From: Promethearchaeota archaeon
GTDB lineage: Archaea > Asgardarchaeota > Lokiarchaeia > Sigyniarchaeales > SOKP01
DNA: 64,000 nucleotides
Assembly (NCBI GenBank): GCA_029838195.1
Contig: JALGVJ010000006.1
Span: forward strand, 97,093-161,092
Direction of reading: 5' to 3'
Part shown: positions 1-64,000 of the stretch, piece by piece
How the letters are laid out: the number at the start of each line of letters is the position of its first letter
How positions within the stretch are numbered: position 1 is the stretch's first letter
The notes under the pieces: model-generated
What the model was told of the DNA's origin: nothing
The model's input: the letters and a program-made list of their open reading frames with translations, nothing else
The model's database searches: none
Translations under genes and position numbers: made by a program

Positions 1-951
1 GATTTAATCACATCAATAGGGTCGGGAGAAAAAAAAATTATTTTATGTGGTCATTTTGACGTGGTTCCTACAGGAGAGGTTTCTGAATGGAAATTTCCTC
101 CCTTTTCTGCCCATATCGAGGGAGATCTCATGTATGGACGAGGTACTTCTGATATGAAAGGGGGAATTGCTATGTTCTTATGGGTCATGAAAAGTTTAAT
201 GGAAAATACACGGTTTTTGGAAAAATATACCGTGGTATTTGCGGGGACAGCAGATGAAGAGTTAGGAATGACAGGATCATATAAATTAAGAAAAAAAAAG
301 GTGATGAACGATGCGATCTTATTGGTAGTGGGAGAACCTACTTCCTTGGACGTGGGCATCGCTGAAAAGGGGGTGTCTTGGCTCAGGTTAACTCTAAAAG
401 GAAAGGCTGCTCATAGCTCCATGCCTGAAAAAGGAATAAATTCCATTGAATGTGCGGCAAGATTAATTCCAAGGTTACATCAATGTTTAGGAGGGAAATT
501 GAATCCCATTCTTGGTAAATCTTCTTTAAATATTGGCAAGATCGAAGGAGGGAATGTCATAAACGTGGTGCCCGCAAGAACTTCCTTATATTTAGATTAT
601 AGATTAATCCCCGAAGAATCCGCGCAAGATTTGGCAGAAAAAATTAAAAAAATTGACGTGAAACCTTGTAGTATGGAAATTCAAGTATTAAGCGAATTAC
701 CTGCCCTTTATACTGATCCTAATGAGCCAATCATTAAAAATTTACAAGAAACTTTAGAGACCAAGATAATTGGTCTCCCTTATGCTACGGATGGCGCACG
801 TTTAATTGACTCGGCCCGCCCCATTCCTTTTATGATATTTGGTCCGGGTAATCCCGATGTCATTCATAAAATTAATGAAAGCATACATATCCACGATATT
901 TTTAAAGGTGCTGATGCCCTGACGAGAGCTCTTCTGAAAACTTACACCTAA
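1..951 (+). CDS. M20 family metallopeptidase (ArgE/DapE-like), 5'-truncated by window edge
   Basis: Frame is open from base 1 (..ILCGHFDVVP); motifs GHFD, YGRGTSDMKGG, DEE, GEPT, GKAAHSS and C-terminal His (IHKINE). Confidence 0.9.
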   Translation, partial: DLITSIGSGEKKIILCGHFDVVPTGEVSEWKFPPFSAHIEGDLMYGRGTSDMKGGIAMFLWVMKSLMENTRFLEKYTVVFAGTADEELGMTGSYKLRKKKVMNDAILLVVGEPTSLDVGIAEKGVSWLRLTLKGKAAHSSMPEKGINSIECAARLIPRLHQCLGGKLNPILGKSSLNIGKIEGGNVINVVPARTSLYLDYRLIPEESAQDLAEKIKKIDVKPCSMEIQVLSELPALYTDPNEPIIKNLQETLETKIIGLPYATDGARLIDSARPIPFMIFGPGNPDVIHKINESIHIHDIFKGADALTRALLKTYT

Positions 952-975
952 TAAGTTTATTTTTACTAATTACTT

Positions 976-2127
976 TTAAAGAGTTTTTAAAAAATCTTCA
1001 ATTCGGTTCATGGCTTCCTCCAGATTCTGCAAGCTCGTAGCATAGGATAGCCGCAACAAGTCATTTGAAAAGCTTCCAAAAATATCTCCAGGAACGATGG
1101 CTACTCCTTTTTCTTTTATCAATTTTTGCGAAAATTTAGAAGCGGACATGTTAAAAGGCTTCACGGAGGGCATGATATAAAATGCTCCTTTAGGTTTCAT
1201 GACGCGAAATCCCAATTCTTCAAGTCTCGAATGAACATAATCTCTACGTTTTTCGAATTCCTTCAAAATCTTATCAAAAAAAGAAGGATCCATTTTTAAG
1301 GCTTCAATAAAACCATATTGCGCCGCATGATTCGTTCCTGCCACCGTGTATTGATGATATGTTTCCATTAAATCCATGATCTCCTTCCTCGCAACGACAT
1401 ATCCTAATCTAAATCCCGTTGCGCTAAACATTTTGCTCATTGCATTGATCGTGATGGTTCTATCAAACATTTCCTCGTGTGAAGCTGGGCTCACGTGCTT
1501 GAGTCCATCATATAAATAATTTTCATACACCTCATCACTAATTAAATAGAGATCGTGTTCTAACACGAAGTCCATGATGGCTTTTAATTCTTTTTCATTA
1601 AGTGCATATCCGGTGGGATTATTTGGAGAGTTAATCAAGATGGCTTTCGTTTTTTCCGTGATTGTCTTTCTCATTTGCTCAAGATTAATGCTAAAATCGT
1701 CATTTCTCTCGATTTCAATCGCCTTGACTCCAAAAAACGCACTGCAATAAAAATAAGAAACGAAATTTGGCGAAGAAAGTAATAGTTCATCTCCGGGATT
1801 AAACACGGACGCCATGGCAAGCGTGATAGCTTGGCTTCCACCATTAGTTACCATAATATTCTCTTTCCAATGGGCATCAATATTATTTCGTTTTCTTATT
1901 CTTTGTTCTATTAATTGAAGTAATTCCGGAACTCCCCGCGTGGGAGCATACATGGTAATTTTATTTTTTAAGGCTCGCATGTTTCCCTCGATGGCGGGCG
2001 CTGGTGTTTCGAAATCAGGCTGCCCAATACCCAGACTAATGATGTCCGTACGACCCGCAGCTAAATCAAATAATTCTCGTATTTTTGATTTGGGTGTTTG
2101 AGAAATTATTCGGGATAATTCTTTCAT
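976..2127 (-). CDS. PLP-dependent class I/II aminotransferase (aspartate aminotransferase-like)
   Basis: GQPDF, NSPNNPTG, SDEVY and SKMFSATGFRLG (PLP lysine) motifs. Confidence 0.92.
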   Translation of the reverse strand: MKELSRIISQTPKSKIRELFDLAAGRTDIISLGIGQPDFETPAPAIEGNMRALKNKITMYAPTRGVPELLQLIEQRIRKRNNIDAHWKENIMVTNGGSQAITLAMASVFNPGDELLLSSPNFVSYFYCSAFFGVKAIEIERNDDFSINLEQMRKTITEKTKAILINSPNNPTGYALNEKELKAIMDFVLEHDLYLISDEVYENYLYDGLKHVSPASHEEMFDRTITINAMSKMFSATGFRLGYVVARKEIMDLMETYHQYTVAGTNHAAQYGFIEALKMDPSFFDKILKEFEKRRDYVHSRLEELGFRVMKPKGAFYIMPSVKPFNMSASKFSQKLIKEKGVAIVPGDIFGSFSNDLLRLSYATSLQNLEEAMNRIEDFLKTL

Positions 2128-2266
2128 GAGTTCACTCCTACCGTTAATTTTTCATGAGGAAAATTTCATTTCTTTAATTTGGAAAAATGAATGATGAAAC
2201 TTTAATACGAATGAACAAGAAGATTTCTATTAAAACTTTGGGAAAAATGCGTTAGCGGCCCCCTGA

Positions 2267-2824
2267 TCATAATTTAATTACCTCTCCTTTTAACAAGAGG
2301 ATTTGTTTTACCAACTTTTCGAATGCTTCCTCAACATTATCACCATATTTAGCGCTGGTTTCCACGAAGTCACTGGCTTGAATGTCCTGCGCTAACTTTT
2401 TTCCTTGTTCCGTCGTAATGACGCGCAAATCTTTTAGATCTATTTTATTACCAATCAAGATAAAAGCCGCTTCTTTTTTCACGAATTTATTAAAATCTCG
2501 CAACCACTTTGAAGTAATATTTTCAAAAGTAATAGGCCGTGTAATATCATATACTAATAACGCTCCTGAACAACCTTGAAAATACATGGAACGAATAGCA
2601 TTATATTTTTCTTGCCCTGCAATATCCCAAATGATTAACCGAACGTTTGCATTCATTTTTTCTAAAAATACATCTTTTCGAATGATATTTGCTCCTAAAG
2701 TCGGCCTGTAATCTTCGGAAAAACTCTCATCAATGTATTGATTAATCAAGCTCGTTTTACCGACTGCAGAATCTCCCAGAAGGATGAGCTTGAACACGAA
2801 TTCTTTAGTTTCTTCTACGGTCAT
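2267..2824 (-). CDS. Rab-like small GTPase
   Basis: G1 GDSAVGKT, G2 PTLG, G3 WDIAGQE, G4 NKID, G5 ETSAK. Confidence 0.95.
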   Translation of the reverse strand: MTVEETKEFVFKLILLGDSAVGKTSLINQYIDESFSEDYRPTLGANIIRKDVFLEKMNANVRLIIWDIAGQEKYNAIRSMYFQGCSGALLVYDITRPITFENITSKWLRDFNKFVKKEAAFILIGNKIDLKDLRVITTEQGKKLAQDIQASDFVETSAKYGDNVEEAFEKLVKQILLLKGEVIKL

Positions 2825-2902
2825 GAGAAGGGCCTTTTTCGGATTATAATTAAATTTAAGTTCTTTTTCTATTTAAAAGTACTATTTTTTTTTTATTAAT
2901 GG

Positions 2903-3484
2903 TTATTCAATTTTTAACTTGATATAAATCGTATCTTGAGAACGAGATTCCTTATTTATTGCAATCTTGTTTATAGGCATGAAAATAATCTTTTTTTCAG
3001 GTGATAACGTTTTTTCTAAGGAATTAATTAAAAATCCCTTAATTAAATCACAAATTTCATGGGAATTGGAACAAAACACGCAATTTTTAAGAAGCAAATG
3101 GATTTCATTTTTAGTATTTTTAATAATTTTAAGACTCCAATCCGTTTGAATTAATTGGTTGAGTTCTTCAATCGTATCTTCAAAAGAATTGCCAAAAGGA
3201 AATAAATAAAAAGAAAATTTTTTTCCAATCAAGAAAAGCAATTCATGGGTTTGAAATAACAAGATATTTTGAGCGGAAATTATTTTTTTAAAAGAATCTA
3301 ATTTCATGAGCCCCCTTGGATTTAAGGACGTTAAATCGGAGAGAGATTCCATGTTTGCTTCTCTTAAGATGGAACGCATTCCATCCTCATCTAGCAGTTC
3401 ATAATAAGCTTGAAGCAAGGCTCTTACTATTCGATTTCCAACTAAATCCTTAGAGTTTTCATTCAATCTGAGGTACTCCTTCAT
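2903..3484 (-). CDS. V4R-like domain protein
   Basis: C-terminal LKNCVFC...ICDLIKGFL..SLE resembles the V4R/Bet3 fold signature; recognised by eye only. Confidence 0.5.
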   Translation of the reverse strand: MKEYLRLNENSKDLVGNRIVRALLQAYYELLDEDGMRSILREANMESLSDLTSLNPRGLMKLDSFKKIISAQNILLFQTHELLFLIGKKFSFYLFPFGNSFEDTIEELNQLIQTDWSLKIIKNTKNEIHLLLKNCVFCSNSHEICDLIKGFLINSLEKTLSPEKKIIFMPINKIAINKESRSQDTIYIKLKIE

Positions 3485-3806
3485 GTGTCTTCTTAAATGG
3501 ATATAACATAGTACTTAATTATGAAGCATATTGGAAGTGAAGGTCACGTGCTTTTAATTCATCGTTGATCGGAATGCGTGGTATTATATTTAAGTGAATG
3601 GAATCATGAACAATTGAGAAAAGCATGCTTGTTCTCATTAAAGATTTTATAGAATTAGTGTAAGTAATAGAAAATCTTATTGGAATCCATGCTTCTAAAG
3701 GATACCATTTTTAAATATTCAACCTTCTTGTATTTAATTCCCTCTTATATTCATAAGTATTATTAGGTTTTATTCTGATTATAAATTTTTTCCTTTAATA
3801 AAGATT

Positions 3807-4238
3807 TTAATTTAAGTCCAAGAGATAAGCATCTTGTTCAAGGTCATGGGTACGTGTTATGATTTGATTGATTTCAAAAATATATACTTCGGCGGTGACG
3901 GAAACCCTACTCGGTCGACTCAGGTGACCGCCTTTCATCCCATAGCCCTCCATTCCAATGGCAACGTGAAGGTGAATCACGGGTTCTCCATTCTTGAAGG
4001 ATATATTACCCAAACAAGAGATTAATTCAATATTTTCATAAAATGTTTTATACCTGTACCGTTTTTGGTCAAGATCGAAATATCCTATAGTTGTAATATT
4101 TAGAGCTCCGATAACGCTAATGAATCCTGCTTTAATTTCATGCCTTTTAACCATTTCCGTAATAGCATCTATTACATCCTCTCCAGGCATGATTCTTCCT
4201 ACAAATGCCCGTCCTATTGTTGTTTCTAAACTTTTCAT
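3807..4238 (-). CDS. PPC (DUF296) domain protein
   Basis: ELISCLGNI, HLHVAIG and GGHL motifs. Confidence 0.9.
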   Translation of the reverse strand: MKSLETTIGRAFVGRIMPGEDVIDAITEMVKRHEIKAGFISVIGALNITTIGYFDLDQKRYRYKTFYENIELISCLGNISFKNGEPVIHLHVAIGMEGYGMKGGHLSRPSRVSVTAEVYIFEINQIITRTHDLEQDAYLLDLN

Positions 4239-4323
4239 GGATAAAAAATTTACTTGCTATCTTCTCATGCGATTTTTTATTAACTATATGCTTAAATAAG
4301 AAAATTCATGAATTTAAATATAT

Positions 4324-6834
4324 ATGAATGCAAGAAAAAATGAACTCCATCCGATCCATTATAAAATTCATTTAGAATTCGATTTAAGGGAAGAGCATCA
4401 TTTTAACGGGCGTACGGAATTATTGCTCAATTCAGAACGTCCTACAAGTCAGATTATCCTAAATATCGAGAATTTAGCAATTTGGAGTTGTACACTTAAA
4501 AAGAAAGGGGAAATGAAAACTTGTTCTTTTAGAGTAAATCCTTCTAAACAAGAACTTCAAATCATTTTACCGGAAAAGATGAAAAAGGAATTTAGCATTC
4601 GCATTGAATACATGGGAAAATATAGTCCGGATTTGCTAGGAATATATCGATGTAAGTACAAGCATGAAAACACAGAACAATACATGATCTCCACGCAATT
4701 TGAAGAACATTTTGCCCGAAGAGCTTTTCCTTGCTTCGATCATCCCTCAAAAAAAGCTACCTTTGAGATAGAATTTGTTATTGATAAAGATTTAGTTGGA
4801 ATCTCAAATACTAAGATAAAACATGAACACGTGCTTAAAAACCGAAAAAAACTCGTGGTGTTCGAAAAAACGCCAAAAATGTGCACGTATTTACTGTATT
4901 TCGGAGTGGGTCATTTAGAATTTCTTGAAGATGAATCGGGAAAACATCTCGTACGAGTTGTTTCCACGCCAGGAAAATCCAAACACGGTACATTTGCCTT
5001 GGATATTGCAAAAAAATCTTTAGAGTTCATGGAAAAATTCACGAGATTGGCATATCCCCTCTCTAAATGTGATCTAATTGGCGTGCCCGATTTTCCTTTT
5101 GGAGCCATGGAAAATTGGGGCTCTATTGCTTATAGAGAGACCTTTCTATTTTTATATCCTGAGTTTACTTCAAATCGGATAAAAATATTAATTGCGGAAA
5201 TAACGGCTCATGAAATTTCTCATTTCTGGTTTGGCGATTTGGTAAGTCCTCATGATTGGAAAGATATCTGGTTAAATGAATCCTTTGCTTCTTATTTTAC
5301 ACTTGCCATTCCTTCAGAATATTTTCCAGAATGGCGTTCTTGGGAATTTTTCCTCATTGAAGTTTATTCCCCCGCTTTAGAGCGAGATGGCCTCATTGAA
5401 ACTTTTGCCGTCGAATTACCGGGCGATGTGAAAGGGTTCGCAAGTCCTGCGAAAACGGATATCGTATATAAGAAAGGAGCGTCTATCTTGCGCATGTTGG
5501 AAGGTTTTTTAGGAGAACTTCCTTTTCGAAAAGGAATTAATCATTTTCTAAAAAAATATCAATTTGTCTCAGCAAACACGACTCAATATTGGGAAAGCTT
5601 TGAAGAAGCTACCGGAGAACCGGTAAAAGAATTTGCAGAAAGTTGGATTCATCAAGCCGGATATCCCCTCCTCCACGTCAAGCGAGAGAAAAATCTTTTA
5701 ATTTTAGAGCAAGAGGTATTTACCTATTTACCTTGCAAGAATGAGAGAATTTGGATGATTCCAATAGAAATACTACTTTTCCTCGATAATGGAAATACCA
5801 AAAAAATTTCACATCTCATGTCAGATAGAACATTGCATCTTAAAATCCCTAAGGAAACCTCTTGCTTTAAATTAAACGTGGAACAAAAAGGATTTTATCG
5901 CGTAAAATATGAAAAAAAAAATTTAGAACAGTTAGGAGAATTTATAAAACAGGGGAAACTAAGTGCGATAGAGAAACATGGAATTGAAAATGATTTATTT
6001 GCTCTTTTAAAAAGAGGAGATTATTCTCTCGCCGAATATCTGGAGTACCTTTCAAAGTATTTTCTTCAAGAGGAAGAATTCTTACCTTTAATGAGCATTA
6101 ATCCTCATCTTTTGTATTTACATTTAATTATAAATTCACGGGATGAAGAAATTCGAGAAGTCATAAATAAAATTTATTCTATATGGTTCAACAAATTTGG
6201 AATTTTTCCTAAAGATTCACAATCAGAACCCCTTCATCAGAAAATTATACGAGAGGCTTTCCTTTGGAACGCATATTTCATGAAAAATGAAGAAGTTAAG
6301 GAAATGGGAGAAAACTTATTTAAAAAAGCATTAAACGGTGAAAAGATCGACCCTGATTTAGTTTCAAGCGTTTACAAGATTGGTGCGGCAACTCATCATG
6401 AGGCAATGAATTTCTTTTTGAAAAAAATATTCTCCCCTGAAACGTCCGAAATTGAAAAATTGTACATTTTAGAGGCATTAGGATGTTTTGATCAAGAAAA
6501 AAGAATCAAGGAAGCGTTCAAACTCACGATAAAACACGTCCCCTCTTCCAGTCGCCATTATGTTTTTAACTCAATGGGAAGAAATCCCATTGCCTTGAAA
6601 CTAATATGGGATTTATTTTTAAAATATCAGGACGAATTGAAAAAAGAAGGACCTTTAAGCTATTCTCGAGCTCTAGTTTCCTTAATTCCGACCGCAGGAT
6701 TATTCCATGAAAAAGAAGTAAAAGAGTTTCTTGAAGCAGAATTAAAAAATAAAGATCCTTCCTCTGAGGACACTATTAAAATGACCATGGAATTGTTAGA
6801 AATAAATTTAAATCTTCGAAGAAGGAATGAATGA
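4324..6834 (+). CDS. M1 family aminopeptidase (tricorn-interacting factor / PepN-like)
   Basis: GAMENWG exopeptidase motif, HEISH-x18-E (WLNES) zinc site, YKKG. Confidence 0.95.
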   Translation: MNARKNELHPIHYKIHLEFDLREEHHFNGRTELLLNSERPTSQIILNIENLAIWSCTLKKKGEMKTCSFRVNPSKQELQIILPEKMKKEFSIRIEYMGKYSPDLLGIYRCKYKHENTEQYMISTQFEEHFARRAFPCFDHPSKKATFEIEFVIDKDLVGISNTKIKHEHVLKNRKKLVVFEKTPKMCTYLLYFGVGHLEFLEDESGKHLVRVVSTPGKSKHGTFALDIAKKSLEFMEKFTRLAYPLSKCDLIGVPDFPFGAMENWGSIAYRETFLFLYPEFTSNRIKILIAEITAHEISHFWFGDLVSPHDWKDIWLNESFASYFTLAIPSEYFPEWRSWEFFLIEVYSPALERDGLIETFAVELPGDVKGFASPAKTDIVYKKGASILRMLEGFLGELPFRKGINHFLKKYQFVSANTTQYWESFEEATGEPVKEFAESWIHQAGYPLLHVKREKNLLILEQEVFTYLPCKNERIWMIPIEILLFLDNGNTKKISHLMSDRTLHLKIPKETSCFKLNVEQKGFYRVKYEKKNLEQLGEFIKQGKLSAIEKHGIENDLFALLKRGDYSLAEYLEYLSKYFLQEEEFLPLMSINPHLLYLHLIINSRDEEIREVINKIYSIWFNKFGIFPKDSQSEPLHQKIIREAFLWNAYFMKNEEVKEMGENLFKKALNGEKIDPDLVSSVYKIGAATHHEAMNFFLKKIFSPETSEIEKLYILEALGCFDQEKRIKEAFKLTIKHVPSSSRHYVFNSMGRNPIALKLIWDLFLKYQDELKKEGPLSYSRALVSLIPTAGLFHEKEVKEFLEAELKNKDPSSEDTIKMTMELLEINLNLRRRNE

Positions 6835-7251
6835 ATAAATAAATAAAATTTTTTAGAAGTTTGGTTTTTTTAAATTAATTTATCCCATGTTTGGGCATCC
6901 TCATTCATGTTAACTAAAAAACGTCGAGAACTTGTTATTTATTCATATATGGAACTCCCACAAACACACAATTCCGAGAAATGAAAAAACCTTAAATCCT
7001 TTTTTAATCTCATGTGACTAACATTTAGTCATACTGCATCATGAAGAAAGATTTTCTTATTTTCGATTATTTTATCATCAAAATCTTACCTTGAATCATG
7101 TTTAAGTTATTTTAAAAAGAAGTAAAATAGTGCAACTTTAGATTTTAACTTAGTAGAAAACAAAAGAAATAAAAAATAAAATAAGAATGAAAAAACAATG
7201 CTAAATTTTAATAAATAATACACGTATCTAAACAGAAAATATAAAACAAAT

Positions 7252-8952
7252 TTATTTATCGATGGAATCAATAAGACTTTCTATCTTATTTTGAATTACC
7301 TCTGGTTTTTCTGCTTCTTGATCTGCTAGTGCCAATCGTTTTTCTATGTTCTCTCTGTGCAAGGTATTATGTGCACAAAAGGGTATTTCTAATACTCGAT
7401 TCGGATTATCAGGATCGATTACACCGTAATGTACCAAGCATTTGCAAACTCGGTCAAGATCAAAATTATATGCATCTTGAAAGTGCATAGAAGAAATCAT
7501 GAGATTCTTAGTTTGTAAGAAGTTTCCCGCCGATGCTAAGTTAGGAGAGAATACCAAGCGTGCAAAGGATTGATAAGTCTTGTTTGTAAAGATTTTTTGA
7601 GGATTTTTGATGTATTTCACGGCACCCGCAAAAAAATAAGCTTTCATCATCTGTCTATAGCTTAAATCCGTCATGTCATCCACAAATTTTCCGATGGTCT
7701 GAGCAATCGCTCCAAAGTTCTCTAATTTGATTCCTTTTAATAATCCCGTTGGTCTTGGTACTTTTCTTTCGATTACCATGTCATAGACTTTATTTGCCCA
7801 TTTAATTAACCCCTCCACATCAAAAAAATTCTCAATCGGCTCCCATTCATTCTCATCATTGATAACAGCAATGGTCGCAAAACCGCAATCCGAATGACTG
7901 AGCATGGAAAAGGGAGGCTGGTTGTCAAACCAAGCTAATAATTTCGTGAATTTTGAAGTCGTGGCAATGGGATAAAATTTTGTAATGACATTATTAGTAT
8001 GTTTATTTATTGCTATTTTTAAATCGGAAGTGGTATAGCGAAGATCCATGAGCTCTTCATAATTAATTCTACCACATAGGGAAACTGGCTGAAATACAAT
8101 CCCAGCAACCACATCTGCATTATCCCGAGCAAAATCTAAAATATTACCAACTTGATCATCATTGATCCCTTTCGCAATCGTGGGCACTAATATGACCCCC
8201 TTGAATCCTGCTTTCCGGCAATTCTCTATTACTCGCTTTTTTAAAGGCCATAAATTTACGCCCCTTACCTTTTTCCATATCTCTGGAGCATCCGTGGCGT
8301 CAAATTGTAAATAAAGAGCATCCATTCCCGCATCTACCAATTCTTTAACGTATTCTGCTGATTTTCCCATGCGTACTCCATTGCTCGTGACCATTACTTC
8401 AACAAATCCCAATTCTTTTCCTTTTCGGATGATCTCGGGCAAATCTTCTCGAACGGTAGGCTCTCCTCCTGAAATCTGTAATAATACGGCAGAAACAGGC
8501 TGCATGGATCGAAAGTGAGTCATGATCTGAACAATCTGCTCAAATGTCGGCTCCACCACGTATCCTTTCGCACTAGCGTTAGCAAAACATATTGGGCACG
8601 CCAAATTGCAACGATTAGTGATGTCTATTAAGGCAATGCATGGAGCATTCTTATGATTCTGGCAAATCCCACAATCATAAGGACATCCACTTTCAGTAGG
8701 TTTAATCCCGGATAATACGTATTCTGGTTTGGTAGACACATTAATGGTGGACCCGATATCATCCGTAAAGCTCTGCGCCCACATATATTCCTCAGGATCG
8801 ATGGAAATCTTATCTTTAAAATCTCCATGAGCATCACAATGTTTCCTCATCATGACCCAATTTTTCTCTCCATCAACATAAATTTCTGCCGGAATTGGTT
8901 CTAAACATTCGGGACATAAGCTAGTAGTCTTGCGAATTATTTTATCCGTCAT
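7252..8952 (-). CDS. tes: Radical SAM tetraether lipid synthase (Tes / GDGT-MAS, MJ0619 family)
   Basis: N-terminal SLCPEC...C..HG, CPYDCGIC..H, radical SAM CNLACPIC, HSDCG, C-terminal MHFQDAYNFDLDRVCKCLVHY and IPFCAHN. Confidence 0.85.
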   Translation of the reverse strand: MTDKIIRKTTSLCPECLEPIPAEIYVDGEKNWVMMRKHCDAHGDFKDKISIDPEEYMWAQSFTDDIGSTINVSTKPEYVLSGIKPTESGCPYDCGICQNHKNAPCIALIDITNRCNLACPICFANASAKGYVVEPTFEQIVQIMTHFRSMQPVSAVLLQISGGEPTVREDLPEIIRKGKELGFVEVMVTSNGVRMGKSAEYVKELVDAGMDALYLQFDATDAPEIWKKVRGVNLWPLKKRVIENCRKAGFKGVILVPTIAKGINDDQVGNILDFARDNADVVAGIVFQPVSLCGRINYEELMDLRYTTSDLKIAINKHTNNVITKFYPIATTSKFTKLLAWFDNQPPFSMLSHSDCGFATIAVINDENEWEPIENFFDVEGLIKWANKVYDMVIERKVPRPTGLLKGIKLENFGAIAQTIGKFVDDMTDLSYRQMMKAYFFAGAVKYIKNPQKIFTNKTYQSFARLVFSPNLASAGNFLQTKNLMISSMHFQDAYNFDLDRVCKCLVHYGVIDPDNPNRVLEIPFCAHNTLHRENIEKRLALADQEAEKPEVIQNKIESLIDSIDK

Positions 8953-9426
8953 TGTAGTTTCCTCTATTTAATTATTATTTGATTAGATTATTTTAAAATT
9001 TATTTGATTAAAAAACCATCTATTTAATTTAAGTTTTATAAGATTGCTCATATTATCTTAAATCTTAAATATTTAATTTTTCAAGTGAAGACAATGCCAC
9101 ACTCTTGCTTTTTAGCAGAAAATTTTCTTGTTCCTGGATAGGTTTATGAACATGAGAAAACTTTATACCGTACCATTGGACAGCCGGAATTTAAATTTGC
9201 CAGCTAAAAGAATTCTTCAGTTCACGGAATTTCTTACTGAAATAGGCTTTTAAAGCCTCAGAGATTTTAAAGGAGTAACTCTGGTAAAATATTGAATTAT
9301 TACATGGGAGAGCTTCAAGCAAGAGGATATAATTTTTTCCTAGGATAGTTTTTCCTCACTTTTTTACTACAACTTGAGGAGATTAATAGGTATAAAGTGA
9401 GCGTAAGTGTCGCAACCAGAAAGGGT

Positions 9427-9566
9427 GACTCTCTCCTAAACGGGCAAAAGGGGCCAAACGAGCGGGCCCACGCAAACGAAAAAGGGGAAGGAGGGCGAAT
9501 AACAGCGTAAATTTTTACGCTAACCAAAAGACAAAAATCCAGGTTTCCCAGTTTAGGAGAGGAGTC
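9427..9566. ncRNA. Candidate structured non-coding RNA (or MITE-like element) closed by an 18-bp terminal stem
   Basis: GACTCTCTCCTAAACGGG (9427-9444) pairs with CCCAGTTTAGGAGAGGAGTC (9547-9566) with two single-nt bulges; internal hairpins; GC-rich island in an AT-rich spacer. Confidence 0.45.
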
Positions 9567-9986
9567 TTATTTTTTTACATTTTATCTCACATGGGTGTTC
9601 TATTTCACGTATTTTATTTTTTGGGTTTGACTTTTATTTATAATGTCGTGCTATTGTGTATTAATTAAATTTTACCTTTTTGCGTGTTTTTTTCAATTTT
9701 TGTTTTTTCTTTTTAATAGATGTTATTTATAAGATTATTTAAATTTTTCTCCAAGAGAACATTAATATTCTTCTTGCATTTGGTTAAATTTAAATATTTT
9801 TTGACAATTTAAAATTCTTATCTTATTAAAGTAATAGGAATGAAAGTATTTAAATAAATCGAACCCGCCGCATGTTCATTTTAAAAAGGAAAAAAGGATG
9901 ACAAGGATGATTCAAGGAGGGGGGTAAAAATAGAGAAATCGTTAAAAAACGAGAGAGGGAGAGAAAGATGTAGGGGAAACTTAGGC

Positions 9987-10301
9987 ATGATATTTTTCTT
10001 GATAATCGGAACCATTATATCATGGATAAACATGGTACTTATTTTACGATCAATGAAGGTGTGGGCTTACTTGACAATAATATTTACAACGATTATGCCT
10101 TGCGTGGGCATTGGGTTAAAGAATAGGCGATGGGCTTATGGATACATGGCAGGCTTTTCTCTTGCCGGAATTCCCTTCATGGTGTTTGTTGATTTATTTA
10201 TAGGAGGATATACTAGTATTACCACTTTTTTCATATTTTTGATAATATGGCTTATATTTTGGAAGATATGGCGAACTGGTTCAATAAGGACGGTGGGCTA
10301 A
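9987..10301 (+). CDS. Small integral membrane protein, unknown function
   Basis: 104-aa ORF with about four hydrophobic segments. Confidence 0.6.
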   Translation: MIFFLIIGTIISWINMVLILRSMKVWAYLTIIFTTIMPCVGIGLKNRRWAYGYMAGFSLAGIPFMVFVDLFIGGYTSITTFFIFLIIWLIFWKIWRTGSIRTVG

Positions 10302-10489
10302 AAGGAAAAGTGGTGGAAATTTTCTCTGTTGAACTTCGGGAAAGATATTTGGGAATAAAATTATTAACCGGTGAAAGTTCTGTAAGAAGAACGAATTAAG
10401 GATGGTGGACTGAATTGGACGGGGTAAAAAACATTAAATTTCAAGAAATTCATCGCCATGGTAATATTACGTTCGGCTTTAAGGGTAGA

Positions 10490-10951
10490 TCAGAAGAGAG
10501 CCCGCACGTTTTCAATGAACACGTTCGTGATATTTGGGACTTCCATGAATTTATCTTTAATGGTTTGAGCCGTTAATTGGCCACTCTCGATTAAATCAGC
10601 AGTGAGATAGGTTTCGTAGAAACACTTTTCCAAGTCATAGCATAGACCCGTGGTATGTAAGATATTGTTGCTGAGGTTAAGGTCATTTAATACTTTAGAA
10701 ATACCTTTTACGAGATCGGGAGAGAATTCTTTGAGCTTGATAAGAATTTTTTTAACATTAGCTTTATCGGTTGGGAAGCAACTTACTTTCACTACATCTT
10801 CCCGAGAGATATAAATAAGGAGATAATAGGGAGCATTCATGATTTCCTCTTTAATTTCGTCGGGAAAGAAGGGGTTTTCAAATAATTGTTGGTTCGTGAT
10901 GAGCAAGCCGACGGAGATTTTATTCTTTTCTTCATTATCCTTTAATACCAT
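10490..10951 (-). CDS. Hypothetical protein (possible ACT-like C-terminal domain)
   Basis: 153-aa ORF with protein-like composition; weak ACT-like pattern. Confidence 0.65.
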   Translation of the reverse strand: MVLKDNEEKNKISVGLLITNQQLFENPFFPDEIKEEIMNAPYYLLIYISREDVVKVSCFPTDKANVKKILIKLKEFSPDLVKGISKVLNDLNLSNNILHTTGLCYDLEKCFYETYLTADLIESGQLTAQTIKDKFMEVPNITNVFIENVRALF

Positions 10952-11235
10952 TTTGAATCACGCTAAAAAAACATTTTTGAAACAATCAAGTTAGATATTT
11001 GAGATTATTAAAATATATGATTTTTAAGATATAAATATTGTACATTTATTCAATTCGAGAAATTTTTTGCTAAAGGGTAAAATGAGGGGATCGAGGAAAA
11101 AACTTTAGGAGTAATTTAAATATGCTCGTGTAAAATAGGTATTATTATCGTAATATTAACATTTTATATCGAGAGAAATCTCCTTTTATTACATGAAATA
11201 AAAAGATAATAGAAGGAGAAAAAATATTTGGTTAA

Positions 11236-11727
11236 ATGGTCATGTCAACTAAACAAGATGAGCATGGGCATGGATTCCAATTAAAGGATTTAAATGGAAA
11301 TGAGAATGGGGCGCTATTTCATGCGATATATTTTATTGATGAATTCACGGGTTCCTTGTTAGTGAGCAGGAATAACCCTTATACCACGGGCTTTTTCGCA
11401 GAAAAGAAGGAAGATCTCATTTCAAGTTTTTTAAGTGCCATGAACATGTTCATTAATGAGATCAAGAAAGATGGACTTCGAGAAGAGATTCAAGAGATTA
11501 ATTTTAAAGACACGAGACTTTTATATCAGAGAAAAGGACGGATTCTTTGCATAGGTATTTCTAATAAGCAAGATTTAGAGGTAGAACGAGCTTTATTAAA
11601 TAAAATCATGAATGATTTCTACTATCGATTTGAAATACAAATTAATACATTTAATGGAGTCATTGATCCCGCAATTCAGCGTTATTCCCATGAATTAGAA
11701 CGGTTTTTAATGACCACTCTTCGATAG
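11236..11727 (+). CDS. Longin/roadblock-like (profilin-fold) protein
   Basis: HAIYFIDEFTGSLLV...DLISSFLSAMNMFINE...IQEINF pattern typical of Asgard longin-like proteins. Confidence 0.6.
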   Translation: MVMSTKQDEHGHGFQLKDLNGNENGALFHAIYFIDEFTGSLLVSRNNPYTTGFFAEKKEDLISSFLSAMNMFINEIKKDGLREEIQEINFKDTRLLYQRKGRILCIGISNKQDLEVERALLNKIMNDFYYRFEIQINTFNGVIDPAIQRYSHELERFLMTTLR

Positions 11728-11870
11728 ATCTTTCAATATAATAAGGTTTTATTCTTTATTCCTGAATGACTAATAACACGGAAGGGTATAAAAATAATAG
11801 TACTTCCCCTCTTCTAATTAGTAAAACCTTTTTGACCCCAAACCTTTCCATTAAAAAGGAAAACACTCAT

Positions 11871-12614
11871 TTATTTAATGGGAATTGGTTCACATGAATC
11901 GTTCTCCAATGAATCTTCCAAGCTAAGCAAAACCAATTTCATGGTACACATTTCTTTAACTTCTTGGAAGATTTCACTACAGTCTTGAGTATCTTTCGAA
12001 ATCCCGTGTTTTTCGAGTAATTCATTAAATTTTTTTTCCAATTGGTTGGTAAGTTCCTCTTGATTGTCCAAGTCAAGGGATACGGAATTTAACCATTCGT
12101 GAATCTCGTTTTTTATTTCAAGTTCTATGTCGCTTAAATGAACATATTCTACTTCGATTTCTTTAAGTTTTTCCATGGAATTAAGATAAGCCTCATCCTG
12201 ATAAAGGGGTTTTACTAATAATCCGAGGTTTAGAATCAAGGGTTGTGCATCTAATCGTTCCAATGAGGTGGTTAATAGATCTAATACTTGATTTTTTTGA
12301 GAAAGATTACTATATTTAATATATTCTTCAATCAAATGCAATAATGTAATTTTTATTAATAATTCACCGAGAAAATCTAAAGATTCGAAATTAAATTCAA
12401 GAGCTCTCACCACGCACGCATGAATTACTTGCATGAAGGGTTGAATATTTTTAAATATTTCAAAATAATGAATGAATTGAGAGATTTTATTTATTACAGT
12501 GAGCTTTTCGGACTCCGAGCTGAATTTTCTTTCGAGAATATTGTCCAGCTCTTTATTTTCAAAGGGAATCCACAAAAATTTTTTAATATTCCATAATTTC
12601 GTTTCAAGGTCCAT
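11871..12614 (-). CDS. Hypothetical acidic helical protein
   Basis: 247-aa ORF, Leu/Glu-rich, no motif recognised. Confidence 0.7.
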   Translation of the reverse strand: MDLETKLWNIKKFLWIPFENKELDNILERKFSSESEKLTVINKISQFIHYFEIFKNIQPFMQVIHACVVRALEFNFESLDFLGELLIKITLLHLIEEYIKYSNLSQKNQVLDLLTTSLERLDAQPLILNLGLLVKPLYQDEAYLNSMEKLKEIEVEYVHLSDIELEIKNEIHEWLNSVSLDLDNQEELTNQLEKKFNELLEKHGISKDTQDCSEIFQEVKEMCTMKLVLLSLEDSLENDSCEPIPIK

Positions 12615-13108
12615 TACATTAAATATTAGAGAATAAGGTTAATAAATATTTTTAATAAATTCATTAATTATTTTATTTATTAAATAGTCATTCAAGTAAA
12701 AAATTGGCATGTTTTATCATTAAATTTAGAGTAAGTAGTATATTTGTTTAGATTCTTGTAAATTCTTGGAAATTTTCCAGCACTTCAACATTTTCTTAAT
12801 TGGGTTTTAAAAATTGAAGACGATTAATTTTAAAAAATCGTGTAAATAATGATCACGAGATAATTTTTTGCCGTTCTCGAGTAACATGAACTTACAAGCG
12901 TATAAATTGATTCTGCCGATTCATTTCCACAATAAAAATGAAAAGATCATTCCCAAGGAATTTAAAAGAGAGAGTGAACCCCTTTTTTGACTTATTTTTA
13001 AAAAAGAGAAAAAAATTCCTTGCGAACTAATGTTCGCTTCTAATCACTAAAATTTTTTCCTTTAATTATAAGATGGATTATATCAAGGGAAAAAAAAATA
13101 AAAAAATT

Positions 13109-14437
13109 TTATAAAGGTGTTAAAGCCGTACTGCCATTTTTTACAGCTTCATCTACTAAAGCCATCAATTCATTTGGAGGAATGGGTACCAAATCAAATA
13201 CCGTCATGCCGGCCAGCTTGAGTTCTGCTTTCACGGTTTCTGCTAAATTATTACAATCTCTTGAAAAGAAGACTTTCCGCTTTCCAAATGCCTTTTGCAG
13301 CTTTTCGCCCACTTCTTCAATTGCGCAATATCCCGCCACGAGACCTTTCGTATAACCTTCTGCTTTCAGTTTCTCAACCAAATCGGGATCGTGCCCCTTC
13401 CCCATGACAATGAACCATCCTCCCTTGAATTTTTCGGGATAATCATACGCAAAACCTTGTAAGGTTGCCAAGGGATTATTTTGACACCCTTCAATGCACA
13501 AAAGCTCCTTTCCTTTTACAATTTTTACATTGTCAGGAAATTCTGGTAATAAATTCCATTCGTATTTTTCTTTAAACTCATCCAAACTTTTCCCGATAAC
13601 GTTGATTTTATTCAGATCTCCTTCTCCTAATCCCCGTTCATGGGCGATTTTTAAATGTGGCACCTCATCAATGGTTAAGCCAAACACTCTTGCTCCTACG
13701 ACATCGACAGCAACAGTATCTCTTCCACCAATTAGAATATTGAACTTTTTAACAAGTCGGTCTACAAAAGCTGTAGGAGGGTAATGCCCATGGATGGTTC
13801 CTTCAATTCCATCGATGATTGTAATATCAGGGCGAATGTATTCATAAACATCCACGATTTTAGAGTGCAAATTGAAGTTATGGTCTTTTCCACGATCCTC
13901 ATGGATGGGAAAGCCCCATTGGTTTTTTATACCGAGAGTGACTCTTGCCATGGAGTGAGTCTTTAATTTTGGAATATTAATATAGGTGAATTTTTCTCGA
14001 TTTTTAATGATTTTAACCACGGTTTTGGGCAATCTAAAATTTTTTAATATGTATCCTTTTGGATCTTCTTTATTAGATGGTTTTCCTTTAAATTCAAATA
14101 TTTCTGACTCTTCTTCATCCAGGTAAATCACGCTTGCTCCAGTTCGCTTGCAGACTTCTTCATAACCGGTAATTGCAAACACCACCCTCGTCATATTGGC
14201 TTGCGTGGAATTTTCCATTACATGAACTTTCGCTCCTAGATCATTTAAATAATTAATGACAGCTTCTAATACCTCGGGAGAAGTATGCACGTGTTTTTTA
14301 AAATCGATTCCATTTACTTTGATGTACACCTCCTTGGAGCTTGTTAAAATGGGACCCTCTTTTTCTAAATGAGCGAACATTTCTTTAACGGAAGCTTGCA
14401 AGCCTTGATTCGTATCCATAATATAAACATTTGTCAT
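13109..14437 (-). CDS. DUF362 domain protein (probable Fe-S protein)
   Basis: VYIKVN..., HTSPEV, NIPKLKTH, TLGIKNQWG, D.VAVD motifs; C-terminal Cys (CIEGC, GYC, DC). Confidence 0.85.
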   Translation of the reverse strand: MTNVYIMDTNQGLQASVKEMFAHLEKEGPILTSSKEVYIKVNGIDFKKHVHTSPEVLEAVINYLNDLGAKVHVMENSTQANMTRVVFAITGYEEVCKRTGASVIYLDEEESEIFEFKGKPSNKEDPKGYILKNFRLPKTVVKIIKNREKFTYINIPKLKTHSMARVTLGIKNQWGFPIHEDRGKDHNFNLHSKIVDVYEYIRPDITIIDGIEGTIHGHYPPTAFVDRLVKKFNILIGGRDTVAVDVVGARVFGLTIDEVPHLKIAHERGLGEGDLNKINVIGKSLDEFKEKYEWNLLPEFPDNVKIVKGKELLCIEGCQNNPLATLQGFAYDYPEKFKGGWFIVMGKGHDPDLVEKLKAEGYTKGLVAGYCAIEEVGEKLQKAFGKRKVFFSRDCNNLAETVKAELKLAGMTVFDLVPIPPNELMALVDEAVKNGSTALTPL

Positions 14438-14638
14438 GTAAATTTTTCACCCACTTAATTTTCATGCTATTTCATATTCATGGGAAACATCTTTTTTTTA
14501 TAAATTTGTTGCTTTAGTTAGAATTGTTTTAAACTATTGTCGGAAGCGTTGATTTTTTTATCGCATTCATGAATATTTTACCAAATAGATAAAAACCTGC
14601 ATTATCCTCCTTCTGAAAAATGATTGGGAAAAATTGGG

Positions 14639-14680
14639 CTACTATTAACTACTATTATTAACTACTACTATTAACTACCA
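14639..14680. repeat. Short imperfect tandem repeat (CTACTATTAA-like unit, about 4 copies)
   Basis: ctactattaa ctactattattaa ctactactattaa ctacca. Confidence 0.8.
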
Positions 14681-14881
14681 ATATGAAATTATATAAAAGA
14701 TTTAAACTTGAGACGAGAAAGTTTAAGTGGCCTAAAAATCAAGTTTTTTCTTTTTCTCACGCGGTTCCAAGCATTATTTTTTTTAATCGAAGGTCAATAT
14801 CATCTTAATTGTTCTAATTAATTTTTTTTTTAATTCATTATTTATAAATTCAAAAATCAAGAAAGCAGTTTATAATAGAAT

Positions 14882-15661
14882 ATGCCGTTCATTCAATATG
14901 AAAATAAAAACGTATTTTACATGCTGAAAACCCCAGGCACCATGGAATCGCCTAAGCGAGCACTAATTTTCATTCACGGGTCGGGAGGAAGTTCTAATAC
15001 TTGGAAATATCAGTTGAATGCCTTGAATTTAAACATGAATTTGATTGCGTTAGATCTTCCTTCCCATGCGAATTCCGACCCATTTGAAGAACTTTCTCTC
15101 GAGTTGTACGTCGATGTGGTAAAAAAATTAATCGAAGAATTAGAGCTGGAGGAGGTAATTTTATGCGGACATTCATTAGGAGGAGCTATTATTCAATCAT
15201 TTTATTTCACGTATCCGAAAAAAGTAAAGGGATTGATTTTAGTGGGGACAGGAGGGCGATTGCGTGTGAGTCCCCTGATTCTGGACTCTTTAGCTAGTAA
15301 TTACCAAAAATTTTTGGAAGAACTCCCTTCAGGAGCGTTTTATAGGAAAATCCCCCGGAAAATCATTGAAGAATACGTGGCAGAAACTTCGCAAATACCC
15401 TCGAGCGTGGCCCTTGCCGATTTTCAAATTTGTGATGCGTTTGATACATTGGACAAGACGGAAACCATTGATGTCCCTTGTCTGATCATCTGCGGGAAGC
15501 AAGACCACCTCACGCCCGTAAAGTATTCCAACTATTTTCATGATAAAATAAACATTTCCGAATTAGTAATAATTAATGGAGCCGGGCACATGGTCATATT
15601 GGAAAAACCAAAAGAATTTAATAGTGCTATTGAATCATTTATTAAAAAATATTTTTCATGA
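14882..15661 (+). CDS. Alpha/beta hydrolase
   Basis: FIHGSGG oxyanion motif, GHSLGG nucleophile elbow, Asp (GKQD) and His (AGH). Confidence 0.92.
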   Translation: MPFIQYENKNVFYMLKTPGTMESPKRALIFIHGSGGSSNTWKYQLNALNLNMNLIALDLPSHANSDPFEELSLELYVDVVKKLIEELELEEVILCGHSLGGAIIQSFYFTYPKKVKGLILVGTGGRLRVSPLILDSLASNYQKFLEELPSGAFYRKIPRKIIEEYVAETSQIPSSVALADFQICDAFDTLDKTETIDVPCLIICGKQDHLTPVKYSNYFHDKINISELVIINGAGHMVILEKPKEFNSAIESFIKKYFS

Positions 15662-16473
15662 ACTGGAACTTCATGGTTAGAGAATATACATACGGGCCGT
15701 TTCCTAGTCGCCGTTTAGGGCTTTCTTTGGGCGTTGATATTCTTTTAAGAAAAAAAACGTGCTCGTTTAATTGCGTGTATTGTGAAATTGGTCCTACATT
15801 AAGAAATAATTGGGTATCTCCTTTTCATGAAGTTAAAAGAAAGCCTTCACCTAATTTTAGGAAAGAATTATCATCAATTTTGAGATATTATCCCCACTTG
15901 GATTCGATCACGTTTGGTTATAATGGAGAACCGACATTAAATCCTCATGTAGACGAATATCGGAGGATTGCAAGTAGCGTGAGAGAGGAATTTTCGTGGC
16001 AAAAAACCCCTCCAAAAATAACATTATTCACGAACTCCAGCACCTTATTTCGAGAGGAGGTTCGGGAGAAAATTATACATTTTGATTTAATTTTAGCAAA
16101 ATTAGATGCTGCGAATGAGGTAGATTTTCAAGAAACAAACCAGCCTCATGAAGAAGTGCCTTCAATTCATGAGATCATTGATTCTTTAGCTCTTTTAAGA
16201 AAAGAATTGCCTCCTGGCAAGGAATTGGTGCTTCAATGCTTATTTTTTAATTCCTATAGAAAAGATCGTCCTTCTAATAATAATTCCAGGAACCTCCAGT
16301 CCTTGATTAAAGCTATCAAAAAAATTAAACCTTCACGAGTTCAAATCTACACCATTGGAAGAATCCCTTCAGAGCCTCACGTGCATGCGCTCTCTCCCGT
16401 TGAAATTTTTAATATTGCAGAAACGATTGAGCGAGGAATAGAAGATAAATCAATAATAATAAAGCCCTATTAA
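15658..16473 (+). CDS. Radical SAM protein (COG0731-like)
   Basis: YGPFPSRRLGLSLG, CSFNCVYC, NGEPTL; overlaps the upstream stop codon (ATGA). Confidence 0.88.
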   Translation: MNWNFMVREYTYGPFPSRRLGLSLGVDILLRKKTCSFNCVYCEIGPTLRNNWVSPFHEVKRKPSPNFRKELSSILRYYPHLDSITFGYNGEPTLNPHVDEYRRIASSVREEFSWQKTPPKITLFTNSSTLFREEVREKIIHFDLILAKLDAANEVDFQETNQPHEEVPSIHEIIDSLALLRKELPPGKELVLQCLFFNSYRKDRPSNNNSRNLQSLIKAIKKIKPSRVQIYTIGRIPSEPHVHALSPVEIFNIAETIERGIEDKSIIIKPY

Positions 16474-16717
16474 ACTAAGGCCTTGATTAAAAGTTTCAAA
16501 AATGAAAGCAGGACAATACGAGTTCAAAGTAAGCACACGTTAAAAGCACATGAGCCCATCATGTCATTCAAATTTATATACGCTCGTTATCAATTGCAAT
16601 TAGTACTAATTAACACGTAAGGAGCAAAGGCAAAGGGATAATTTCATAAAACCAAAATTTAATATGAAGAAAAAAATTCCTCTATGACATTAGAGCAATA
16701 AATAACTCAGAAGAGCC

Positions 16718-17731
16718 ATGAACGATAGGAATTATTTCATTGGTGCGGATATAGGGGGTACATGGATTCGGGTAGGGGCGTGTACTTCTGATTTAAAAGA
16801 AGAGAATTTGACTATCAAAACAGCTCCTACTCTTAAAGAGAATAAATTCTCGATTAGTAGTACGGTATGTGAATTGATCTCGGAGATCATGGAAGAGAAG
16901 GGAATTTCTAAAGAAAATATTGCTGGAATTGGAGTAGCAACGGCGGGACCCATCGATATGGAAAAAGGGGAGGTCTTTAATAATGCAAATTTGGGGTTTA
17001 AAATAATTCCCTTGAAAGAGCCCATTACGGGAACATTTCCAGGCATTCCTTTTTTCATCATTAATGATTGTAATGCTGCCGTGTTAGGAATACATTATTT
17101 TGAAGCGGAAGAGAGGGAAAAAGATAATATCGTGTACATCACGGTATCCACGGGAATTGGAGGAGGTGTAATATGTAATTCTCATTTATTATTAGGCAAG
17201 GAAGGAAATGCCGCAGAGATAGGACACGGAAAGGTCGCTCCAAAGAGTCCTCATCTTTGCAATTGTGGAGCCAGGGGATGTTGGGAGGTATATAGCTCCG
17301 GTACAGGTGTACGAAATAGAGCTTTAGAACAACTTGAAGAAGGAATTTACAATTCCGAAATCTTATTAAAAATAGTGGAGGGCGAAGTTTCAAAAATAAC
17401 GGCTAAAGAAATCTTTCAAGCAGCTCGAGAAGGAGATGAATTGTCAAAAAAAATTGTTGATGATTGCATTTTCTACATGATGGTAGGAATTGGCCTTGTA
17501 AATAATTTTTACGATTGTTCTACCATTTTTTTCGGAGGAGCCATGATGAAAGATAGTGAGCAACTCCTGCCTCCCATTATCAAGCAATTCGAAGAAGATC
17601 CCATACAATTCACGATTAATCATCCGCCAAAACTTAAATTAACCCGATTAGGAGATGAAGTAGGCTTAAGAGGAGCATTAACGCTAGTAAAATATAAATT
17701 AGAGAAAAATCCCATAGTTCCCTTGGAGTAA
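16718..17731 (+). CDS. ROK family sugar kinase (glucokinase-like)
   Basis: DIGGT, NDCNAA, STGIGGG, EIGH and CNCGARGCWE zinc motif. Confidence 0.92.
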   Translation: MNDRNYFIGADIGGTWIRVGACTSDLKEENLTIKTAPTLKENKFSISSTVCELISEIMEEKGISKENIAGIGVATAGPIDMEKGEVFNNANLGFKIIPLKEPITGTFPGIPFFIINDCNAAVLGIHYFEAEEREKDNIVYITVSTGIGGGVICNSHLLLGKEGNAAEIGHGKVAPKSPHLCNCGARGCWEVYSSGTGVRNRALEQLEEGIYNSEILLKIVEGEVSKITAKEIFQAAREGDELSKKIVDDCIFYMMVGIGLVNNFYDCSTIFFGGAMMKDSEQLLPPIIKQFEEDPIQFTINHPPKLKLTRLGDEVGLRGALTLVKYKLEKNPIVPLE

Positions 17732-17855
17732 TTTAAAGAACTCTATTATGTTACGTCGTATTATTTAAAAGATTTTACATTACCGCTGAACATGAACTCC
17801 AGTACACCAACTTCATGCGTTAAGTTTTAAGAGGTTTTTTAATTAATTTTACATT

Positions 17856-18033
17856 AATTCATGGAAAACTGATACTAAAGAGATTATTCTCAAGAAATTA
17901 ACAAAACATTGAATGAACAATATAGTTCTGAAAATCTAATTAAATTCATGGAAAACTGATACTAAAGAGATTATTCTCAAGAAATTAACAAAACATTGAA
18001 TGAACAATATAGTTCTGAAAATCTAATTAAATT
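17856..18033. repeat. Perfect 87-bp tandem duplication (2 copies)
   Basis: aattcatggaaaactgatactaaag...aatctaattaaatt repeated with period 87 (copies start 17856 and 17943). Confidence 0.95.
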
Positions 18034-18340
18034 GGCAAAAGACTATCATTCTATCGTAATGGAAACAAAAGGTAAGGTTGTTGGAACGATAGATTTAAGG
18101 AAGATTTAATTAGTACTTTATTTATACATCCTATCTTCATGAAACAAGGTATTGGACGCAAATTAATGAAAAAAATTGGTGAAGGTTTTCCACGATAAAA
18201 CCATGTAAGAATTTATAGTTATTTTAAAGTTTGACTGCTAAAAATTTTTATTTAAAATTAGGATATAAACTCATGGAGAAAAATGTAGAGGAGAGTCTAG
18301 GAATTAGGCCCTTAATGAAAAAGATTATAGAAATTAATTA
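17860..18340 (+). pseudogene. Degraded GNAT acetyltransferase (boundaries approximate)
   Basis: Fragments across frames: DYSQEINKTLNEQYSSENLIKL...KVVGTIDL / ISTLFIHPIFMKQGIGRKLM (motif A QGIG) / AKNFYLKLGY (motif B); frameshifts and stops. Confidence 0.7.
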
Positions 18341-18513
18341 AAGGGAATTTATCTTCTATTTTGTTTAATAGTTTAAATTTTTTAACACGTGATTGAGAGT
18401 AAAATTCTTAAATAGGTATTATCGTGATTTTAAGGAAAAATTTTTTTAGTCATGTTAAATATAAAATAGTATTCAAGAGTTTGAAAATGAAATAAATAGA
18501 GGAATATTAAAAA

Positions 18514-18690
18514 ATGGCAAAGGCAGAATGTCCCTCGTGCTTCTTTGAATTTGAGCTAGATGAGGGAACGATTGTTGGCGAAGTTATTCCTTGTCCTGAC
18601 TGCGGCGTAGACCTTGAAATAATTGAAATTCAGGGGGACGTGGCAAAAGTGGAAGAGGCAGAAATGGCAGAAGAAGATTGGGGAGAATAA
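18514..18690 (+). CDS. lysW: LysW amino-group carrier protein (58 aa, absent from ORF track)
   Basis: MAKAECPSC...CPDCG...EEDWGE*: two CxxC knuckles and the diagnostic C-terminal EDWGE. Confidence 0.95.
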   Translation: MAKAECPSCFFEFELDEGTIVGEVIPCPDCGVDLEIIEIQGDVAKVEEAEMAEEDWGE

Positions 18691-18774
18691 GGAATTTATC
18701 GAAAGAGGCTCGATGAATAGAAGCAATTAACCACCAAGTGGACATTTAATTTTAAGGAATAAAGATCTCTTTTC

Positions 18775-20613
18775 TCAAGCTTTTTTATTTAATTTTTTAA
18801 TTATTTCTCCAGCAACTTTTTTATTTACTACGCTCGTTAATTCTTCAAAAGAGGCTTTTTTAATCCCTTCCAAGCTTCCAAAGGTCATCAGTAGTTTATT
18901 TCTGGTAGCGGGACCAATTCCTTTTATTTCGTCCAAAATTGAGCCCGTTATTTTTTTCTTTCGTTTAATTTCATGAAGTCGTTTAGCAAAACGATGGGCT
19001 TCATCCCGAATTCTCTGAAATAATTTTAAAACTGGTGAGTTTTCCGGTAATAGAATCGGATCTTGCTTATTGGGAAGATAGATCTCTTCTAATTTTTTGG
19101 CAAGTCCAATGATGGGAATGGATAAGTTTAATTCCTTTAATACTTCCAACCCAGCATTTAATTGGGGTTTTCCTCCATCTACTAAAATTAAATCTGGTAA
19201 CTCTTTATTTTTCTTTAAAAGGGACATGTATCTTCGTTTAATTATTTCTTTCATCATGGCTACATCATCAGGCGTGGATTTTGACACCACGTTATAATGA
19301 CGATAATTTTTTTTATCGGATTTTCCGTCTAGAAAATATACCATAGAACCAGTAGCGTTTTTCCCTTCAATATTAGAAATATCAAATCCCTCGATTCTTC
19401 TGGGGATGGTGGGCAAGTCTAAAAGTTCTTTAATTTTTTCTAAAATAGTATTGATATTTTCTTCTTCTTTTTCTTGAATGGCATCCATTTGTATTTGTTG
19501 TTCTACCATGACCCGAGCGTTTTTATGAGCAATTCGTACTAATGCTTCTTCTTTTTCATCACGTGACACGCGTAATTTAACGTTTTTCTTGGTCTCAAGC
19601 AAGAGTTCCTTTAATAAGGTAAAGTGCTCGTTCCATTGTGGAAGGATGATAGTATCAGGGACCAGATGATTTTCATCTTGATAATATTGTTCTAATAAGT
19701 GACTCAAGATTTCTTCTCTCAAAACGATTTTATCTTTTAAATCAATAAGAAAGGCACTCTTGTTAGACATGCGGCCATCTCTAACGTGAAGGATTACTAA
19801 TGCGAAATATCTATTTTGCTCATCAAGAAAATAATTGATTATATCTTTGTTCGCTTGAGAATCTAATAAAACGTTTTGTTTCGTGGTCGAATGATTGATG
19901 GATTCTATTTTATCCCTCCAAAATGCGGCGAGTTCATAATTCTGAGATCCTGCAGCGTTTAACATCTTTTCTTGAAGTTCATTGATTAATTTAGCGGTAT
20001 TTCCTTTTAAAAATAATTCAATCCCTTTAATATTTTCAAGGTAAGCTTCTTTAGAAATCGCATTAATGCAAGGCCCCGGACATAATTTAATTTGATAATA
20101 TAAGCACGGTCGCTCTCTTCTTTTAACCTTTTTTTTACAAGAACAATAGGGAAAGATCTTTCTCAAATCCCGTAATATTCTCTGAATTTCTTTTTTATCG
20201 GTATAAGGTCCGAGTAGCGTGTTGTTCTTTGCAAATTTTTCTGGTCCCCGAATGATGCGAATGCGTGGAAATTCTTCAGAATAAAAAATACAGATCCATG
20301 GATAAGATTTTGAATCTCGCATGATAACATTAAATCGAGGATAATGCTTCTTTATTTGAAGATTTTCAAGAATGAGTGCCTCTTTTTCATTTTGCGTTAC
20401 TATATATTCAATGGAGTGAATGTTTTTGACCATTTCTCTTATTTTTTCTTCATAATAAGGATCATTATAAGTAGATTTTCCAAAATATTGAGAAACCCTG
20501 CTTCTCAAGTTTTTTGCTTTTCCCACGTAAATGATTTCATTATTTTTATTTTTGAACATGTAAATGCCGGGATCTTTCGGCAAGCTCTTTCTTTGCAATT
20601 CTAAATCTGACAT
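18775..20613 (-). CDS. uvrC: Excinuclease ABC subunit C
   Basis: GIY-YIG (PGIY...IYVGKAKNLRSRV), Cys cluster, UVR domain, RNase H-like FDISN, DGG, RDEAHRFA, C-terminal HhH. Confidence 0.96.
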   Translation of the reverse strand: MSDLELQRKSLPKDPGIYMFKNKNNEIIYVGKAKNLRSRVSQYFGKSTYNDPYYEEKIREMVKNIHSIEYIVTQNEKEALILENLQIKKHYPRFNVIMRDSKSYPWICIFYSEEFPRIRIIRGPEKFAKNNTLLGPYTDKKEIQRILRDLRKIFPYCSCKKKVKRRERPCLYYQIKLCPGPCINAISKEAYLENIKGIELFLKGNTAKLINELQEKMLNAAGSQNYELAAFWRDKIESINHSTTKQNVLLDSQANKDIINYFLDEQNRYFALVILHVRDGRMSNKSAFLIDLKDKIVLREEILSHLLEQYYQDENHLVPDTIILPQWNEHFTLLKELLLETKKNVKLRVSRDEKEEALVRIAHKNARVMVEQQIQMDAIQEKEEENINTILEKIKELLDLPTIPRRIEGFDISNIEGKNATGSMVYFLDGKSDKKNYRHYNVVSKSTPDDVAMMKEIIKRRYMSLLKKNKELPDLILVDGGKPQLNAGLEVLKELNLSIPIIGLAKKLEEIYLPNKQDPILLPENSPVLKLFQRIRDEAHRFAKRLHEIKRKKKITGSILDEIKGIGPATRNKLLMTFGSLEGIKKASFEELTSVVNKKVAGEIIKKLNKKA

Positions 20614-20834
20614 TCTTAATACGTGCGGATTATTTTTGATTCAACACCAAGCCGATTGTATATATTTTATTACGATAAACATCTCTCAACTAATAAATAA
20701 TTAAATTTCCATGAGTTTAAATTTATTTGTTATAAAACCATGCATCTTGTTAAGAAACAAGGTTTTTTTATCAAGAACACTTGATGTTTACATGAGTATT
20801 TTTTAAATGATTATCGGAAAGGATTTACTTTTCC

Positions 20835-21029
20835 ATGAAAAAAATTAAAATTTGCCCGAAATGCAAAAGCTCGCGGTTAAAAGCCGCCATGAACGTGAGT
20901 GGATGGCTTGCTCCGGACTTGTATGAATGCTGGGATTGTAATTACGTGGGGCCCCTTTATCTTGAAATGGATCTGGAAGAATATGAACAATTAAGAAAGA
21001 AAGAACAAGAAAAAAATAATAAAGATTAA
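20835..21029 (+). CDS. Small zinc-ribbon protein
   Basis: CPKC...CWDC. Confidence 0.75.
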   Translation: MKKIKICPKCKSSRLKAAMNVSGWLAPDLYECWDCNYVGPLYLEMDLEEYEQLRKKEQEKNNKD

Positions 21030-21080
21030 ACCTAAATCTTTACAATTTTAAAAAGTATTATTTTAAAAAAAATCAACCTT

Positions 21081-22394
21081 TCAACTCCATTTCGATAGTG
21101 CTTTAGCTAATTCGTCATGAGTCTTTGCATGGTCTTCCAGGGACGTGCCTTTTAGAGTGGCTTCTAACGCTTGTACTATTGCTTTAGCACCTGCTTTCGT
21201 TCCATCCGGATGGCCATGACAACCTCCTCCAAATTGGTATACCATGTCGATTCCCAAAATATCTATTAAAGCAGGAACGTGTAAAGGACTTAATCCACCA
21301 GAGGCCACGGGAAGAACCGGCTTAATTACCCCCCAATCTTGGTCTAAACGAGTTAAATCATTCCCTATTATTATTTGCTGAGTAATGGTTTCATTAATCT
21401 CCAGCACTTCCTTTTTTCCGCCTTCCATTTTCCCGATGATTGTACCTGTATGGAGTTGGTCCATGCCGATTAGACGCATTATTTTTGCCAACACGAGCAT
21501 GGTTAAACCGTGTTTTTTATTGCGCGTGAGAGCTGCGTGGAGAGCTCTATGTGCATGAATGACAAGGTTTTTATCCTCTAAATAATCCCGCAATTCTTGT
21601 AAAGCGGAAAATCCAACGGTGAGAATATCGACCATGACATATTCTCCTCCATTATCTGCCACGAAATCAGCCCGTTTTTTCATGATGCTCATTTTTGCCG
21701 TGATATTTGGCATATAAATTTTTTTATCCCCCGTTTCATTTTCTATTTTATCCCGAATTTTTAGTGTTTCCTCGATTCGTTTTTCGAACCGATTAAAAGT
21801 CATGTTCGTGAGATTTTCATCATCTTTTACGATATCCAAGCCTCCCTCCCAGGCTTCTCCACAGACTCTGGCGTGTTCCGTTTCATTCAATCCTACTTTT
21901 GGCTTCACGATAGTGCCAAGGAGCGGTCTTCCATGAACTTTTAAGGTGTTGCGTATGCCTTCTATACCAAATTTTGGCCCCTTATAGGAATTTACGATGT
22001 CTCTTGGAAAAGAGATATCTAATAATCTCAAATTTTGTAAGGCTTTCATGCCAAAGATATTCCCTGCGACGGCACTGAGTATTTGAGGCATGTTATCCAT
22101 CTCAAAAAGTTCCTTAGTATAGGCGATTTTTATGACTTGATTTTCTTTATCGATGTAAAAAACCGATGGTTTCAATCGTTTGGCGATTTCTGGAGAAAGC
22201 GTTACAATATCCGTCCACGTGCCGATAGAACTTTCTTTTGCGATTTCCATGCTGGCGTGTTCTAGACTTTTACAAGAAGGTGCCTTTTCCACATGATACA
22301 TGGCAATTAATTCGTTCTCATCGGGCACGTGATCTAAATCTACATAATCAATAACTTGTATCACCTCTTTCTTCAAAAAGAGGGAAAATAACAA
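21081..22394 (-). CDS. rbcL: RuBisCO large subunit, archaeal form III (true start probably a few codons downstream)
   Basis: ESSIGTW, GNIFGMK, KPKVG, GLDIVKDDE, HAHRA, HTGT, GKM, SGG and GGG catalytic motifs all present. Confidence 0.93.
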   Translation of the reverse strand: MLFSLFLKKEVIQVIDYVDLDHVPDENELIAMYHVEKAPSCKSLEHASMEIAKESSIGTWTDIVTLSPEIAKRLKPSVFYIDKENQVIKIAYTKELFEMDNMPQILSAVAGNIFGMKALQNLRLLDISFPRDIVNSYKGPKFGIEGIRNTLKVHGRPLLGTIVKPKVGLNETEHARVCGEAWEGGLDIVKDDENLTNMTFNRFEKRIEETLKIRDKIENETGDKKIYMPNITAKMSIMKKRADFVADNGGEYVMVDILTVGFSALQELRDYLEDKNLVIHAHRALHAALTRNKKHGLTMLVLAKIMRLIGMDQLHTGTIIGKMEGGKKEVLEINETITQQIIIGNDLTRLDQDWGVIKPVLPVASGGLSPLHVPALIDILGIDMVYQFGGGCHGHPDGTKAGAKAIVQALEATLKGTSLEDHAKTHDELAKALSKWS

Positions 22395-22436
22395 AAATTT
22401 TATCTTATCTTTAATTCTCTAGCTCGTGATTATATC

Positions 22437-22736
22437 ATGAGCTCGGATACCAAAAAAATGATAAAAGTCGATCTTAAAGACTTGCTTTTCAAGGGAGAAC
22501 AACACGTAGAAGATCTCGTGCGATTTTTAAATGAAGCTCTGCCTCTCGTTGAAATCACCCGAAATGGGAATGTTTTAGAGTTAAATGTACATTCAACTTT
22601 ATCAAAGCGGGCAGTGAAGCTAAGATTAAAAAAATTCTTTCATAAAAACAAATTGAAAGATGATTTACGGGCCATCTCTTTTCCAGAAGGATATATCATA
22701 AAGGAAAAAAAGCGCCCGGAATTAACCTATTATTAA
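22437..22736 (+). CDS. rpl22e: Ribosomal protein eL22 (L22e) homologue
   Basis: LSKRAVKLRLKKFFHKNKLKDDLRAIS matches the eukaryotic eL22 pattern [26 protein letters not shown]. Confidence 0.8.
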   Translation: MSSDTKKMIKVDLKDLLFKGEQHVEDLVRFLNEALPLVEITRNGNVLELNVHSTLSKRAVKLRLKKFFHKNKLKDDLRAISFPEGYIIKEKKRPELTYY

Positions 22737-22791
22737 TTCGTTTCTATTATTAGGGACATAGAAATTAATAACTTAATTTCTTATTTTAAAT

Positions 22792-23760
22792 GTGGATTTT
22801 AGAAAATCATGTCTCATGATAAGCTCATTGAATGACGTGATACGATGTTCTACCCTGGCAAGCTTGCTAGAAATTGCGGGATGGCCCAAGCCGGGAAACG
22901 TGCATCGCACGAGAGATTTTAAAGACGCTCGGTATGAACATTTTTTAGCGGGAGTTGTTGCCATGCAACCTTGTTTTAGGACATTTTGCGAAAGAATTTT
23001 TAAGAATTGTTCAGAAAAAGATAAAGGATTGGAACGAGTCAAACTTGGTAATTTCTATAAGGAAGCGGCAGAAGCGATGATGATATGGCAAAAAGGAGGC
23101 AATGTATTATTAGGCCATGTTTTGATCTTGGCTCCTTTAGTAGCATCTGCTGTTTTATGTCTGAAATTTAATGAAAGGGATTTATTCTCCTTTAGAAAGT
23201 ACTTGGGGAATGTTATCAAAAGCGCTACTGTCGAAGACACTATTAATCTTTATGAAGCTATTCACATTTGTAACCCCGGTGGATTAGGTAAAGTTGAAAA
23301 ATATGATATAAATGATCCGGACGTTATTCATCAGTTAAAAGAAGATAATATCACGTTAAAGGGTATTTTTGAGTATTCGAAAGATTACGATCTCATCAGT
23401 CGTGAGTACGTGACGAATTTTAAAATCATTTTAGAAGAAGGATTACCATATTTTCTTGATATTTTTCACGAAACTGGCGATATTAATATTGCCACGGTTA
23501 ATACTTATTTGAAATTACTTGCTTCTCATCTTGATACCTTGGTAATTAGAAAATCGGGACATGAGGCTGCGAGGATGATTTCTAATGAAGCCTTGAAAAT
23601 TTTAAAACATGAAGGGATAATGACTAGAAAGGGAAGGATCTTGACAAAAAAATTAGACAAGAAACTACAAGCGCAGAATGGAAGAATGAATCCCGGAACT
23701 ACGGCAGATTTAGTCTCCGGAATAATTTTCATTGCACTAGCGCTTGGCATTAAATTTTAA
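22792..23760 (+). CDS. citG: Triphosphoribosyl-dephospho-CoA synthase family (CitG)
   Basis: LEIAGWPKPGNVHR, DTLVIRK and NPGTTADL motifs. Confidence 0.88.
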   Translation: MDFRKSCLMISSLNDVIRCSTLASLLEIAGWPKPGNVHRTRDFKDARYEHFLAGVVAMQPCFRTFCERIFKNCSEKDKGLERVKLGNFYKEAAEAMMIWQKGGNVLLGHVLILAPLVASAVLCLKFNERDLFSFRKYLGNVIKSATVEDTINLYEAIHICNPGGLGKVEKYDINDPDVIHQLKEDNITLKGIFEYSKDYDLISREYVTNFKIILEEGLPYFLDIFHETGDINIATVNTYLKLLASHLDTLVIRKSGHEAARMISNEALKILKHEGIMTRKGRILTKKLDKKLQAQNGRMNPGTTADLVSGIIFIALALGIKF

Positions 23761-23833
23761 AGGGAAAAAGAAAAAAATTTTTTTGAAACGATGCTTTATT
23801 TAATCATAAATCGATAAAAGGGGTTGAGCGAAG

Positions 23834-24184
23834 CTGGTAAAATTCTGTGAATGTGGAGGATTAATGCTTCCTACTACCATTGACGGGAAAAAAGTGTTCA
23901 AATGTAAATGCGGAGCAGTCGAGCCATTTAATGATCAAGAAAGTAATTCCTATGTCCTCACGACTAAAGTCAAGCATTCCGCACGGGAAGAAATCATGAA
24001 TGCGGCGGAAATACTTAAATGGAAAGAAGAGAATCTAAGAAGCTCGATCAAAAATTTCAGGTGCCCTAAATGCGGTTATGATAAATGCCAATTAGAAACC
24101 AGGCAAACTCGTCGTGCGGATGAAGGAATGACCCATTTCATTATTTGTTTAAAATGCGGAAAAATGATTAAAATTGGGTCATGA
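23834..24184 (+). CDS. tfs: Transcription factor S / RpoM-like protein; probable CTG start upstream of the ORF-track ATG (23864)
   Basis: C-terminal CPKCG...QTRRADEG.THF..CLKCG; in-frame upstream VKFCECGGLM completes the N-terminal Zn ribbon. Confidence 0.85.
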   Translation: MVKFCECGGLMLPTTIDGKKVFKCKCGAVEPFNDQESNSYVLTTKVKHSAREEIMNAAEILKWKEENLRSSIKNFRCPKCGYDKCQLETRQTRRADEGMTHFIICLKCGKMIKIGS

Positions 24185-24186
24185 AT

Positions 24187-24486
24187 TTACTGCTTGATTA
24201 TTTTATGAATGAGCTCATTTTCGGTAATTTTTCCTGGAAAATGAATCTTCACGATTTTATCTCGTGAGCGTATTCCGGCGATAATTTGAATATTTTTGGA
24301 GCTGATCCTTAATTTTTTTCTCAAAAGGGTTATTAATTCTTTGTTTGCTCTAAATTTCTGGGGAGAAGAAGTGAGAGTTATTTTTATTTTTTCTTCTTCA
24401 AGAGAAATGGATTTATTTTTAGAGCCTGCAATCACGTGGCATTTTAAGTGAAATTCGTGTTCGGATTTTTTTTCAATACCTTTCAT
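24187..24486 (-). CDS. DUF167 / YggU family protein
   Basis: ANKELI.LL...I.IIAG.RSRDK pattern. Confidence 0.8.
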   Translation of the reverse strand: MKGIEKKSEHEFHLKCHVIAGSKNKSISLEEEKIKITLTSSPQKFRANKELITLLRKKLRISSKNIQIIAGIRSRDKIVKIHFPGKITENELIHKIIKQ

Positions 24487-24501
24487 GTTTTTTAAAAATG
24501 G

Positions 24502-25899
24502 TTATATAAAATCATTGATTTGTTCTTTTAATCTATTATAAGAAGGAATGGAAAGTCGAATTCCTCCTGCCAGCTTATGACCGCCACCAATTCCTCCAAG
24601 TTCTTTTTTAATTCGAGCTATGATTTGATTCACGCCCACGCCGTTATTTTTTTCCAAAAATTTTCGTGAACAACGAATACTTAATTTAATCATGTGATTT
24701 TTCTTTTCTTCTCCTCCTAAAAAGAGAATTTTATGGGGATCCAAGAGTTCGTTTACGGAACAAAAACTCGTGGTGTCCGACCAATTACTTGGAGGCAACC
24801 TATCTCCCACTTCAATGAATATAGCTTTTTCAGTTTCCGTTTTAGGAAGATTTAGCACTTCTTTTAAATTATGAGTCAAATTAGAAATATATTCTTGATA
24901 GAGACTTTTAGCTTGCCGGGAGGGAGATTTTTGTCCCGTTATAGAGAGAGCATGATGGATGTTTTTAAAGCAGAGGATATTCAATAAAAGGGCATGTTCA
25001 AAAGCAAAACTCAATAATCCACTTTTTTTTGGAAGGAGGCAATAATGGCCTCGGTTCTCCAATCCAATTTCTTGCTGAATTTTCTCGATTTCCGCATTAC
25101 TTAAATTTATAACTTTTTTATTCGGATCGATATTTAAATTTCTTAGAAATTTCTTGATCTTTGCATCTTCTTCTCCTCCCAAATCTTTAATGAAGGGCAA
25201 AATGCTATATTTTAATCCATTTTTAATGGTTTCGTGCATGGCGCCAAATAAAATCAAGCCTTCTTTATCTTCGACTATTTGTTCACGTACTAATTCTTCA
25301 TATACTTCCCGGTTAAATGATTCCAGCTTGTCCATGGGTCTCAAGGAATCTCCCGCAATTCCAATGGCAGTTAGCCAACCTTGAGCGAGGATGCTGGGAT
25401 CAACTTTACGGGCGAATAGATAAACCAGAGTAGCGCCTGCGATGTGGTCTAACCCATCAAATCCAAAAAGAGTAGGATTTAAGAAATGGAGATTTTCCGG
25501 ATGGGTTTTTATTTTATCGTAGGATTCGACTTCATGATGATCTAAAATGAAATAATGTTCATATGGGGTCTCTTCTATGATTGGTAATAATTCTTCAAGG
25601 TTTGAACCGATATCCGTGAGAAATAAAGTAGTCTCCTTGGCTTTTTTGGAATCTTTTTTAGGCAGTATTCCTTTTAAATATTCTGCCCATGAGACGGATC
25701 GATTATAGATGAAATAATCAAACTCTAAATGTTTTTTAAATAATAAATTTTGGATGAGGTGTAAACTGGAGATGCCATCTGCATCATTATGACTGATTAA
25801 AATAACATTATTTCCGCATTGATCTAAAAAGTGATTTACGGTATTATCCAATTCTGTTAAAAATTTCTCAAGATCAGGTTCTGAAGCCATTAATATCAA
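24502..25899 (-). CDS. DHH phosphoesterase, RecJ/GAN/Cdc45-like
   Basis: SHNDADG, TDIG, LDHH, GIAGD and DHHA1 GGGHKLAGG. Confidence 0.88.
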   Translation of the reverse strand: MILMASEPDLEKFLTELDNTVNHFLDQCGNNVILISHNDADGISSLHLIQNLLFKKHLEFDYFIYNRSVSWAEYLKGILPKKDSKKAKETTLFLTDIGSNLEELLPIIEETPYEHYFILDHHEVESYDKIKTHPENLHFLNPTLFGFDGLDHIAGATLVYLFARKVDPSILAQGWLTAIGIAGDSLRPMDKLESFNREVYEELVREQIVEDKEGLILFGAMHETIKNGLKYSILPFIKDLGGEEDAKIKKFLRNLNIDPNKKVINLSNAEIEKIQQEIGLENRGHYCLLPKKSGLLSFAFEHALLLNILCFKNIHHALSITGQKSPSRQAKSLYQEYISNLTHNLKEVLNLPKTETEKAIFIEVGDRLPPSNWSDTTSFCSVNELLDPHKILFLGGEEKKNHMIKLSIRCSRKFLEKNNGVGVNQIIARIKKELGGIGGGHKLAGGIRLSIPSYNRLKEQINDFI

Positions 25900-26106
25900 T
25901 CTAAATGCTTTTTAATTAAAAGAGGAAGGATGATGATGATGTACAAAATTATACACAAATCCATGTTACATTTTATATAGAAATTTGAAAATTTATCTTT
26001 TCTTTTTTAGAGAGAGCATGAATTATAAAATTTAAAATCTGAGAAATAATTATTTGATCTATATTATTATTTTAAGCTTCCATGTATGAAAATGGATTAA
26101 AAAAGG

Positions 26107-27840
26107 ATGAGAAAAGAGCATTTACTTAGAAAAATCGTTTACTTTCTGATAATCACGAGCCTCCTCTTAACATGTTTTAACAACATTAGGGGAGAAGGAG
26201 ATAATAGAATATCTTCTCTAAAAATTTCCCCCCAAGAACCTGTCCTGGAGCCTCAATTATTTTCCAAGGAGGATTTCGAGCCAATTCTTGAGGAAGAACG
26301 ACAAGGGTTGGGCTCTGTATCCATTACCAATCTTTTATTTAATGAATCGGGGTTTTTCAACCATTCCGAACAATATCCTGCTTATGATCTAGATCTGAGG
26401 ACTAAAGCGCTCAATATCAGTTATGAGAAAACGGAACTCATTAGAACCGTGAAAGAAGCAACCGTGGATGCTTTTGAAGAAGTATCACCGTCGTCTAATA
26501 TCATCACGGTGGAATTAAACGAAAGCCTAAGGGTGAAGTATGATACTTCCATCGATCTATTAGAAGGCTATTTAGTATACGGTCCACGATTATATCCCTG
26601 TCTATTAAATCGCTTGTACGCTCATAATGCCTCTTCTTCAATAAAAGAAGTTTATGAGGGAAATTATACCATCGATGATAGGAAAAACGTGATTTTTTAT
26701 TATTCCACCTTCTTTAACGGAGCTGAACAAGGAGATTTCAAGTTATATCTTATATGGCATTATAATATCACCTTAGAAGATTGGACGATAAATCAAGTAA
26801 AAGAAGAGGACCTTTTCATGAGCAGTTCCGAACAAAACATCACGGCTACCTTCAATTATAATTTTAACGTGTTAGGAAAGAAATTAAAAGGAGAAAAATT
26901 AACAGGAGCCTATCCATTCACCAGTTTACAAGTGGCCGCTGATAATTTAAACGTCACGTTAAGGATCAACATGCCAGATAGAGAATTGCTGGAAAATCAT
27001 GCATTTACCGGCCAAGGATATGTAGGATCCAATAACATCATATATGCCTCTTTTTCCGTTAATAATAGCTTATTCGACATGGATTTCGATGCCACCTTTA
27101 CCATAGAATTTTTAGACCCGGTCAACGTCACATGGGCAATTGATAGATTGATAGAAGGAACGAATTATCGGGAAAGAATCTATTTTCCAAACATCACCTG
27201 GGGGCCCGAACAATTATTCTTAAAATACGTGAAAATTGAAGAAAGAACGATCAGCATCGATCAAATAAAGGAAGTAACCTCTCAATTTGGACGTGTGGTG
27301 GAATATGTCGAAAAAAATTTCACGGAATTTCAACAAGTTGAAGAAAATAGCTTGATTTTTACCGAAAAAGTCATTCAGAGAAGGGGATTAGAAATTACCC
27401 TCCCTTATTTTATTAAAGGAGAAACATGCCCATTTCGAATCAAGTACGAGCCCTCTGAAGATTTGCGCGTGATCATCACGGATAATATTCGCATGCCCCT
27501 TCGAAATGTGGAAGTTAAAATCCTCTATTATGGCAGGGTTTTCGGCACGTATATTTCTAACACCTTCATTCAACCAACGTCAATTACTAAAACCGATGAG
27601 AACGGAGAAATTTTCATCCAAAATGTTCCTAACGGAGATTATACTGTAATTCTATACGAGCAAGGGACGCCCGTTTACAACTCAACAGTAATGGCTTACA
27701 AGAGGGTAAACTACGTTATAACTGATATATCTCATTTTCCTTTAGTCATTCTTTCCTTTTTAATTCCTAGTGCGATTTTTCTAATCTTGGGCGTGTTAAT
27801 ATATCTTCATTATAAAAAAGAGCGTGAAACTCGTACTTGA
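26107..27840 (+). CDS. Secreted, C-terminally membrane-anchored surface protein with carboxypeptidase-regulatory-like domain
   Basis: N-terminal hydrophobic segment, many N-x-S/T sequons, TDENGEIFIQNVPNGDY, C-terminal TM and basic tail. Confidence 0.75.
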   Translation: MRKEHLLRKIVYFLIITSLLLTCFNNIRGEGDNRISSLKISPQEPVLEPQLFSKEDFEPILEEERQGLGSVSITNLLFNESGFFNHSEQYPAYDLDLRTKALNISYEKTELIRTVKEATVDAFEEVSPSSNIITVELNESLRVKYDTSIDLLEGYLVYGPRLYPCLLNRLYAHNASSSIKEVYEGNYTIDDRKNVIFYYSTFFNGAEQGDFKLYLIWHYNITLEDWTINQVKEEDLFMSSSEQNITATFNYNFNVLGKKLKGEKLTGAYPFTSLQVAADNLNVTLRINMPDRELLENHAFTGQGYVGSNNIIYASFSVNNSLFDMDFDATFTIEFLDPVNVTWAIDRLIEGTNYRERIYFPNITWGPEQLFLKYVKIEERTISIDQIKEVTSQFGRVVEYVEKNFTEFQQVEENSLIFTEKVIQRRGLEITLPYFIKGETCPFRIKYEPSEDLRVIITDNIRMPLRNVEVKILYYGRVFGTYISNTFIQPTSITKTDENGEIFIQNVPNGDYTVILYEQGTPVYNSTVMAYKRVNYVITDISHFPLVILSFLIPSAIFLILGVLIYLHYKKERETRT

Positions 27841-28154
27841 TTGTCATATTCGTCGATATGTTGGAAGATTTTTTAAGATTCTTAGAACAACGCATTATGG
27901 ATGAGGTTTTTTATGAATACAAAGAGCGCACGAGCTCGGATTTATCAATAAATAATAAAATCGAGATCGTGCTTCACTTCCTCTCGAAATTAGAAAATTT
28001 TCTCGTCCTTTACGAAACAAAATTAACCTTGGAAAATTTCACGCCTTCAGATATAGACCAGCAAATTATCAGGAAATTAAAAGAAGTTTTCAAGAAACAC
28101 GAGATTAAATTAATCAAAGGAAAAATACGGGAAATCTTTCTCTCTTACTCGTGA
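27837..28154 (+). CDS. Hypothetical protein
   Basis: 105-aa ORF translationally coupled to the upstream gene. Confidence 0.65.
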   Translation: MIVIFVDMLEDFLRFLEQRIMDEVFYEYKERTSSDLSINNKIEIVLHFLSKLENFLVLYETKLTLENFTPSDIDQQIIRKLKEVFKKHEIKLIKGKIREIFLSYS

Positions 28155-28255
28155 ATTTTTTGGTAGCCATCGGAAGATCCTTAGGAGCTTTTGAAGATAT
28201 CGAGTTCCTTAATATTATTATCATGCTAAGGTTCATTCACGCTAGTTTAGAACAA

Positions 28256-29794
28256 TCAGCTGGCTTCATCTACTTCCATACCATAACCAATCAATCGATA
28301 CCGCTGGTTTATCACGCGGGAAATGGCGTAAATAAATCCCTTAGGAGGACAAATCGGGGGATTTAATTTTATCTCGTAGGAATCTTTTAAGATCCTGCTT
28401 ACTACGCCTCCCGTCTTTTCTGTCCCGACCACTATCAATAACCTTTCATTATGCTTTAGGGGGTGCACTTTTAACTGCAATTCGCTTCCAATTACCTTAT
28501 CAAATAAAGTAATCTTTAGCTTCACCTTATCCTTAATTTCCGGTAAAGCACCTATTTTCCCCGCAATGTTTCCACTTAACGAATCACCCTTCGTCAGAGA
28601 GGGATCCAGCTTTGTACCAATCCCTATTAGCCCTCCTGGCTTGGCTTTCTCTAATAGATTCCTCCCTTGACTTATACTGGTAACAATGGTTCGAATGGGT
28701 TGATATCCATCTTTTAATCGTAATCCCGGTCGAATTTCTATTTCCTCTCCTACCGAAATCGTGCCTTTTAACACGGAACCCCCTATTACCCCTCCTCTTA
28801 AATCTTCTATGGACGTTCCCGGCTTATTAATGTCAAAAGACCGGGCCACCAAGAATTGAAAATCCTCATTTTCATCCAATTTCGGTGTAGGTATGATTTC
28901 CTCGAATGCCTTCACTACTAATTCCATGTTGGCTCCAAACACCGCCGATACCGGAATGATCGGAGCGTTCTCGGCTATAGTTCCTTTGACGAATTTTTTT
29001 ATTTGATCCCGATTGCGTAAAGCCTGTTCTCTCGACACCGCATCAATTTTATTCTGAATGATGATGATCTTGTCAATCTTCGCAATTTCTAACGCTGCCA
29101 AATGCTCTCTCGTCTGCGGCTGCGGACAGTCCTCATCCGCCGCGATTAATAAACACGCACCGTCCATTAAGGATGCTCCACTTAACATGGTAGCCATTAA
29201 AATTTCATGACCGGGCGCATCCACGAATGAGATGTTCCTTTTAAATTCTAACTTGCCCTTGCAATTTGGACACGTGAACCGTGGTTGGCCTTTTTCTCTT
29301 TTTTGTTCCGCCATATAGTCGGTTAAATATAAATCGCAAGCAGGACAATATAAAATGGTCGTGTTTGAATATCCTAATTTGATGGAAATTCCACGTTCCT
29401 GCTCTTCTGAATGTCTATCCGTCCAATCTCCGGTAAGAGCTTTTACCAGAGTAGTTTTTCCGTGGTCTACATGTCCTACTAATCCAATATTACATTCAGC
29501 TTGAGATTTCATCAATTCTTTTATATTGGTCTTTCTCTTCTCTTTCTTTTCTTTTTTTTTTGTTTTTACTTTTTCTTTTGGTTTTACCATTTCCCCTTGT
29601 TCATTTTCTATTTGTTTAAGGTAATTTTTTGCGTTTTCAATGTATTTTTGAGCGGTAGATTCGCGGATTCCCTTGATTTTAAGGAGGGTTTCTATTGAGG
29701 CGGAGGCGAGGTCTTCGATGGTATTGATTCCCGCTTTTTTTAGGATTTGGGCGGTTTTTTTTCCAATTCCACTGATTTCTTCTAGAGAGGCCAT
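28256..29794 (-). CDS. eif2g: Translation initiation factor aIF2 gamma subunit with N-terminal helix-hairpin-helix extension
   Basis: NIGLVGHVDHGKTT, RGISIKLGY, Zn knuckles, DAPGHE, QNKID, RSFDINKPG, RYRLIGYG; N-terminal LEEISGIGKKTA..L.KAGI HhH. Confidence 0.95.
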   Translation of the reverse strand: MASLEEISGIGKKTAQILKKAGINTIEDLASASIETLLKIKGIRESTAQKYIENAKNYLKQIENEQGEMVKPKEKVKTKKKEKKEKRKTNIKELMKSQAECNIGLVGHVDHGKTTLVKALTGDWTDRHSEEQERGISIKLGYSNTTILYCPACDLYLTDYMAEQKREKGQPRFTCPNCKGKLEFKRNISFVDAPGHEILMATMLSGASLMDGACLLIAADEDCPQPQTREHLAALEIAKIDKIIIIQNKIDAVSREQALRNRDQIKKFVKGTIAENAPIIPVSAVFGANMELVVKAFEEIIPTPKLDENEDFQFLVARSFDINKPGTSIEDLRGGVIGGSVLKGTISVGEEIEIRPGLRLKDGYQPIRTIVTSISQGRNLLEKAKPGGLIGIGTKLDPSLTKGDSLSGNIAGKIGALPEIKDKVKLKITLFDKVIGSELQLKVHPLKHNERLLIVVGTEKTGGVVSRILKDSYEIKLNPPICPPKGFIYAISRVINQRYRLIGYGMEVDEAS

Positions 29795-29927
29795 GGTTAA
29801 AATTTAAATATAGTAATATTCTTTTAATAGTGAAACTTTTCTCACGCTTTCTATTGTAATGTAATGTGATATTTTTTATTAATTTATTTAAAAACTTAAA
29901 GCTATTTTGTTGAGGGTCGTAAGTTCT

Positions 29928-30167
29928 TTAGCTAATTGTATGGATGGTTTTGATTTTTTGTCCTTGTTTCACCTCTTTTTTATAGGATTCTTTATAACTC
30001 ACCTGTAAGAGACTATCGAAGTAAAAAGTGGAGGTTTGATTGCATGCATCATCGGCATGATGGATGTAGACGGGGGCGGGATAACGACTCGTATCAAGAT
30101 CTTTTGATTCGATTTTAAAAATTATTTTTTTATTACACGCAGGGCAAGTATTAAATCGTATGGGCAC
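29928..30167 (-). CDS. Small hypothetical protein with CxxC
   Basis: CPAC...YPAPVYIHH...C; GTG start. Confidence 0.6.
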   Translation of the reverse strand: MPIRFNTCPACNKKIIFKIESKDLDTSRYPAPVYIHHADDACNQTSTFYFDSLLQVSYKESYKKEVKQGQKIKTIHTIS

Positions 30168-30391
30168 TTCTTGTTCTCTTGTTTAGTTTTAAATGTATTT
30201 TATAAAGAAATAATTGTTTGATTAATTATTAATTTTTTGAGCATTTAGAAAGATTCATGGATTTTTCATGGCATGATTATAAAAAATTGACTGGAGAGGA
30301 TTCCCTCTTTTAATTTCAAAAAAAATGATATTAAATTAGTGTGTAATTATTTTACATTATATTGGAGAAAATATTTCATCCATGATTTAAT

Positions 30392-32566
30392 ATGAACCGT
30401 ATTTGCCGGAAAAGAAGTATTCTATTCTGTCTCGTTGTACTTATTTTAATGGGTTTCTTAATAATTCCCGAATGGGGCAAAAAAAAAGAAATAATTGGTC
30501 CAGCTACGGCAAGTCAAGGAGTTAGTTTATTTACTGGAACGGAGACTAATGCCATTTCCATTAATGCAAGCGTATTGCCAAAAATAAATAATAGTGCGTT
30601 AAATTCTGCTTGGAAAGACACTACCATTGATATGATAATTATTACACCCGATAAATCTGGATTCATAAATGCCATTACTCCCCTCATGGAATGGAAAAAT
30701 CAAAAAGGCGTGACAACAATAATTTTATCTAATTTCTCTAAATATGAAGGGAAAGATACTTCGGAAAAAATTAGGAACATGATAAAATTCTATCATGAAA
30801 ATCATGGTACTCAATGGGTCTTACTGGCTGGCGATGCGGAAGAAGATTTAATTCCTATTAGAAAAGTATATAATCCGGACGTCGTGGAAGTTGGTCAAGG
30901 AGAAAGCGAATATGATGATTGGAGTGATTATTATAAACCTACCGATTTCTATTATGCGGATTTAGATGGTACGTGGGATGATAATGGAAATGGAAAATAT
31001 GGTGAATCCGCTCTCTATACAGGAAGTCAAGATGAGATAGAATGGACGCCTGATGTTTACGTGGGAAGATTTCCCGCAAGCAGTGCGAGTGACTTGGAAA
31101 AAATGGTAAATAAGACCCTCCAATATGAGAAGAATCCTTATGTGGGAACATGGATGAGTCGGATGTTATTAGCAGGAGGAGTTTCCTCCCTTTCGCCCTT
31201 GGAAGATGAGGCAAAATTAACAACGTATATTTGGCAACAACAAGTTCTTTCTGAAATGAATTTCACTCATTTATATCGCACGTCTTCTCCCTATGATCCT
31301 CCCACTCCTCCGGAGCCCAATCAACAACAGGGCTTGACGAGTAATAGCTTTAAAAATCATTTAAATCTGGGCTATTCTACTATTTTAATCGCGGGCCATG
31401 GCTTGCCCACCAAATTTAATGATTATTTTGGCGATATTTATACCAGTTCGGATACCAGCACTAATTATTACATGCCCTCCTTGATCTATTCGGACGCCTG
31501 CTCAACAGCCTCCTATGATAAAACTGACAACAATTTAGGAGAAATTCTTATTAAACGAGTAAATTCTGGCGCCATTGGATTCATTGGGGCCTTGAGAATC
31601 ACGTGGTATTTTGAAAATGATGAAGATTTTGAAATGCTAAATCGAGGAAATGCTAAATTATTCTGGGAAGAATTTTTCCTAAATGAAAAATATCAACCGG
31701 GAAGAGCCTTATATGATTCAAAAGTAGCCTACATGAATAGTTCTTACTTCACGGAAGGAAGAGCCTCCATGAATGATGAGTGGGAGAGAAAAAACGTGTT
31801 ATCCTATTGTTTATTAGGAGATCCCGAGATAGACATTTACACGGATCTTCCCATCGGCATAAAAAACCCCTTTAAGGGAACGATTTATGAATGCGAGCGG
31901 CTGTCGGTGGTGATCAGAAATGAGCGAAATGAAATCGTTCCGGATGCAAGAGTGCACATCTATACTGCTGATGGATATTCCCGAACTTTTTATTCAGATG
32001 CTCAAGGAAGAATTGAATTTCAATTACCTGCTGGAAGAAAATTATATAACGTGACCATTACCGGTCATGATATCCTTGCGTCCCACTTCAATTTTCGCAC
32101 TACCTCCGATAAGATCTCTCCAGAATGCGAAAATCCCATTCTCCAGCCTGTAAATCCCACGGTCTCCGATAATATAACTTTAGGAATCAACGCCGAAGAT
32201 CTACAAACGGGTATTGAAAGTGTTCATGCCGTGCTCTCCAGCGATAATTTCAAGAGTTATACTCTCCATGAATTACACCATGCCTCTAACAATTCTAATG
32301 ATGATTATTATCAAGGTAATATCGATAAATTAAAACCCGGAGAATACTCCATCTTAATATTAGCTCGAGATTTCGCCAATAATACCGAAATATATTACAA
32401 CCAATCCCTCATCCTCTCCATTCCAACCCCTATCATTCAACACGTGTTAAATAACTCGGTATATTTCATGTTTGGCTTTTTAGCACTCTCGCTCTATCTA
32501 ATTTATCACCACCTTAAAGCGTTCAAGAGATTTCAAGAAGAACTACCGGAAACCTCAACACCATGA
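30392..32566 (+). CDS. Peptidase C25 (gingipain family), membrane-anchored
   Basis: WVLLAGD, TDFYYADLDG, VGRFP, His-Cys dyad (AGHG, DACST), LLGDP; N- and C-terminal TM segments. Confidence 0.9.
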   Translation: MNRICRKRSILFCLVVLILMGFLIIPEWGKKKEIIGPATASQGVSLFTGTETNAISINASVLPKINNSALNSAWKDTTIDMIIITPDKSGFINAITPLMEWKNQKGVTTIILSNFSKYEGKDTSEKIRNMIKFYHENHGTQWVLLAGDAEEDLIPIRKVYNPDVVEVGQGESEYDDWSDYYKPTDFYYADLDGTWDDNGNGKYGESALYTGSQDEIEWTPDVYVGRFPASSASDLEKMVNKTLQYEKNPYVGTWMSRMLLAGGVSSLSPLEDEAKLTTYIWQQQVLSEMNFTHLYRTSSPYDPPTPPEPNQQQGLTSNSFKNHLNLGYSTILIAGHGLPTKFNDYFGDIYTSSDTSTNYYMPSLIYSDACSTASYDKTDNNLGEILIKRVNSGAIGFIGALRITWYFENDEDFEMLNRGNAKLFWEEFFLNEKYQPGRALYDSKVAYMNSSYFTEGRASMNDEWERKNVLSYCLLGDPEIDIYTDLPIGIKNPFKGTIYECERLSVVIRNERNEIVPDARVHIYTADGYSRTFYSDAQGRIEFQLPAGRKLYNVTITGHDILASHFNFRTTSDKISPECENPILQPVNPTVSDNITLGINAEDLQTGIESVHAVLSSDNFKSYTLHELHHASNNSNDDYYQGNIDKLKPGEYSILILARDFANNTEIYYNQSLILSIPTPIIQHVLNNSVYFMFGFLALSLYLIYHHLKAFKRFQEELPETSTP

Positions 32567-32687
32567 ATGGTGTTAACCGGTTATCCCCTTGTGTAAAAAT
32601 TATTTGCCTTGAACATCACGATTTCGTCCTTTCCTCTTTCTTGATCATGACAAGGTCTCCCCTTACCTCAATTATTTATCGCACGGG

Positions 32688-32702
32688 ATAAAGTTTAATA
32701 AA
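32688..32702 (+). promoter_or_regulatory. BRE/TATA promoter for the 5S rRNA precursor
   Basis: ATAAAG followed by TTTAATAAA (32694-32702), about 35 nt upstream of the precursor stem. Confidence 0.55.
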
Positions 32703-32736
32703 TATCATGTATTTTAATCCTCATAATAATTACCAC

Positions 32737-32909
32737 ACTACACGGCACTTAGCAAGCGTCTGGAAGTTAAACCTTTTCGCGTTGATTCAGTACTGCGATT
32801 GAAAATTCGTGGGAAATATCAAATCTGTAAATTCGTTTACGGTCATAGCGAAGAGGGATAATACCTGGTCCCATCCCGAACCCAGAAAACGCTGGAACTG
32901 TCGTGTGGT
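32737..32909 (+). other. 5S rRNA precursor processing stem with bulge-helix-bulge-like motif
   Basis: Outer stem 32737-32747/32899-32909; AGCGT(32755-59)/ACGCT(32889-93); central 4-bp CTGG(32760-63)/CCAG(32882-85); bulges AAG(32764-66) and AAA(32886-88). Confidence 0.8.
32766..32887 (+). rRNA. rrf: 5S rRNA, circularly permuted gene (3' half 32766-32831, UUCG linker 32832-32835, 5' half 32836-32887)
   Basis: Loop C CCCATCCCGAAC, CATAGC, GTTAA, loop E AGTA/GAA, and helices I-V can all be formed, but with the halves in swapped order. Confidence 0.92.
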
Positions 32910-32932
32910 AAAAATTCCTTTCATTTTAAAGA

Positions 32933-32975
32933 TTTTTATATATTTTTTTCTCATAAAGTGTATCTTTCTTTTTTC
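32933..32975 (+). terminator. Oligo-T tracts downstream of the 5S precursor
   Basis: T5, T7 (32943-32949) and T6 runs follow the precursor stem. Confidence 0.45.
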
Positions 32976-33141
32976 CCAAATATTTTTTAGATGCGTATCT
33001 AGAGTTATTGAATTTAAAGAGGATAAGAATATTTATTTAAGAATAAAATATAAAAACCAATGAATTTAACGTGAATGCTTAATTATTAAACGATAATAAT
33101 AATCAAGTCCGAGAAAAAATGCCGTTAGAAAGGGCCTTTTC

Positions 33142-33654
33142 ATGTCAAACAAAGTAATTATATTTTTTAAATCCATGGGAAGATATTGGTTTCTTTTCTT
33201 ACTTCTTGCTTCCCTCATCGTCTTGTTTTATCATCAACAAGCAGCCTTTATCATGGGTATTATCACGGTTAGCCTTTACTTTCTTTCATTCATGCCTTCT
33301 CTGATTTTTCGGTTTCGCCTCTTAAAAAAAATGAAAAAACACGCAAAAATCGATGATGTCACGTTAGCCAGAATTTCTAAAAAACGCCTTAAGAAAATAA
33401 AAAATTTAATGTTTAAACTGGCAAACCATCAAGAAAAAAAGAGATGGTTGATAATTTATTTTAATAAAAGCTACGTGTTTTATGCTCCTTCCACCGTCAA
33501 GAAAATTAGAGAGCTTCTTCTTGAAGAGGGGGAAAAAAAAGATGAATCGCAAATCTTAAGCAAGTTAAAAGCGCATGATATTAAATCGAAAGAAGAATTA
33601 AGAGCAATTAAAGAAACTCTCATGAAGTTTAAAAAATTAGGGAACAATAAATAA
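33142..33654 (+). CDS. Hypothetical membrane protein
   Basis: Two N-terminal TM helices followed by a basic soluble domain. Confidence 0.7.
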   Translation: MSNKVIIFFKSMGRYWFLFLLLASLIVLFYHQQAAFIMGIITVSLYFLSFMPSLIFRFRLLKKMKKHAKIDDVTLARISKKRLKKIKNLMFKLANHQEKKRWLIIYFNKSYVFYAPSTVKKIRELLLEEGEKKDESQILSKLKAHDIKSKEELRAIKETLMKFKKLGNNK

Positions 33655-33694
33655 AAGGAAAAGGGAAAGGAAAAAAATAAGCAAGAAAGGGTTC

Positions 33695-34168
33695 TTAAGC
33701 CTTTTTCTTCTTTCTTTTAACTGTTTCTTGAAACTCAAGCAATAAACCAAGAGTATCTTCGGTATCGAAATAAGCAAATCGCTGCTTTCCAATCTGCCCT
33801 TGGTTAATCACATCAAATCCACATCGTTTAAATTCTTCAATGTAGGGATCTAACTCATCGACGAAGAAACTCACGTGCTGGAGTCCTTCTCTTCCTTCAT
33901 CTAAAAAATCTTTATAAATGCACTCACCTTCTTTCCATTCAATTAATTCTATTTGCATGTCAAAAAATCGACTGAATCCCAATTTCAGATTAATTTGCGA
34001 TTTTACGTCCCGATTCATGATCTCATGTCTCACATCATCCATGAAGGTAAATTTCGGCATGCCATAGATCTCTTCCATGAGCTTTGCTTTACTCTCGATA
34101 TCCTTGAACACGAATCCTAATTGAGCAATTTTTAATTCTCCGAGGTTTAAATTTAATTTTTTTTTCAT
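33695..34168 (-). CDS. VOC family protein (glyoxalase / methylmalonyl-CoA epimerase-like)
   Basis: QLGFVFKDIE, QIELIE, EGLQHVSFFV, LLEFQE; start placed at the internal Met (ORF track extends to 34243). Confidence 0.85.
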   Translation of the reverse strand: MKKKLNLNLGELKIAQLGFVFKDIESKAKLMEEIYGMPKFTFMDDVRHEIMNRDVKSQINLKLGFSRFFDMQIELIEWKEGECIYKDFLDEGREGLQHVSFFVDELDPYIEEFKRCGFDVINQGQIGKQRFAYFDTEDTLGLLLEFQETVKRKKKKA

Positions 34169-34350
34169 GATATTTTTCCCTTCATTCATTTTATTAAGTA
34201 AAATGATATCAAGCATTCTTTTTATATTGATGCGTTTTGGCATGTCTTCTTTCGATTATTTTTTTTTTGGCCGTTGAAAAACGAAATTTTTAATATTCTT
34301 CACCTCATATGTTCATTCATTTAATAATAAATTATTTGCAAGTGAAGTGA

Positions 34351-35562
34351 ATGATCGAATTAAAAACTCATCAAAATTTTCGATATCTCATTTTTGCGAT
34401 TATTTACGTCCATCAAGGGTTCATAGAGGTGTTCATGGCTATTTACATGTCCCTTTATTTAACCAGCCATGGCGTTAGCATCCTATACGTTGGCTTGACT
34501 TTAACCATTGGAAACTCGCCATGGATCGTAAAGATCTTTTATGGCATTCTCTCGGACAGGAAAAAAATAGGGAGAATGGGCAGGAGAATTCCTTACATGA
34601 TCATTGGAAGCATTGCCGCCGCCATATTATTTTTCTTGTTAATTCCTGTAAATCCTCTCTCGAATTGGGCGATTTTCGTATTGTTGATTGCCTTAGCTAA
34701 TTTTTTTAATGCCGTTGCGGATACTTCTACTGATGGCCTGGTCGTAGATACCACGCCCCCCGAAAAGAGCGGTTCAGCCCAGAGTGTATGTTGGGGAAGT
34801 AAATTCGTGGGATATTTAATTGCCTCCATTTTAGTAGGCTTTATCGTGGAATTATTTAGTTGGAGCATTTATTTCATTTTCATGGGATTATTCTTGCTCA
34901 TCCCCATGCCCTTATTATTTATTGCTCAAGAGCCACCCTATGAAATTCCGGAACGATTCCCATGGAACGATCTAAAAGAAACGTTTAAAAAGAGACTCGT
35001 GTGGATCGTGGTGGCCATGTTCATCCTCTCGGAAACGGGATTATATTGCGTCTTATCCATGTTACCGCTTTTTTTATCCTTGGATCTCGGATTAAACATT
35101 AGTATGGTGGGAATCGTCATGTCATTAGGAAGTGCTGGCTTCTTGACCGGATGTCTCATTTCAGGACCGTTGTTAGACAAGCTTTCCCGTCGAATGAGCA
35201 TTGGATTTTCCATGACTTTTCTTGCCTTGATGTTGTTTATTGTTTCTCTGGTTCAAGGGCTTTTGATGGCGTTTATTATCGTGGTAATTGCGGGAATTGC
35301 TTGGGGTTTTCTTCAAATCGCAGAAATGATTCTTTCCATGGATTTATGCAAGCCTTCCATTAGTGCTACCATGTTTTCCGTGTACATGAGCATCATCAAC
35401 ATTGGAATCATGCTAGGGCCTCTATTGGGTGCCGTGTTAGTCGAAACCGTCAGTTTTCGCCCTACTTTCATCATTGCAGCGCTCATCGTGCTTTCTAACA
35501 TCATTTTCATCATTTTCATTAAAGGCACGGAAACCCTCTTTAAAAAAGAGATTGCCATTTAA
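34351..35562 (+). CDS. MFS transporter (AmpG/BT1-like)
   Basis: About 12 TM helices; PWIVKIFYGILSDR...GRRIPY, DTSTDGLVVD, GPLLDKLSRR. Confidence 0.9.
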   Translation: MIELKTHQNFRYLIFAIIYVHQGFIEVFMAIYMSLYLTSHGVSILYVGLTLTIGNSPWIVKIFYGILSDRKKIGRMGRRIPYMIIGSIAAAILFFLLIPVNPLSNWAIFVLLIALANFFNAVADTSTDGLVVDTTPPEKSGSAQSVCWGSKFVGYLIASILVGFIVELFSWSIYFIFMGLFLLIPMPLLFIAQEPPYEIPERFPWNDLKETFKKRLVWIVVAMFILSETGLYCVLSMLPLFLSLDLGLNISMVGIVMSLGSAGFLTGCLISGPLLDKLSRRMSIGFSMTFLALMLFIVSLVQGLLMAFIIVVIAGIAWGFLQIAEMILSMDLCKPSISATMFSVYMSIINIGIMLGPLLGAVLVETVSFRPTFIIAALIVLSNIIFIIFIKGTETLFKKEIAI

Positions 35563-35879
35563 GACAATTAAAAATGAAATAATATAAATACATATCAAAT
35601 GAGATGATATAAATTTATATCAAGTAGACCAATAACTTCCCTCTTTTTTTTTTTTATTGCCATTCTTTCCCCGGCAACAGCCGTTTTTTTGAGCAAGAGA
35701 GGAAAACAGGAAAAATCATGAAACCTCGTATTAATAGCTCTTGGTGCGAAAACATATTGCTAACGCTTCAATGCCTCATTTCTCGGAAAAAATAAAATAT
35801 CATCAATAAATACCATTAAAAAAGGATTAAAAAAAAGAAATTATAGAATAAAATCACGAAGGAAAATAAAAAAAAACCT

Positions 35880-36164
35880 TTAAATTTTATCTATATCTAA
35901 ATCTCCGAAATTGTAATATTTCCTCACGGGCTTCTTGACTTTCCACGTGCATTTTAACCCCTTGGGAAATTGAACAAGATCCCCCTTCTTAAATTCAATT
36001 TTCTCCCCATTTTCAGCAATGACTTCGACCTCACCATCTAAAATATAACATGTCTCCGTGTCGCCATAGGACCACGGAAATTCACTGACTTCCTTCTCCC
36101 ATACTCCCCACGATTCCACGTTTAATTTTTTTAATTCTTCTTCCGTTGGCTTTTTCTTTTTCAT
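35880..36164 (-). CDS. Cupin_3 (DUF861) protein
   Basis: WGVWEKE...ETCYILDGEV...GDLVQFPKG..CTW.V...VRKYY. Confidence 0.88.
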   Translation of the reverse strand: MKKKKPTEEELKKLNVESWGVWEKEVSEFPWSYGDTETCYILDGEVEVIAENGEKIEFKKGDLVQFPKGLKCTWKVKKPVRKYYNFGDLDIDKI

Positions 36165-36264
36165 GGTTTTTACCTCTTTTTAAAAATCATGCTTGAAGTG
36201 TTTTTCTCTTGCTTTAATAATAATAAATCTCCCCATTCTTATAATTTTTTCCCTTTCCCGTGTC

Positions 36265-36723
36265 TCACGTGAAATCTATCTCCAATTTTTTCTCTTGCCG
36301 CAAATAAATGAGATTGACCTTGACTTCACGAGCTTGTTTTCGCAACCTCTTATCATTCGTGGCAAGAAACACTCGTAAATTCGCCGATTTTAATTCCTTT
36401 ACCTTGCGAAGCAAGAACTCATCCGTTATCTCTTCTGCCATCTTTCTCTCTTTGGACTCAACGCAAATGTCATAGCGAGATTTCATTTCCTCCAAATACC
36501 TCAACCCCGCATCATACTGCAAGGCAAATTTCCTTCCCTTCCACCTTCTTCGTTTCGAATTTAACTCATCCAAGACCTGCTGATATATAATAAATCGAAC
36601 AGAGCCTTCTAATTTATCCTCAATCTCTTCTAAATAATTAATCCTATATTGAAAAGGGAGTAAAATAAAATTAGAATCAACAACAACAAGATTTATTGGC
36701 TCTTTCTTTCCTCTTTGCCTCAT
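36265..36723 (-). CDS. PIN domain protein (Fcf1/Utp24-like)
   Basis: VVDSNF, VLDEL, TDEFL, LATNDKRLR. Confidence 0.85.
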   Translation of the reverse strand: MRQRGKKEPINLVVVDSNFILLPFQYRINYLEEIEDKLEGSVRFIIYQQVLDELNSKRRRWKGRKFALQYDAGLRYLEEMKSRYDICVESKERKMAEEITDEFLLRKVKELKSANLRVFLATNDKRLRKQAREVKVNLIYLRQEKKLEIDFT

Positions 36724-36752
36724 TGTCGTTCAAGCGTGCACGTGTTCATGTC

Positions 36753-37274
36753 TCATGGGTTTAAACGCTCCAATATCTTTTCCGTTATTTTCTTGAACAC
36801 GAGCTCCACGTTCTCGCCCGTCTTCGAAGATACTTTCACGTAATCAAACAAATTATATTGCTCCAAAAAAGAACGGGCATAATCATCATCTACCATGATT
36901 TCATCCACTAAATCTAACTTAGTCCCGACAAATAATATTGGTAAATTTGGATCATGTTTCCGACAAATGCTTACCCATTCGCCCAAATTATCCAATGTCA
37001 TCGGGCGCGTGAGATCGAACATGAGCAAGGCACCTTTCGCCCCCAAGACATAATTTTCTAATAAAAAGCGGAATCGCTCTTGTCCTCCAAAATCCCATAG
37101 CTGGAGGGTGCAGTTGGCATCGCCCATCTCTATTTCCTGGAGGAAAAATTCCACTCCTATTGTCATTTTCGTGTCTTGAACGAATGAATTCGTGACATAC
37201 CGGTGTAAAAGCGTGGTTTTTCCCACGCCACCTTCACCAGCTGTCAAAATCTTCAAAATAAATTTTTTGGGCAT
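36753..37274 (-). CDS. Rab-like small GTPase
   Basis: GEGGVGKT, TIGVEF, WDFGGQERF, TKLD, SSK. Confidence 0.95.
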   Translation of the reverse strand: MPKKFILKILTAGEGGVGKTTLLHRYVTNSFVQDTKMTIGVEFFLQEIEMGDANCTLQLWDFGGQERFRFLLENYVLGAKGALLMFDLTRPMTLDNLGEWVSICRKHDPNLPILFVGTKLDLVDEIMVDDDYARSFLEQYNLFDYVKVSSKTGENVELVFKKITEKILERLNP

Positions 37275-37976
37275 CAGTTAGAAAGAAATTTTATTTTCGA
37301 TTAAATTCTTTTTGATTATTCCTCTTGAAATAAATTTTAAATGGGAGCACGATATTATAATTTTTTTCTTTTTAAGAATATACATGCTTTTTCAAGATAT
37401 ATATGGAGAAATTTAAGATTATAATAAATCTTTTTTCATATTGATTTAATTCTTTATAAATTTATAATAAGGTTTGTCATTATAAATATATTCAATTAAT
37501 TAATTTCTTAATAAATGAACGAATCCTTCATATCATGCACGTATCGAAAAAGGTCAAGTGCGCTTTAGAGAGGCGATTTTTCTTTAGCTCAAAAGCCATT
37601 ATCCAACAGAAGAAAAAAATTCAAGTTGCGTGGGCTAAAAAATGATTCTATGTACGTCCCCTTGGAAAAAATTTAAAGCTAAAGCTATAATTCATTTATC
37701 CCATCATTAATAGGTAATAAATAGAGCTAACATTTCTCAACATGGTTTCTTTTGAAGAAAGATCTGAACATTAAATCTTGAGAAAAAATGATCATGATTC
37801 CTAATCTTACGATCCCCTCTAAAGAGCTCAAGAGAATGAAGAGTCAGCCCATTGGAGGGATAGTTATCAAAATATAAACATTTTTCTATTTTAACTTTTT
37901 TTTAGATATCATAATATACTCATTTTTATTTTTATTAAATTCATGAAAAATTCGACTCGTGAAATAGAAAAATATC

Positions 37977-38498
37977 ATGCCGAAACCGATCGTTCTTAAA
38001 ATAATCTTGGCGGGAGATGGAGGAACAGGAAAAACTACTCTGCTACATCGATATATTTCTTCAAAATTTATTGAAAACTTAAAAATGACCATTGGGGTTG
38101 AATTTTTCTTGCAAGAACTTATAATGAACGATAAAAACGTTGTATTGCAGATCTGGGACTTCGGAGGGCAGGATCGATTCCGTTTTCTGCTGGAAAAATA
38201 TGTATTGGGTGCAAAAGGTGCCTTGCTCATGTTCGATCTCACGCGTCCGATGACACTTGAAAGCATTGAGGATTGGGTTCGCATTTTACGAAAATATGAT
38301 TCGAATCTTCCCATAATATTTATAGGGTCAAAGTTAGATTTAATGGACAAGAGCATGATCGATGAGGAATATATTGATGATTTAAGGGAGCAATTTAAAT
38401 TATCCGATTATATCAAGGTATCCTCGAAAACGGGAGAGAACGTGGAACTTGCGTTCAAGAAATTAACTGAAAAGATAATATATCGTTTAGGAATTTAA
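37977..38498 (+). CDS. Rab-like small GTPase (paralog of 36753-37274)
   Basis: GDGGTGKT, TIGVEF, WDFGGQDRF, SKLD, SSK. Confidence 0.95.
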   Translation: MPKPIVLKIILAGDGGTGKTTLLHRYISSKFIENLKMTIGVEFFLQELIMNDKNVVLQIWDFGGQDRFRFLLEKYVLGAKGALLMFDLTRPMTLESIEDWVRILRKYDSNLPIIFIGSKLDLMDKSMIDEEYIDDLREQFKLSDYIKVSSKTGENVELAFKKLTEKIIYRLGI

Positions 38499-38695
38499 CA
38501 AAAAGGGGGATAAATTCCTTCTTTGGAAGGATATTAAAAGAAAGGTTTATCTTATTTTTGGATTTTTAGCAAGAAGCGTGTTTTAATGGGCAAAAGGTTT
38601 CTTGTTATTCAAGCATCATGGGGGAGGGGTATATATAAATTTATTATTGGGAGCAAATTATTATTAATAAAAACTCATGAAGAGAGGTTAAATTC

Positions 38696-39034
38696 ATGAA
38701 GAGAGTACATGAAAAAGATATTGAATATAGAAAGAAGACATCGGGCGTAAAATATCTCATGCGGGGGCCGAGCATCGATTGGGGAATCATTTTATTGAAG
38801 CCGGGGGAGTACATGGGGGGAAAACCTCACGGGCACAAGTACATTGATGAGACCTTTTATTTCGTGGAAGGTGATGGAGTTATGATCGTGGATGGAAAAG
38901 AATATCCGGCGCCCGAGGGCAGTGTTTTTCTGGTCGAGCCTGGGGAAATGCATGACATTCGAAATGATTCTTCTAAAGATATCAAGATCATTTTTATCAA
39001 GGGCGAATATCGACCGGATGATAAGATTGAATGA
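38696..39034 (+). CDS. Cupin domain protein
   Basis: PHGHKYIDETFYFVEG...PGEMHDI metal-binding cupin motifs. Confidence 0.88.
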   Translation: MKRVHEKDIEYRKKTSGVKYLMRGPSIDWGIILLKPGEYMGGKPHGHKYIDETFYFVEGDGVMIVDGKEYPAPEGSVFLVEPGEMHDIRNDSSKDIKIIFIKGEYRPDDKIE

Positions 39035-39132
39035 TGAAGAAAGAGTGAATGATTGATGATTTAAAATGGAAGTTTGAAACCGGAAAAGGAATGATAAATA
39101 ATAAAATGTATCCATTCTTTTATTAAGATATC

Positions 39133-39495
39133 ATGCCAAAAAAGAAACGAAGAAAAGGAGCGGAAGAACCGGTAATTCGAAGGGTGAAGCTTCCTAACAG
39201 GAGCATTGGCGAAATGTTTGCCCGGGTGGTGGACATTTATGGCAACGACAGGATGCGCGTGTTTTGCGAGGATGGCAAGCATCGAATTGGCAGGATTCGG
39301 GGGAAGATAAAAAAACGGGTGTGGATTCGGAAAGGAGACTTGGTGATCGTTAATCCGTGGGAATTTGAAACCGAAACTGCCGATAAATTGGGAAAATGCG
39401 AGATCACGTGGCGATATCCCAATGCGGAGATCTCGTGGTTGGAACGGAATAATCGCATTCCGGAGATCTTGGATATCAATAACGTGCCTTTATGA
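39133..39495 (+). CDS. eif1a: Translation initiation factor aIF-1A
   Basis: RVFCEDGKHRIGRIRGKIKKRVWIRKGDLVIVNPW...ITWRY. Confidence 0.95.
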   Translation: MPKKKRRKGAEEPVIRRVKLPNRSIGEMFARVVDIYGNDRMRVFCEDGKHRIGRIRGKIKKRVWIRKGDLVIVNPWEFETETADKLGKCEITWRYPNAEISWLERNNRIPEILDINNVPL

Positions 39496-39666
39496 AGAGG
39501 AGGGAGGCTTTTCGGCATTTTTCTTCCCATGAAATTATGAAAAAGGAAGAAACTTCAAGGAGCCCTTGAGAGAAGAAAAGCACAAATTTTATTATTTAGA
39601 ATTACCTATTATTACTTGATTCTTTTTTTATGAATTTTTAACCCATCCCAAATTCAAATAGGAAGT

Positions 39667-40452
39667 GTGAGAAAAATGGATGACCCCCAAGAAAAGATGG
39701 ACCAAGAAGTAAGCGGAAGCACGGATCTCGATGACGATCTCCTCGGTCTGGATATAGAGGAGTCGGAAGAGATGACCACCTTGTTTGCTGTGCGTACCAC
39801 GATCAATCAAGAGAGTAATGTATTACGACAAATTTTTTACCGCTTTCGTATATTGGACGTGATTCCGGACATCCGAGCCATGCTCATTTCTCCGATGCTA
39901 CCGGGGTACGTGTTTTTTGAGGCACCCCAGAAACACGATGTACAAATCGCCGTGCAGGGGATCCCCCATATCAAGGGAAGAATTGTTCAAAATATTACCT
40001 TAGGAGAATTGAAACACGTTCTCTTGCCGAGAAGCGTGACGGAATTCATTTCCGTGGGAGATACTGTGGAAATTGTGAGCGGCGTGTTTGAAGGGGCAAG
40101 AGCTGTGGTTATGCGCATGCCTCATGACACATCAAGTAGCGAAGAAGTCGTCGTGAGGCTGCTTCAAGAAGAAACGCCCATTACTATTAAAATTCACGGC
40201 GATTATCTGAAACTCGTGGAAAAGAAACGAGAAGAAAAGAAAGTAGCAACAGCCCCTGCACCTGCTGAAAAACCAACGGTTCAGGCGACCGTTACCGATT
40301 TGGAGAAAGCCATCAGCTTCGATGACGATTTCGAATCCGAATACGCGGAAGAATATGGAGAGGAGCTGGAAGAAGAGTACGAAGAAGAGCTGGAATACGA
40401 GGAAGAAGAAGAGGAAGAAGAAGATGAATGGTCCAAATTCGATGGTTTTTAA
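39667..40452 (+). CDS. spt5: Transcription elongation factor Spt5 with acidic N- and C-terminal extensions
   Basis: NGN domain (FAVRTTINQE...PGYVFFEA...IPHIKG), KOW (GDTVEIVSGVFEG..AVV), poly-Glu tail. Confidence 0.9.
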   Translation: MRKMDDPQEKMDQEVSGSTDLDDDLLGLDIEESEEMTTLFAVRTTINQESNVLRQIFYRFRILDVIPDIRAMLISPMLPGYVFFEAPQKHDVQIAVQGIPHIKGRIVQNITLGELKHVLLPRSVTEFISVGDTVEIVSGVFEGARAVVMRMPHDTSSSEEVVVRLLQEETPITIKIHGDYLKLVEKKREEKKVATAPAPAEKPTVQATVTDLEKAISFDDDFESEYAEEYGEELEEEYEEELEYEEEEEEEEDEWSKFDGF

Positions 40453-40672
40453 ATTTTTTTTCATGAATTTTTTGATTTTTTTAGTCCATGTCTAATATAT
40501 CTCATGCCTTACCAGGATATATTAATTAGGCCGTTGCGGATCTATCCTCAAGTTTCAAATCTTTCCCCGACTAAAGAATGCGTACATTTTTATATTTAAA
40601 AGATCATTAAATTACTTGTATTAGTCAGAGTTCTTCCCTAATAACTAATTACCCTCCGAATGATTTTTTCCA

Positions 40673-41425
40673 ATGATTAAAAGCATTTTCATATTAAAAG
40701 GAAACACCGGAGAATTAATATTCTACAAGTCCTATGAGGAAATTTTCAATATCAATCTCACCGGTAGCTTCCTAAGTGCTATTTTCTCCTTTCTCAAGCA
40801 CTCCTTAAAAACCGAACAACTCTCGGAAATTGAGGTCGGCCCCTTCCGGTTCATCTTCGAAATCGAACGAATTAACAAAGATGAACTCATGTTCGCCATT
40901 TTTTGCGATCGAACGGACAACCTCGTCGAATTGCGCTCCCAACTAAAGCAAATTAAAGACCAATTCCTCAAAAAATTCGATATTAATGATTTAACCAATG
41001 ATTTTGACGGAGAAATTACCAAGTACTATGAATTTGAACACAACATCCACGATATTGTTGAAAAGAAAAAAGAATTGATCTCAAGAGAGATTGAAAAAGA
41101 ATTGATGGATGTTTTCAACGAACTCCACTCCTTCTCCAACATGGTCATCTCTTCCGCCCTTCTCACCCAAACTGGAAGAGTTATCGTCTCTTTCCTCCAT
41201 CCTTCCATCCTCTCCGAAATCATCCGCCTCCTCGAAGGACGCTTCATCTCCGGAAATTACAAGGTTAAAGAACTCATCTCTCTCGAAGATTTCGGCATCC
41301 TCTCCTTAAAAGGCATCGATGAAAATTACCTAGCCGTCATCATCTTCAAGAACAATTGCCCCTTCGAAACCAGCCTAATCATTACCAAGAAATTCACCCA
41401 ACGCCTCGAAAATATCATCCTTTAA
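40673..41425 (+). CDS. Longin-like plus roadblock/LC7-like two-domain protein
   Basis: N-terminal MIKSIFIL...GELIFYKSY...LTGSFLSAIFSF (longin-like); C-terminal VISSALLTQTGRVIVS (roadblock-like). Confidence 0.65.
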   Translation: MIKSIFILKGNTGELIFYKSYEEIFNINLTGSFLSAIFSFLKHSLKTEQLSEIEVGPFRFIFEIERINKDELMFAIFCDRTDNLVELRSQLKQIKDQFLKKFDINDLTNDFDGEITKYYEFEHNIHDIVEKKKELISREIEKELMDVFNELHSFSNMVISSALLTQTGRVIVSFLHPSILSEIIRLLEGRFISGNYKVKELISLEDFGILSLKGIDENYLAVIIFKNNCPFETSLIITKKFTQRLENIIL

Positions 41426-41966
41426 TGGAATCCCATTCCCAGCGCAATCAATGTCCGTATTAATCCTCGTTTTTTTATTACCCTATTTTCTTTCCACGCT
41501 TGATTAAAGACAATCTCCTTCCTCTCTTTTATTCCTTTTCATTTTCTTCTTTTCCCTTCATTTTCCTTCGTTTCCTTTTATTTCCATTCGATTTCCCATC
41601 ATTTCCATTGTCTTACCTTCCATTTTATTGCCCTTATTTCTCACGATAATTTGCCCAACTAATTTTCATTAGCCACCTGCTTTCTAAAAATCACACAATC
41701 TCTATATTAAATACACCCTTTCATTGACCCTCTCCCAACCTTTCGATCCCAACCTTTTCTAAAATTGCATGCACGCACGAAAAATTTCCCACATCTAGAT
41801 TGCAAAAATCCTTCATTTCTACCCCATTCTAACATCCCCATATGTTTTAATGCTAATCTCAGTACACCCCTTCATGAATGCCGATAAAAAAATTATTAAG
41901 AATTACCATGTTTCCCAAATTATAATTTATAATTTTATACATCAAATAAAAAAAAAGGAATTTCAA

Positions 41967-43274
41967 ATGTCAGAACCAGGAAAAAAAAGAAAATTTGTCA
42001 CCCAAGCCATTAATGACGAAATTCTCGAAAAATTAAGCCTAAAAAACCGCTATAACTTCCTTAATAATAACCTCATGTCAATTTTAACGCCCCAACAATT
42101 CAACTTCCTCAAATCCGTCCAGAAATTCTGCCTCCGCTATGAAAAAAAAAATAACATCACCCACGGGCCCGATGAGGACGTCTACAATTGGATTCCAGAC
42201 TTTGGAAAGGAAGGATATATCACCAGGGCTCATAACTTTGAAATGGTAGATGTCAACTATGACTATTGGGGCGCTTGCGCTGACTTCATGCGATACTTGG
42301 CCATCGACTTGTTCGATACGCAATTCGCGATGGGCTCCGGCGCTACCGTCCTCGCCATTAATCCTATATACGATCACCATGACAACGTGCCCGTGCGCCT
42401 TGAAGCGTTAAAAGAATTAGTCACAGGACAAGCCGCAGGATGCATTTTAATAACAGAGCCCGAGAGAGGGTCGGACGCCGTTCACCAATTAACTACTTGT
42501 ACTGAACAGGAAGATGGAAGCTTCATTCTAAATGGAGATAAAATCTTTAATACTAATGCACCTCGAGCCAAATGGGCCATCACTTATGCTACTGCAGAAA
42601 AAAACAATGGAAACATGATGGCTCAATTCCTCGTAAATACCTCCTGGGAAGGATGGAACTGCGAACGTGTTTTCATCCCATGGGTGCCCAAACTTTATCT
42701 TGGCAGGGAAAAATTGGTCAACCTTCGCGTGCCTAAAGAATACGTCCTTGGCGGTGTCGGGAAAGGGCGCGAACATCTCTTCGAAGGCCTAATTCCCGAG
42801 AGAATTGGAATAGCTGTAGGAGCCATTTCCCAATGCTGGGGCGCGCTCTCTCATGCCGTGATTTACGCAAACCTTCGGAAACAGTTTGACCAAGAAATCC
42901 TAAAATTTCAAGGTGTTGGCTTCACCTTAACCGATTTATGGGCTCGAACAACTAATTTGACCCTAGGCTTGCTCAAGTTCTGCGAAAGCTATGATGAAAA
43001 ATTTGAAAAATTCGGTGGCAAACTTCCTAAGAACATTTCCCAAGCCATGGTGGCTTCCGCAAGTCAATTCAAGTATCATACAACGAGTCTATCAAAAGAT
43101 GTCTGTTACGAATGTGCTAACCTAATGGGAGGTGCCGGGCTCTGCGACAATACCATGACTCATGATTACCTGAACATCTCAAGAATCCAAGAAATAGTCG
43201 GCGGCTCAAGGCAAATACAGCAATACATCATGAGCATGGCCTTGCGCACCTTATACAAAATGTCCGTAATGTAA
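41967..43274 (+). CDS. Acyl-CoA dehydrogenase family protein (copy 1; start at MSEPG)
   Basis: ITEPERGSDA, LNGDKIFNTNA, RKQFDQEILKFQGV, MGGAG, EIVGGSRQIQ; 435 aa from this start, same length as copy 2. Confidence 0.92.
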   Translation: MSEPGKKRKFVTQAINDEILEKLSLKNRYNFLNNNLMSILTPQQFNFLKSVQKFCLRYEKKNNITHGPDEDVYNWIPDFGKEGYITRAHNFEMVDVNYDYWGACADFMRYLAIDLFDTQFAMGSGATVLAINPIYDHHDNVPVRLEALKELVTGQAAGCILITEPERGSDAVHQLTTCTEQEDGSFILNGDKIFNTNAPRAKWAITYATAEKNNGNMMAQFLVNTSWEGWNCERVFIPWVPKLYLGREKLVNLRVPKEYVLGGVGKGREHLFEGLIPERIGIAVGAISQCWGALSHAVIYANLRKQFDQEILKFQGVGFTLTDLWARTTNLTLGLLKFCESYDEKFEKFGGKLPKNISQAMVASASQFKYHTTSLSKDVCYECANLMGGAGLCDNTMTHDYLNISRIQEIVGGSRQIQQYIMSMALRTLYKMSVM

Positions 43275-44422
43275 TGGTGTGAACGTAGGAAAAAACATAT
43301 CTTAAAAAATTTATTCTTTTTTTTGTTCATTTCATTCCCCTTTTTTATCTTGAGGAATAGTATCGCTTAATTTTTTTTAGGCATTAGTAAAAAGGAATCG
43401 TGTTAATCATTTATTTTTGAGTGCAATTTCTTTGTAATCTTGTCGTATAGAATGAGATATAGTAGAGTTCTTTTAAAAATAAAAAATTTTTAATACGTGA
43501 GAGTTTTTCTACTTATTTTAAAAGAATTTTTTCAAGTCTCCTTGAGAAATCATATTAATCTGTTTAAAATTTATTTTTTAGAATGTTGCTTGAATGAAAA
43601 AATCATGATTTTCATAAAAATATTAAATCGTGCAAAAACCAAACAAGCTTCATTTGGAGAGAAAGGGAGTTAATTTGATACGATTTTCTTAAAATTTTTA
43701 AATTCTTGATATCTCAAATCGGCAAGTTTATTCTGAATGATCTTACAAAAATATTAAAAGAAATGGATGATAGTTCTTTTTTTAAATTCGAGAGAAAAAA
43801 GCTTTTAATTTTATTATATGAGAATCAAAAAAAAAAGGAGATTTTTGCTTCTCTACAAAAAGAAGATAATGAGTTTTTAGCTTTAAATTGGGATGGTAAA
43901 ACTATCATCCATTAGGCAAAAACACTACTATTTAAGAAAAAAATTATTATTGGAGATTATAAAAAAAGACATTCTATTCATGTAAAATTAAGGATGTTTA
44001 TATGAGCCAAAGAGAAATGGACGAGTTGTTAATTTATTAAAAAATTGTAAAATACGATTCAGTGAAAAAAGGATTGAAGTACATGACCTAACATCAATGG
44101 ATTTATTTCAATGTTCAGGTCAGGTTAGCTTTTGATATATACCATGGATATTTTATAATTAAACATGTTCATGACATCCAGCTCGTGAAAAAACCACGGA
44201 TACAACGAGATTTGAACATTGGAAAAAGAAAAATTTAAGGGATGTGTTAAAAATTCTTAGGAAGGAAAAACCAAACTACCTCTTTTAAAATTTGAGAGTC
44301 AAGAGATTTTGTCCATCATGCCTTTTAGATTTAAAATTCTATATTCAATTAAAACCTTCAAAAAGAAAAATAAGATGCAATTTTAACGGAAAATAAAAAA
44401 AAAATAATTAAAGTTAAAGATT

Positions 44423-45730
44423 TTAAAATACACTCATTTTATAAAGATTTCTCAATGCCATGCTCATGATGTATTGCTGTATTTGCCTTGAGCCGCCGAC
44501 TATTTCTTGGATTCTTGAAATGTTCAAATAATCGTACATCAGAGTGTTGTCACACAAGCCTGCACCTCCCATTAGGTTAGCACATTCATAACAGACATCT
44601 TTTGACAGCTGAGTACAGACGTACTTGAATTGTGAGGCGCCTGCGACCATGGCTTGAGATATATTTTTTGGAATTTCACCACCGAATTTTTCTTTTTTCT
44701 CATCATAGCTTTCGCAAAATTTGAGCAATCCGAAGGTAAGAGCCGTGGTGCGAGCCCAATAATCCGCGAGTGAAAATCCTACGCCCTGGAATTTTAAAAT
44801 TTCTTGGTCAAACTGTTTTCTGAGGTTTACATAAATTCCTGCATGAGCTAAAGCCCCCCATGCTTCAGCTACACTCATCGCAGCAATGCAGATGCGTTCA
44901 GGCACGAGGCCCTCGAATAAGTGTTCTCGTCCTTTCCCGACACCGCCAAGGATATATTCTTTAGGCACGCGCACGTTTTTTAAGGTTTCTTTTCCGAGAT
45001 ATAATTTAGGTACCCAAGGAATGTTGACACGTTCCACGTGAAATCCTTCCCATGAAGTGTTGATGAGGAATTGAGCCATTTTATTGCCGTTATTCTGTTC
45101 AGCCGTTGCATAGCATATCACCCATTTAGATCTGGGAGCGTTCGTGTTATAAATTTTTACTCCATTTAACAAGAAGCTTCCATCTTCTTGTTCATCGCAG
45201 GTGGTCAATTGGTGGACGGCGTCCGACCCCCGTTCGGGTTCTGTTATTAAGATTGCACCAGGGGATTTTCCCGTTAAGAGTTCTTTTAGTGCTTCGAGGC
45301 GCACGGGCACGTTGTCATGGTGATCGTATATGGGATTAATGGCGAGGACGGTAGCGCCGCCTCCCATTGCGAATTGAGGGTCAAACATATCAATGGCAAG
45401 GTTTCGGACGAAATCCATGGCAAGCCCATATTCGGCATAATCCAAGTCGACGCATTTTCCATCGTGTTGGCGAGTTATATAGCCTTTTTCGCCGAAGGCG
45501 GGTACCCAGTCGTAGATATCCTCGTCCGGCCCGTGGGTGATTTTATTTTTTTTTTCGAAGCGGAGGCAGAATTTTTGGACTTCACGGAAGAAGGCATTTT
45601 GTTCCTTAGTGAGGAGGTTTCCGAGGTTGTTATTTACCCAGTTGTATCGATTTTTGAGGGAGAGTTTACCGAGGATTTCGTCGTTGATGGCTTGTACTTT
45701 AAATTTTCTCTTTTTTTCTTCGTTGGACAT
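44423..45730 (-). CDS. Acyl-CoA dehydrogenase family protein (copy 2)
   Basis: Same motifs as copy 1 and collinear with it over the whole length. Confidence 0.92.
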   Translation of the reverse strand: MSNEEKKRKFKVQAINDEILGKLSLKNRYNWVNNNLGNLLTKEQNAFFREVQKFCLRFEKKNKITHGPDEDIYDWVPAFGEKGYITRQHDGKCVDLDYAEYGLAMDFVRNLAIDMFDPQFAMGGGATVLAINPIYDHHDNVPVRLEALKELLTGKSPGAILITEPERGSDAVHQLTTCDEQEDGSFLLNGVKIYNTNAPRSKWVICYATAEQNNGNKMAQFLINTSWEGFHVERVNIPWVPKLYLGKETLKNVRVPKEYILGGVGKGREHLFEGLVPERICIAAMSVAEAWGALAHAGIYVNLRKQFDQEILKFQGVGFSLADYWARTTALTFGLLKFCESYDEKKEKFGGEIPKNISQAMVAGASQFKYVCTQLSKDVCYECANLMGGAGLCDNTLMYDYLNISRIQEIVGGSRQIQQYIMSMALRNLYKMSVF

Positions 45731-46135
45731 TTAATTTTCCTTTCTTGTTTTTAATTTTTACCTGATGAATATATATTTTTATACATGTATGGAAATATAG
45801 ATTAATTTTTTAATTTAATTGAAATGGGAAAGAGTGGGGAATCATGGGATTGGGGTCCATGCATAGAAGGGGAGTGTAGGGGAGCGGACGAATTAACCAT
45901 GAAAAAGAGGTGATTAAAATTGGGAATAAAAGGGGGAAGAATAAGAGAGAGCAGAAAGCGCGAAGGAGCAATGTTAAAGATAATGAGGATTCAAGGGAAA
46001 AAAAAATAGAATAAAGGGGAAAAAAGAGAGATGGGAGCAGTAGATATGCTGGGAAGGAGGAGCTCAATAAATTAACGACCTAAGAACGAGGGTAAAGAAG
46101 AAAGCAAGGAAGCGAGAGCAAGGGAACATTGAAAC

Positions 46136-46453
46136 TTAATTGGAGAGGATTTTCAAGATTTCAAGAGTGGAGGGGTGGATGTAAAATTTAATTTTTTTAA
46201 GCTTGGTGGGATTGGAGGGTGTTGATTCGTGTTTAACCATTGTAATGGCGTAAAGTGGGTCATTTTTTGGATCATGATCATTAAAGTTCATTTTCCAAGA
46301 GAAAAAGTGAGGATATTCTTTTCTCAGGCGTTGAAATTCCTTCCAGGAAATCTTTTTTACTAGAAATTGGACGTGGCATGCATCTTGGAGGAATTCTTGG
46401 GTGCGCGGGTGAGACAAGATTTTTTCTTGTAAATTTTTGGGGAGAGAATACAT
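46136..46453 (-). CDS. Hypothetical protein
   Basis: 105-aa ORF with ATG start; no motif recognised. Confidence 0.5.
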   Translation of the reverse strand: MYSLPKNLQEKILSHPRTQEFLQDACHVQFLVKKISWKEFQRLRKEYPHFFSWKMNFNDHDPKNDPLYAITMVKHESTPSNPTKLKKIKFYIHPSTLEILKILSN

Positions 46454-46700
46454 TATCTTTCACTATAATTGGGCATGATTAATGTTTTTTAATAGGCATT
46501 TGAAGGACTAGATTAAAAGAGATTCACGTGAAGAAAGAAAGATCATCTTTCTATTTAAGTATTTTGATTTGAGAACGATAATTTAAGGGAATTAAGAATA
46601 GAGGGATTGGAAAAAACGATGAGGTATTTCAGAATGAGGAAATCTTAAGGATCGTGTATTGAATCGCTTTTTAAAGCGTTTGGTCTTGTTTCTGATTCAT

Positions 46701-46913
46701 TTATTCCTCGTCTTCTTTTTCAGCTCGGAGCGTTTCGATTTTATTTTCGATTTCTTCAATTTTTTCATCGATTTGGGTAATTTGGTCGTACACCTTACAG
46801 GTTTCACAGCCATCATCTTTTTCACATTGAGGGAGCATATCGCATTTTTCTTCGAGTCTATCTCTTTTTTCCATTAATTTATCGCGTTCTTTTTCGAGTT
46901 CTGAAAGGCTCAT
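46701..46913 (-). CDS. Small acidic coiled-coil protein with a four-Cys turn
   Basis: Heptad helices flank CDMLPQCEKDDGCETC. Confidence 0.7.
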   Translation of the reverse strand: MSLSELEKERDKLMEKRDRLEEKCDMLPQCEKDDGCETCKVYDQITQIDEKIEEIENKIETLRAEKEDEE

Positions 46914-47040
46914 AATGAAACTATCTCAAATCAATTTTATTAGATATTATTAATGATGCCTTAATTATTTTTTTTATCATCCACCATTTAAAATTATTCA
47001 TTGAAATGAAATTTATATAGGAAAAATAAATGATGTAACC

Positions 47041-48036
47041 ATGCCATTAGATCCGGAGTTTGAAGAGGTGATCCGGAGTTTTTCGGATGAGAACACGATA
47101 CAGCGTGCGCAGCTCATAGCTTCGCATCGAGTGGAAATTATTAAACAAGATTTTGAAGCGGGATTCATTGAGGCACGCATTCGCGGTTCAGAACTCATAC
47201 CTTACAAGATCACTATAGATCTCAAGCAAGAAGGATTTCATGAGCGCCTGTATCATGACTGTCCGGATTTCTTGAGGCGACGTCGGGTTAATCAAGAATT
47301 TTGTAAGCACGTGATTAAACTTTTTGCTATTTTGTGGACAATTAATAAGGCAGCCACGAGGAAAATATTGGAGCAATTGGAATTAACAAGGAACAAGGAG
47401 ACGGGAAATGCAAATGTGATGATGGAAAATGATGATTTAAATTCATTTATTAATCCTTCCATCGAATCACGTTTAAATTTTGAGGTAAAAGGATTTGATT
47501 TTTTTTTTGATTTGATAAAATTAGATGAGTCCTCCCGGGAAAAGATTCGCCTGATTTTAAAGGAAGCGAGAAGATTTCCGGCAGCATTAATGGGCCATCA
47601 TGGTGCCCATGAGGGAGGATTATTTGATCACATCTTATTGGTCACGAATTATACTTATTATTTATATAACTCCATGAGAAGCATGTTGAAACTAAAAAAA
47701 GCGATTTTAACGGCAATTTATCATGATTTTGGAAAGATTTCTTATTATTCCCATAAGAAAAACGTGAAGGAGAGCATGGTAAGAGTAAAAAGAGAGGAGA
47801 TTTTCGATACAAGCCTCTTCCTCCAGCAAAAATTTGGATTAGAAGGGAGGGATTATCACGTGGAAGAAGGAATTACCGTGTTAAAAAAATTTAACTTGTT
47901 TATTGATGATGAGATGTGCTTGGGTATCATCTTTCACCACGGGTCGTGGTCAAAATATCGTCCATTAAAGATGAATGAATTGGCGACACTCATTCACGTT
48001 GCAGATATGATGGCCTCCCATGTTCATTTTATTTAG
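47041..48036 (+). CDS. SWIM-type zinc finger plus HD-domain (YhaM-like) phosphohydrolase
   Basis: HDCPDF...FCKHV (SWIM-like); HHGAHEGGLFDH, AIYHDFGK, HHG, IHVAD (HD). Confidence 0.8.
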   Translation: MPLDPEFEEVIRSFSDENTIQRAQLIASHRVEIIKQDFEAGFIEARIRGSELIPYKITIDLKQEGFHERLYHDCPDFLRRRRVNQEFCKHVIKLFAILWTINKAATRKILEQLELTRNKETGNANVMMENDDLNSFINPSIESRLNFEVKGFDFFFDLIKLDESSREKIRLILKEARRFPAALMGHHGAHEGGLFDHILLVTNYTYYLYNSMRSMLKLKKAILTAIYHDFGKISYYSHKKNVKESMVRVKREEIFDTSLFLQQKFGLEGRDYHVEEGITVLKKFNLFIDDEMCLGIIFHHGSWSKYRPLKMNELATLIHVADMMASHVHFI

Positions 48037-48432
48037 CAATGGGGCAATACAGCATCATTTTTTCATTTTCAGGTATTTTTCCTGGAATGCACGCTCTATT
48101 CATTAAAAAATAGAGAAGCCAATATGGGTTGATCAAGCTATAGATTATAAGAATATAAATATAATCAAGATTAGGTCAAGTAATTGAAGTATTTCAGTTT
48201 TCCCCTATCCTTTGGCATTACATGGCATCAAAATAATTAATAACTCGTCATGAAGTAAAGAGCACGTGAATATTTTGAATTCGGATGATCCTAACTATTT
48301 AAGAAATAATTTTTCTTTTATCTGCCTTAATCGCTACTTTTCCTTAATTTTAGGACCAAGACAAGATGAAGAGGAGGAAAAAAATGATTCAATTAGCTAA
48401 GGCATGGCAGCAGATTAAAAAAACAAATGAAC

Positions 48433-48993
48433 TTATTTCTTGAGTTTGGGTTTAAAAGTTATTGCTGGTTTTGTTCTTTCTGAGTAAGTGAATTTAACAG
48501 CCTCTTTAACGTCGCCATATCTTTTTTTTAATTCTTCTAATGGTCCAGCATCCAGCGCTCTTGTTCTACACGCTTCAACGCAAATGGGCTTGAGATCTAG
48601 AGCAAAACGATCCGCACAAAAATTGCATTTTTGCATTATGGAGCCGGGTTCAGCTCCGAATTGAGGAGCATCATAAGGACACGCTTTCAAGCATTTTGAA
48701 TCACATTCTTCGTTGCCAAGACATTTGCTTGAATCTACCAAAACAATGCCATCTTTTTCTCGCTTAAAAATGGCCTTGACAGGACAGACGGCTAAGCAAA
48801 CGGGATCAATACAATGATAACACGGTTGAATGAGATAACTCACGAACACATTAGGAAACGTTCCTTCTTCGTTATATAATACTCGAATCCATTTCATTGG
48901 CCCTGCAGGAATGTCATGCCAGTCTTTACAGCTTATCTCACACGCATGGCATCCCGTGCAGCGTGTTTGGTCGAAATAAAAGCCGACTTGCAT
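48433..48993 (-). CDS. dmsB: DmsB-like 4Fe-4S subunit
   Basis: GFYFDQTRCTGCHACEISCKDW, CYHC..PVC..VCP, C.GN..C...C..ACPY, KCNFC..R...PICVEAC. Confidence 0.88.
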   Translation of the reverse strand: MQVGFYFDQTRCTGCHACEISCKDWHDIPAGPMKWIRVLYNEEGTFPNVFVSYLIQPCYHCIDPVCLAVCPVKAIFKREKDGIVLVDSSKCLGNEECDSKCLKACPYDAPQFGAEPGSIMQKCNFCADRFALDLKPICVEACRTRALDAGPLEELKKRYGDVKEAVKFTYSERTKPAITFKPKLKK

Positions 48994-51221
48994 TAAATAT
49001 CGCCTCCCTCATATTTTTTAACTTCAGCAAGGCAAGATTTCAATGCTGAAGCGCCACATAGCGCATGAGAATCATTTGTCAATACATTAACACATCCACC
49101 TCTATCTATTCCATTTTCATCCGGGTCGTACCAAGCACCTTCGTAAATACTGATAACGCCGGGAATGATTCTTTCCGTTAGCCAAGCAGGAATGAGTAAT
49201 TTACCCCTATCGTTGAACACGAGCACCATATCACCATCTTGAATTCCTCGTTTTTTTGCATCGATATGGTTGATCCAAACACGGTGGGGTTCAACTTCTC
49301 GCAACCAATCGACGAGATACATTTCTGAATGAACCCTGTTGGGGGGATGAGGTGAGAGCACTTGCAGGGGATATTTTTTGATGAGAGGATCGAAGCGATC
49401 TTCTGGGGTTCTCATATATTTTGGAATGGGCGGATTATTTGGATCATTTAAATCAGCAATGCGTTGGGAAAAAATCTCGATTTTCCCGGAAGGCGTTTGA
49501 AAAGGGTGGTTTTCGGGATCTTCAATTTCTTTTCTAAACGCCACGTATGGTTCCTCTAGCTCCAAGCGATGAATGCCTTCTTCCTTGAATTTTCTATAAT
49601 TTCGTATATTTTTACGGGTGTCAGCCGGCATTTTTAATAAAGCTTTTAAGGCTTTATCCACATCGGGATACTTAACAAAATCCTCGATTCCCAATTCATC
49701 CGCTAATTCTTCGGCGATTCTTAAATCCGATTTACATTCTCCTAAGGGCTCAATGGCTTGATTCATGAACGTAAAATAAGGACCTGAAGGCCATGGGCGC
49801 GCCAAATCACTTCTTTCTGCCATTGTCGTGACGGGTAATACAATATCAGCATATCTCGCCGTGGGAGTCAAGAAAATTTCTGAAGAGACCATGTATTCTA
49901 ACTTCTTAAGAGCTTCTGCAGCCTTATTAGTGTTTCCTAACTGATTTAAGAAATTATTATTCACGAACCAGGCAAATTTTACATCGAATGGATAACCGCC
50001 CTTGGTACCTTTTAAAATCGCGTCGAAAATTTTATTAGTATGACAACGAGTGATGAATCGATCCTGAAGATTAACAGATCCTCGCACTGACCTTCCCGTA
50101 TCTTCTACGGGATTCTTGTAAGGTGGGGGGATGCGAGCGCCAAAAAACATGTGGCCGTAAGGAATTCCCATTAAGCCGCCAGCTGCACTGCCACCAGGAC
50201 GTCCAATATTTCCGGTCATGGCTGTCAGGGTGATGGCACAGCGGTTATAAAGACTCCCAACTGCGCTGCGTGCGGGACCTTGGCAATCCATTAAAGCAGC
50301 TGGTTTCGTGGTGGCATATTCTCTTGCTAAATTTGTAATGGTTTCGGCAGGAACGGAAGTAATTTGTTCCGCCCATTCAGGCGTTTTAGGAATGCCATCC
50401 TCCTTTCCCATGACATATTCTTTGAACTTATCAAACCCAACCGTGTATTTATCCAAAAATGCTTGGTCATGTAAATTTTCCTTTATCATCACGTATGCCA
50501 TGCTGACCATCATCGCTGTATCCGTTCCGGGATAAATGGGAATCCATTGATCTGCTAATAACACTGCTGTGTCATGATAGCGGGGGTCAATACAAATTAT
50601 TTTTATCCCTGCTTCCTTGGCTTTCACTAAATTATAAATGGTATCGCTACCAGAAATCATTCTGGCAGGATCCCATCCCCAAAGGATGATTAATTTCGAA
50701 TTCAAGAGATCTTCTCGACTATGGCCGACAAAGGGTGAGCCATACATGACTTTCGTGGCATAAACCGCTCCTTCTGAAGAAACATTTCCGTAATGAGTAG
50801 AATAGCCCCCAAATTGGGTGAATAATCTCATAAGAGCAAACATTCCATCATGAAACGCCCCTAAATAGCCGCCACCCATAGCAAGAAAAATGCTTTTATT
50901 ACCATAAGTTTCCTTTATTTCTTTTAGCTTTTGGGCTATCTCTTTTAAAGCTTCATCCCAAGTAATTCGTTTAAATTCTCCCTTTCCTTTTGGCCCCACC
51001 CGTTTCAAGGGATATTTTAATCGCTTGGGATGATAAATGTACTGACGCAAGGCACGGCATCGCATGCAAGCCCTGAGTTGTCTTGGTTCTTCCCCATCAT
51101 CCCCTTCAATCTTGATAATTTTGCCGCCTTTTACATGAAATTTTAAGGGACAGCGCCCTCCACAATCAAACGCAGAACTCGTGCGGATGATTCTTTCAGA
51201 ATCATTTTTTATTTCCTCCAT
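48993..51221 (-). CDS. DMSO-reductase-family molybdopterin oxidoreductase catalytic subunit (DmsA-like, no Tat signal)
   Basis: DCGGRCPL, LRACMR, RLKYPLKRVG, HYGNVSS (Ser ligand), PGTD.A, YADIVLP, RVHS, EGAWY. Confidence 0.9.
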   Translation of the reverse strand: MEEIKNDSERIIRTSSAFDCGGRCPLKFHVKGGKIIKIEGDDGEEPRQLRACMRCRALRQYIYHPKRLKYPLKRVGPKGKGEFKRITWDEALKEIAQKLKEIKETYGNKSIFLAMGGGYLGAFHDGMFALMRLFTQFGGYSTHYGNVSSEGAVYATKVMYGSPFVGHSREDLLNSKLIILWGWDPARMISGSDTIYNLVKAKEAGIKIICIDPRYHDTAVLLADQWIPIYPGTDTAMMVSMAYVMIKENLHDQAFLDKYTVGFDKFKEYVMGKEDGIPKTPEWAEQITSVPAETITNLAREYATTKPAALMDCQGPARSAVGSLYNRCAITLTAMTGNIGRPGGSAAGGLMGIPYGHMFFGARIPPPYKNPVEDTGRSVRGSVNLQDRFITRCHTNKIFDAILKGTKGGYPFDVKFAWFVNNNFLNQLGNTNKAAEALKKLEYMVSSEIFLTPTARYADIVLPVTTMAERSDLARPWPSGPYFTFMNQAIEPLGECKSDLRIAEELADELGIEDFVKYPDVDKALKALLKMPADTRKNIRNYRKFKEEGIHRLELEEPYVAFRKEIEDPENHPFQTPSGKIEIFSQRIADLNDPNNPPIPKYMRTPEDRFDPLIKKYPLQVLSPHPPNRVHSEMYLVDWLREVEPHRVWINHIDAKKRGIQDGDMVLVFNDRGKLLIPAWLTERIIPGVISIYEGAWYDPDENGIDRGGCVNVLTNDSHALCGASALKSCLAEVKKYEGGDI

Positions 51222-51311
51222 CTCTATCTCTTTTCTTTCTTTTATTTCGAAATATTCATTAATTTCTATTATAAATAAGTAAATTAAAACAAAATTTCAT
51301 GAAAAAAAAAA

Positions 51312-52472
51312 TTATTTAAGTTTTGGAGGTGGAATTCTCACTACTTTTATTTCAGGCAATTTCCTCAGCGCAATGGCATTTTCTGGACAAAAATGAGCAC
51401 ATGTTCCGCACCCGATACAATAATCTCCCATTATTTCTGCTTTACTTTCATTATTTAATTCAATAACGCTTGTATGGCAATGTTCCACGCATGTACCGCA
51501 TCCCACGCAGAGCTCTTGATTAATTTCTGCTTGAAAATTAGTGGCATTCACGGTGGGGGCAATTAAATTGGTACTTGCTTGTCCACAACAGCAAGTACAG
51601 CAATTACAAATGCTCGTTTCATCTCTACTCAAGTCAAAATTGGGATGATAAGCTTTATGCACGAGGCCATCTTTTTCCGATTGTTTCATTATTTCTAAAG
51701 CTTCACTTTTCGAGATTAACCTACCGAAGCCATTTTCAGCCACGTGGCGGGCAGATTTTCCAAAAGTAAAACAATTTTCTCTGAGAGCCGTTTGCTTGCA
51801 GGGCTCTCCTATGGCATCTTTATGGTTTCGACAAAAACAATGACCCACTGCGATGACATCGAACTTTTCAATCAATTCTTCAATGGTTTGGGAGGGTAAA
51901 ATTTGTTGAGTTGGGACTTCTAAATCTTGATCAACGATTATTTCGATTTCCTTCCCCGTCGGCTCGTTGTCATAGAAAGGAATGGTTCTGTCAATGGGCG
52001 GTTGTTTTTCCATCATTTTAAGAATGGCATCATAATTATTTTGGGCAAATTCTCTTAATTCTTGCTGTAATTCCAAAAATAATAGTGCTAATTTCTTGTT
52101 TTCAGGAGTTAATTCAAGCTTTTTCATGAAAAGATATTCAAACAGGCCGACATTAACGAAGGGGAGGACTCTATAGACCATGATTCCCTTGCTACTGGGT
52201 TGATTAAACATGATGCCTTTTTTTGCTAAAGCAGCGGCTTTTTTTTTGATCTCTTCTTCCGATAATTTACTTGATTTTTTTAATTCTTCCATAGTTTGAG
52301 ATTTTTTCCTTTTAAACGCCATGAGAAAGTCCAAGTCTTCTGGGGTGGCTACATGTTTTAAAATAGCCATCACTTTATCAGTTATTGGGAGGGGGGTTCC
52401 GCCTGCTCCTGCGATGATTTGAGCCACTTTTTTATATTTAGATTCAGTTTCATCATTATGAGTTATAGCCAT
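51312..52472 (-). CDS. Ferredoxin-domain (2x4Fe-4S) protein with N-terminal winged-helix-like region
   Basis: CFCR, CNCCTCCC, CVGCGTCVEHC, CIGCGTCAHFCP; start placed at MAITHN. Confidence 0.85.
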   Translation of the reverse strand: MAITHNDETESKYKKVAQIIAGAGGTPLPITDKVMAILKHVATPEDLDFLMAFKRKKSQTMEELKKSSKLSEEEIKKKAAALAKKGIMFNQPSSKGIMVYRVLPFVNVGLFEYLFMKKLELTPENKKLALLFLELQQELREFAQNNYDAILKMMEKQPPIDRTIPFYDNEPTGKEIEIIVDQDLEVPTQQILPSQTIEELIEKFDVIAVGHCFCRNHKDAIGEPCKQTALRENCFTFGKSARHVAENGFGRLISKSEALEIMKQSEKDGLVHKAYHPNFDLSRDETSICNCCTCCCGQASTNLIAPTVNATNFQAEINQELCVGCGTCVEHCHTSVIELNNESKAEIMGDYCIGCGTCAHFCPENAIALRKLPEIKVVRIPPPKLK

Positions 52473-52597
52473 ATTATATTTTTCTTTTGGAGAAAATAAA
52501 TAGTTTTTCAATGGTTAGATTTTCCATTTTTACCTTCCCTTGTCAAATAGGGAGGGATTTATAAAAAGAAGCATGGCATTATTTCATTGATTTCAAA

Positions 52598-53449
52598 TCA
52601 AGAAGAAGACACGAATAAGAATAAGAGAAGGAGTAACACTACGATAAGAATGAGTGGAATGATTAAATATATTTTTTTTGAGGTAAACTTAATTTTTTCG
52701 TGATGTTGATTTTCATTAAAGTCTTGAGTATTGGTGTTCATGTCTGCGGAAAAATAACTAATCTCTTCGCGAGGAAGCATTTCTTCTTTATTGAGAGGTG
52801 CCTGAGAAATAAGCTGTTTTTCATGTTTTTTATATTTTGATATTGCTTTTTGAATTATTGCTTGCGCTTCGGGGGGGAGATCGTGCTCATCTACCTCGAT
52901 CCCCTTAGATAGGAGGTCCAAGCCAACGGTTAAATTATAATCATGACTAAAGTCTAAATTAATGAATCTCTTGATCAAAGATGATTTTCCTACTGCTGCT
53001 GGTCCGGCAAGAATGATTTTAAATCGAAAGGAACGACTACCATTCTCAGATTTTTGCATTTCTCCGAGGCGAGGTTTTAAATCCAAGAGCGCTGCGATGG
53101 AAAGCCGATAAAATAAGGTATTTACATTTATATTTTTGAGAGCCGAAGTTTCTATATATTCTAATAAATTAAATTTATTTACTTTCTGTACGATTTGTTC
53201 CCGTGAAATTATTTCTCCTACTTGTTCTTTGAGATCCTGCTTATTTCCCACCAATATAATGGGAATATTTCCCGCACGCTTTCTAATTTCTTGAAAATAT
53301 TGATCAATGGCATCAAATGTTTCGGGACGGGTCAAATCAAAAACTGCAGCCACGGCAGCCGTACCTTTAAGGAAATCTGATTTGAGAAAATCAAATCTTT
53401 TTTGTCCGGCTATATCCCACAAGCTCAGGGAGATTCGGGTTTTTATCAT
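52598..53449 (-). CDS. Circularly permuted Rab-like GTPase with C-terminal transmembrane anchor
   Basis: Motif order G3 (WDIAGQ, aa 11-16), G4 (NKQD, 69-72), G5 (ETSAL, 100-104), G1 (GPAAVGKS, 149-156), G2 (T174); TM at aa 260-280. Confidence 0.85.
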   Translation of the reverse strand: MIKTRISLSLWDIAGQKRFDFLKSDFLKGTAAVAAVFDLTRPETFDAIDQYFQEIRKRAGNIPIILVGNKQDLKEQVGEIISREQIVQKVNKFNLLEYIETSALKNINVNTLFYRLSIAALLDLKPRLGEMQKSENGSRSFRFKIILAGPAAVGKSSLIKRFINLDFSHDYNLTVGLDLLSKGIEVDEHDLPPEAQAIIQKAISKYKKHEKQLISQAPLNKEEMLPREEISYFSADMNTNTQDFNENQHHEKIKFTSKKIYLIIPLILIVVLLLLLFLFVSSS

Positions 53450-53655
53450 TATATTGCGTGCTTTTTTCTTTACTTCGAATTAGAAATGAAATTCATTATT
53501 AAATGGATGAGGAGATTCTTCATGGATAATTAATAAAAAAATCATGCTGCATGAAAGTGTTAATGGTTTGATAGGAGATAGAAATTATTAGAGATATATA
53601 AAAACTATTATTAATATTGGAAAAAAATAAAAAATAAAATAGAGATGATAGGGAG

Positions 53656-55737
53656 TTAATTAAAATCTAAGGCATTAATTTTTTCTTCTACATGTTGTTC
53701 TAACTCATTTATTTCTTGTTCCAGGGCTTTTAATTCACGACTGATTTCTTCAAATCGTTGTTCTTGGCGGCTTAATTTTTGAACATAATTTTCTCTTAAC
53801 CGATTTTCTTGGGTAGAAGTACCTAAAACAGAAATATTTTCTCTTAATCTTTCTTGTTCCTTACTCATTTGTCCCCTTTCATTTTCGAGAGTAGATTTTT
53901 TTTTCAATAAGAGGTTTTTCTTTCCCAGTAATTCACTAATAATTTTCAATTTAGATTCTAATTCAGCATCAATAAATTTCTGGTTTGTATAAAAAGCGAT
54001 TTTGCTCATGAAATAGTCTTGATCCCAATTCCATAGATAATGGCTGTAGTAATTTTCCTTTTGTTCTTTAATCTTGAAAGAAAGAGCCTCTTTCGGCTTT
54101 AATTCGAGTTTAAATCGCCAGTAATTAGGAGTTTCTTCAGGTTCGACGGGGCTTTCTTTAATTTGGTATCCCGAAGTTTTAGGATGATCGAGATATAATA
54201 ATTTATTCTCGTCCGTTTTATTTTTAATCTTGTAGGTCGAATAAGTATTTGAGTAATAATATTCGTAGCAATAAGCTCCTTTAAAAGAAATCTTATGAAT
54301 TTTAAGATCTTGGGAAGTTTCTTCGTGAAATATTACAATGGCTTGCTCAATCGCATAATTGAGGATGCGAACATCACACTTGTTTAAAAATGGAATGATT
54401 GCTTCCCCTGCTAGATTATTATCGTAAATAATGGTGACAGGCCCTCGTTCAATGGCTAATTCCGTATTATTTTCAATTTCTAAACACGCATTTGGATGTT
54501 CCTCGCACTCTAATTTATTATAAAGAAGAATTCTTTTAGCTTTAATCTCTTCCGTCAGAATAGGTACTAAGGCGCTCTGTTTTCGTAAAATTGTAACAGG
54601 AGTAGTTATATTATATTCAAATAATTCTCCCAATGCCTTGGTTTTTGCAGAAGTTTGAGCTGCCAATTTATCACGTAAAGTTTTATCATCCATCGCCATT
54701 AAAGGCTTGGGAGCGGGCGGTGGAGCGGGTTTCGGAGCCATTGCTCCTGTCGCTATCTTAGCTTTTTCTAAAGCGCGTTTTTTACGGGGCATGTATTCCG
54801 CTTCTGCTTTCATTTCATAATCCATGAATTCTTCAGCTTCATATCCTTCTTCTATCTCCGTAGGGCGTGCGCCATGAACTTTTGGTGGTGCTATTTTGGG
54901 TCTTTCAATAAAGATGGGATGATAAAAATCATAGATAAAAGAGACGGGCATTCCGGCAATTAAAGTAATTTCAATATCTTCCCAATCATCATTTGTAGTG
55001 TTTTCTATTAAGGCATATCCCGCTAAAAGACATTTTTCTTCTTGAGCTTGTTTCTTGCTCATGATAATTCTATAACTAGTTTTCCAAATCGGCGTTTCTC
55101 TCAAATAGCTTACTAAAATTTCCCGTTCAACTGAATCCTCTCCATGGGTTTTACAATGGATAGTAATCTTTTTTGAATCCTTTTTCTTGCTGGCTATAGA
55201 AGCGTCCAGAAAAAATTTTAACTCTTTATTTAGATCCTCATTTAAAATTTTCAAGGAAGAAATCTCTGAAAAAGGTATTTTTGCAATGGTATTATCTTCT
55301 TGTAAAATAATTAGCAATTTTTCCATTATCGTCTCCTCTCTAATAACTTTTTTTATCATCTCAAGGCCCATTATCGTTCCGCGAATAGATTGGGACGTAC
55401 CAATGCGTAATTGTATGGGGGCACCTTTAATTTGAGTAATTAAAGAGGAAAAGCTATCGATATCAGGAATATCCAACATTATAGATTTTAATAATTGAGA
55501 AGCCTCTAAAGCGGCATCATAAGAAATAAAAGAGATATAACCCTTATCGCTCGTATCAAGGGCAAAAAGACTCTTTAATACATCATTCATTTCTTCAACT
55601 TTAAATTCTAATTCGAAAATACCATTTCCCTTTATTTTTCCTTGATGGATAAAATATGAGATGCCATGTTTGAAAATAATGAGCTTGACAAACTTGAGTT
55701 TATTTTGTTCTGCCATGAAAAATATATAAAAGACCAT
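53656..55737 (-). CDS. DUF4139-like protein with C-terminal coiled coil
   Basis: IFKHGISYF, MNDVLKSL, SYL..PIWKTSYRI, ENTTNDDW.DI.ITLIAGMP, GELFEY, RKQSALVP. Confidence 0.8.
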   Translation of the reverse strand: MVFYIFFMAEQNKLKFVKLIIFKHGISYFIHQGKIKGNGIFELEFKVEEMNDVLKSLFALDTSDKGYISFISYDAALEASQLLKSIMLDIPDIDSFSSLITQIKGAPIQLRIGTSQSIRGTIMGLEMIKKVIREETIMEKLLIILQEDNTIAKIPFSEISSLKILNEDLNKELKFFLDASIASKKKDSKKITIHCKTHGEDSVEREILVSYLRETPIWKTSYRIIMSKKQAQEEKCLLAGYALIENTTNDDWEDIEITLIAGMPVSFIYDFYHPIFIERPKIAPPKVHGARPTEIEEGYEAEEFMDYEMKAEAEYMPRKKRALEKAKIATGAMAPKPAPPPAPKPLMAMDDKTLRDKLAAQTSAKTKALGELFEYNITTPVTILRKQSALVPILTEEIKAKRILLYNKLECEEHPNACLEIENNTELAIERGPVTIIYDNNLAGEAIIPFLNKCDVRILNYAIEQAIVIFHEETSQDLKIHKISFKGAYCYEYYYSNTYSTYKIKNKTDENKLLYLDHPKTSGYQIKESPVEPEETPNYWRFKLELKPKEALSFKIKEQKENYYSHYLWNWDQDYFMSKIAFYTNQKFIDAELESKLKIISELLGKKNLLLKKKSTLENERGQMSKEQERLRENISVLGTSTQENRLRENYVQKLSRQEQRFEEISRELKALEQEINELEQHVEEKINALDFN

Positions 55738-56006
55738 CCATATATTTTTTTTTATAATTTCTTTCTCTGCGAAAAATCTGAGGAATTATTCAGTTTTCAA
55801 TAAAGAGAGAGAAATAAAAGAAAAATACATGAAAAAACAAGTTGAAAATCATGAATCATCATGACATTTTCAATAAAAAATTAAATCGCCTATAAAGGAG
55901 GGGGAAATTTTTATAATATTTTAAGAAAAATAGATCCCGATGAAAAATACGTGATTTGCTGGATAAGTATTCATTCGAAGGATTTAAAGAGAGACTTAAA
56001 TTATCT

Positions 56007-56400
56007 TTATTTTAAGGTAATTTTTTTTTTAATGAGCATGATATGAATCGAAACTCCTATTGCTATTAATAACAATAAAAGTTGGATCCATGAAATGGAA
56101 ATCATTAACATTGAGAATATTATTGTCGCCTATAAAAAACTAATAGTATATATTTAAAACTTTAATGAGAGGCCTTTACCTGACTGATAATCACGTAATA
56201 TTTTCCCGAATAATTTATTATTTAAAAGCTAATCATGCATTTTCCTTGAACTCCTTGCATGACACGCAGCAGGTAATATTAAAAAAGGGGTTGTTGGTAA
56301 TATGGGTAAAACCAAGCCAATGATTCCTAATATTAAAAAGAATGCGCCTCCAATTTGATATAACCATTTTAATATTCGCTTTTTTAAGGGATGACGTTCT
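56007..56400 (-). pseudogene. YbaN / DUF454 membrane protein pseudogene
   Basis: Translates [43 protein letters not shown]; in-frame stops at 56229-31 (TAG), 56154-56 (TAA) and 56130-32 (TAG). Confidence 0.85.
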
Positions 56401-56456
56401 TATGAATATTGATTTTCTCTTTAATTTTTATCTCTTCTGAAATTGTAATTTTTTTC

Positions 56457-56518
56457 ATTTTTTTGTAGTTATTAGATTTTTTCACCTTTATTTTTTTGTA
56501 GTTATTAGATTTTTTCAC
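56457..56518. repeat. 29-bp direct repeat, period 33
   Basis: atttttttgtagttattagattttttcac at 56457-56485 and 56490-56518. Confidence 0.9.
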
Positions 56519-57027
56519 GCTTGATCTTTCAGGATGGCGAAAATTTCCTCCTCCAAGGTCGAATTTTCTTTCGGACCTTCAATAATTCTTCCTAAAAATT
56601 CTCCTCTTGAATTAAAGAGATAAAAGGTCGGAATGGCTTGTAAATCGAATTTTGGATCGAGGGCTTCTGGAGGGGAACGTTTTTCATGCCATGGAATCTC
56701 TCCTTTTTTATGAAAAGCATTTACCATGATACCATAAAGGATTCTCAATTCAACTTTAACTTCATGCTGTAAATTTTCAACAATTTTTATCATGCGGGGA
56801 ACATTTAAAATACAATCCTTACACCATTCTGCACCTAATGCGGCAATTCTCAATGATTCCCCTTTAGTCTTCAATAATTTAATAATTTCGTCCATTATTT
56901 CCTTTTTCGGTTCATAAGATTCATGATTTTTCCTTATTACTTCCTTTTCACCATATTTTTCTTTATAATCTTCAAGGGATATCATCGGAGAAGTAAGATC
57001 TGACCATTTTAATGAGGGAACTTTCAT
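56515..57027 (-). CDS. Thioredoxin-family protein
   Basis: GAEWCKDC..NVP and cis-Pro AIPTF. Confidence 0.85.
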   Translation of the reverse strand: MKVPSLKWSDLTSPMISLEDYKEKYGEKEVIRKNHESYEPKKEIMDEIIKLLKTKGESLRIAALGAEWCKDCILNVPRMIKIVENLQHEVKVELRILYGIMVNAFHKKGEIPWHEKRSPPEALDPKFDLQAIPTFYLFNSRGEFLGRIIEGPKENSTLEEEIFAILKDQA

Positions 57028-57126
57028 CGTGGTTTTATAATAAAAGTGGAAACAAAAATCTTATATTTATAAATTATAAGAAGAAGTGCACGCAGAGAAG
57101 TGAAATTTTACCCCTTATAGAACTAT

Positions 57127-57660
57127 TTAATAAGGAGATTGATAATCAAGAATCAGCTTTATGATGGAATCAAAAACTTTTTCCACATTTTCGCCCGTCC
57201 TGCTTGAACATTCTATAAAATCATCCGTACCCCTTGATTCTGCTATAATTTTTGCCTCTTCACTTACTACTTCTCGAAATTCATTCAAATCGGATTTACC
57301 CCCCACTACTATGATGGGGATCTTTGGTCGTTTCTTTCCATCAAATATTTTATTCACGATGAGCAACCAATCATCAATATGTGTTAAAGTAGAATAGTTA
57401 GTGATGTCATACATGAAAATACCTCCACTAGCACCGAGTATATAAGAAGGAAAGAGAAATCGGAATCTCTCTTCGCCACCAAAATCCCAGATTTGCAGTT
57501 TTATTTCATTATTGGCTATCTTCATGGTTTTTACATGAAAGTCTACACCAATCGTTATTTTTATATCTTCTATGAATTGATTTGTCATGTATCTATGCAT
57601 TAAACTGGTTTTACCCGTTCCAGAATCACCAAAAATTACTATTTTAATCGTTTCTAACAA
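57127..57660 (-). CDS. Rab-like small GTPase
   Basis: GDSGTGKT, TIGVDF, WDFGGEERF, GKSD, ECSSR. Confidence 0.93.
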   Translation of the reverse strand: MLETIKIVIFGDSGTGKTSLMHRYMTNQFIEDIKITIGVDFHVKTMKIANNEIKLQIWDFGGEERFRFLFPSYILGASGGIFMYDITNYSTLTHIDDWLLIVNKIFDGKKRPKIPIIVVGGKSDLNEFREVVSEEAKIIAESRGTDDFIECSSRTGENVEKVFDSIIKLILDYQSPY

Positions 57661-58056
57661 GTTGAGTCTAACACCATGAAGGGGTTTAAACGTATTAGAT
57701 AGAATAAAATTATTAGTTAATAAAGTTTAATATTTTGATTTAAATTTTGTTATTTCCTCTTATTAATTCCGTAGTTTATATGATAACTAATTGAGGAGAA
57801 AGAAGCATGATGTAATAAAAGAAGGAAAAAGAATTTTTTTAATGAGTTTCCCATCTACAGACCATGAAAATAAATGGAGATAGTTTTGGATCATGAATAT
57901 AAGCCGTGGTTTTTCCAAATTAATGGTGTTATTATCCTGAATAACTTAATAACCATTTTGAGCAATAAAAGAGGTTTTTAATTAACTCTTAATCATAAGA
58001 GATCATAGGAACTTTATTTATTTAGCATGTGAAAGAAAAATTTTAAGGTTCATGAG

Positions 58057-60360
58057 TTAAACTTTAAGAATTTTTTCCAAGAGAAATAGTGATCCATTTT
58101 TATCCAATGGTTCATTTAAATTTCCGCATTTAGGAGAGATTATGCAACCGGGACAGCCATTTGGAGCCGTGCATTTACATTTTTTTATTAAATTGTACGT
58201 CATGTTAAATAATTCATTAATATTTTCAAATAGCATTTCTGAAATGCCAATCCCTCCTCGAAATGCATCATAAATGTATATAATGGGTTGTTGCTTTACG
58301 GGATCAAATTCAATGGATACGCCTCCTAAATCCCAACGGGAAATTTGGGCTAAAGTAGGCGCAATCGCAATCATGGCATGCTCTATGGCATGGATGGAGC
58401 CTCCAAGATCATGTCCTTTCAATTCTAATTCTTTTTGAAAGCTAAATGGGATTAAGAACCAAAAAGCTTGCGTATCGAATTCGATAAGGGGAATATTTTC
58501 TAATGGGTTGCGAGCAAGGATTTCTTGAGTCATTGAATCAATGATCTTATAAGAATAATATTGATGCTCCACCTTAACATTTCCAAAAAAACTTTCAATA
58601 TCCTCACGAGGACCAGCATTTTTAGATGAAAGAATTTCCAGCGTGGTAATGTCCGTGTGTTTAAGAGATTGCGTGTAAAAATCCACATCCGCTTTCGTTA
58701 TATAGACCCTTTTATTGTCAATATCCAAATATTCCACTAAATAAGTTTCTGCCTCATATAAATAGACTGCTCCTTGGTGCAAGTCTCGAAACACGTAGCT
58801 CTCATCTTCCAAAGTAAGCACGCTTTCCTTATTTCCGGATTTCAATATAATTTTATAACTCCTATTAGAAAGATTATTTAAACCATAGCGAGCGTTAGGA
58901 AAGAACTTGCCATTCCAATAATATTTCCCACCTCTCTTTATTAAAAGAGATTCTTCTTCCAATTCTTTTAAGTAATTCAAATAGGTTTCTTTATCTTCAA
59001 TTCCAAGCACGTCATACTCATTTTCTTGTAAAGGAATTTCTTTAGCAGCACAACAGAGATTATTTTTAATAATATATTTATTTTTTAAGGAGATCAATAC
59101 CTCTTCTTTAATGGGTCCAAAAAGCACCTCGGGATTATGAATGTAGAAGAAATCTAACGGGTTTTGCATGGGAATTAATGTGGAGATGGAAAGCTCTTCT
59201 CCCCTTCCGGAACGTCCTATTTGTTGATAAAAGCTGGAGATCGTCCCGGGAAATCCAGAGCAAATCGTAGCATCAAGAGTCCCTATATCGATGCCCAATT
59301 CTAACGCATTCGTGGAACTGATTCCCAAGATTTCCCTGTTTTTAAATTGAGACTCAATTTTTCTCCTGGTTGCCTTGCTAATTCCTGCTCGATAACTCGT
59401 GATTTTATCGCTCAGCTGGGGGAGCGCCTTTTTACTCCACATTGCTAATAATTCAGCCATTTTACGTGATAACGTGAAGGTTAAGGTCTGAATATCGTGT
59501 TTTAAATGAGAAATGAACAAATTTTTAGTTTCTTGATGGGGAGAGCGATATTTTTGGGAATATTCATCGAAGGGTAAGTCCCATAAAACCACGTATTTTG
59601 CGCCAGAAGGTGAATCATCTTCATCTATCACGTGAAATGTTTCGCCGGTCAATTTCTCGGCAAATTTTTTAGGATTATTAATGGTTGCACTTGATAAAAT
59701 CCACGTGGGAGTACAATTATAAGATTTTAGAATTCGTTTTAATCTTCTCAAGAGAAAAGCAAAATTAGATCCAAATATGCCTCGATACACGTGGATCTCA
59801 TCCAAGACGATATATTTTAAATTTTTCATGATTCTGGTCCATTTTTGGCGGAACCACGATAAATAATAATGCAAGCCATAAGGATTAGTAATGATGATAT
59901 TTGCTTCCTGGAGTACCTTCCGTTTTTCAGCAGGCTCTATATCTCCATCATAAACACCCACTCTGCTAGTTTTAATGCGAGTATCAGCCATGAGCGCCTT
60001 TAACACGTTAAATTGATCCCGGGCTAACGCTTTCGTGGGAAATATATAAATTGCTGTCATGTTTTCATCTTGTAAAAGCGAGTGAAGCACGCACAGATTA
60101 TAGCAGAGAGATTTTCCAGAAGCCGTAGAAGTGGAGATAACGCAGTTTTTCCCTTCGAGAATGAGATTAATAGCTTTAGCTTGATGCCCCCATAATTCGA
60201 TTTGATTATTTTTCAACCAACGAGAAAGCCGAGGATCTAAGGGTTTTTCCAAAGTTCCATATCTTGCTTTTTTGGGTGGAAAATACTGAACATGGGTGAT
60301 TTGATCGGCATAATACTCTTCAAATTTAATCGCCTCAAGGAATTGTTTGACATCGACCAT
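58057..60360 (-). CDS. SF2 DEAD/DEAH helicase with C-terminal DUF1998 (Hrq1/YprA/SftH family)
   Basis: TASGKS, PTKALARDQ, DEIH, SAT, TNALELGIDIG, QQIGRSGR, C-terminal CKC...GCPGC...C. Confidence 0.93.
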   Translation of the reverse strand: MVDVKQFLEAIKFEEYYADQITHVQYFPPKKARYGTLEKPLDPRLSRWLKNNQIELWGHQAKAINLILEGKNCVISTSTASGKSLCYNLCVLHSLLQDENMTAIYIFPTKALARDQFNVLKALMADTRIKTSRVGVYDGDIEPAEKRKVLQEANIIITNPYGLHYYLSWFRQKWTRIMKNLKYIVLDEIHVYRGIFGSNFAFLLRRLKRILKSYNCTPTWILSSATINNPKKFAEKLTGETFHVIDEDDSPSGAKYVVLWDLPFDEYSQKYRSPHQETKNLFISHLKHDIQTLTFTLSRKMAELLAMWSKKALPQLSDKITSYRAGISKATRRKIESQFKNREILGISSTNALELGIDIGTLDATICSGFPGTISSFYQQIGRSGRGEELSISTLIPMQNPLDFFYIHNPEVLFGPIKEEVLISLKNKYIIKNNLCCAAKEIPLQENEYDVLGIEDKETYLNYLKELEEESLLIKRGGKYYWNGKFFPNARYGLNNLSNRSYKIILKSGNKESVLTLEDESYVFRDLHQGAVYLYEAETYLVEYLDIDNKRVYITKADVDFYTQSLKHTDITTLEILSSKNAGPREDIESFFGNVKVEHQYYSYKIIDSMTQEILARNPLENIPLIEFDTQAFWFLIPFSFQKELELKGHDLGGSIHAIEHAMIAIAPTLAQISRWDLGGVSIEFDPVKQQPIIYIYDAFRGGIGISEMLFENINELFNMTYNLIKKCKCTAPNGCPGCIISPKCGNLNEPLDKNGSLFLLEKILKV

Positions 60361-60607
60361 GGTTTTTTAAAAAAAATTTTATTAAAATTATAAAGATAGA
60401 AACCTCACGAGTTTTTTGATTTTTTTATTTTGATCCAAAATAAGCAAATTAAATCTCATGATAAAATAATCAAGGAAGAATTTTGAATTTTTGTCCCTTT
60501 CTATTTGAAATTTGCTGATTTGTTCTTCAAATCATGGCATTTACCGGGAAAAAAATGAATGAAATGGAAAATAAAAATATAAGAATCTGAATTTATTTTA
60601 AACATAC

Positions 60608-61669
60608 ATGATAAAAAAGGCGTGGGTAAAATATGATATAGAGGATTTCCTAAAACGTCATGACGTGAATTTTGTTGTTGAAAATGCCCCTCAAATAAAA
60701 TATTCGATGAGAGAAAAGGAGCATGTCGCATATTCTTCTCTCTGGGGTGCTCTCATTTTAATTAGTTTACTTATCATTTTTATCATCGCTTGGTTTTCTT
60801 TTTTCTTCCAAGACATTTTATTTTTATACGCGTTTATTTTTGTTGGGGCGCTTTCGGGCATTTTAATTCCGACTTTTTTAAGAAATTATTTTAAGTCGAA
60901 CATTTCTATAATACCTCTCCAATGTTGGCTGGAGATTCATGAAGCAAAGCTAAACGATGAAGAGAGTTATACCTGTCTTAGTTATTATCCCATATTTTCT
61001 GGGAAACGTCATCCGAACAGAGCGAAAGATATTTTACTTAAATTATATCGAGATGAAATATACGGTAATAGAATTGACATTACTCAAGTAGAAATATATT
61101 TTAGAAAAGAGAACAAGGAGGGAAATAAATTAAAAAAAATAGGATATTTTTTCCAATACGGAAAAAATAGTTCTTTTTGGGAAGAAAATGTACTGGAAAA
61201 TCCGTGGAGATTTTTTCCCGCTGAAAATTATCCTGAAAATTGTTGTCTCATCCTCTCGAATTGGATGCATCAATATGAATGGGAAAAAGATTTATTATTA
61301 AATCCTGCCAAGGAAGAAGAAATGTCGCCATGGAACATTAAAACGTGGAAAAGCAATGAGATAAAACCCCTCACGGAAGAGTTCAAGAAAAAAATTTATT
61401 GGAAAGAAAGAGGGATGGATTCTTATCCTAAATTAAAGCCGTGGAAAAATGATTTTGAAGAAGCTGTTATTGAACTACCACTTATTCAGAGGGAATTAAA
61501 AGTGATAGAAGATGCCATAGAAAAAATTATGGGTAATAAAGCGGAAATAAATATTTTATCTGATATCGATCCCTATTTATCTCAATTCAAAACGTATTTT
61601 AGAGATCTAAACTTTCAGAAAACGATAATTAAAAGAGATGTTCTACGATCGAATCAATTTTTTGAGTAA
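60608..61669 (+). CDS. Hypothetical membrane protein
   Basis: Two TM helices followed by a Trp-rich soluble domain. Confidence 0.7.
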   Translation: MIKKAWVKYDIEDFLKRHDVNFVVENAPQIKYSMREKEHVAYSSLWGALILISLLIIFIIAWFSFFFQDILFLYAFIFVGALSGILIPTFLRNYFKSNISIIPLQCWLEIHEAKLNDEESYTCLSYYPIFSGKRHPNRAKDILLKLYRDEIYGNRIDITQVEIYFRKENKEGNKLKKIGYFFQYGKNSSFWEENVLENPWRFFPAENYPENCCLILSNWMHQYEWEKDLLLNPAKEEEMSPWNIKTWKSNEIKPLTEEFKKKIYWKERGMDSYPKLKPWKNDFEEAVIELPLIQRELKVIEDAIEKIMGNKAEINILSDIDPYLSQFKTYFRDLNFQKTIIKRDVLRSNQFFE

Positions 61670-61687
61670 TGAAAACCATGATTCTGA

Positions 61688-62587
61688 TTAAAGCGGTTTG
61701 CTTAAAAAATTCCAGAATTCTTTTTTCAATTTTAAGAGTGGCTTGCCCTTTAATTTTAGAACATGAATGTTTCTTTTCGCTACAAAAGGAGACCCCTCCA
61801 AGGGAATAATTTTTACTAAGCCGCCGTCTTCAGCTTTTTTAGCTACGATTTTACTAATAACGGAGATATAATTAGAAGTATTTACTGCTGTTATGATGGA
61901 ATCATTATCATTAATGACTAATTTCTGCTGGAGGTGGTTAAACTCCTTAAAATTCTTCTCAAAAACATCCCTTGTTCCGGAGCCTTCTTCTCTATTAATA
62001 AAGGGATATTTCAATATATCCTTGATTTTAATTTTCTCGTTTTTTGATTTTAAAATTTCATGAGAGGGCGAACAAATGAACACCAACTCATCCTCCGCCA
62101 ACGTCACAACATCGAATAAATCTTCCGATTGATCCATGAAACTTCCCACGCCGGCAAAATCCACCCGTTCTTTCTTTAATAATTCAATAGATTTTTGAGA
62201 ATTATTTATCAAAATATTAAATTCCACGTTAGGGTGCTTGGTTTTAAAGGAGGTAATGAATTTTGGTAAAATATAAGAACCGGGAATGGTTGATGAGCTA
62301 ATCGTGATTTCAGTGATCCTATTACTTCTCAAATCCATGAGTTCTTGCTGGCAACTATCAAATAATTCGAGAATCTTCTTGCCATATTTTAACACGATTT
62401 CTCCTTCTCTTGTTGGTTTAAATCTTTTCGTGGTTCTTTCAATTAAAGTGATATTACCAAAGTCTTTTTCTAATTGAGAAATTCTATGAGAGAGGGTACT
62501 CTGAGAAATGGTTAAATCTTTGGCTAATTTAGAAAAGTTTCTATATTCACATAATTTTATAAAATCCCGTAAATAATCGAGCCTCAT
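61688..62587 (-). CDS. LysR-type transcriptional regulator
   Basis: NFSKLAKDLTISQSTLSHRISQLE HTH; SSTIPGSYILP; REEGSGTR. Confidence 0.93.
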   Translation of the reverse strand: MRLDYLRDFIKLCEYRNFSKLAKDLTISQSTLSHRISQLEKDFGNITLIERTTKRFKPTREGEIVLKYGKKILELFDSCQQELMDLRSNRITEITISSSTIPGSYILPKFITSFKTKHPNVEFNILINNSQKSIELLKKERVDFAGVGSFMDQSEDLFDVVTLAEDELVFICSPSHEILKSKNEKIKIKDILKYPFINREEGSGTRDVFEKNFKEFNHLQQKLVINDNDSIITAVNTSNYISVISKIVAKKAEDGGLVKIIPLEGSPFVAKRNIHVLKLKGKPLLKLKKEFWNFLSKPL

Positions 62588-62848
62588 TCAAGTCACGAGA
62601 AAATATTTTTCGTTTTTAAAAACATGTCACGCTTTTTATATCGAGATCCATGCATTTGACATGAATTCAAATTAATTCAATCTCTTTTTGTTATGCATGA
62701 AAATATCTATTAAAAAATTTAAGTCTGATATTAAGGAAAAAAGGAATTCAATTTTATTAATAAATGAAATTGAAAATATTGATAAATGGTATTGAATTAT
62801 TTAATAATATATATTGAAAAGTTTAATTATTTAAAAAAAAAAAGTACC

Positions 62849-63208
62849 ATGTCCAAGGAGAAAAAAACCTTTACGATTGCAATTGGTTCGGGACAATATA
62901 CAAAAGAACGACCCTTTACCATGCTAAGATTTGCATATACGGCGCTTTTAGAGGGACATGAAATTAACATTTTTCTTGTAGAAGATGGAATCTGGGTAGC
63001 AAAAAAAAATCAAGATCCCTCAACTTATGATAATGTGGGAAAATGGTTAAAAGATGTAATAAATGAAGGAGCTAAAGTATTAGCTTGTGGAGTTTGCATG
63101 AAAGCTCGTGGTATGTCTGAAAAGGAGCTGATGGAAGGGGTTAAAAAAACGACGATGAATGGTTTTTTAGAAATGTGTGAAGAATCAGATAATATTATTT
63201 TTGCTTAA
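62849..63208 (+). CDS. DsrE/TusD family sulfur-relay protein
   Basis: IFLVEDGIWVAKK.Q, ACGVCMKARG; start placed at MSKEK. Confidence 0.88.
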   Translation: MSKEKKTFTIAIGSGQYTKERPFTMLRFAYTALLEGHEINIFLVEDGIWVAKKNQDPSTYDNVGKWLKDVINEGAKVLACGVCMKARGMSEKELMEGVKKTTMNGFLEMCEESDNIIFA

Positions 63209-63229
63209 AAAAAGAGGCGCAACAGCATT

Positions 63230-63457
63230 ATGGAAAAAGTGAAAATTTTGGATTGTTCCGGGTTGGTTTGCCCTCAGCCTGTGGCTAAAACTAAAAAAAT
63301 GCTGGAAATCATTAATCCTGGAGAAATAATTGAAATAAAAGGAGATTTTTGCGAAGCCGGGGAAAATATCAAAAGATACGCTGAAAAACACGGTCATGAA
63401 GTACTTGAATTTCAGGTTAAAGGAGATAACTATTTAATAAAAATACGAAAAAAATGA
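63230..63457 (+). CDS. tusA: TusA/SirA family sulfur carrier
   Basis: LDCSGLVCPQP motif. Confidence 0.88.
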   Translation: MEKVKILDCSGLVCPQPVAKTKKMLEIINPGEIIEIKGDFCEAGENIKRYAEKHGHEVLEFQVKGDNYLIKIRKK

Positions 63458-63654
63458 TTTTTTATTTTATTTTTCATCTTCTAAGTAATAATCAATCTAA
63501 AGAGTAAGTTCCCTCACACGCTGTATCAAACTTATCATTATTTCTTTTATTTTATTTAGAAGGGGGAAGTTCTTATCTTTCATTCATGAGTATTTCAGGA
63601 AAAAATCCAAAGTAAATTTTTAAGTAGAACATCATATCGCAAGAAAGATTAATT

Positions 63655-64000
63655 TTAGTGTTCTTTTGTCATTTGATTAAAAAAATTTTCAAGTTTATCT
63701 ATTTCTACGTCTTTTTTATTGTTTTCTTGAACATGAGGAGATAGAATAGGGATTACTTGATTAACTTGAGGATGATTTTCTAAAAATTCATGTTCTGAAT
63801 TGTTTAATAAAATTTTTTTGCCAGATTTTCTTTTTGAAAAATTAAATTGATGCATTATGGCTTGATTATTTAGTTCAATTAATTCTCGAGATATCCATTT
63901 ACGTTTTACTAACGGAATCTCTAAAACGAAAGGTGTTTCAATGGAATTCACTCGCAAGATGCACGTGCCTTTCTTTAGCATGGAAAGATAGCTCTTTTGC
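63655..64000 (-). CDS. C-terminal part of a protein running off the window (possibly HerA/VirB4-like ATPase)
   Basis: Frame is open to the window edge; YLSMLKKGTCILRVNSIETPFVLEIP resembles the end of HerA-type ATPase domains. Confidence 0.45.
   Translation of the reverse strand, partial: QKSYLSMLKKGTCILRVNSIETPFVLEIPLVKRKWISRELIELNNQAIMHQFNFSKRKSGKKILLNNSEHEFLENHPQVNQVIPILSPHVQENNKKDVEIDKLENFFNQMTKEH

What the first reader, a model, noticed from the sequence alone, without database searches (positions are those of the whole stretch)
32737..32909. Circularly permuted 5S rRNA gene apparently repaired by BHB splicing into a covalent circle
Seen in sequence: 32836-32887 is the canonical 5S 5' half (UUUACGGUCAUAGCGAAGAGG...ACCUGGUCCCAUCCCGAACCCAGAA). 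It lies downstream of the canonical 3' half, 32766-32831 (GUUAAACCUUUUCGCGUUGAUUCAGUACUGCGAUUGAAAAUUCGUGGGAAAUAUCAAAUCUGUAAA). Helix I (CUGUAAA/UUUACGG), normally the free 5'/3' ends, is capped by a UUCG tetraloop. Helix II (GCGAAGAGG/CCUUUUCGC), helix III, loop E and helices IV-V all form. The new ends lie in AGCGU-CUGG-AAG / CCAG-AAA-ACGCU: a 4-bp helix with 3-nt bulges (inner flanking helix relaxed), supported by an 11-bp outer stem. Established: the archaeal splicing endonuclease EndA cuts BHB motifs after the second bulge nucleotide, RtcB ligates the ends, and permuted SRP RNA genes of Thermoproteus are restored by this kind of circularisation. Inference: cuts after 32765 and 32887 release a 122-nt RNA whose ligation gives CCGAACCCAGAA|GUUAAACC, exactly the conserved 5S junction, so the mature 5S would be an obligate circle. 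I know of no described permuted 5S gene, and standard rRNA finders would miss it or call a fragment.
Basis: partly seen in the sequence, partly recalled or inferred. Interest (0 to 1): 0.97.

Follow-up and report, generated by a model that had tools for sequence, protein, structure and literature searches.

The report
Back-to-front 5S rRNA gene, ring-forming
This Asgard (Loki-type) archaeon encodes its only 5S ribosomal RNA with the back part first, between tRNA-splicing-type cut signals, so a normal 5S can arise only by cutting and rejoining the transcript, most likely into a closed ring; this explains why 5S genes seem to be missing from these relatives of eukaryotes.

Summary
Confirmed. Window 32766-32887 is a complete 5S rRNA in rotated order: 3' part, an 8-bp helix I closed by a UUCG loop, then the 5' part. 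Leader and trailer form a bulge-helix-bulge (BHB) motif plus an 11-bp outer stem.

Rfam's 5S model misses it. A profile of canonical 5S genes from the sister family matches the re-ordered sequence full length, and the native sequence only as two swapped halves.

It is the only 5S-like locus in this genome. Two single-contig relatives also lack a canonical 5S.

The layout is present, nearly always as a single copy, in 118 of 131 genomes of the family, and in at least nine other Asgard families. Covariation supports all 5S helices, the BHB helix and the outer helix.

The strongest argument is that relatives carry a second breakpoint inside loop C, or an extra 30-nt loop-C intron. Every one of these layouts gives the same 119-124-nt 5S only if cut and ligated at the BHB bulges.

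EndA and RtcB genes are present. No RNA data exist for this organism, so cleavage, ligation and the ring are inferred.

I found no published archaeal permuted 5S gene. This scan has noted the same class before on other Asgard DNA (85 notes).

The parts
32690..32705 (+). A/T-rich BRE/TATA-like box, the presumed archaeal promoter of the 5S unit
   Evidence: Read from the sequence. Similar A/T-rich boxes lie about 30-40 nt upstream of the outer stem in relatives. This is an inference; the transcription start was not mapped.
32737..32747 (+). 5' arm of the 11-bp outer (processing) stem
   Evidence: Pairs with 32899-32909 in the unconstrained MFE and centroid folds. Relatives have an equivalent distal stem with a different sequence.
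32755..32759 (+). Outer helix of the BHB, leader strand
   Evidence: Pairs with 32889-32893. The three pairs next to the BHB helix are 96-100% paired in 28 sequences and all six outer pairs show compensatory changes.
32760..32763 (+). Central 4-bp helix of the BHB, leader strand (discarded)
   Evidence: Pairs with 32882-32885. It is 100% paired in 28 sequences, and the second pair switches between U-A (14) and C-G (13).
32764..32766 (+). 5' bulge of 3 nt; the predicted cut is after 32765
   Evidence: BHB geometry. The cut position follows the established EndA rule and is required to give the canonical junction. It was not shown experimentally.
32766..32831 (+). 3' part of the 5S: helix II 3' strand, helix V, loop E, helix IV, helix I 3' strand
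   Evidence: Half hit to HMM positions 49-110 of canonical 5S. Covariation in helices II, IV and V.
32832..32835 (+). UUCG tetraloop closing helix I, where a normal 5S has its free ends
   Evidence: 80 of 87 distinct relatives have an 8-bp helix I closed by a 4-nt loop; the loop is UUCG in 44.
32836..32887 (+). 5' part of the 5S: helix I 5' strand, loop A, helix II 5' strand, loop B, helix III, loop C
   Evidence: Half hit to HMM positions 2-52. RF00001 alignment over model positions 1 to about 55.
32882..32885 (+). Central BHB helix, retained strand; the same bases are the 3' strand of helix III in the mature RNA
   Evidence: Helix III pairs in 28 of 28 sequences in the mature register.
32886..32888 (+). 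3' bulge of 3 nt; the predicted cut is after 32887
   Evidence: Ligating 32887 to 32766 gives the junction found uninterrupted in canonical 5S genes of the sister family.
32889..32893 (+). Outer helix of the BHB, trailer strand
32899..32909 (+). 3' arm of the outer stem
32924..32949 (+). Three T runs (32924-27, 32933-37, 32943-49), a likely archaeal oligo-T terminator
   Evidence: Read from the sequence. This is an inference.

Best explanation
This is the organism's single, functional 5S rRNA gene, encoded in circularly permuted order as an independent transcription unit in a 575-nt intergenic gap. In the primary transcript the leader pairs with the trailer (outer stem plus a 5-bp helix). Four leader bases also pair with the 3' strand of helix III. 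Together these present a bulge-helix-bulge motif. The tRNA-splicing endonuclease EndA cuts in both 3-nt bulges, after 32765 and after 32887. RtcB then joins the 2',3'-cyclic phosphate end to the 5'-OH end of the excised 122-nt piece. That ligation recreates the conserved junction between helix III and helix II and frees the helix III strand to pair with its true partner. Because the natural 5S ends are already joined by a tetraloop in the gene, the product is a covalently closed 122-nt ring, which most likely serves as such in the large ribosomal subunit. Shown here: the permuted gene, conservation, covariation, the absence of any other 5S gene, and the presence of the enzymes. Inferred: cleavage, ligation, and the ring as the final form.
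For: There is only one 5S-like locus in a 96.6%-complete genome. There is no canonical 5S in 25 of 25 family genomes, nor in two single-contig genomes of the family. The sister family has canonical 5S at 53-69 bits in 9 of 11 genomes. A covariance model of the permuted core finds a full-length, nearly always single copy in 118 of 131 family genomes at 82-116 bits. In the 5S core, 18 of 25 predicted pairs show compensatory changes. BHB and outer helix: 88.9% of cells are paired against 69.5% in shuffles (0 of 500 shuffles as high) and 12-42% when slid. A strict BHB (4-bp helix and two 3-nt bulges) is found in 40 of 44 distinct type A genes, with predicted products of 119-124 nt and two of 150-151 nt that carry an extra insert. 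A second layout, broken inside loop C, has a strict BHB in 22 of 22 genes, and its ligation gives exactly the loop C that is contiguous in type A. A third layout carries a 30-nt BHB intron that leaves a 7-nt last exon, which can be kept only if it is ligated at both ends. Other Asgard families show the same layout with textbook BHBs and 10-15-bp covarying outer stems. The re-ordered sequence matches canonical 5S full length. The circular fold gives helices I-IV. EndA (three paralogues) and RtcB are encoded. A precedent exists for this exact mechanism: the Thermoproteus SRP RNA (PMC4731332).
Against: No RNA data exist for this organism or its close kin in the runs on offer. The inner flanking helix of the BHB is not formed by leader and trailer at the 5' cut site, so cleavage needs an endonuclease that accepts relaxed motifs. 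The helix next to the BHB is only 3 bp in 14 of the 40 strict type A genes and 11 of the 22 type B genes. Nothing here shows that the ring, rather than a re-opened or nicked form, sits in the ribosome. Known archaeal 5S maturation does not use EndA (PMC10515664, PMC12918454).
Confidence: 0.65

Rival explanations
1. Ring as an intermediate only. The transcript is cut and ligated as above, but the ring is then opened in or near the helix I cap, giving a linear 5S with ordinary ends. Permuted tRNA genes of Cyanidioschyzon and circular pre-16S/23S rRNAs behave this way.
For: Re-linearisation of circular rRNA intermediates is the classical archaeal pathway (PMC10515664; PMC12918454). Some relatives carry about 30-nt inserts in the cap (L019), so the cap tolerates extra sequence.
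Against: The cap is a minimal, stable 4-nt loop on an 8-bp stem in 80 of 87 distinct genes, and is UUCG in 44. This looks selected for closure, not for cutting. No conserved A/U-rich or other processing motif lies there.
Confidence: 0.17
2. Cut but not joined. EndA, or another nuclease, trims leader and trailer, and the 122-nt linear permuted RNA, held together by helices II and III, is the working 5S. This would resemble the linear permuted 5S of brown-algal mitochondria.
For: Linear permuted 5S rRNAs work in stramenopile mitochondria (PMC4267664). The linear permuted fold is stable, at -31.7 kcal/mol.
Against: Both cut sites are kept in register, so that ligation gives the exact canonical length in all three gene layouts. 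Type B would leave a nick inside the most conserved loop. The intron-bearing layout would lose its 7-nt exon, which is the 3' strand of helix III, without ligation. EndA products are the natural substrates of RtcB, which is encoded here.
Confidence: 0.1
3. Relic or silent copy. The locus is a rearranged pseudogene, and the real 5S lies in an unassembled part of the genome or is too divergent to be detected.
For: The genome is a 94-contig MAG with 7.9% estimated contamination, and rRNA genes often fail to assemble.
Against: It is a single conserved copy in 118 of 131 family genomes, with compensatory changes in every helix. There is no canonical 5S in two single-contig relatives or in any of 25 family genomes. 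The conserved 5S loops are invariant.
Confidence: 0.03
4. Assembly artefact that joined two partial 5S copies.
For: None beyond the general risk in metagenome assemblies.
Against: Independent Logan contigs from two studies reproduce the locus with no differences. The same order appears in hundreds of independently assembled genomes.
Confidence: 0.01

Closest known systems
Permuted, circularised SRP RNA gene of Thermoproteus tenax / T. uzoniensis (Plagens et al. 2015, eLife, PMC4731332)
   Same: An essential, universal structured RNA is encoded in permuted order with no canonical gene in the genome. Leader and trailer form a BHB, the tRNA-splicing endonuclease cuts it, and RtcB-type ligation gives a functional circular RNA.
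   Different: The RNA here is a ribosomal RNA (5S), not SRP RNA. The spread is far wider: many Asgard families, not one genus. Several alternative breakpoints and extra introns occur within one family. Circularisation is shown for SRP RNA by RNA-seq, Northern blot and in vitro cleavage, but is not shown here.
Circularly permuted tRNA genes (Cyanidioschyzon merolae, Soma et al. 2007, as cited in PMC4267664; Thermofilum pendens, from my own knowledge)
   Same: The 3' half is encoded before the 5' half, there is a BHB at the junction, and maturation passes through a circular RNA made by the splicing machinery.
   Different: In tRNAs the ring is an intermediate that RNase P and tRNase Z open to give normal ends. 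Here the natural ends are replaced by a tight tetraloop and no opening signal is visible.
Permuted mitochondrial 5S rRNA of brown algae and other stramenopiles (Valach et al. 2014, PMC4267664)
   Same: A 5S rRNA whose helix I is a closed hairpin and whose ends lie elsewhere in the molecule; standard models miss it.
   Different: The mitochondrial RNA is permuted in the final linear product, with an open three-way junction and no splicing. Here a BHB predicts cutting and re-joining, which restores the normal continuous sequence.
Circular pre-16S/23S rRNAs, circular 23S in archaeal ribosomes, and permuted 23S of Pyrococcus/Thermococcus (PMC12918454, PMC7758197, bioRxiv 2026.03.23.713588)
   Same: EndA cuts at a BHB in an rRNA processing stem and the ends are ligated into a ring. 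In some lineages the ring, or a permuted derivative, is what the ribosome carries.
   Different: Those genes are co-linear with the rRNA, and any permutation arises at the RNA level. These papers state that 5S is not processed this way. Here the permutation is in the gene, and ligation is needed to restore the sequence.

Membership tests
5S rRNA (Rfam RF00001) | Three-domain fold with helices I-V | tested here: met
   The circular and re-ordered folds give helices I, II, III and IV. In 21 sequences, 18 of 25 predicted pairs have compensatory changes, including long-range helix II and helix V.
5S rRNA (Rfam RF00001) | Conserved loop C, loop A and loop E sequence blocks | tested here: met
   Invariant columns in A1 and A3. 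The re-ordered sequence matches an HMM of canonical 5S genes full length at 47.9 bits.
5S rRNA (Rfam RF00001) | The genomic sequence reaches Rfam's gathering score (38 bits) | tested here: not met
   26.1 and 18.4 bits for the two halves. The failure comes from the gene order, not from divergence. Infernal could not be run on a re-ordered sequence with these tools.
5S rRNA (Rfam RF00001) | Free 5' and 3' ends at the base of helix I | tested here: not met
   Helix I is closed by a 4-nt loop, in the window and in 80 of 87 distinct relatives.
5S rRNA (Rfam RF00001) | Part of the large ribosomal subunit | not testable with these tools
   No RNA or ribosome data. Indirect support only: it is the sole 5S-like gene.
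BHB substrate of the archaeal splicing endonuclease | Central helix of exactly 4 bp | tested here: met
   32760-63 pairs with 32882-85. It is 100% paired in 28 sequences, with a U-A/C-G switch, and 4 of 4 pairs form in 22 of 22 type B genes.
BHB substrate of the archaeal splicing endonuclease | Two 3-nt bulges on opposite strands flanking that helix | tested here: met
   32764-66 and 32886-88. The strict geometry holds in 40 of 44 type A and 22 of 22 type B genes.
BHB substrate of the archaeal splicing endonuclease | Flanking helices on both sides (hBHBh') | tested here: inconclusive
   The outer helix is present and covaries. No inner helix forms between leader and trailer strands in the window: the 5' bulge runs into helix II and the other strand comes out of loop C. 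The motif is therefore relaxed. More distant Asgard families have long, perfect outer stems.
BHB substrate of the archaeal splicing endonuclease | Cleaved by EndA, with ends joined by RtcB | not testable with these tools
   The enzymes are encoded: two full-length EndA paralogues plus one with the catalytic domain only, and one RtcB at 553 bits.
Permuted genes restored by circularisation (Thermoproteus SRP RNA type) | Gene segments in swapped order, and no co-linear copy in the genome | tested here: met
Permuted genes restored by circularisation (Thermoproteus SRP RNA type) | RNA reads across the ligation junction, or exonuclease-resistant RNA | not testable with these tools
   No RNA run holds the locus. 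Only DNA contigs could be laid.
Mitochondrial permuted 5S (mtPerm-5S, Valach 2014) | Final RNA is linear and permuted, with no splicing signal at its ends | tested here: not met
   A conserved, covarying BHB brackets the RNA, and three gene layouts converge on one sequence only after ligation.

The most novel reading that the evidence does not exclude
In most Asgard lineages the 5S rRNA inside working ribosomes is a covalently closed ring made by the tRNA-splicing machinery. Because that machinery repairs the transcript, the gene is free to be broken at different places and to pick up mini-introns. One family shows at least three layouts, and layouts differ even within a genus. A universal rRNA gene has thus become dependent on RNA splicing in the closest archaeal relatives of eukaryotes.
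Probability: 0.55. Interest if true: 0.95.

Novelty: new variant of a known kind. Interest (0 to 1): 0.9.

Why it matters
5S rRNA is universal, and its gene has been treated as co-linear in all archaea, bacteria and nuclei. Authors of closed Asgard genomes reported that no 5S gene could be predicted (Wu et al. 2022, PMC8813620), and this finding gives the reason. It implies that rRNA annotation and genome-quality criteria that ask for a 5S gene fail systematically for most Asgard archaea.

It would add 5S to the RNAs matured by EndA and RtcB, and would add a ring-shaped rRNA whose circularity is obligatory rather than optional. The co-existence of several breakpoints and mini-introns that all resolve to one mature sequence is a natural experiment. 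It shows how a splicing system can buffer, and then lock in, gene rearrangements, which bears on ideas about the origin of eukaryotic RNA processing.

It is directly testable with RNA from enrichment cultures or sediments.

Tried and rejected
- **RNA evidence.** The look-up of sequencing runs listed no RNA holder for 32650-33000. Only two DNA runs could be laid, and they show presence, not expression.
- **Infernal on the re-ordered sequence.** The tools search only the window and loci, so I replaced this test with an nhmmer profile of nine canonical 5S genes from the sister family.
- **ARAGORN and Rfam at gathering threshold.** Neither found anything in the window. The other permissive Rfam hits (snoR53, cow-rumen-1) have E values of 3.7 and 5.4 and are chance.
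- **Pattern scan of genome contigs.** Locus L144 ('Bacteroides') is a chance match with no model hit. L138 ('Nanopelagicaceae') is a genuine Loki-type permuted 5S on a mislabelled contig.
- **First regex classification.** It started a few type A genes 14 nt too far upstream, so three of the four 'no BHB' cases are parsing artefacts. The fourth (L051) has one mismatch in the 4-bp helix.
- **Canonical 5S genes of the sister family.** I looked for a BHB around them and saw none by eye. I did not pursue it.
- **Bacterial promoter/terminator scanner.** Not used, because it does not apply to archaea.
- **Complex prediction and structure tools.** Not used, because no protein question was open.
- **Literature.** Searches for 'circular 5S rRNA' (0 papers), 'permuted 5S' (only Valach 2014), and 5S + Asgard + circular/permuted/BHB found no description of an archaeal permuted 5S gene. 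The library lacks most subscription journals.

Full report
**What is in the window.**
- 32766-32831 carries the 3' two-thirds of a 5S rRNA.
- 32832-32835 is a UUCG loop.
- 32836-32887 carries the 5' third.

Rfam at its curated threshold finds no RNA family anywhere in the 64-kb window, and ARAGORN finds no tRNA. In permissive mode the 5S model gives two adjacent sub-threshold hits, 32835-32932 at 26.1 bits and 32738-32833 at 18.4 bits. Each aligns well over only one half of the model.

I could not give Infernal a re-ordered sequence. Instead I built a profile HMM from nine canonical 5S genes of the sister family. The re-ordered window sequence matches it full length (positions 3-110, 47.9 bits, E 1.6e-16). 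The native DNA gives two half hits in swapped order: positions 2-52 at 32836-32888, and positions 49-110 at 32763-32824.

**Folding.** The 180-nt precursor 32733-32912 folds to -55.1 kcal/mol (z -3.48; none of 200 shuffles folds as well). Without any constraint it forms:
- the 11-bp outer stem (32737-47 with 32899-909);
- the 5-bp helix next to the BHB;
- the 4-bp central helix (32760-63 with 32882-85);
- the capped helix I, the 9-bp helix II and helix IV.

Forcing strict 3-nt bulges costs 0.2 kcal/mol. The excised 122-nt RNA, folded as a circle, gives helices I (capped), II, III and IV (-28.5 kcal/mol). In the precursor the 3' strand of helix III is held by four leader bases. Only after excision can it pair with its true partner.

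**It is real and it is the only 5S.** Logan contigs from two different studies reproduce the locus with no differences: a vent metagenome covers 32613-32937 in one piece and a sediment metagenome covers 32693-33010 in two.
- The window's own genome (94 contigs, 96.6% complete) has no other 5S-like sequence.
- None of 25 genomes of the same family has a canonical 5S above the cut-off.
- 9 of 11 genomes of the sister family do, at 53-69 bits.
- Two single-contig genomes of the family also lack a canonical 5S. Their best RF00001 hit is the permuted locus itself.

**Conservation.** A blastn search found the same order in 17 of 24 family genomes. I aligned 21 cores (A1). RNAalifold predicts 25 pairs, and 18 of them have compensatory changes. 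These include the long-range helix II, which joins the two swapped parts, and the capped helix I.

A covariance model of this core (R1) finds one full-length copy, at 82-116 bits, in 118 of 131 genomes of the family. It finds weaker full-length copies in two other families of the order and in one family of another order of the class.

A pattern scan of GTDB species genomes returned 90 loci, nearly all titled Promethearchaeota or Promethearchaeia archaeon, i.e. Asgard of the Loki type. In 87 distinct genes, helix I is an 8-bp hairpin in 80. Its loop is UUCG in 44, UUUG in 15 and UUAG in 12.

**The BHB.** In 28 aligned type A precursors (A3):
- The 4-bp helix is paired in 100% of cells, and its second pair switches between U-A (14) and C-G (13).
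- The three outer pairs nearest the helix are 96-100% paired, each with up to five pair types.
- Overall, 88.9% of cells pair, against 69.5% in column shuffles (0 of 500 shuffles reach this) and 12-42% when the partner strand is slid by 1-3 columns.

A strict BHB (4-bp helix, 3-nt bulges on both strands, outer helix of at least 2 bp) is found in 40 of 44 distinct type A genes. Predicted products are 119-124 nt, and two that carry an extra insert are 150-151 nt. Three of the four failures are parsing artefacts of my regex.

**Three layouts, one product.** This is the strongest argument for cut-and-join. Within this one family I found the following.
1. **Type A**, as in the window, is broken between helix III and the junction to helix II.
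2. **Type B** is broken inside loop C. The leader's four bases pair with the 5' strand of helix III instead. All 22 of 22 distinct genes have a strict BHB. Cutting after the second bulge base on each side and ligating gives a 120-121-nt RNA (one gene with an extra insert gives 151 nt). Its loop C is exactly the sequence that is contiguous in type A genes.
3. **Type A with a 30-nt insert in loop C** occurs in about 19 distinct genes. The insert has its own 4-bp helix, two 3-nt bulges and a covarying inner hairpin. Its removal restores loop C and leaves a last exon of only 7 nt, which can be kept only by ligation at both ends.

Different layouts occur in the same genus code: g7 and g2 hold both A and B, and g11 holds A, B and the intron form. 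A gene that is cut at different places in close relatives yet always yields the same RNA after BHB processing is hard to explain unless that processing happens.

**Beyond the family.**
- A family of the same order (G026) has the break in loop B. Two genera of another family (G027, G029, G031) and one genome of another order (G153) have type A-like genes.
- In a sample of 150 further genomes of the phylum, R1 also hits five more families. All five are type A, with textbook BHBs and perfectly covarying outer stems of 10-15 bp. One of them is on a contig titled Odinarchaeota.
- In the same phylum sample, canonical 5S above Rfam's cut-off is confined to 7 of 27 families (49 of 151 genomes). Eleven families sampled with three or more genomes have none. 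R1 was trained on one family, so its misses elsewhere say little.

**Machinery.** The genome encodes two full-length EndA paralogues (N-terminal plus catalytic domain, 202 and 199 aa), a third with the catalytic domain only (106 aa), and one RtcB at 553 bits. Several EndA subunits fit a heteromeric enzyme. Such enzymes are known to accept relaxed BHBs (established knowledge; Randau 2005 and Yoshinari 2009, as cited in PMC4731332). That matters because the inner flanking helix is missing at the window's 5' cut site.

**Context.** The gene lies alone in a 575-nt gap between two + strand ORFs, 30392-32566 and 33142-33654. An A/T-rich TATA-like box sits at 32690-32705, and T runs follow at 32924-32949. 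It is therefore probably its own transcription unit. The mechanical ORF 32809-33063 overlaps the RNA and is most likely spurious.

**Comparison with what is known.**
[quoted passage not shown] There, RNA-seq, Northern blots and in vitro EndA cleavage showed a BHB-dependent circular, functional RNA (PMC4731332).
- Permuted tRNA genes use a circular intermediate that is re-opened.
- A permuted 5S has been described only in stramenopile mitochondria, as a linear permuted product without splicing (PMC4267664).
- Recent work on archaeal rRNA circularisation states that 16S and 23S, but not 5S, are processed through rings (PMC12918454). 5S maturation in Methanococcus uses A/U-rich-motif endonucleolytic cuts, not EndA (PMC10515664).
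- Wu et al. 2022 wrote of their closed Asgard genomes that 5S genes 'could not be predicted' (PMC8813620).
- Six full-text searches found no report of an archaeal permuted 5S gene. The library lacks most subscription journals.

**Earlier notes of this scan.** The same class has been noted 85 times in at least 69 other Asgard genomes, including the loop-C intron. Some notes claim environmental RNA with the re-joined form in Heimdall-group and Atabeyarchaeia genomes. I did not test those claims and they are not counted as evidence here.
- the family-wide census;
- the closed-genome control;
- the contrast with the canonical sister family;
- the second breakpoint inside loop C, which converges on the same product.

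**What is not shown.** Transcription, cleavage, ligation and the final form are all inferred. I put the chances as follows:
- that this is the functional 5S gene, about 0.97;
- that it is cut and ligated at the BHB, about 0.85;
- that the ring itself is the ribosomal form, about 0.65 overall.

The main rival is re-opening at the cap, and a smaller one is a nicked linear form.

Noticed in passing
L012, L033, L038, L043, L098 and 17 more loci (genomes G018, G005, G014, G020, closed genome G100): A second gene layout (type B) in the same family. The break lies inside loop C, and the leader pairs with the 5' strand of helix III. All 22 of 22 genes have a strict BHB, and ligation restores the same loop C as in type A. 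Types A and B occur within the same genus codes (g2, g7, g11).
   Followed up: yes
L010, L015, L017 (genus g4); L052, L053, L063, L072, L084, L088, L095, L113 and others: Type A genes carrying a 30-nt insert in loop C. The insert has its own 4-bp helix, two 3-nt bulges and a covarying hairpin, so it is a probable BHB mini-intron. It leaves a 7-nt last exon. Earlier notes of this scan saw it too.
   Followed up: partly
L043 (G020) and L171 (G101), helix IV loop; L019 (G006), helix I cap: About 30-nt inserts at two further places in the 5S. About nineteen genomes have cores of 131-133 nt instead of about 102. They may be further mini-introns or expansion hairpins; plain folding did not settle it.
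   Followed up: partly
L055 (G123), just after the core: A loop C insert that repeats the loop B to helix III segment of the same gene. It could be a partial duplication on the way from one breakpoint to another.
   Followed up: no
L032 (G026, another family of the order): A permuted 5S with a third breakpoint, in loop B between helix II and helix III. I did not resolve its BHB register by eye.
   Followed up: partly
L138 (DATKTW010000142.1) and L144: A contig titled 'Nanopelagicaceae bacterium' carries a 104-bit Loki-type permuted 5S, so it is probably misbinned. The 'Bacteroides' locus is a chance pattern match.
   Followed up: yes
L084, L089, L094, L097, L145, L157, L160: Contigs titled Hod-, Hermod-, Thor- or Odinarchaeota carry 5S genes scoring 99-113 bits with the model of this Loki-type family. 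L097 is the same contig as a genome that GTDB places in this family. The submitters' phylum labels look unreliable.
   Followed up: partly
window 32809-33063 (+): An 84-aa GTG-start ORF overlaps the 5S RNA and its trailer. It is most likely spurious and a trap for gene callers.
   Followed up: no
G000 contigs C1:152191-152421, C8:28388-28642, C53:22042-22209 (L186-L188): Three splicing-endonuclease paralogues: two with N-terminal plus catalytic domains and one with the catalytic domain only. This suggests a heteromeric enzyme.
   Followed up: partly
run X1, contig record 3 (910 nt), matching window 32825-32876: The same vent sample holds a relative's permuted 5S, with 5 differences over 52 nt. 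Its downstream letters look like the loop-C intron form.
   Followed up: no
L025 (G032, single-contig genome of the sister family): Three tandem canonical 5S genes about 375 nt apart, against the single permuted copy typical of the window's family.
   Followed up: no

Follow-up and report, generated by a model that had tools for sequence, protein, structure and literature searches.

Circular permutation in a Rab-like small GTPase of a Loki-type archaeon that ends in a predicted transmembrane helix

Can a small GTPase still be a working switch when its G domain has been opened between strands 2 and 3? The question is raised by one open reading frame in a 64,000-nucleotide stretch of the genome of a Promethearchaeota archaeon (assembly GCA_029838195.1, contig JALGVJ010000006.1), here called the window. 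The encoded protein has all five Ras-superfamily motifs, G1 to G5, in an order other than the canonical G1-G2-G3-G4-G5. A preliminary description had read it as a new circular permutation in a tail-anchored, Rab-like GTPase. Here, we find it highly probable that the protein is a functional permuted Rab-like switch, held to the membrane in this organism by a transmembrane (TM) helix, whose family arose once and probably independently of cpRAS, the permuted RAS-family GTPases of eukaryotes.

Gene and motif order

The permuted GTPase (P0001) occupies a whole open reading frame with an ATG start at 52598..53449 on the minus strand, as do all window features given below, and has 283 amino acids with a C-terminal TM helix. 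Its first half runs from strand 3 through helix 5 (residues 4-116; 53102..53440), corresponds to positions 46-156 of the Pfam Ras profile (PF00071), and holds G3 (DIAGQ, residues 12-16; 53402-53416), G4 (NKQD, residue 69; 53234-53245), and G5 (SAL, residue 102; 53138-53146). A linker then leads from helix 5 to strand 1 (residues 123-138; 53036..53083), with the family motif LDLKPRLGE at its start. The second half (residues 144-190; 52880..53020) corresponds to profile positions 1-47 and supplies strand 1, the P-loop, helix 1, switch I, and strand 2, including G1 (GPAAVGKS, residue 149; 52982-53005) and G2, which is Thr174 in the switch I stretch YNLTVGLD (52928-52930). Pattern searches found G3, G4, G5, and G1 once each, and G2 was read from the family alignment. 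When the halves were scanned separately, PF00071 matched the first with an E value of 6.9e-26 and the second with 6.9e-9, and the TIGR00231 small_GTP model likewise matched the protein in two stretches. The Ras-domain matches are therefore split and in swapped order, which is what the preliminary description had proposed to look for with HMMs. They bear out its account of a protein that starts at strand β3, carries each motif once in the order G3-G4-G5-G1-G2, and results from a genuine permutation opened at the β2-β3 turn.

Strand 2 is followed by a family-specific basic helix (residues 193-216; 52802..52873; AlphaFold2 pLDDT ~90), a weakly conserved spacer that is predicted to be disordered (residues 217-257; 52679..52801; pLDDT <50 over 229-257), and the TM helix, a putative tail anchor recognized by hydropathy and as an AlphaFold2 helix (residues 259-282; 52604..52675). 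No other Pfam domain was found in the 283-aa protein or in its relatives of 316-755 aa. Upstream lies an intergenic spacer of 206 bp with 24% GC and a TATA-like TTTAATAAT (53450..53655, minus strand), and an in-frame stop stands 10 codons 5' of the ATG. A six-frame look at this spacer found no remnant of a P-loop, DxxGQ, or NKxD motif, in agreement with the earlier reading that no P-loop remnant precedes the start.

Relatives, trees, and genomic setting

A search of 5.8 billion proteins gave 872 homologs at E≤1e-3. The best 120 of these score 255-604 bits, cover 62-100% of the query, are 197-286 aa long, and, besides the query's own cluster, are 47-84% identical to it. A protein-atlas feature search with the permuted GTPase returned generic Ras clusters only. 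More than 130 homologs from independent assemblies have this start, to within a few residues of strand 3, and this end after strand 2. In alignments of 18 and 62 members, all sequences begin near strand 3 (consensus xITLSLWDxGGQ), and helix 5, the conserved LDLKPRLGE linker, strand 1 with the P-loop, switch I (family consensus YKLTVGLDF), and strand 2 follow in succession. Nine residues are invariant in the 62 sequences (D12, G15, Q16, K70, S102, G149, G154, K155, and T174), and together they make up the complete nucleotide-binding and catalytic set. In addition, P192 and E194 are invariant in the 18-sequence alignment and at least 90% conserved in the larger one. Compared with an 84%-identical ortholog (locus L011), dN/dS is 0.125 over residues 1-125 and 0.21 over residues 137-216, values that point to purifying selection on both halves; over residues 217-283, the spacer and TM helix, it is 0.54.

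Among small GTPases, the protein is most similar to the Rabs, ahead of Ras, Rho, Arf, and Ran. Of the best 60 solved-structure sequence matches displayed per half, almost every one is a Rab or a yeast Rab homolog (Ypt, Sec4), with Rab11, Sec4, Rab6, Ypt1, and a “Thorarchaeota Rab” leading for the first half and Rab7L1, Rab7, Rab9, and Rab23 for the second. The Rab-like label of the preliminary description thus holds for both halves. The window's own genome (G000) has one permuted copy versus 41 canonical Ras-superfamily open reading frames, 11 of them on the window's contig. The closest canonical paralog, a 177-aa protein on contig C72, is 49-51% identical in both halves.

Phylogenetic trees were built from canonical sequences and from permuted sequences re-ordered by script; these are quick-search trees, and their supports are to be read with caution. 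The first tree placed 46 of 47 permuted rows in two clades (SH-aLRT 98 and 94), both in one weakly supported neighborhood with the paralogs on contigs C72 and C84. After long branches had been removed and tandem proteins split into their domains, a second tree joined all 21 archaeal permuted rows in one clade (SH-aLRT 99, with sub-clades at 98 and 95, under the same caution), and the canonical rows nearest to this clade include the own-genome paralogs on C72 and C84. The sole outlier, P0187, branches among tandem double GTPases, apart from the archaeal family. It is a Rab7-like protein of 243 aa with the same G3-G4-G5-G1-G2 order (WDTAGQERF..., GDSGVGKTS, YKATIGADF) and an Asn-rich tail, and it represents one of two things, a gene model that has been truncated or a further permutation that arose independently.

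It could be objected that the open reading frame encodes no functional permuted protein and is instead what remains of a recently truncated tandem GTPase, or an artifact of assembly or gene calling. Tandem canonical double and triple small GTPases (P0134, P0122, P0128) do match the query across their domain junctions. They came from 1.84 billion cluster representatives of any length, searched exhaustively with HMMER, among which more permuted members (243-755 aa) also turned up. The position of P0187 among the tandems, perhaps as a truncated gene model, points the same way. However, when only longer proteins were searched, no close tandem relative of the permuted GTPase came up, the start is preceded by a stop codon and a spacer free of motif remnants, and the archaeal permuted rows form a clade of their own. 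The preliminary description had itself raised recent tandem truncation and misassembly as possible undoings, and more than 130 homologs turned out to share the start and order. We take this sharing, the selection on both halves, and the lack of a close tandem relative to exclude truncation, frameshift, and misassembly; an artifact of this kind is scarcely credible here.

A functional permuted protein raises the question of how the permutation arose. In all 16 of the tandem double GTPases analyzed (~320-415 aa; P0134, P0144, P0148, and 13 others), the N and C domains are mutual sisters, which indicates that internal duplication of small GTPases is frequent and has happened in many independent events. 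Duplication followed by trimming is therefore a plausible route to the permuted form, as the preliminary description had suggested, and no direct intermediate between a tandem GTPase and the permuted form was found among the sequences searched. The family would have arisen once, when a canonical Rab-like paralog in an ancestor of one Loki-type order became permuted, most likely by tandem duplication and subsequent loss of the outer segments. Two proteins met along the way deserve mention for themselves. P0134 groups with the canonical paralogs nearest to the permuted clade and has NNAD/SNAD in place of NKxD, and P0272 (658 aa), from Promethearchaeota, joins CDC48 N-terminal domains (PF02933, PF02359) to a Ras-like GTPase domain.

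How widespread is the family? We searched 301 GTDB species genomes of the phylum with two queries, one per sub-clade, and scored the 10 best candidates per genome. Both queries found the same 34 of 301 genomes. With the window's own genome excluded, these are 31 of 68 in family f1 and 2 of 7 in family f2 of the same order; none of the 225 genomes in 28 other families had a permuted GTPase among the 10 best candidates scored per genome. The main sub-clade corresponds to f1 and the long-form sub-clade to f2, whose members are 59-64% identical to P0133. In the genomes searched, the permuted family is confined to one Loki-type order. Within f1 its range is patchy (g2, 22/22; g4, 4/4; g7, 2/5; g5, 1/27; g3, 0/4). 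Five genomes that are at least 98% complete (from g5, g3, and g6) have no permuted copy; all 54-83 candidates were scored, and they have the canonical P-loop only. The absence of the gene from many complete genomes of the same family means that it is dispensable, and it would have been lost repeatedly after its origin. The preliminary description had looked to other Asgard genomes for homologs, and the search narrowed these to two families of one order. Submitter labels of Thor-, Odin-, and Hodarchaeota had suggested an Asgard-wide range, which we rejected on the GTDB sample. Given that the family was not found outside one order there, such labels on matches of roughly 55-63% identity are probably unreliable.

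The gene has a conserved setting. Directly upstream, on the minus strand, is a gene for a 693-aa protein, weakly DUF4139-like with a C-terminal coiled coil (53656..55737), and beyond it lies a conserved cluster (56515..60360) with a Thioredoxin_9 protein (56515-57027), a canonical small GTPase of 177 aa three genes upstream of the permuted one (57127-57660), and an Hrq1/MrfA-like helicase (58057-60360). In 56-84%-identical relatives, the order is helicase, canonical small GTPase, Thioredoxin_9 protein, ~680-aa protein, permuted GTPase. The 693-aa neighbor belongs to a Loki-type family of ~680 aa that is ~60% conserved, and it is kept in genomes without the permuted GTPase. In those genomes, it is followed by a small acidic protein, which in L011 lies downstream of the permuted gene. 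The permuted gene thus occupies a syntenic slot that is either filled or empty.

The small acidic protein (67-71 aa) is a coiled-coil protein with a CxxxxxCxxC-like motif. It comes after the permuted GTPase in L011 (6978-7193) and L012, and directly after the 680-aa protein where the permuted gene is absent (L033, 3736-3939, and L034, 3657-3869 are further coordinates for it); it is not at this position in the window. The 693-aa neighbor has a β-rich N-terminal half, a Pro/Ala-rich disordered linker, and a coiled-coil hairpin at residues 591-688. Its AlphaFold2 model is poor (pLDDT 61.8), the ESM Atlas gave TM scores of 0.42-0.47 to bacterial DUF4139 clusters, and Foldseek against the PDB gave nothing below an E value of 1e-3. 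We considered it as a VWA partner of the cpRAS kind and rejected this, because Pfam gives only the weak DUF4139 match and the protein persists where the permuted gene is absent. On the other side of the permuted GTPase, downstream at 48993-52511 (minus strand), the window encodes a 4Fe-4S protein of 399 aa and a molybdopterin oxidoreductase of 742 aa. In close relatives (L011), only short fragments of the two are present (Fer4, 79 aa; Molybdopterin, 129 aa), and these genes may have decayed or been rearranged there.

Predicted fold and membrane anchor

The permuted protein is predicted to form one complete G domain. An AlphaFold2 model made with the 62-sequence alignment has a pLDDT of 81.9 and a pTM of 0.71, with both halves above 90 and low confidence at switch I (residues 169-176). 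The first half runs through strand 3 (3-13), helix 2, strand 4, helix 3, strand 5, helix 4, and strand 6 to helix 5 (109-122). After the linker come strand 1 (139-148), the P-loop and helix 1 (155-163), strand 2 (179-187), the extra helix (193-216), the disordered spacer, and the TM helix (259-282, pLDDT >90). Foldseek aligned ~110 residues of the model to Rab43, Rab6, Rap1b, and others at 1.4-2 Å. In an exhaustive VIA-align search, canonical Rho and Rab chains cover model residues 2 to 122 or 127 (Z 12-13). Known permuted GTPases cover the model from residue 15 or 24 to residue 184 or 186, with 120-146 residues aligned (Z 9-12.1). They include the Lsg1-like chains of pre-60S particles (8pv1_Cd, 3jct_m), YlqF (1puj, 3cnl), YqeH (3h2y), and RsgA/YjeQ/YloQ (6h4d, 2yv5, 1t9h), and their alignments span the junction of helix 5 and strand 1. 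The two sets of alignments overlap and tile the whole G domain, and so the P-loop half is placed in the model as a G domain requires. The single complete G domain that the preliminary description expected of a structure prediction is therefore what the model contains.

We expect the two halves to assemble into an ordinary G domain that would bind and hydrolyze GTP, given the complete set of invariant motifs, with a linker of ~15 residues connecting helix 5 to strand 1. The Ras fold has its canonical N and C termini and its β2-β3 turn on one face and the nucleotide pocket on the opposite one. A permutation at this turn should thus be sterically easy, and a tether after strand 2 should leave the domain on roughly the side of the hypervariable tail of Rabs.

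The permutation may instead have left a folded and conserved protein that no longer cycles nucleotide, a pseudo-GTPase or scaffold in which switch coupling is disabled. Such an outcome would be in keeping with Anand et al., who, as quoted in the cpRAS description (PMC2430557), held that a break between β2 and β3 should impair or prevent folding, and with the low confidence of the modeled switch I. However, the P-loop GK[S], the switch I Thr, the Gln of DxxGQ, NKxD, and SA are invariant across the family, and invariant nucleotide-contacting and catalytic residues are not expected of a dead GTPase. We thus regard loss of nucleotide cycling as unlikely, and a functional GTPase as the better reading of the conserved motifs.

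If the protein is a switch, where does it act? The chain opens with strand 3 of its G domain and has no N-terminal signal sequence. At the other end, the basic stretch KIKFTSKK precedes a hydrophobic stretch (~residues 262-280), and the protein closes with ...LFLFVSSS, three residues after the hydrophobic core. A single TM helix within ~30 residues of the C terminus is the arrangement of tail-anchored proteins. From this and the model, we infer that the query is a tail-anchor-type membrane protein that would be inserted with its G domain in the cytoplasm. There is no prenylatable C-terminal Cys motif (CC/CXC/CCXX) after helix 5, which runs on to strand 1. The TM helix would keep the switch permanently tethered in this organism, and, with a TM anchor in place of a prenyl group, a GDI-like factor would presumably not extract it, which would leave control to the nucleotide state alone. 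In Pfam scans, residues 229-280 (52610-52765, minus strand) also gave a sub-threshold match to Synaptobrevin, an R-SNARE with a TM segment, with E values of 0.004-0.0095 and 16-17 bits against a cut-off of 26.4. We put this match down, probably, to the composition of the TM helix and its basic juxtamembrane stretch.

A census of TM helices in 132 permuted-type sequences shows that the anchor varies with length. The 74 short forms (<245 aa) lack a TM helix, and their last element is a basic helix. Among mid-length forms (245-300 aa), 49 of 51 have a C-terminal TM helix, and of the seven long forms (316-755 aa), five carry a TM segment that lies at the C terminus or close to it. Overall, ~40% of the permuted family, the query included, has a C-terminal TM helix. 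With 74 of 132 members lacking one, membrane anchoring is not part of the conserved core of the family. The tail anchor of the preliminary description therefore stands for the query, and as a family trait it is restricted to part of the members.

Comparison with known GTPases

The preliminary description called the permutation new and gave G4-G5-G1-G2-G3 as the order of known permuted GTPases. That survey was incomplete: cpRAS, whose motifs run G3-G4-G5-G1-G2 and whose chain is broken between strands 2 and 3, had already been published (Elias and Novotny 2008, Biol Direct 3:21, PMC2430557). There, cpRAS is described as eukaryote-only and RAS-family, with a “TIE” G2 motif, and as part of proteins of 840-3900 aa with VWA/Sec23-24-trunk or COG2373/α-2-macroglobulin-like regions (PMC2430557). 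It also answered the folding objection of Anand et al. The archaeal protein resembles cpRAS in motif order, break point, the joining of helix 5 to strand 1, membership of the Ras superfamily, and the retention of all motifs. By the published description of cpRAS, it differs in being Rab-like (TVGLD), stand-alone at 214-284 aa (up to 755 aa in the sister clade), in many cases TM-anchored, and restricted to Loki-type archaea.

It is tempting to derive both from one permutation event, inherited vertically from an Asgard ancestor or passed on by transfer, because their motif order and break point are identical and no prokaryotes are more closely related to eukaryotes than the Asgard archaea. In that case, cpRAS, possibly present in the last eukaryotic common ancestor, would join the eukaryotic signature proteins that trace back to Asgard archaea, and the TM-anchored archaeal form would show how a Rab-type identity switch can be fixed on a membrane without prenylation. 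However, the “TIE” motif and large multidomain hosts of cpRAS stand against the LTVGLD switch I of the archaeal protein, the nearly exclusive Rab identity of its best 60 solved-structure matches per half, and its lack of any other Pfam domain. Moreover, its nearest relatives in the trees are canonical archaeal paralogs, and the family was found in one order of the phylum only. A shared origin is thus very unlikely in our judgment. A Rab-like, stand-alone form makes an independent origin probable, and, from family affinity and motifs, the archaeal permutation is likely to be independent of cpRAS.

No archaeal permuted Ras-like GTPase was described in the full-text literature searched, subscription journals aside, or turned up in a term search of the main Asgard small-GTPase structure paper. 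Apparently, then, the archaeal permuted Rab-like family is undescribed, and the topology of its permutation is known. The argument of Anand et al. had a single earlier counter-example, cpRAS. A second, strongly conserved, and probably independent case would make the β2-β3 break a recurrent and viable one, in a protein that is small, stand-alone, and easy to express. The archaea most closely related to eukaryotes have an expanded small-GTPase repertoire, to which the family is an unusual addition. A Rab-like switch held by its own TM helix instead of a lipid would also be relevant to the marking of membrane identity at a time when prenylation and GDI cycling did not yet exist. The family's patchy range in one order and frequent loss argue against a core role.

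The other permuted P-loop GTPases, YlqF/YawG (YRG), RsgA/YjeQ, and YqeH, share with the archaeal protein a helix 5 that continues into strand 1. In contrast, all of them run G4-G5-G1-G2-G3 and are opened after strand 3 and G3, whereas G3 is N-terminal in the query. Furthermore, they are ribosome-assembly factors with extra RNA-binding domains, universal and outside the Ras superfamily, and in structural alignments with them, the sequence similarity is only 14-26%.

Canonical Asgard and eukaryotic Rabs (the Thorarchaeota Rab 7EZB; Rab11, Rab6, Rab7) are the best matches of both halves in sequence and structure, and they share the motifs WDxxGQ, NKxD, ETSA, and TxGxD and the predicted role of a membrane-associated switch. 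Their motif order is linear, and the eukaryotic ones use C-terminal geranylgeranylated Cys motifs and GDI cycling. The permuted protein, unlike these, has no C-terminal Cys and carries a putative integral TM helix after strand 2.
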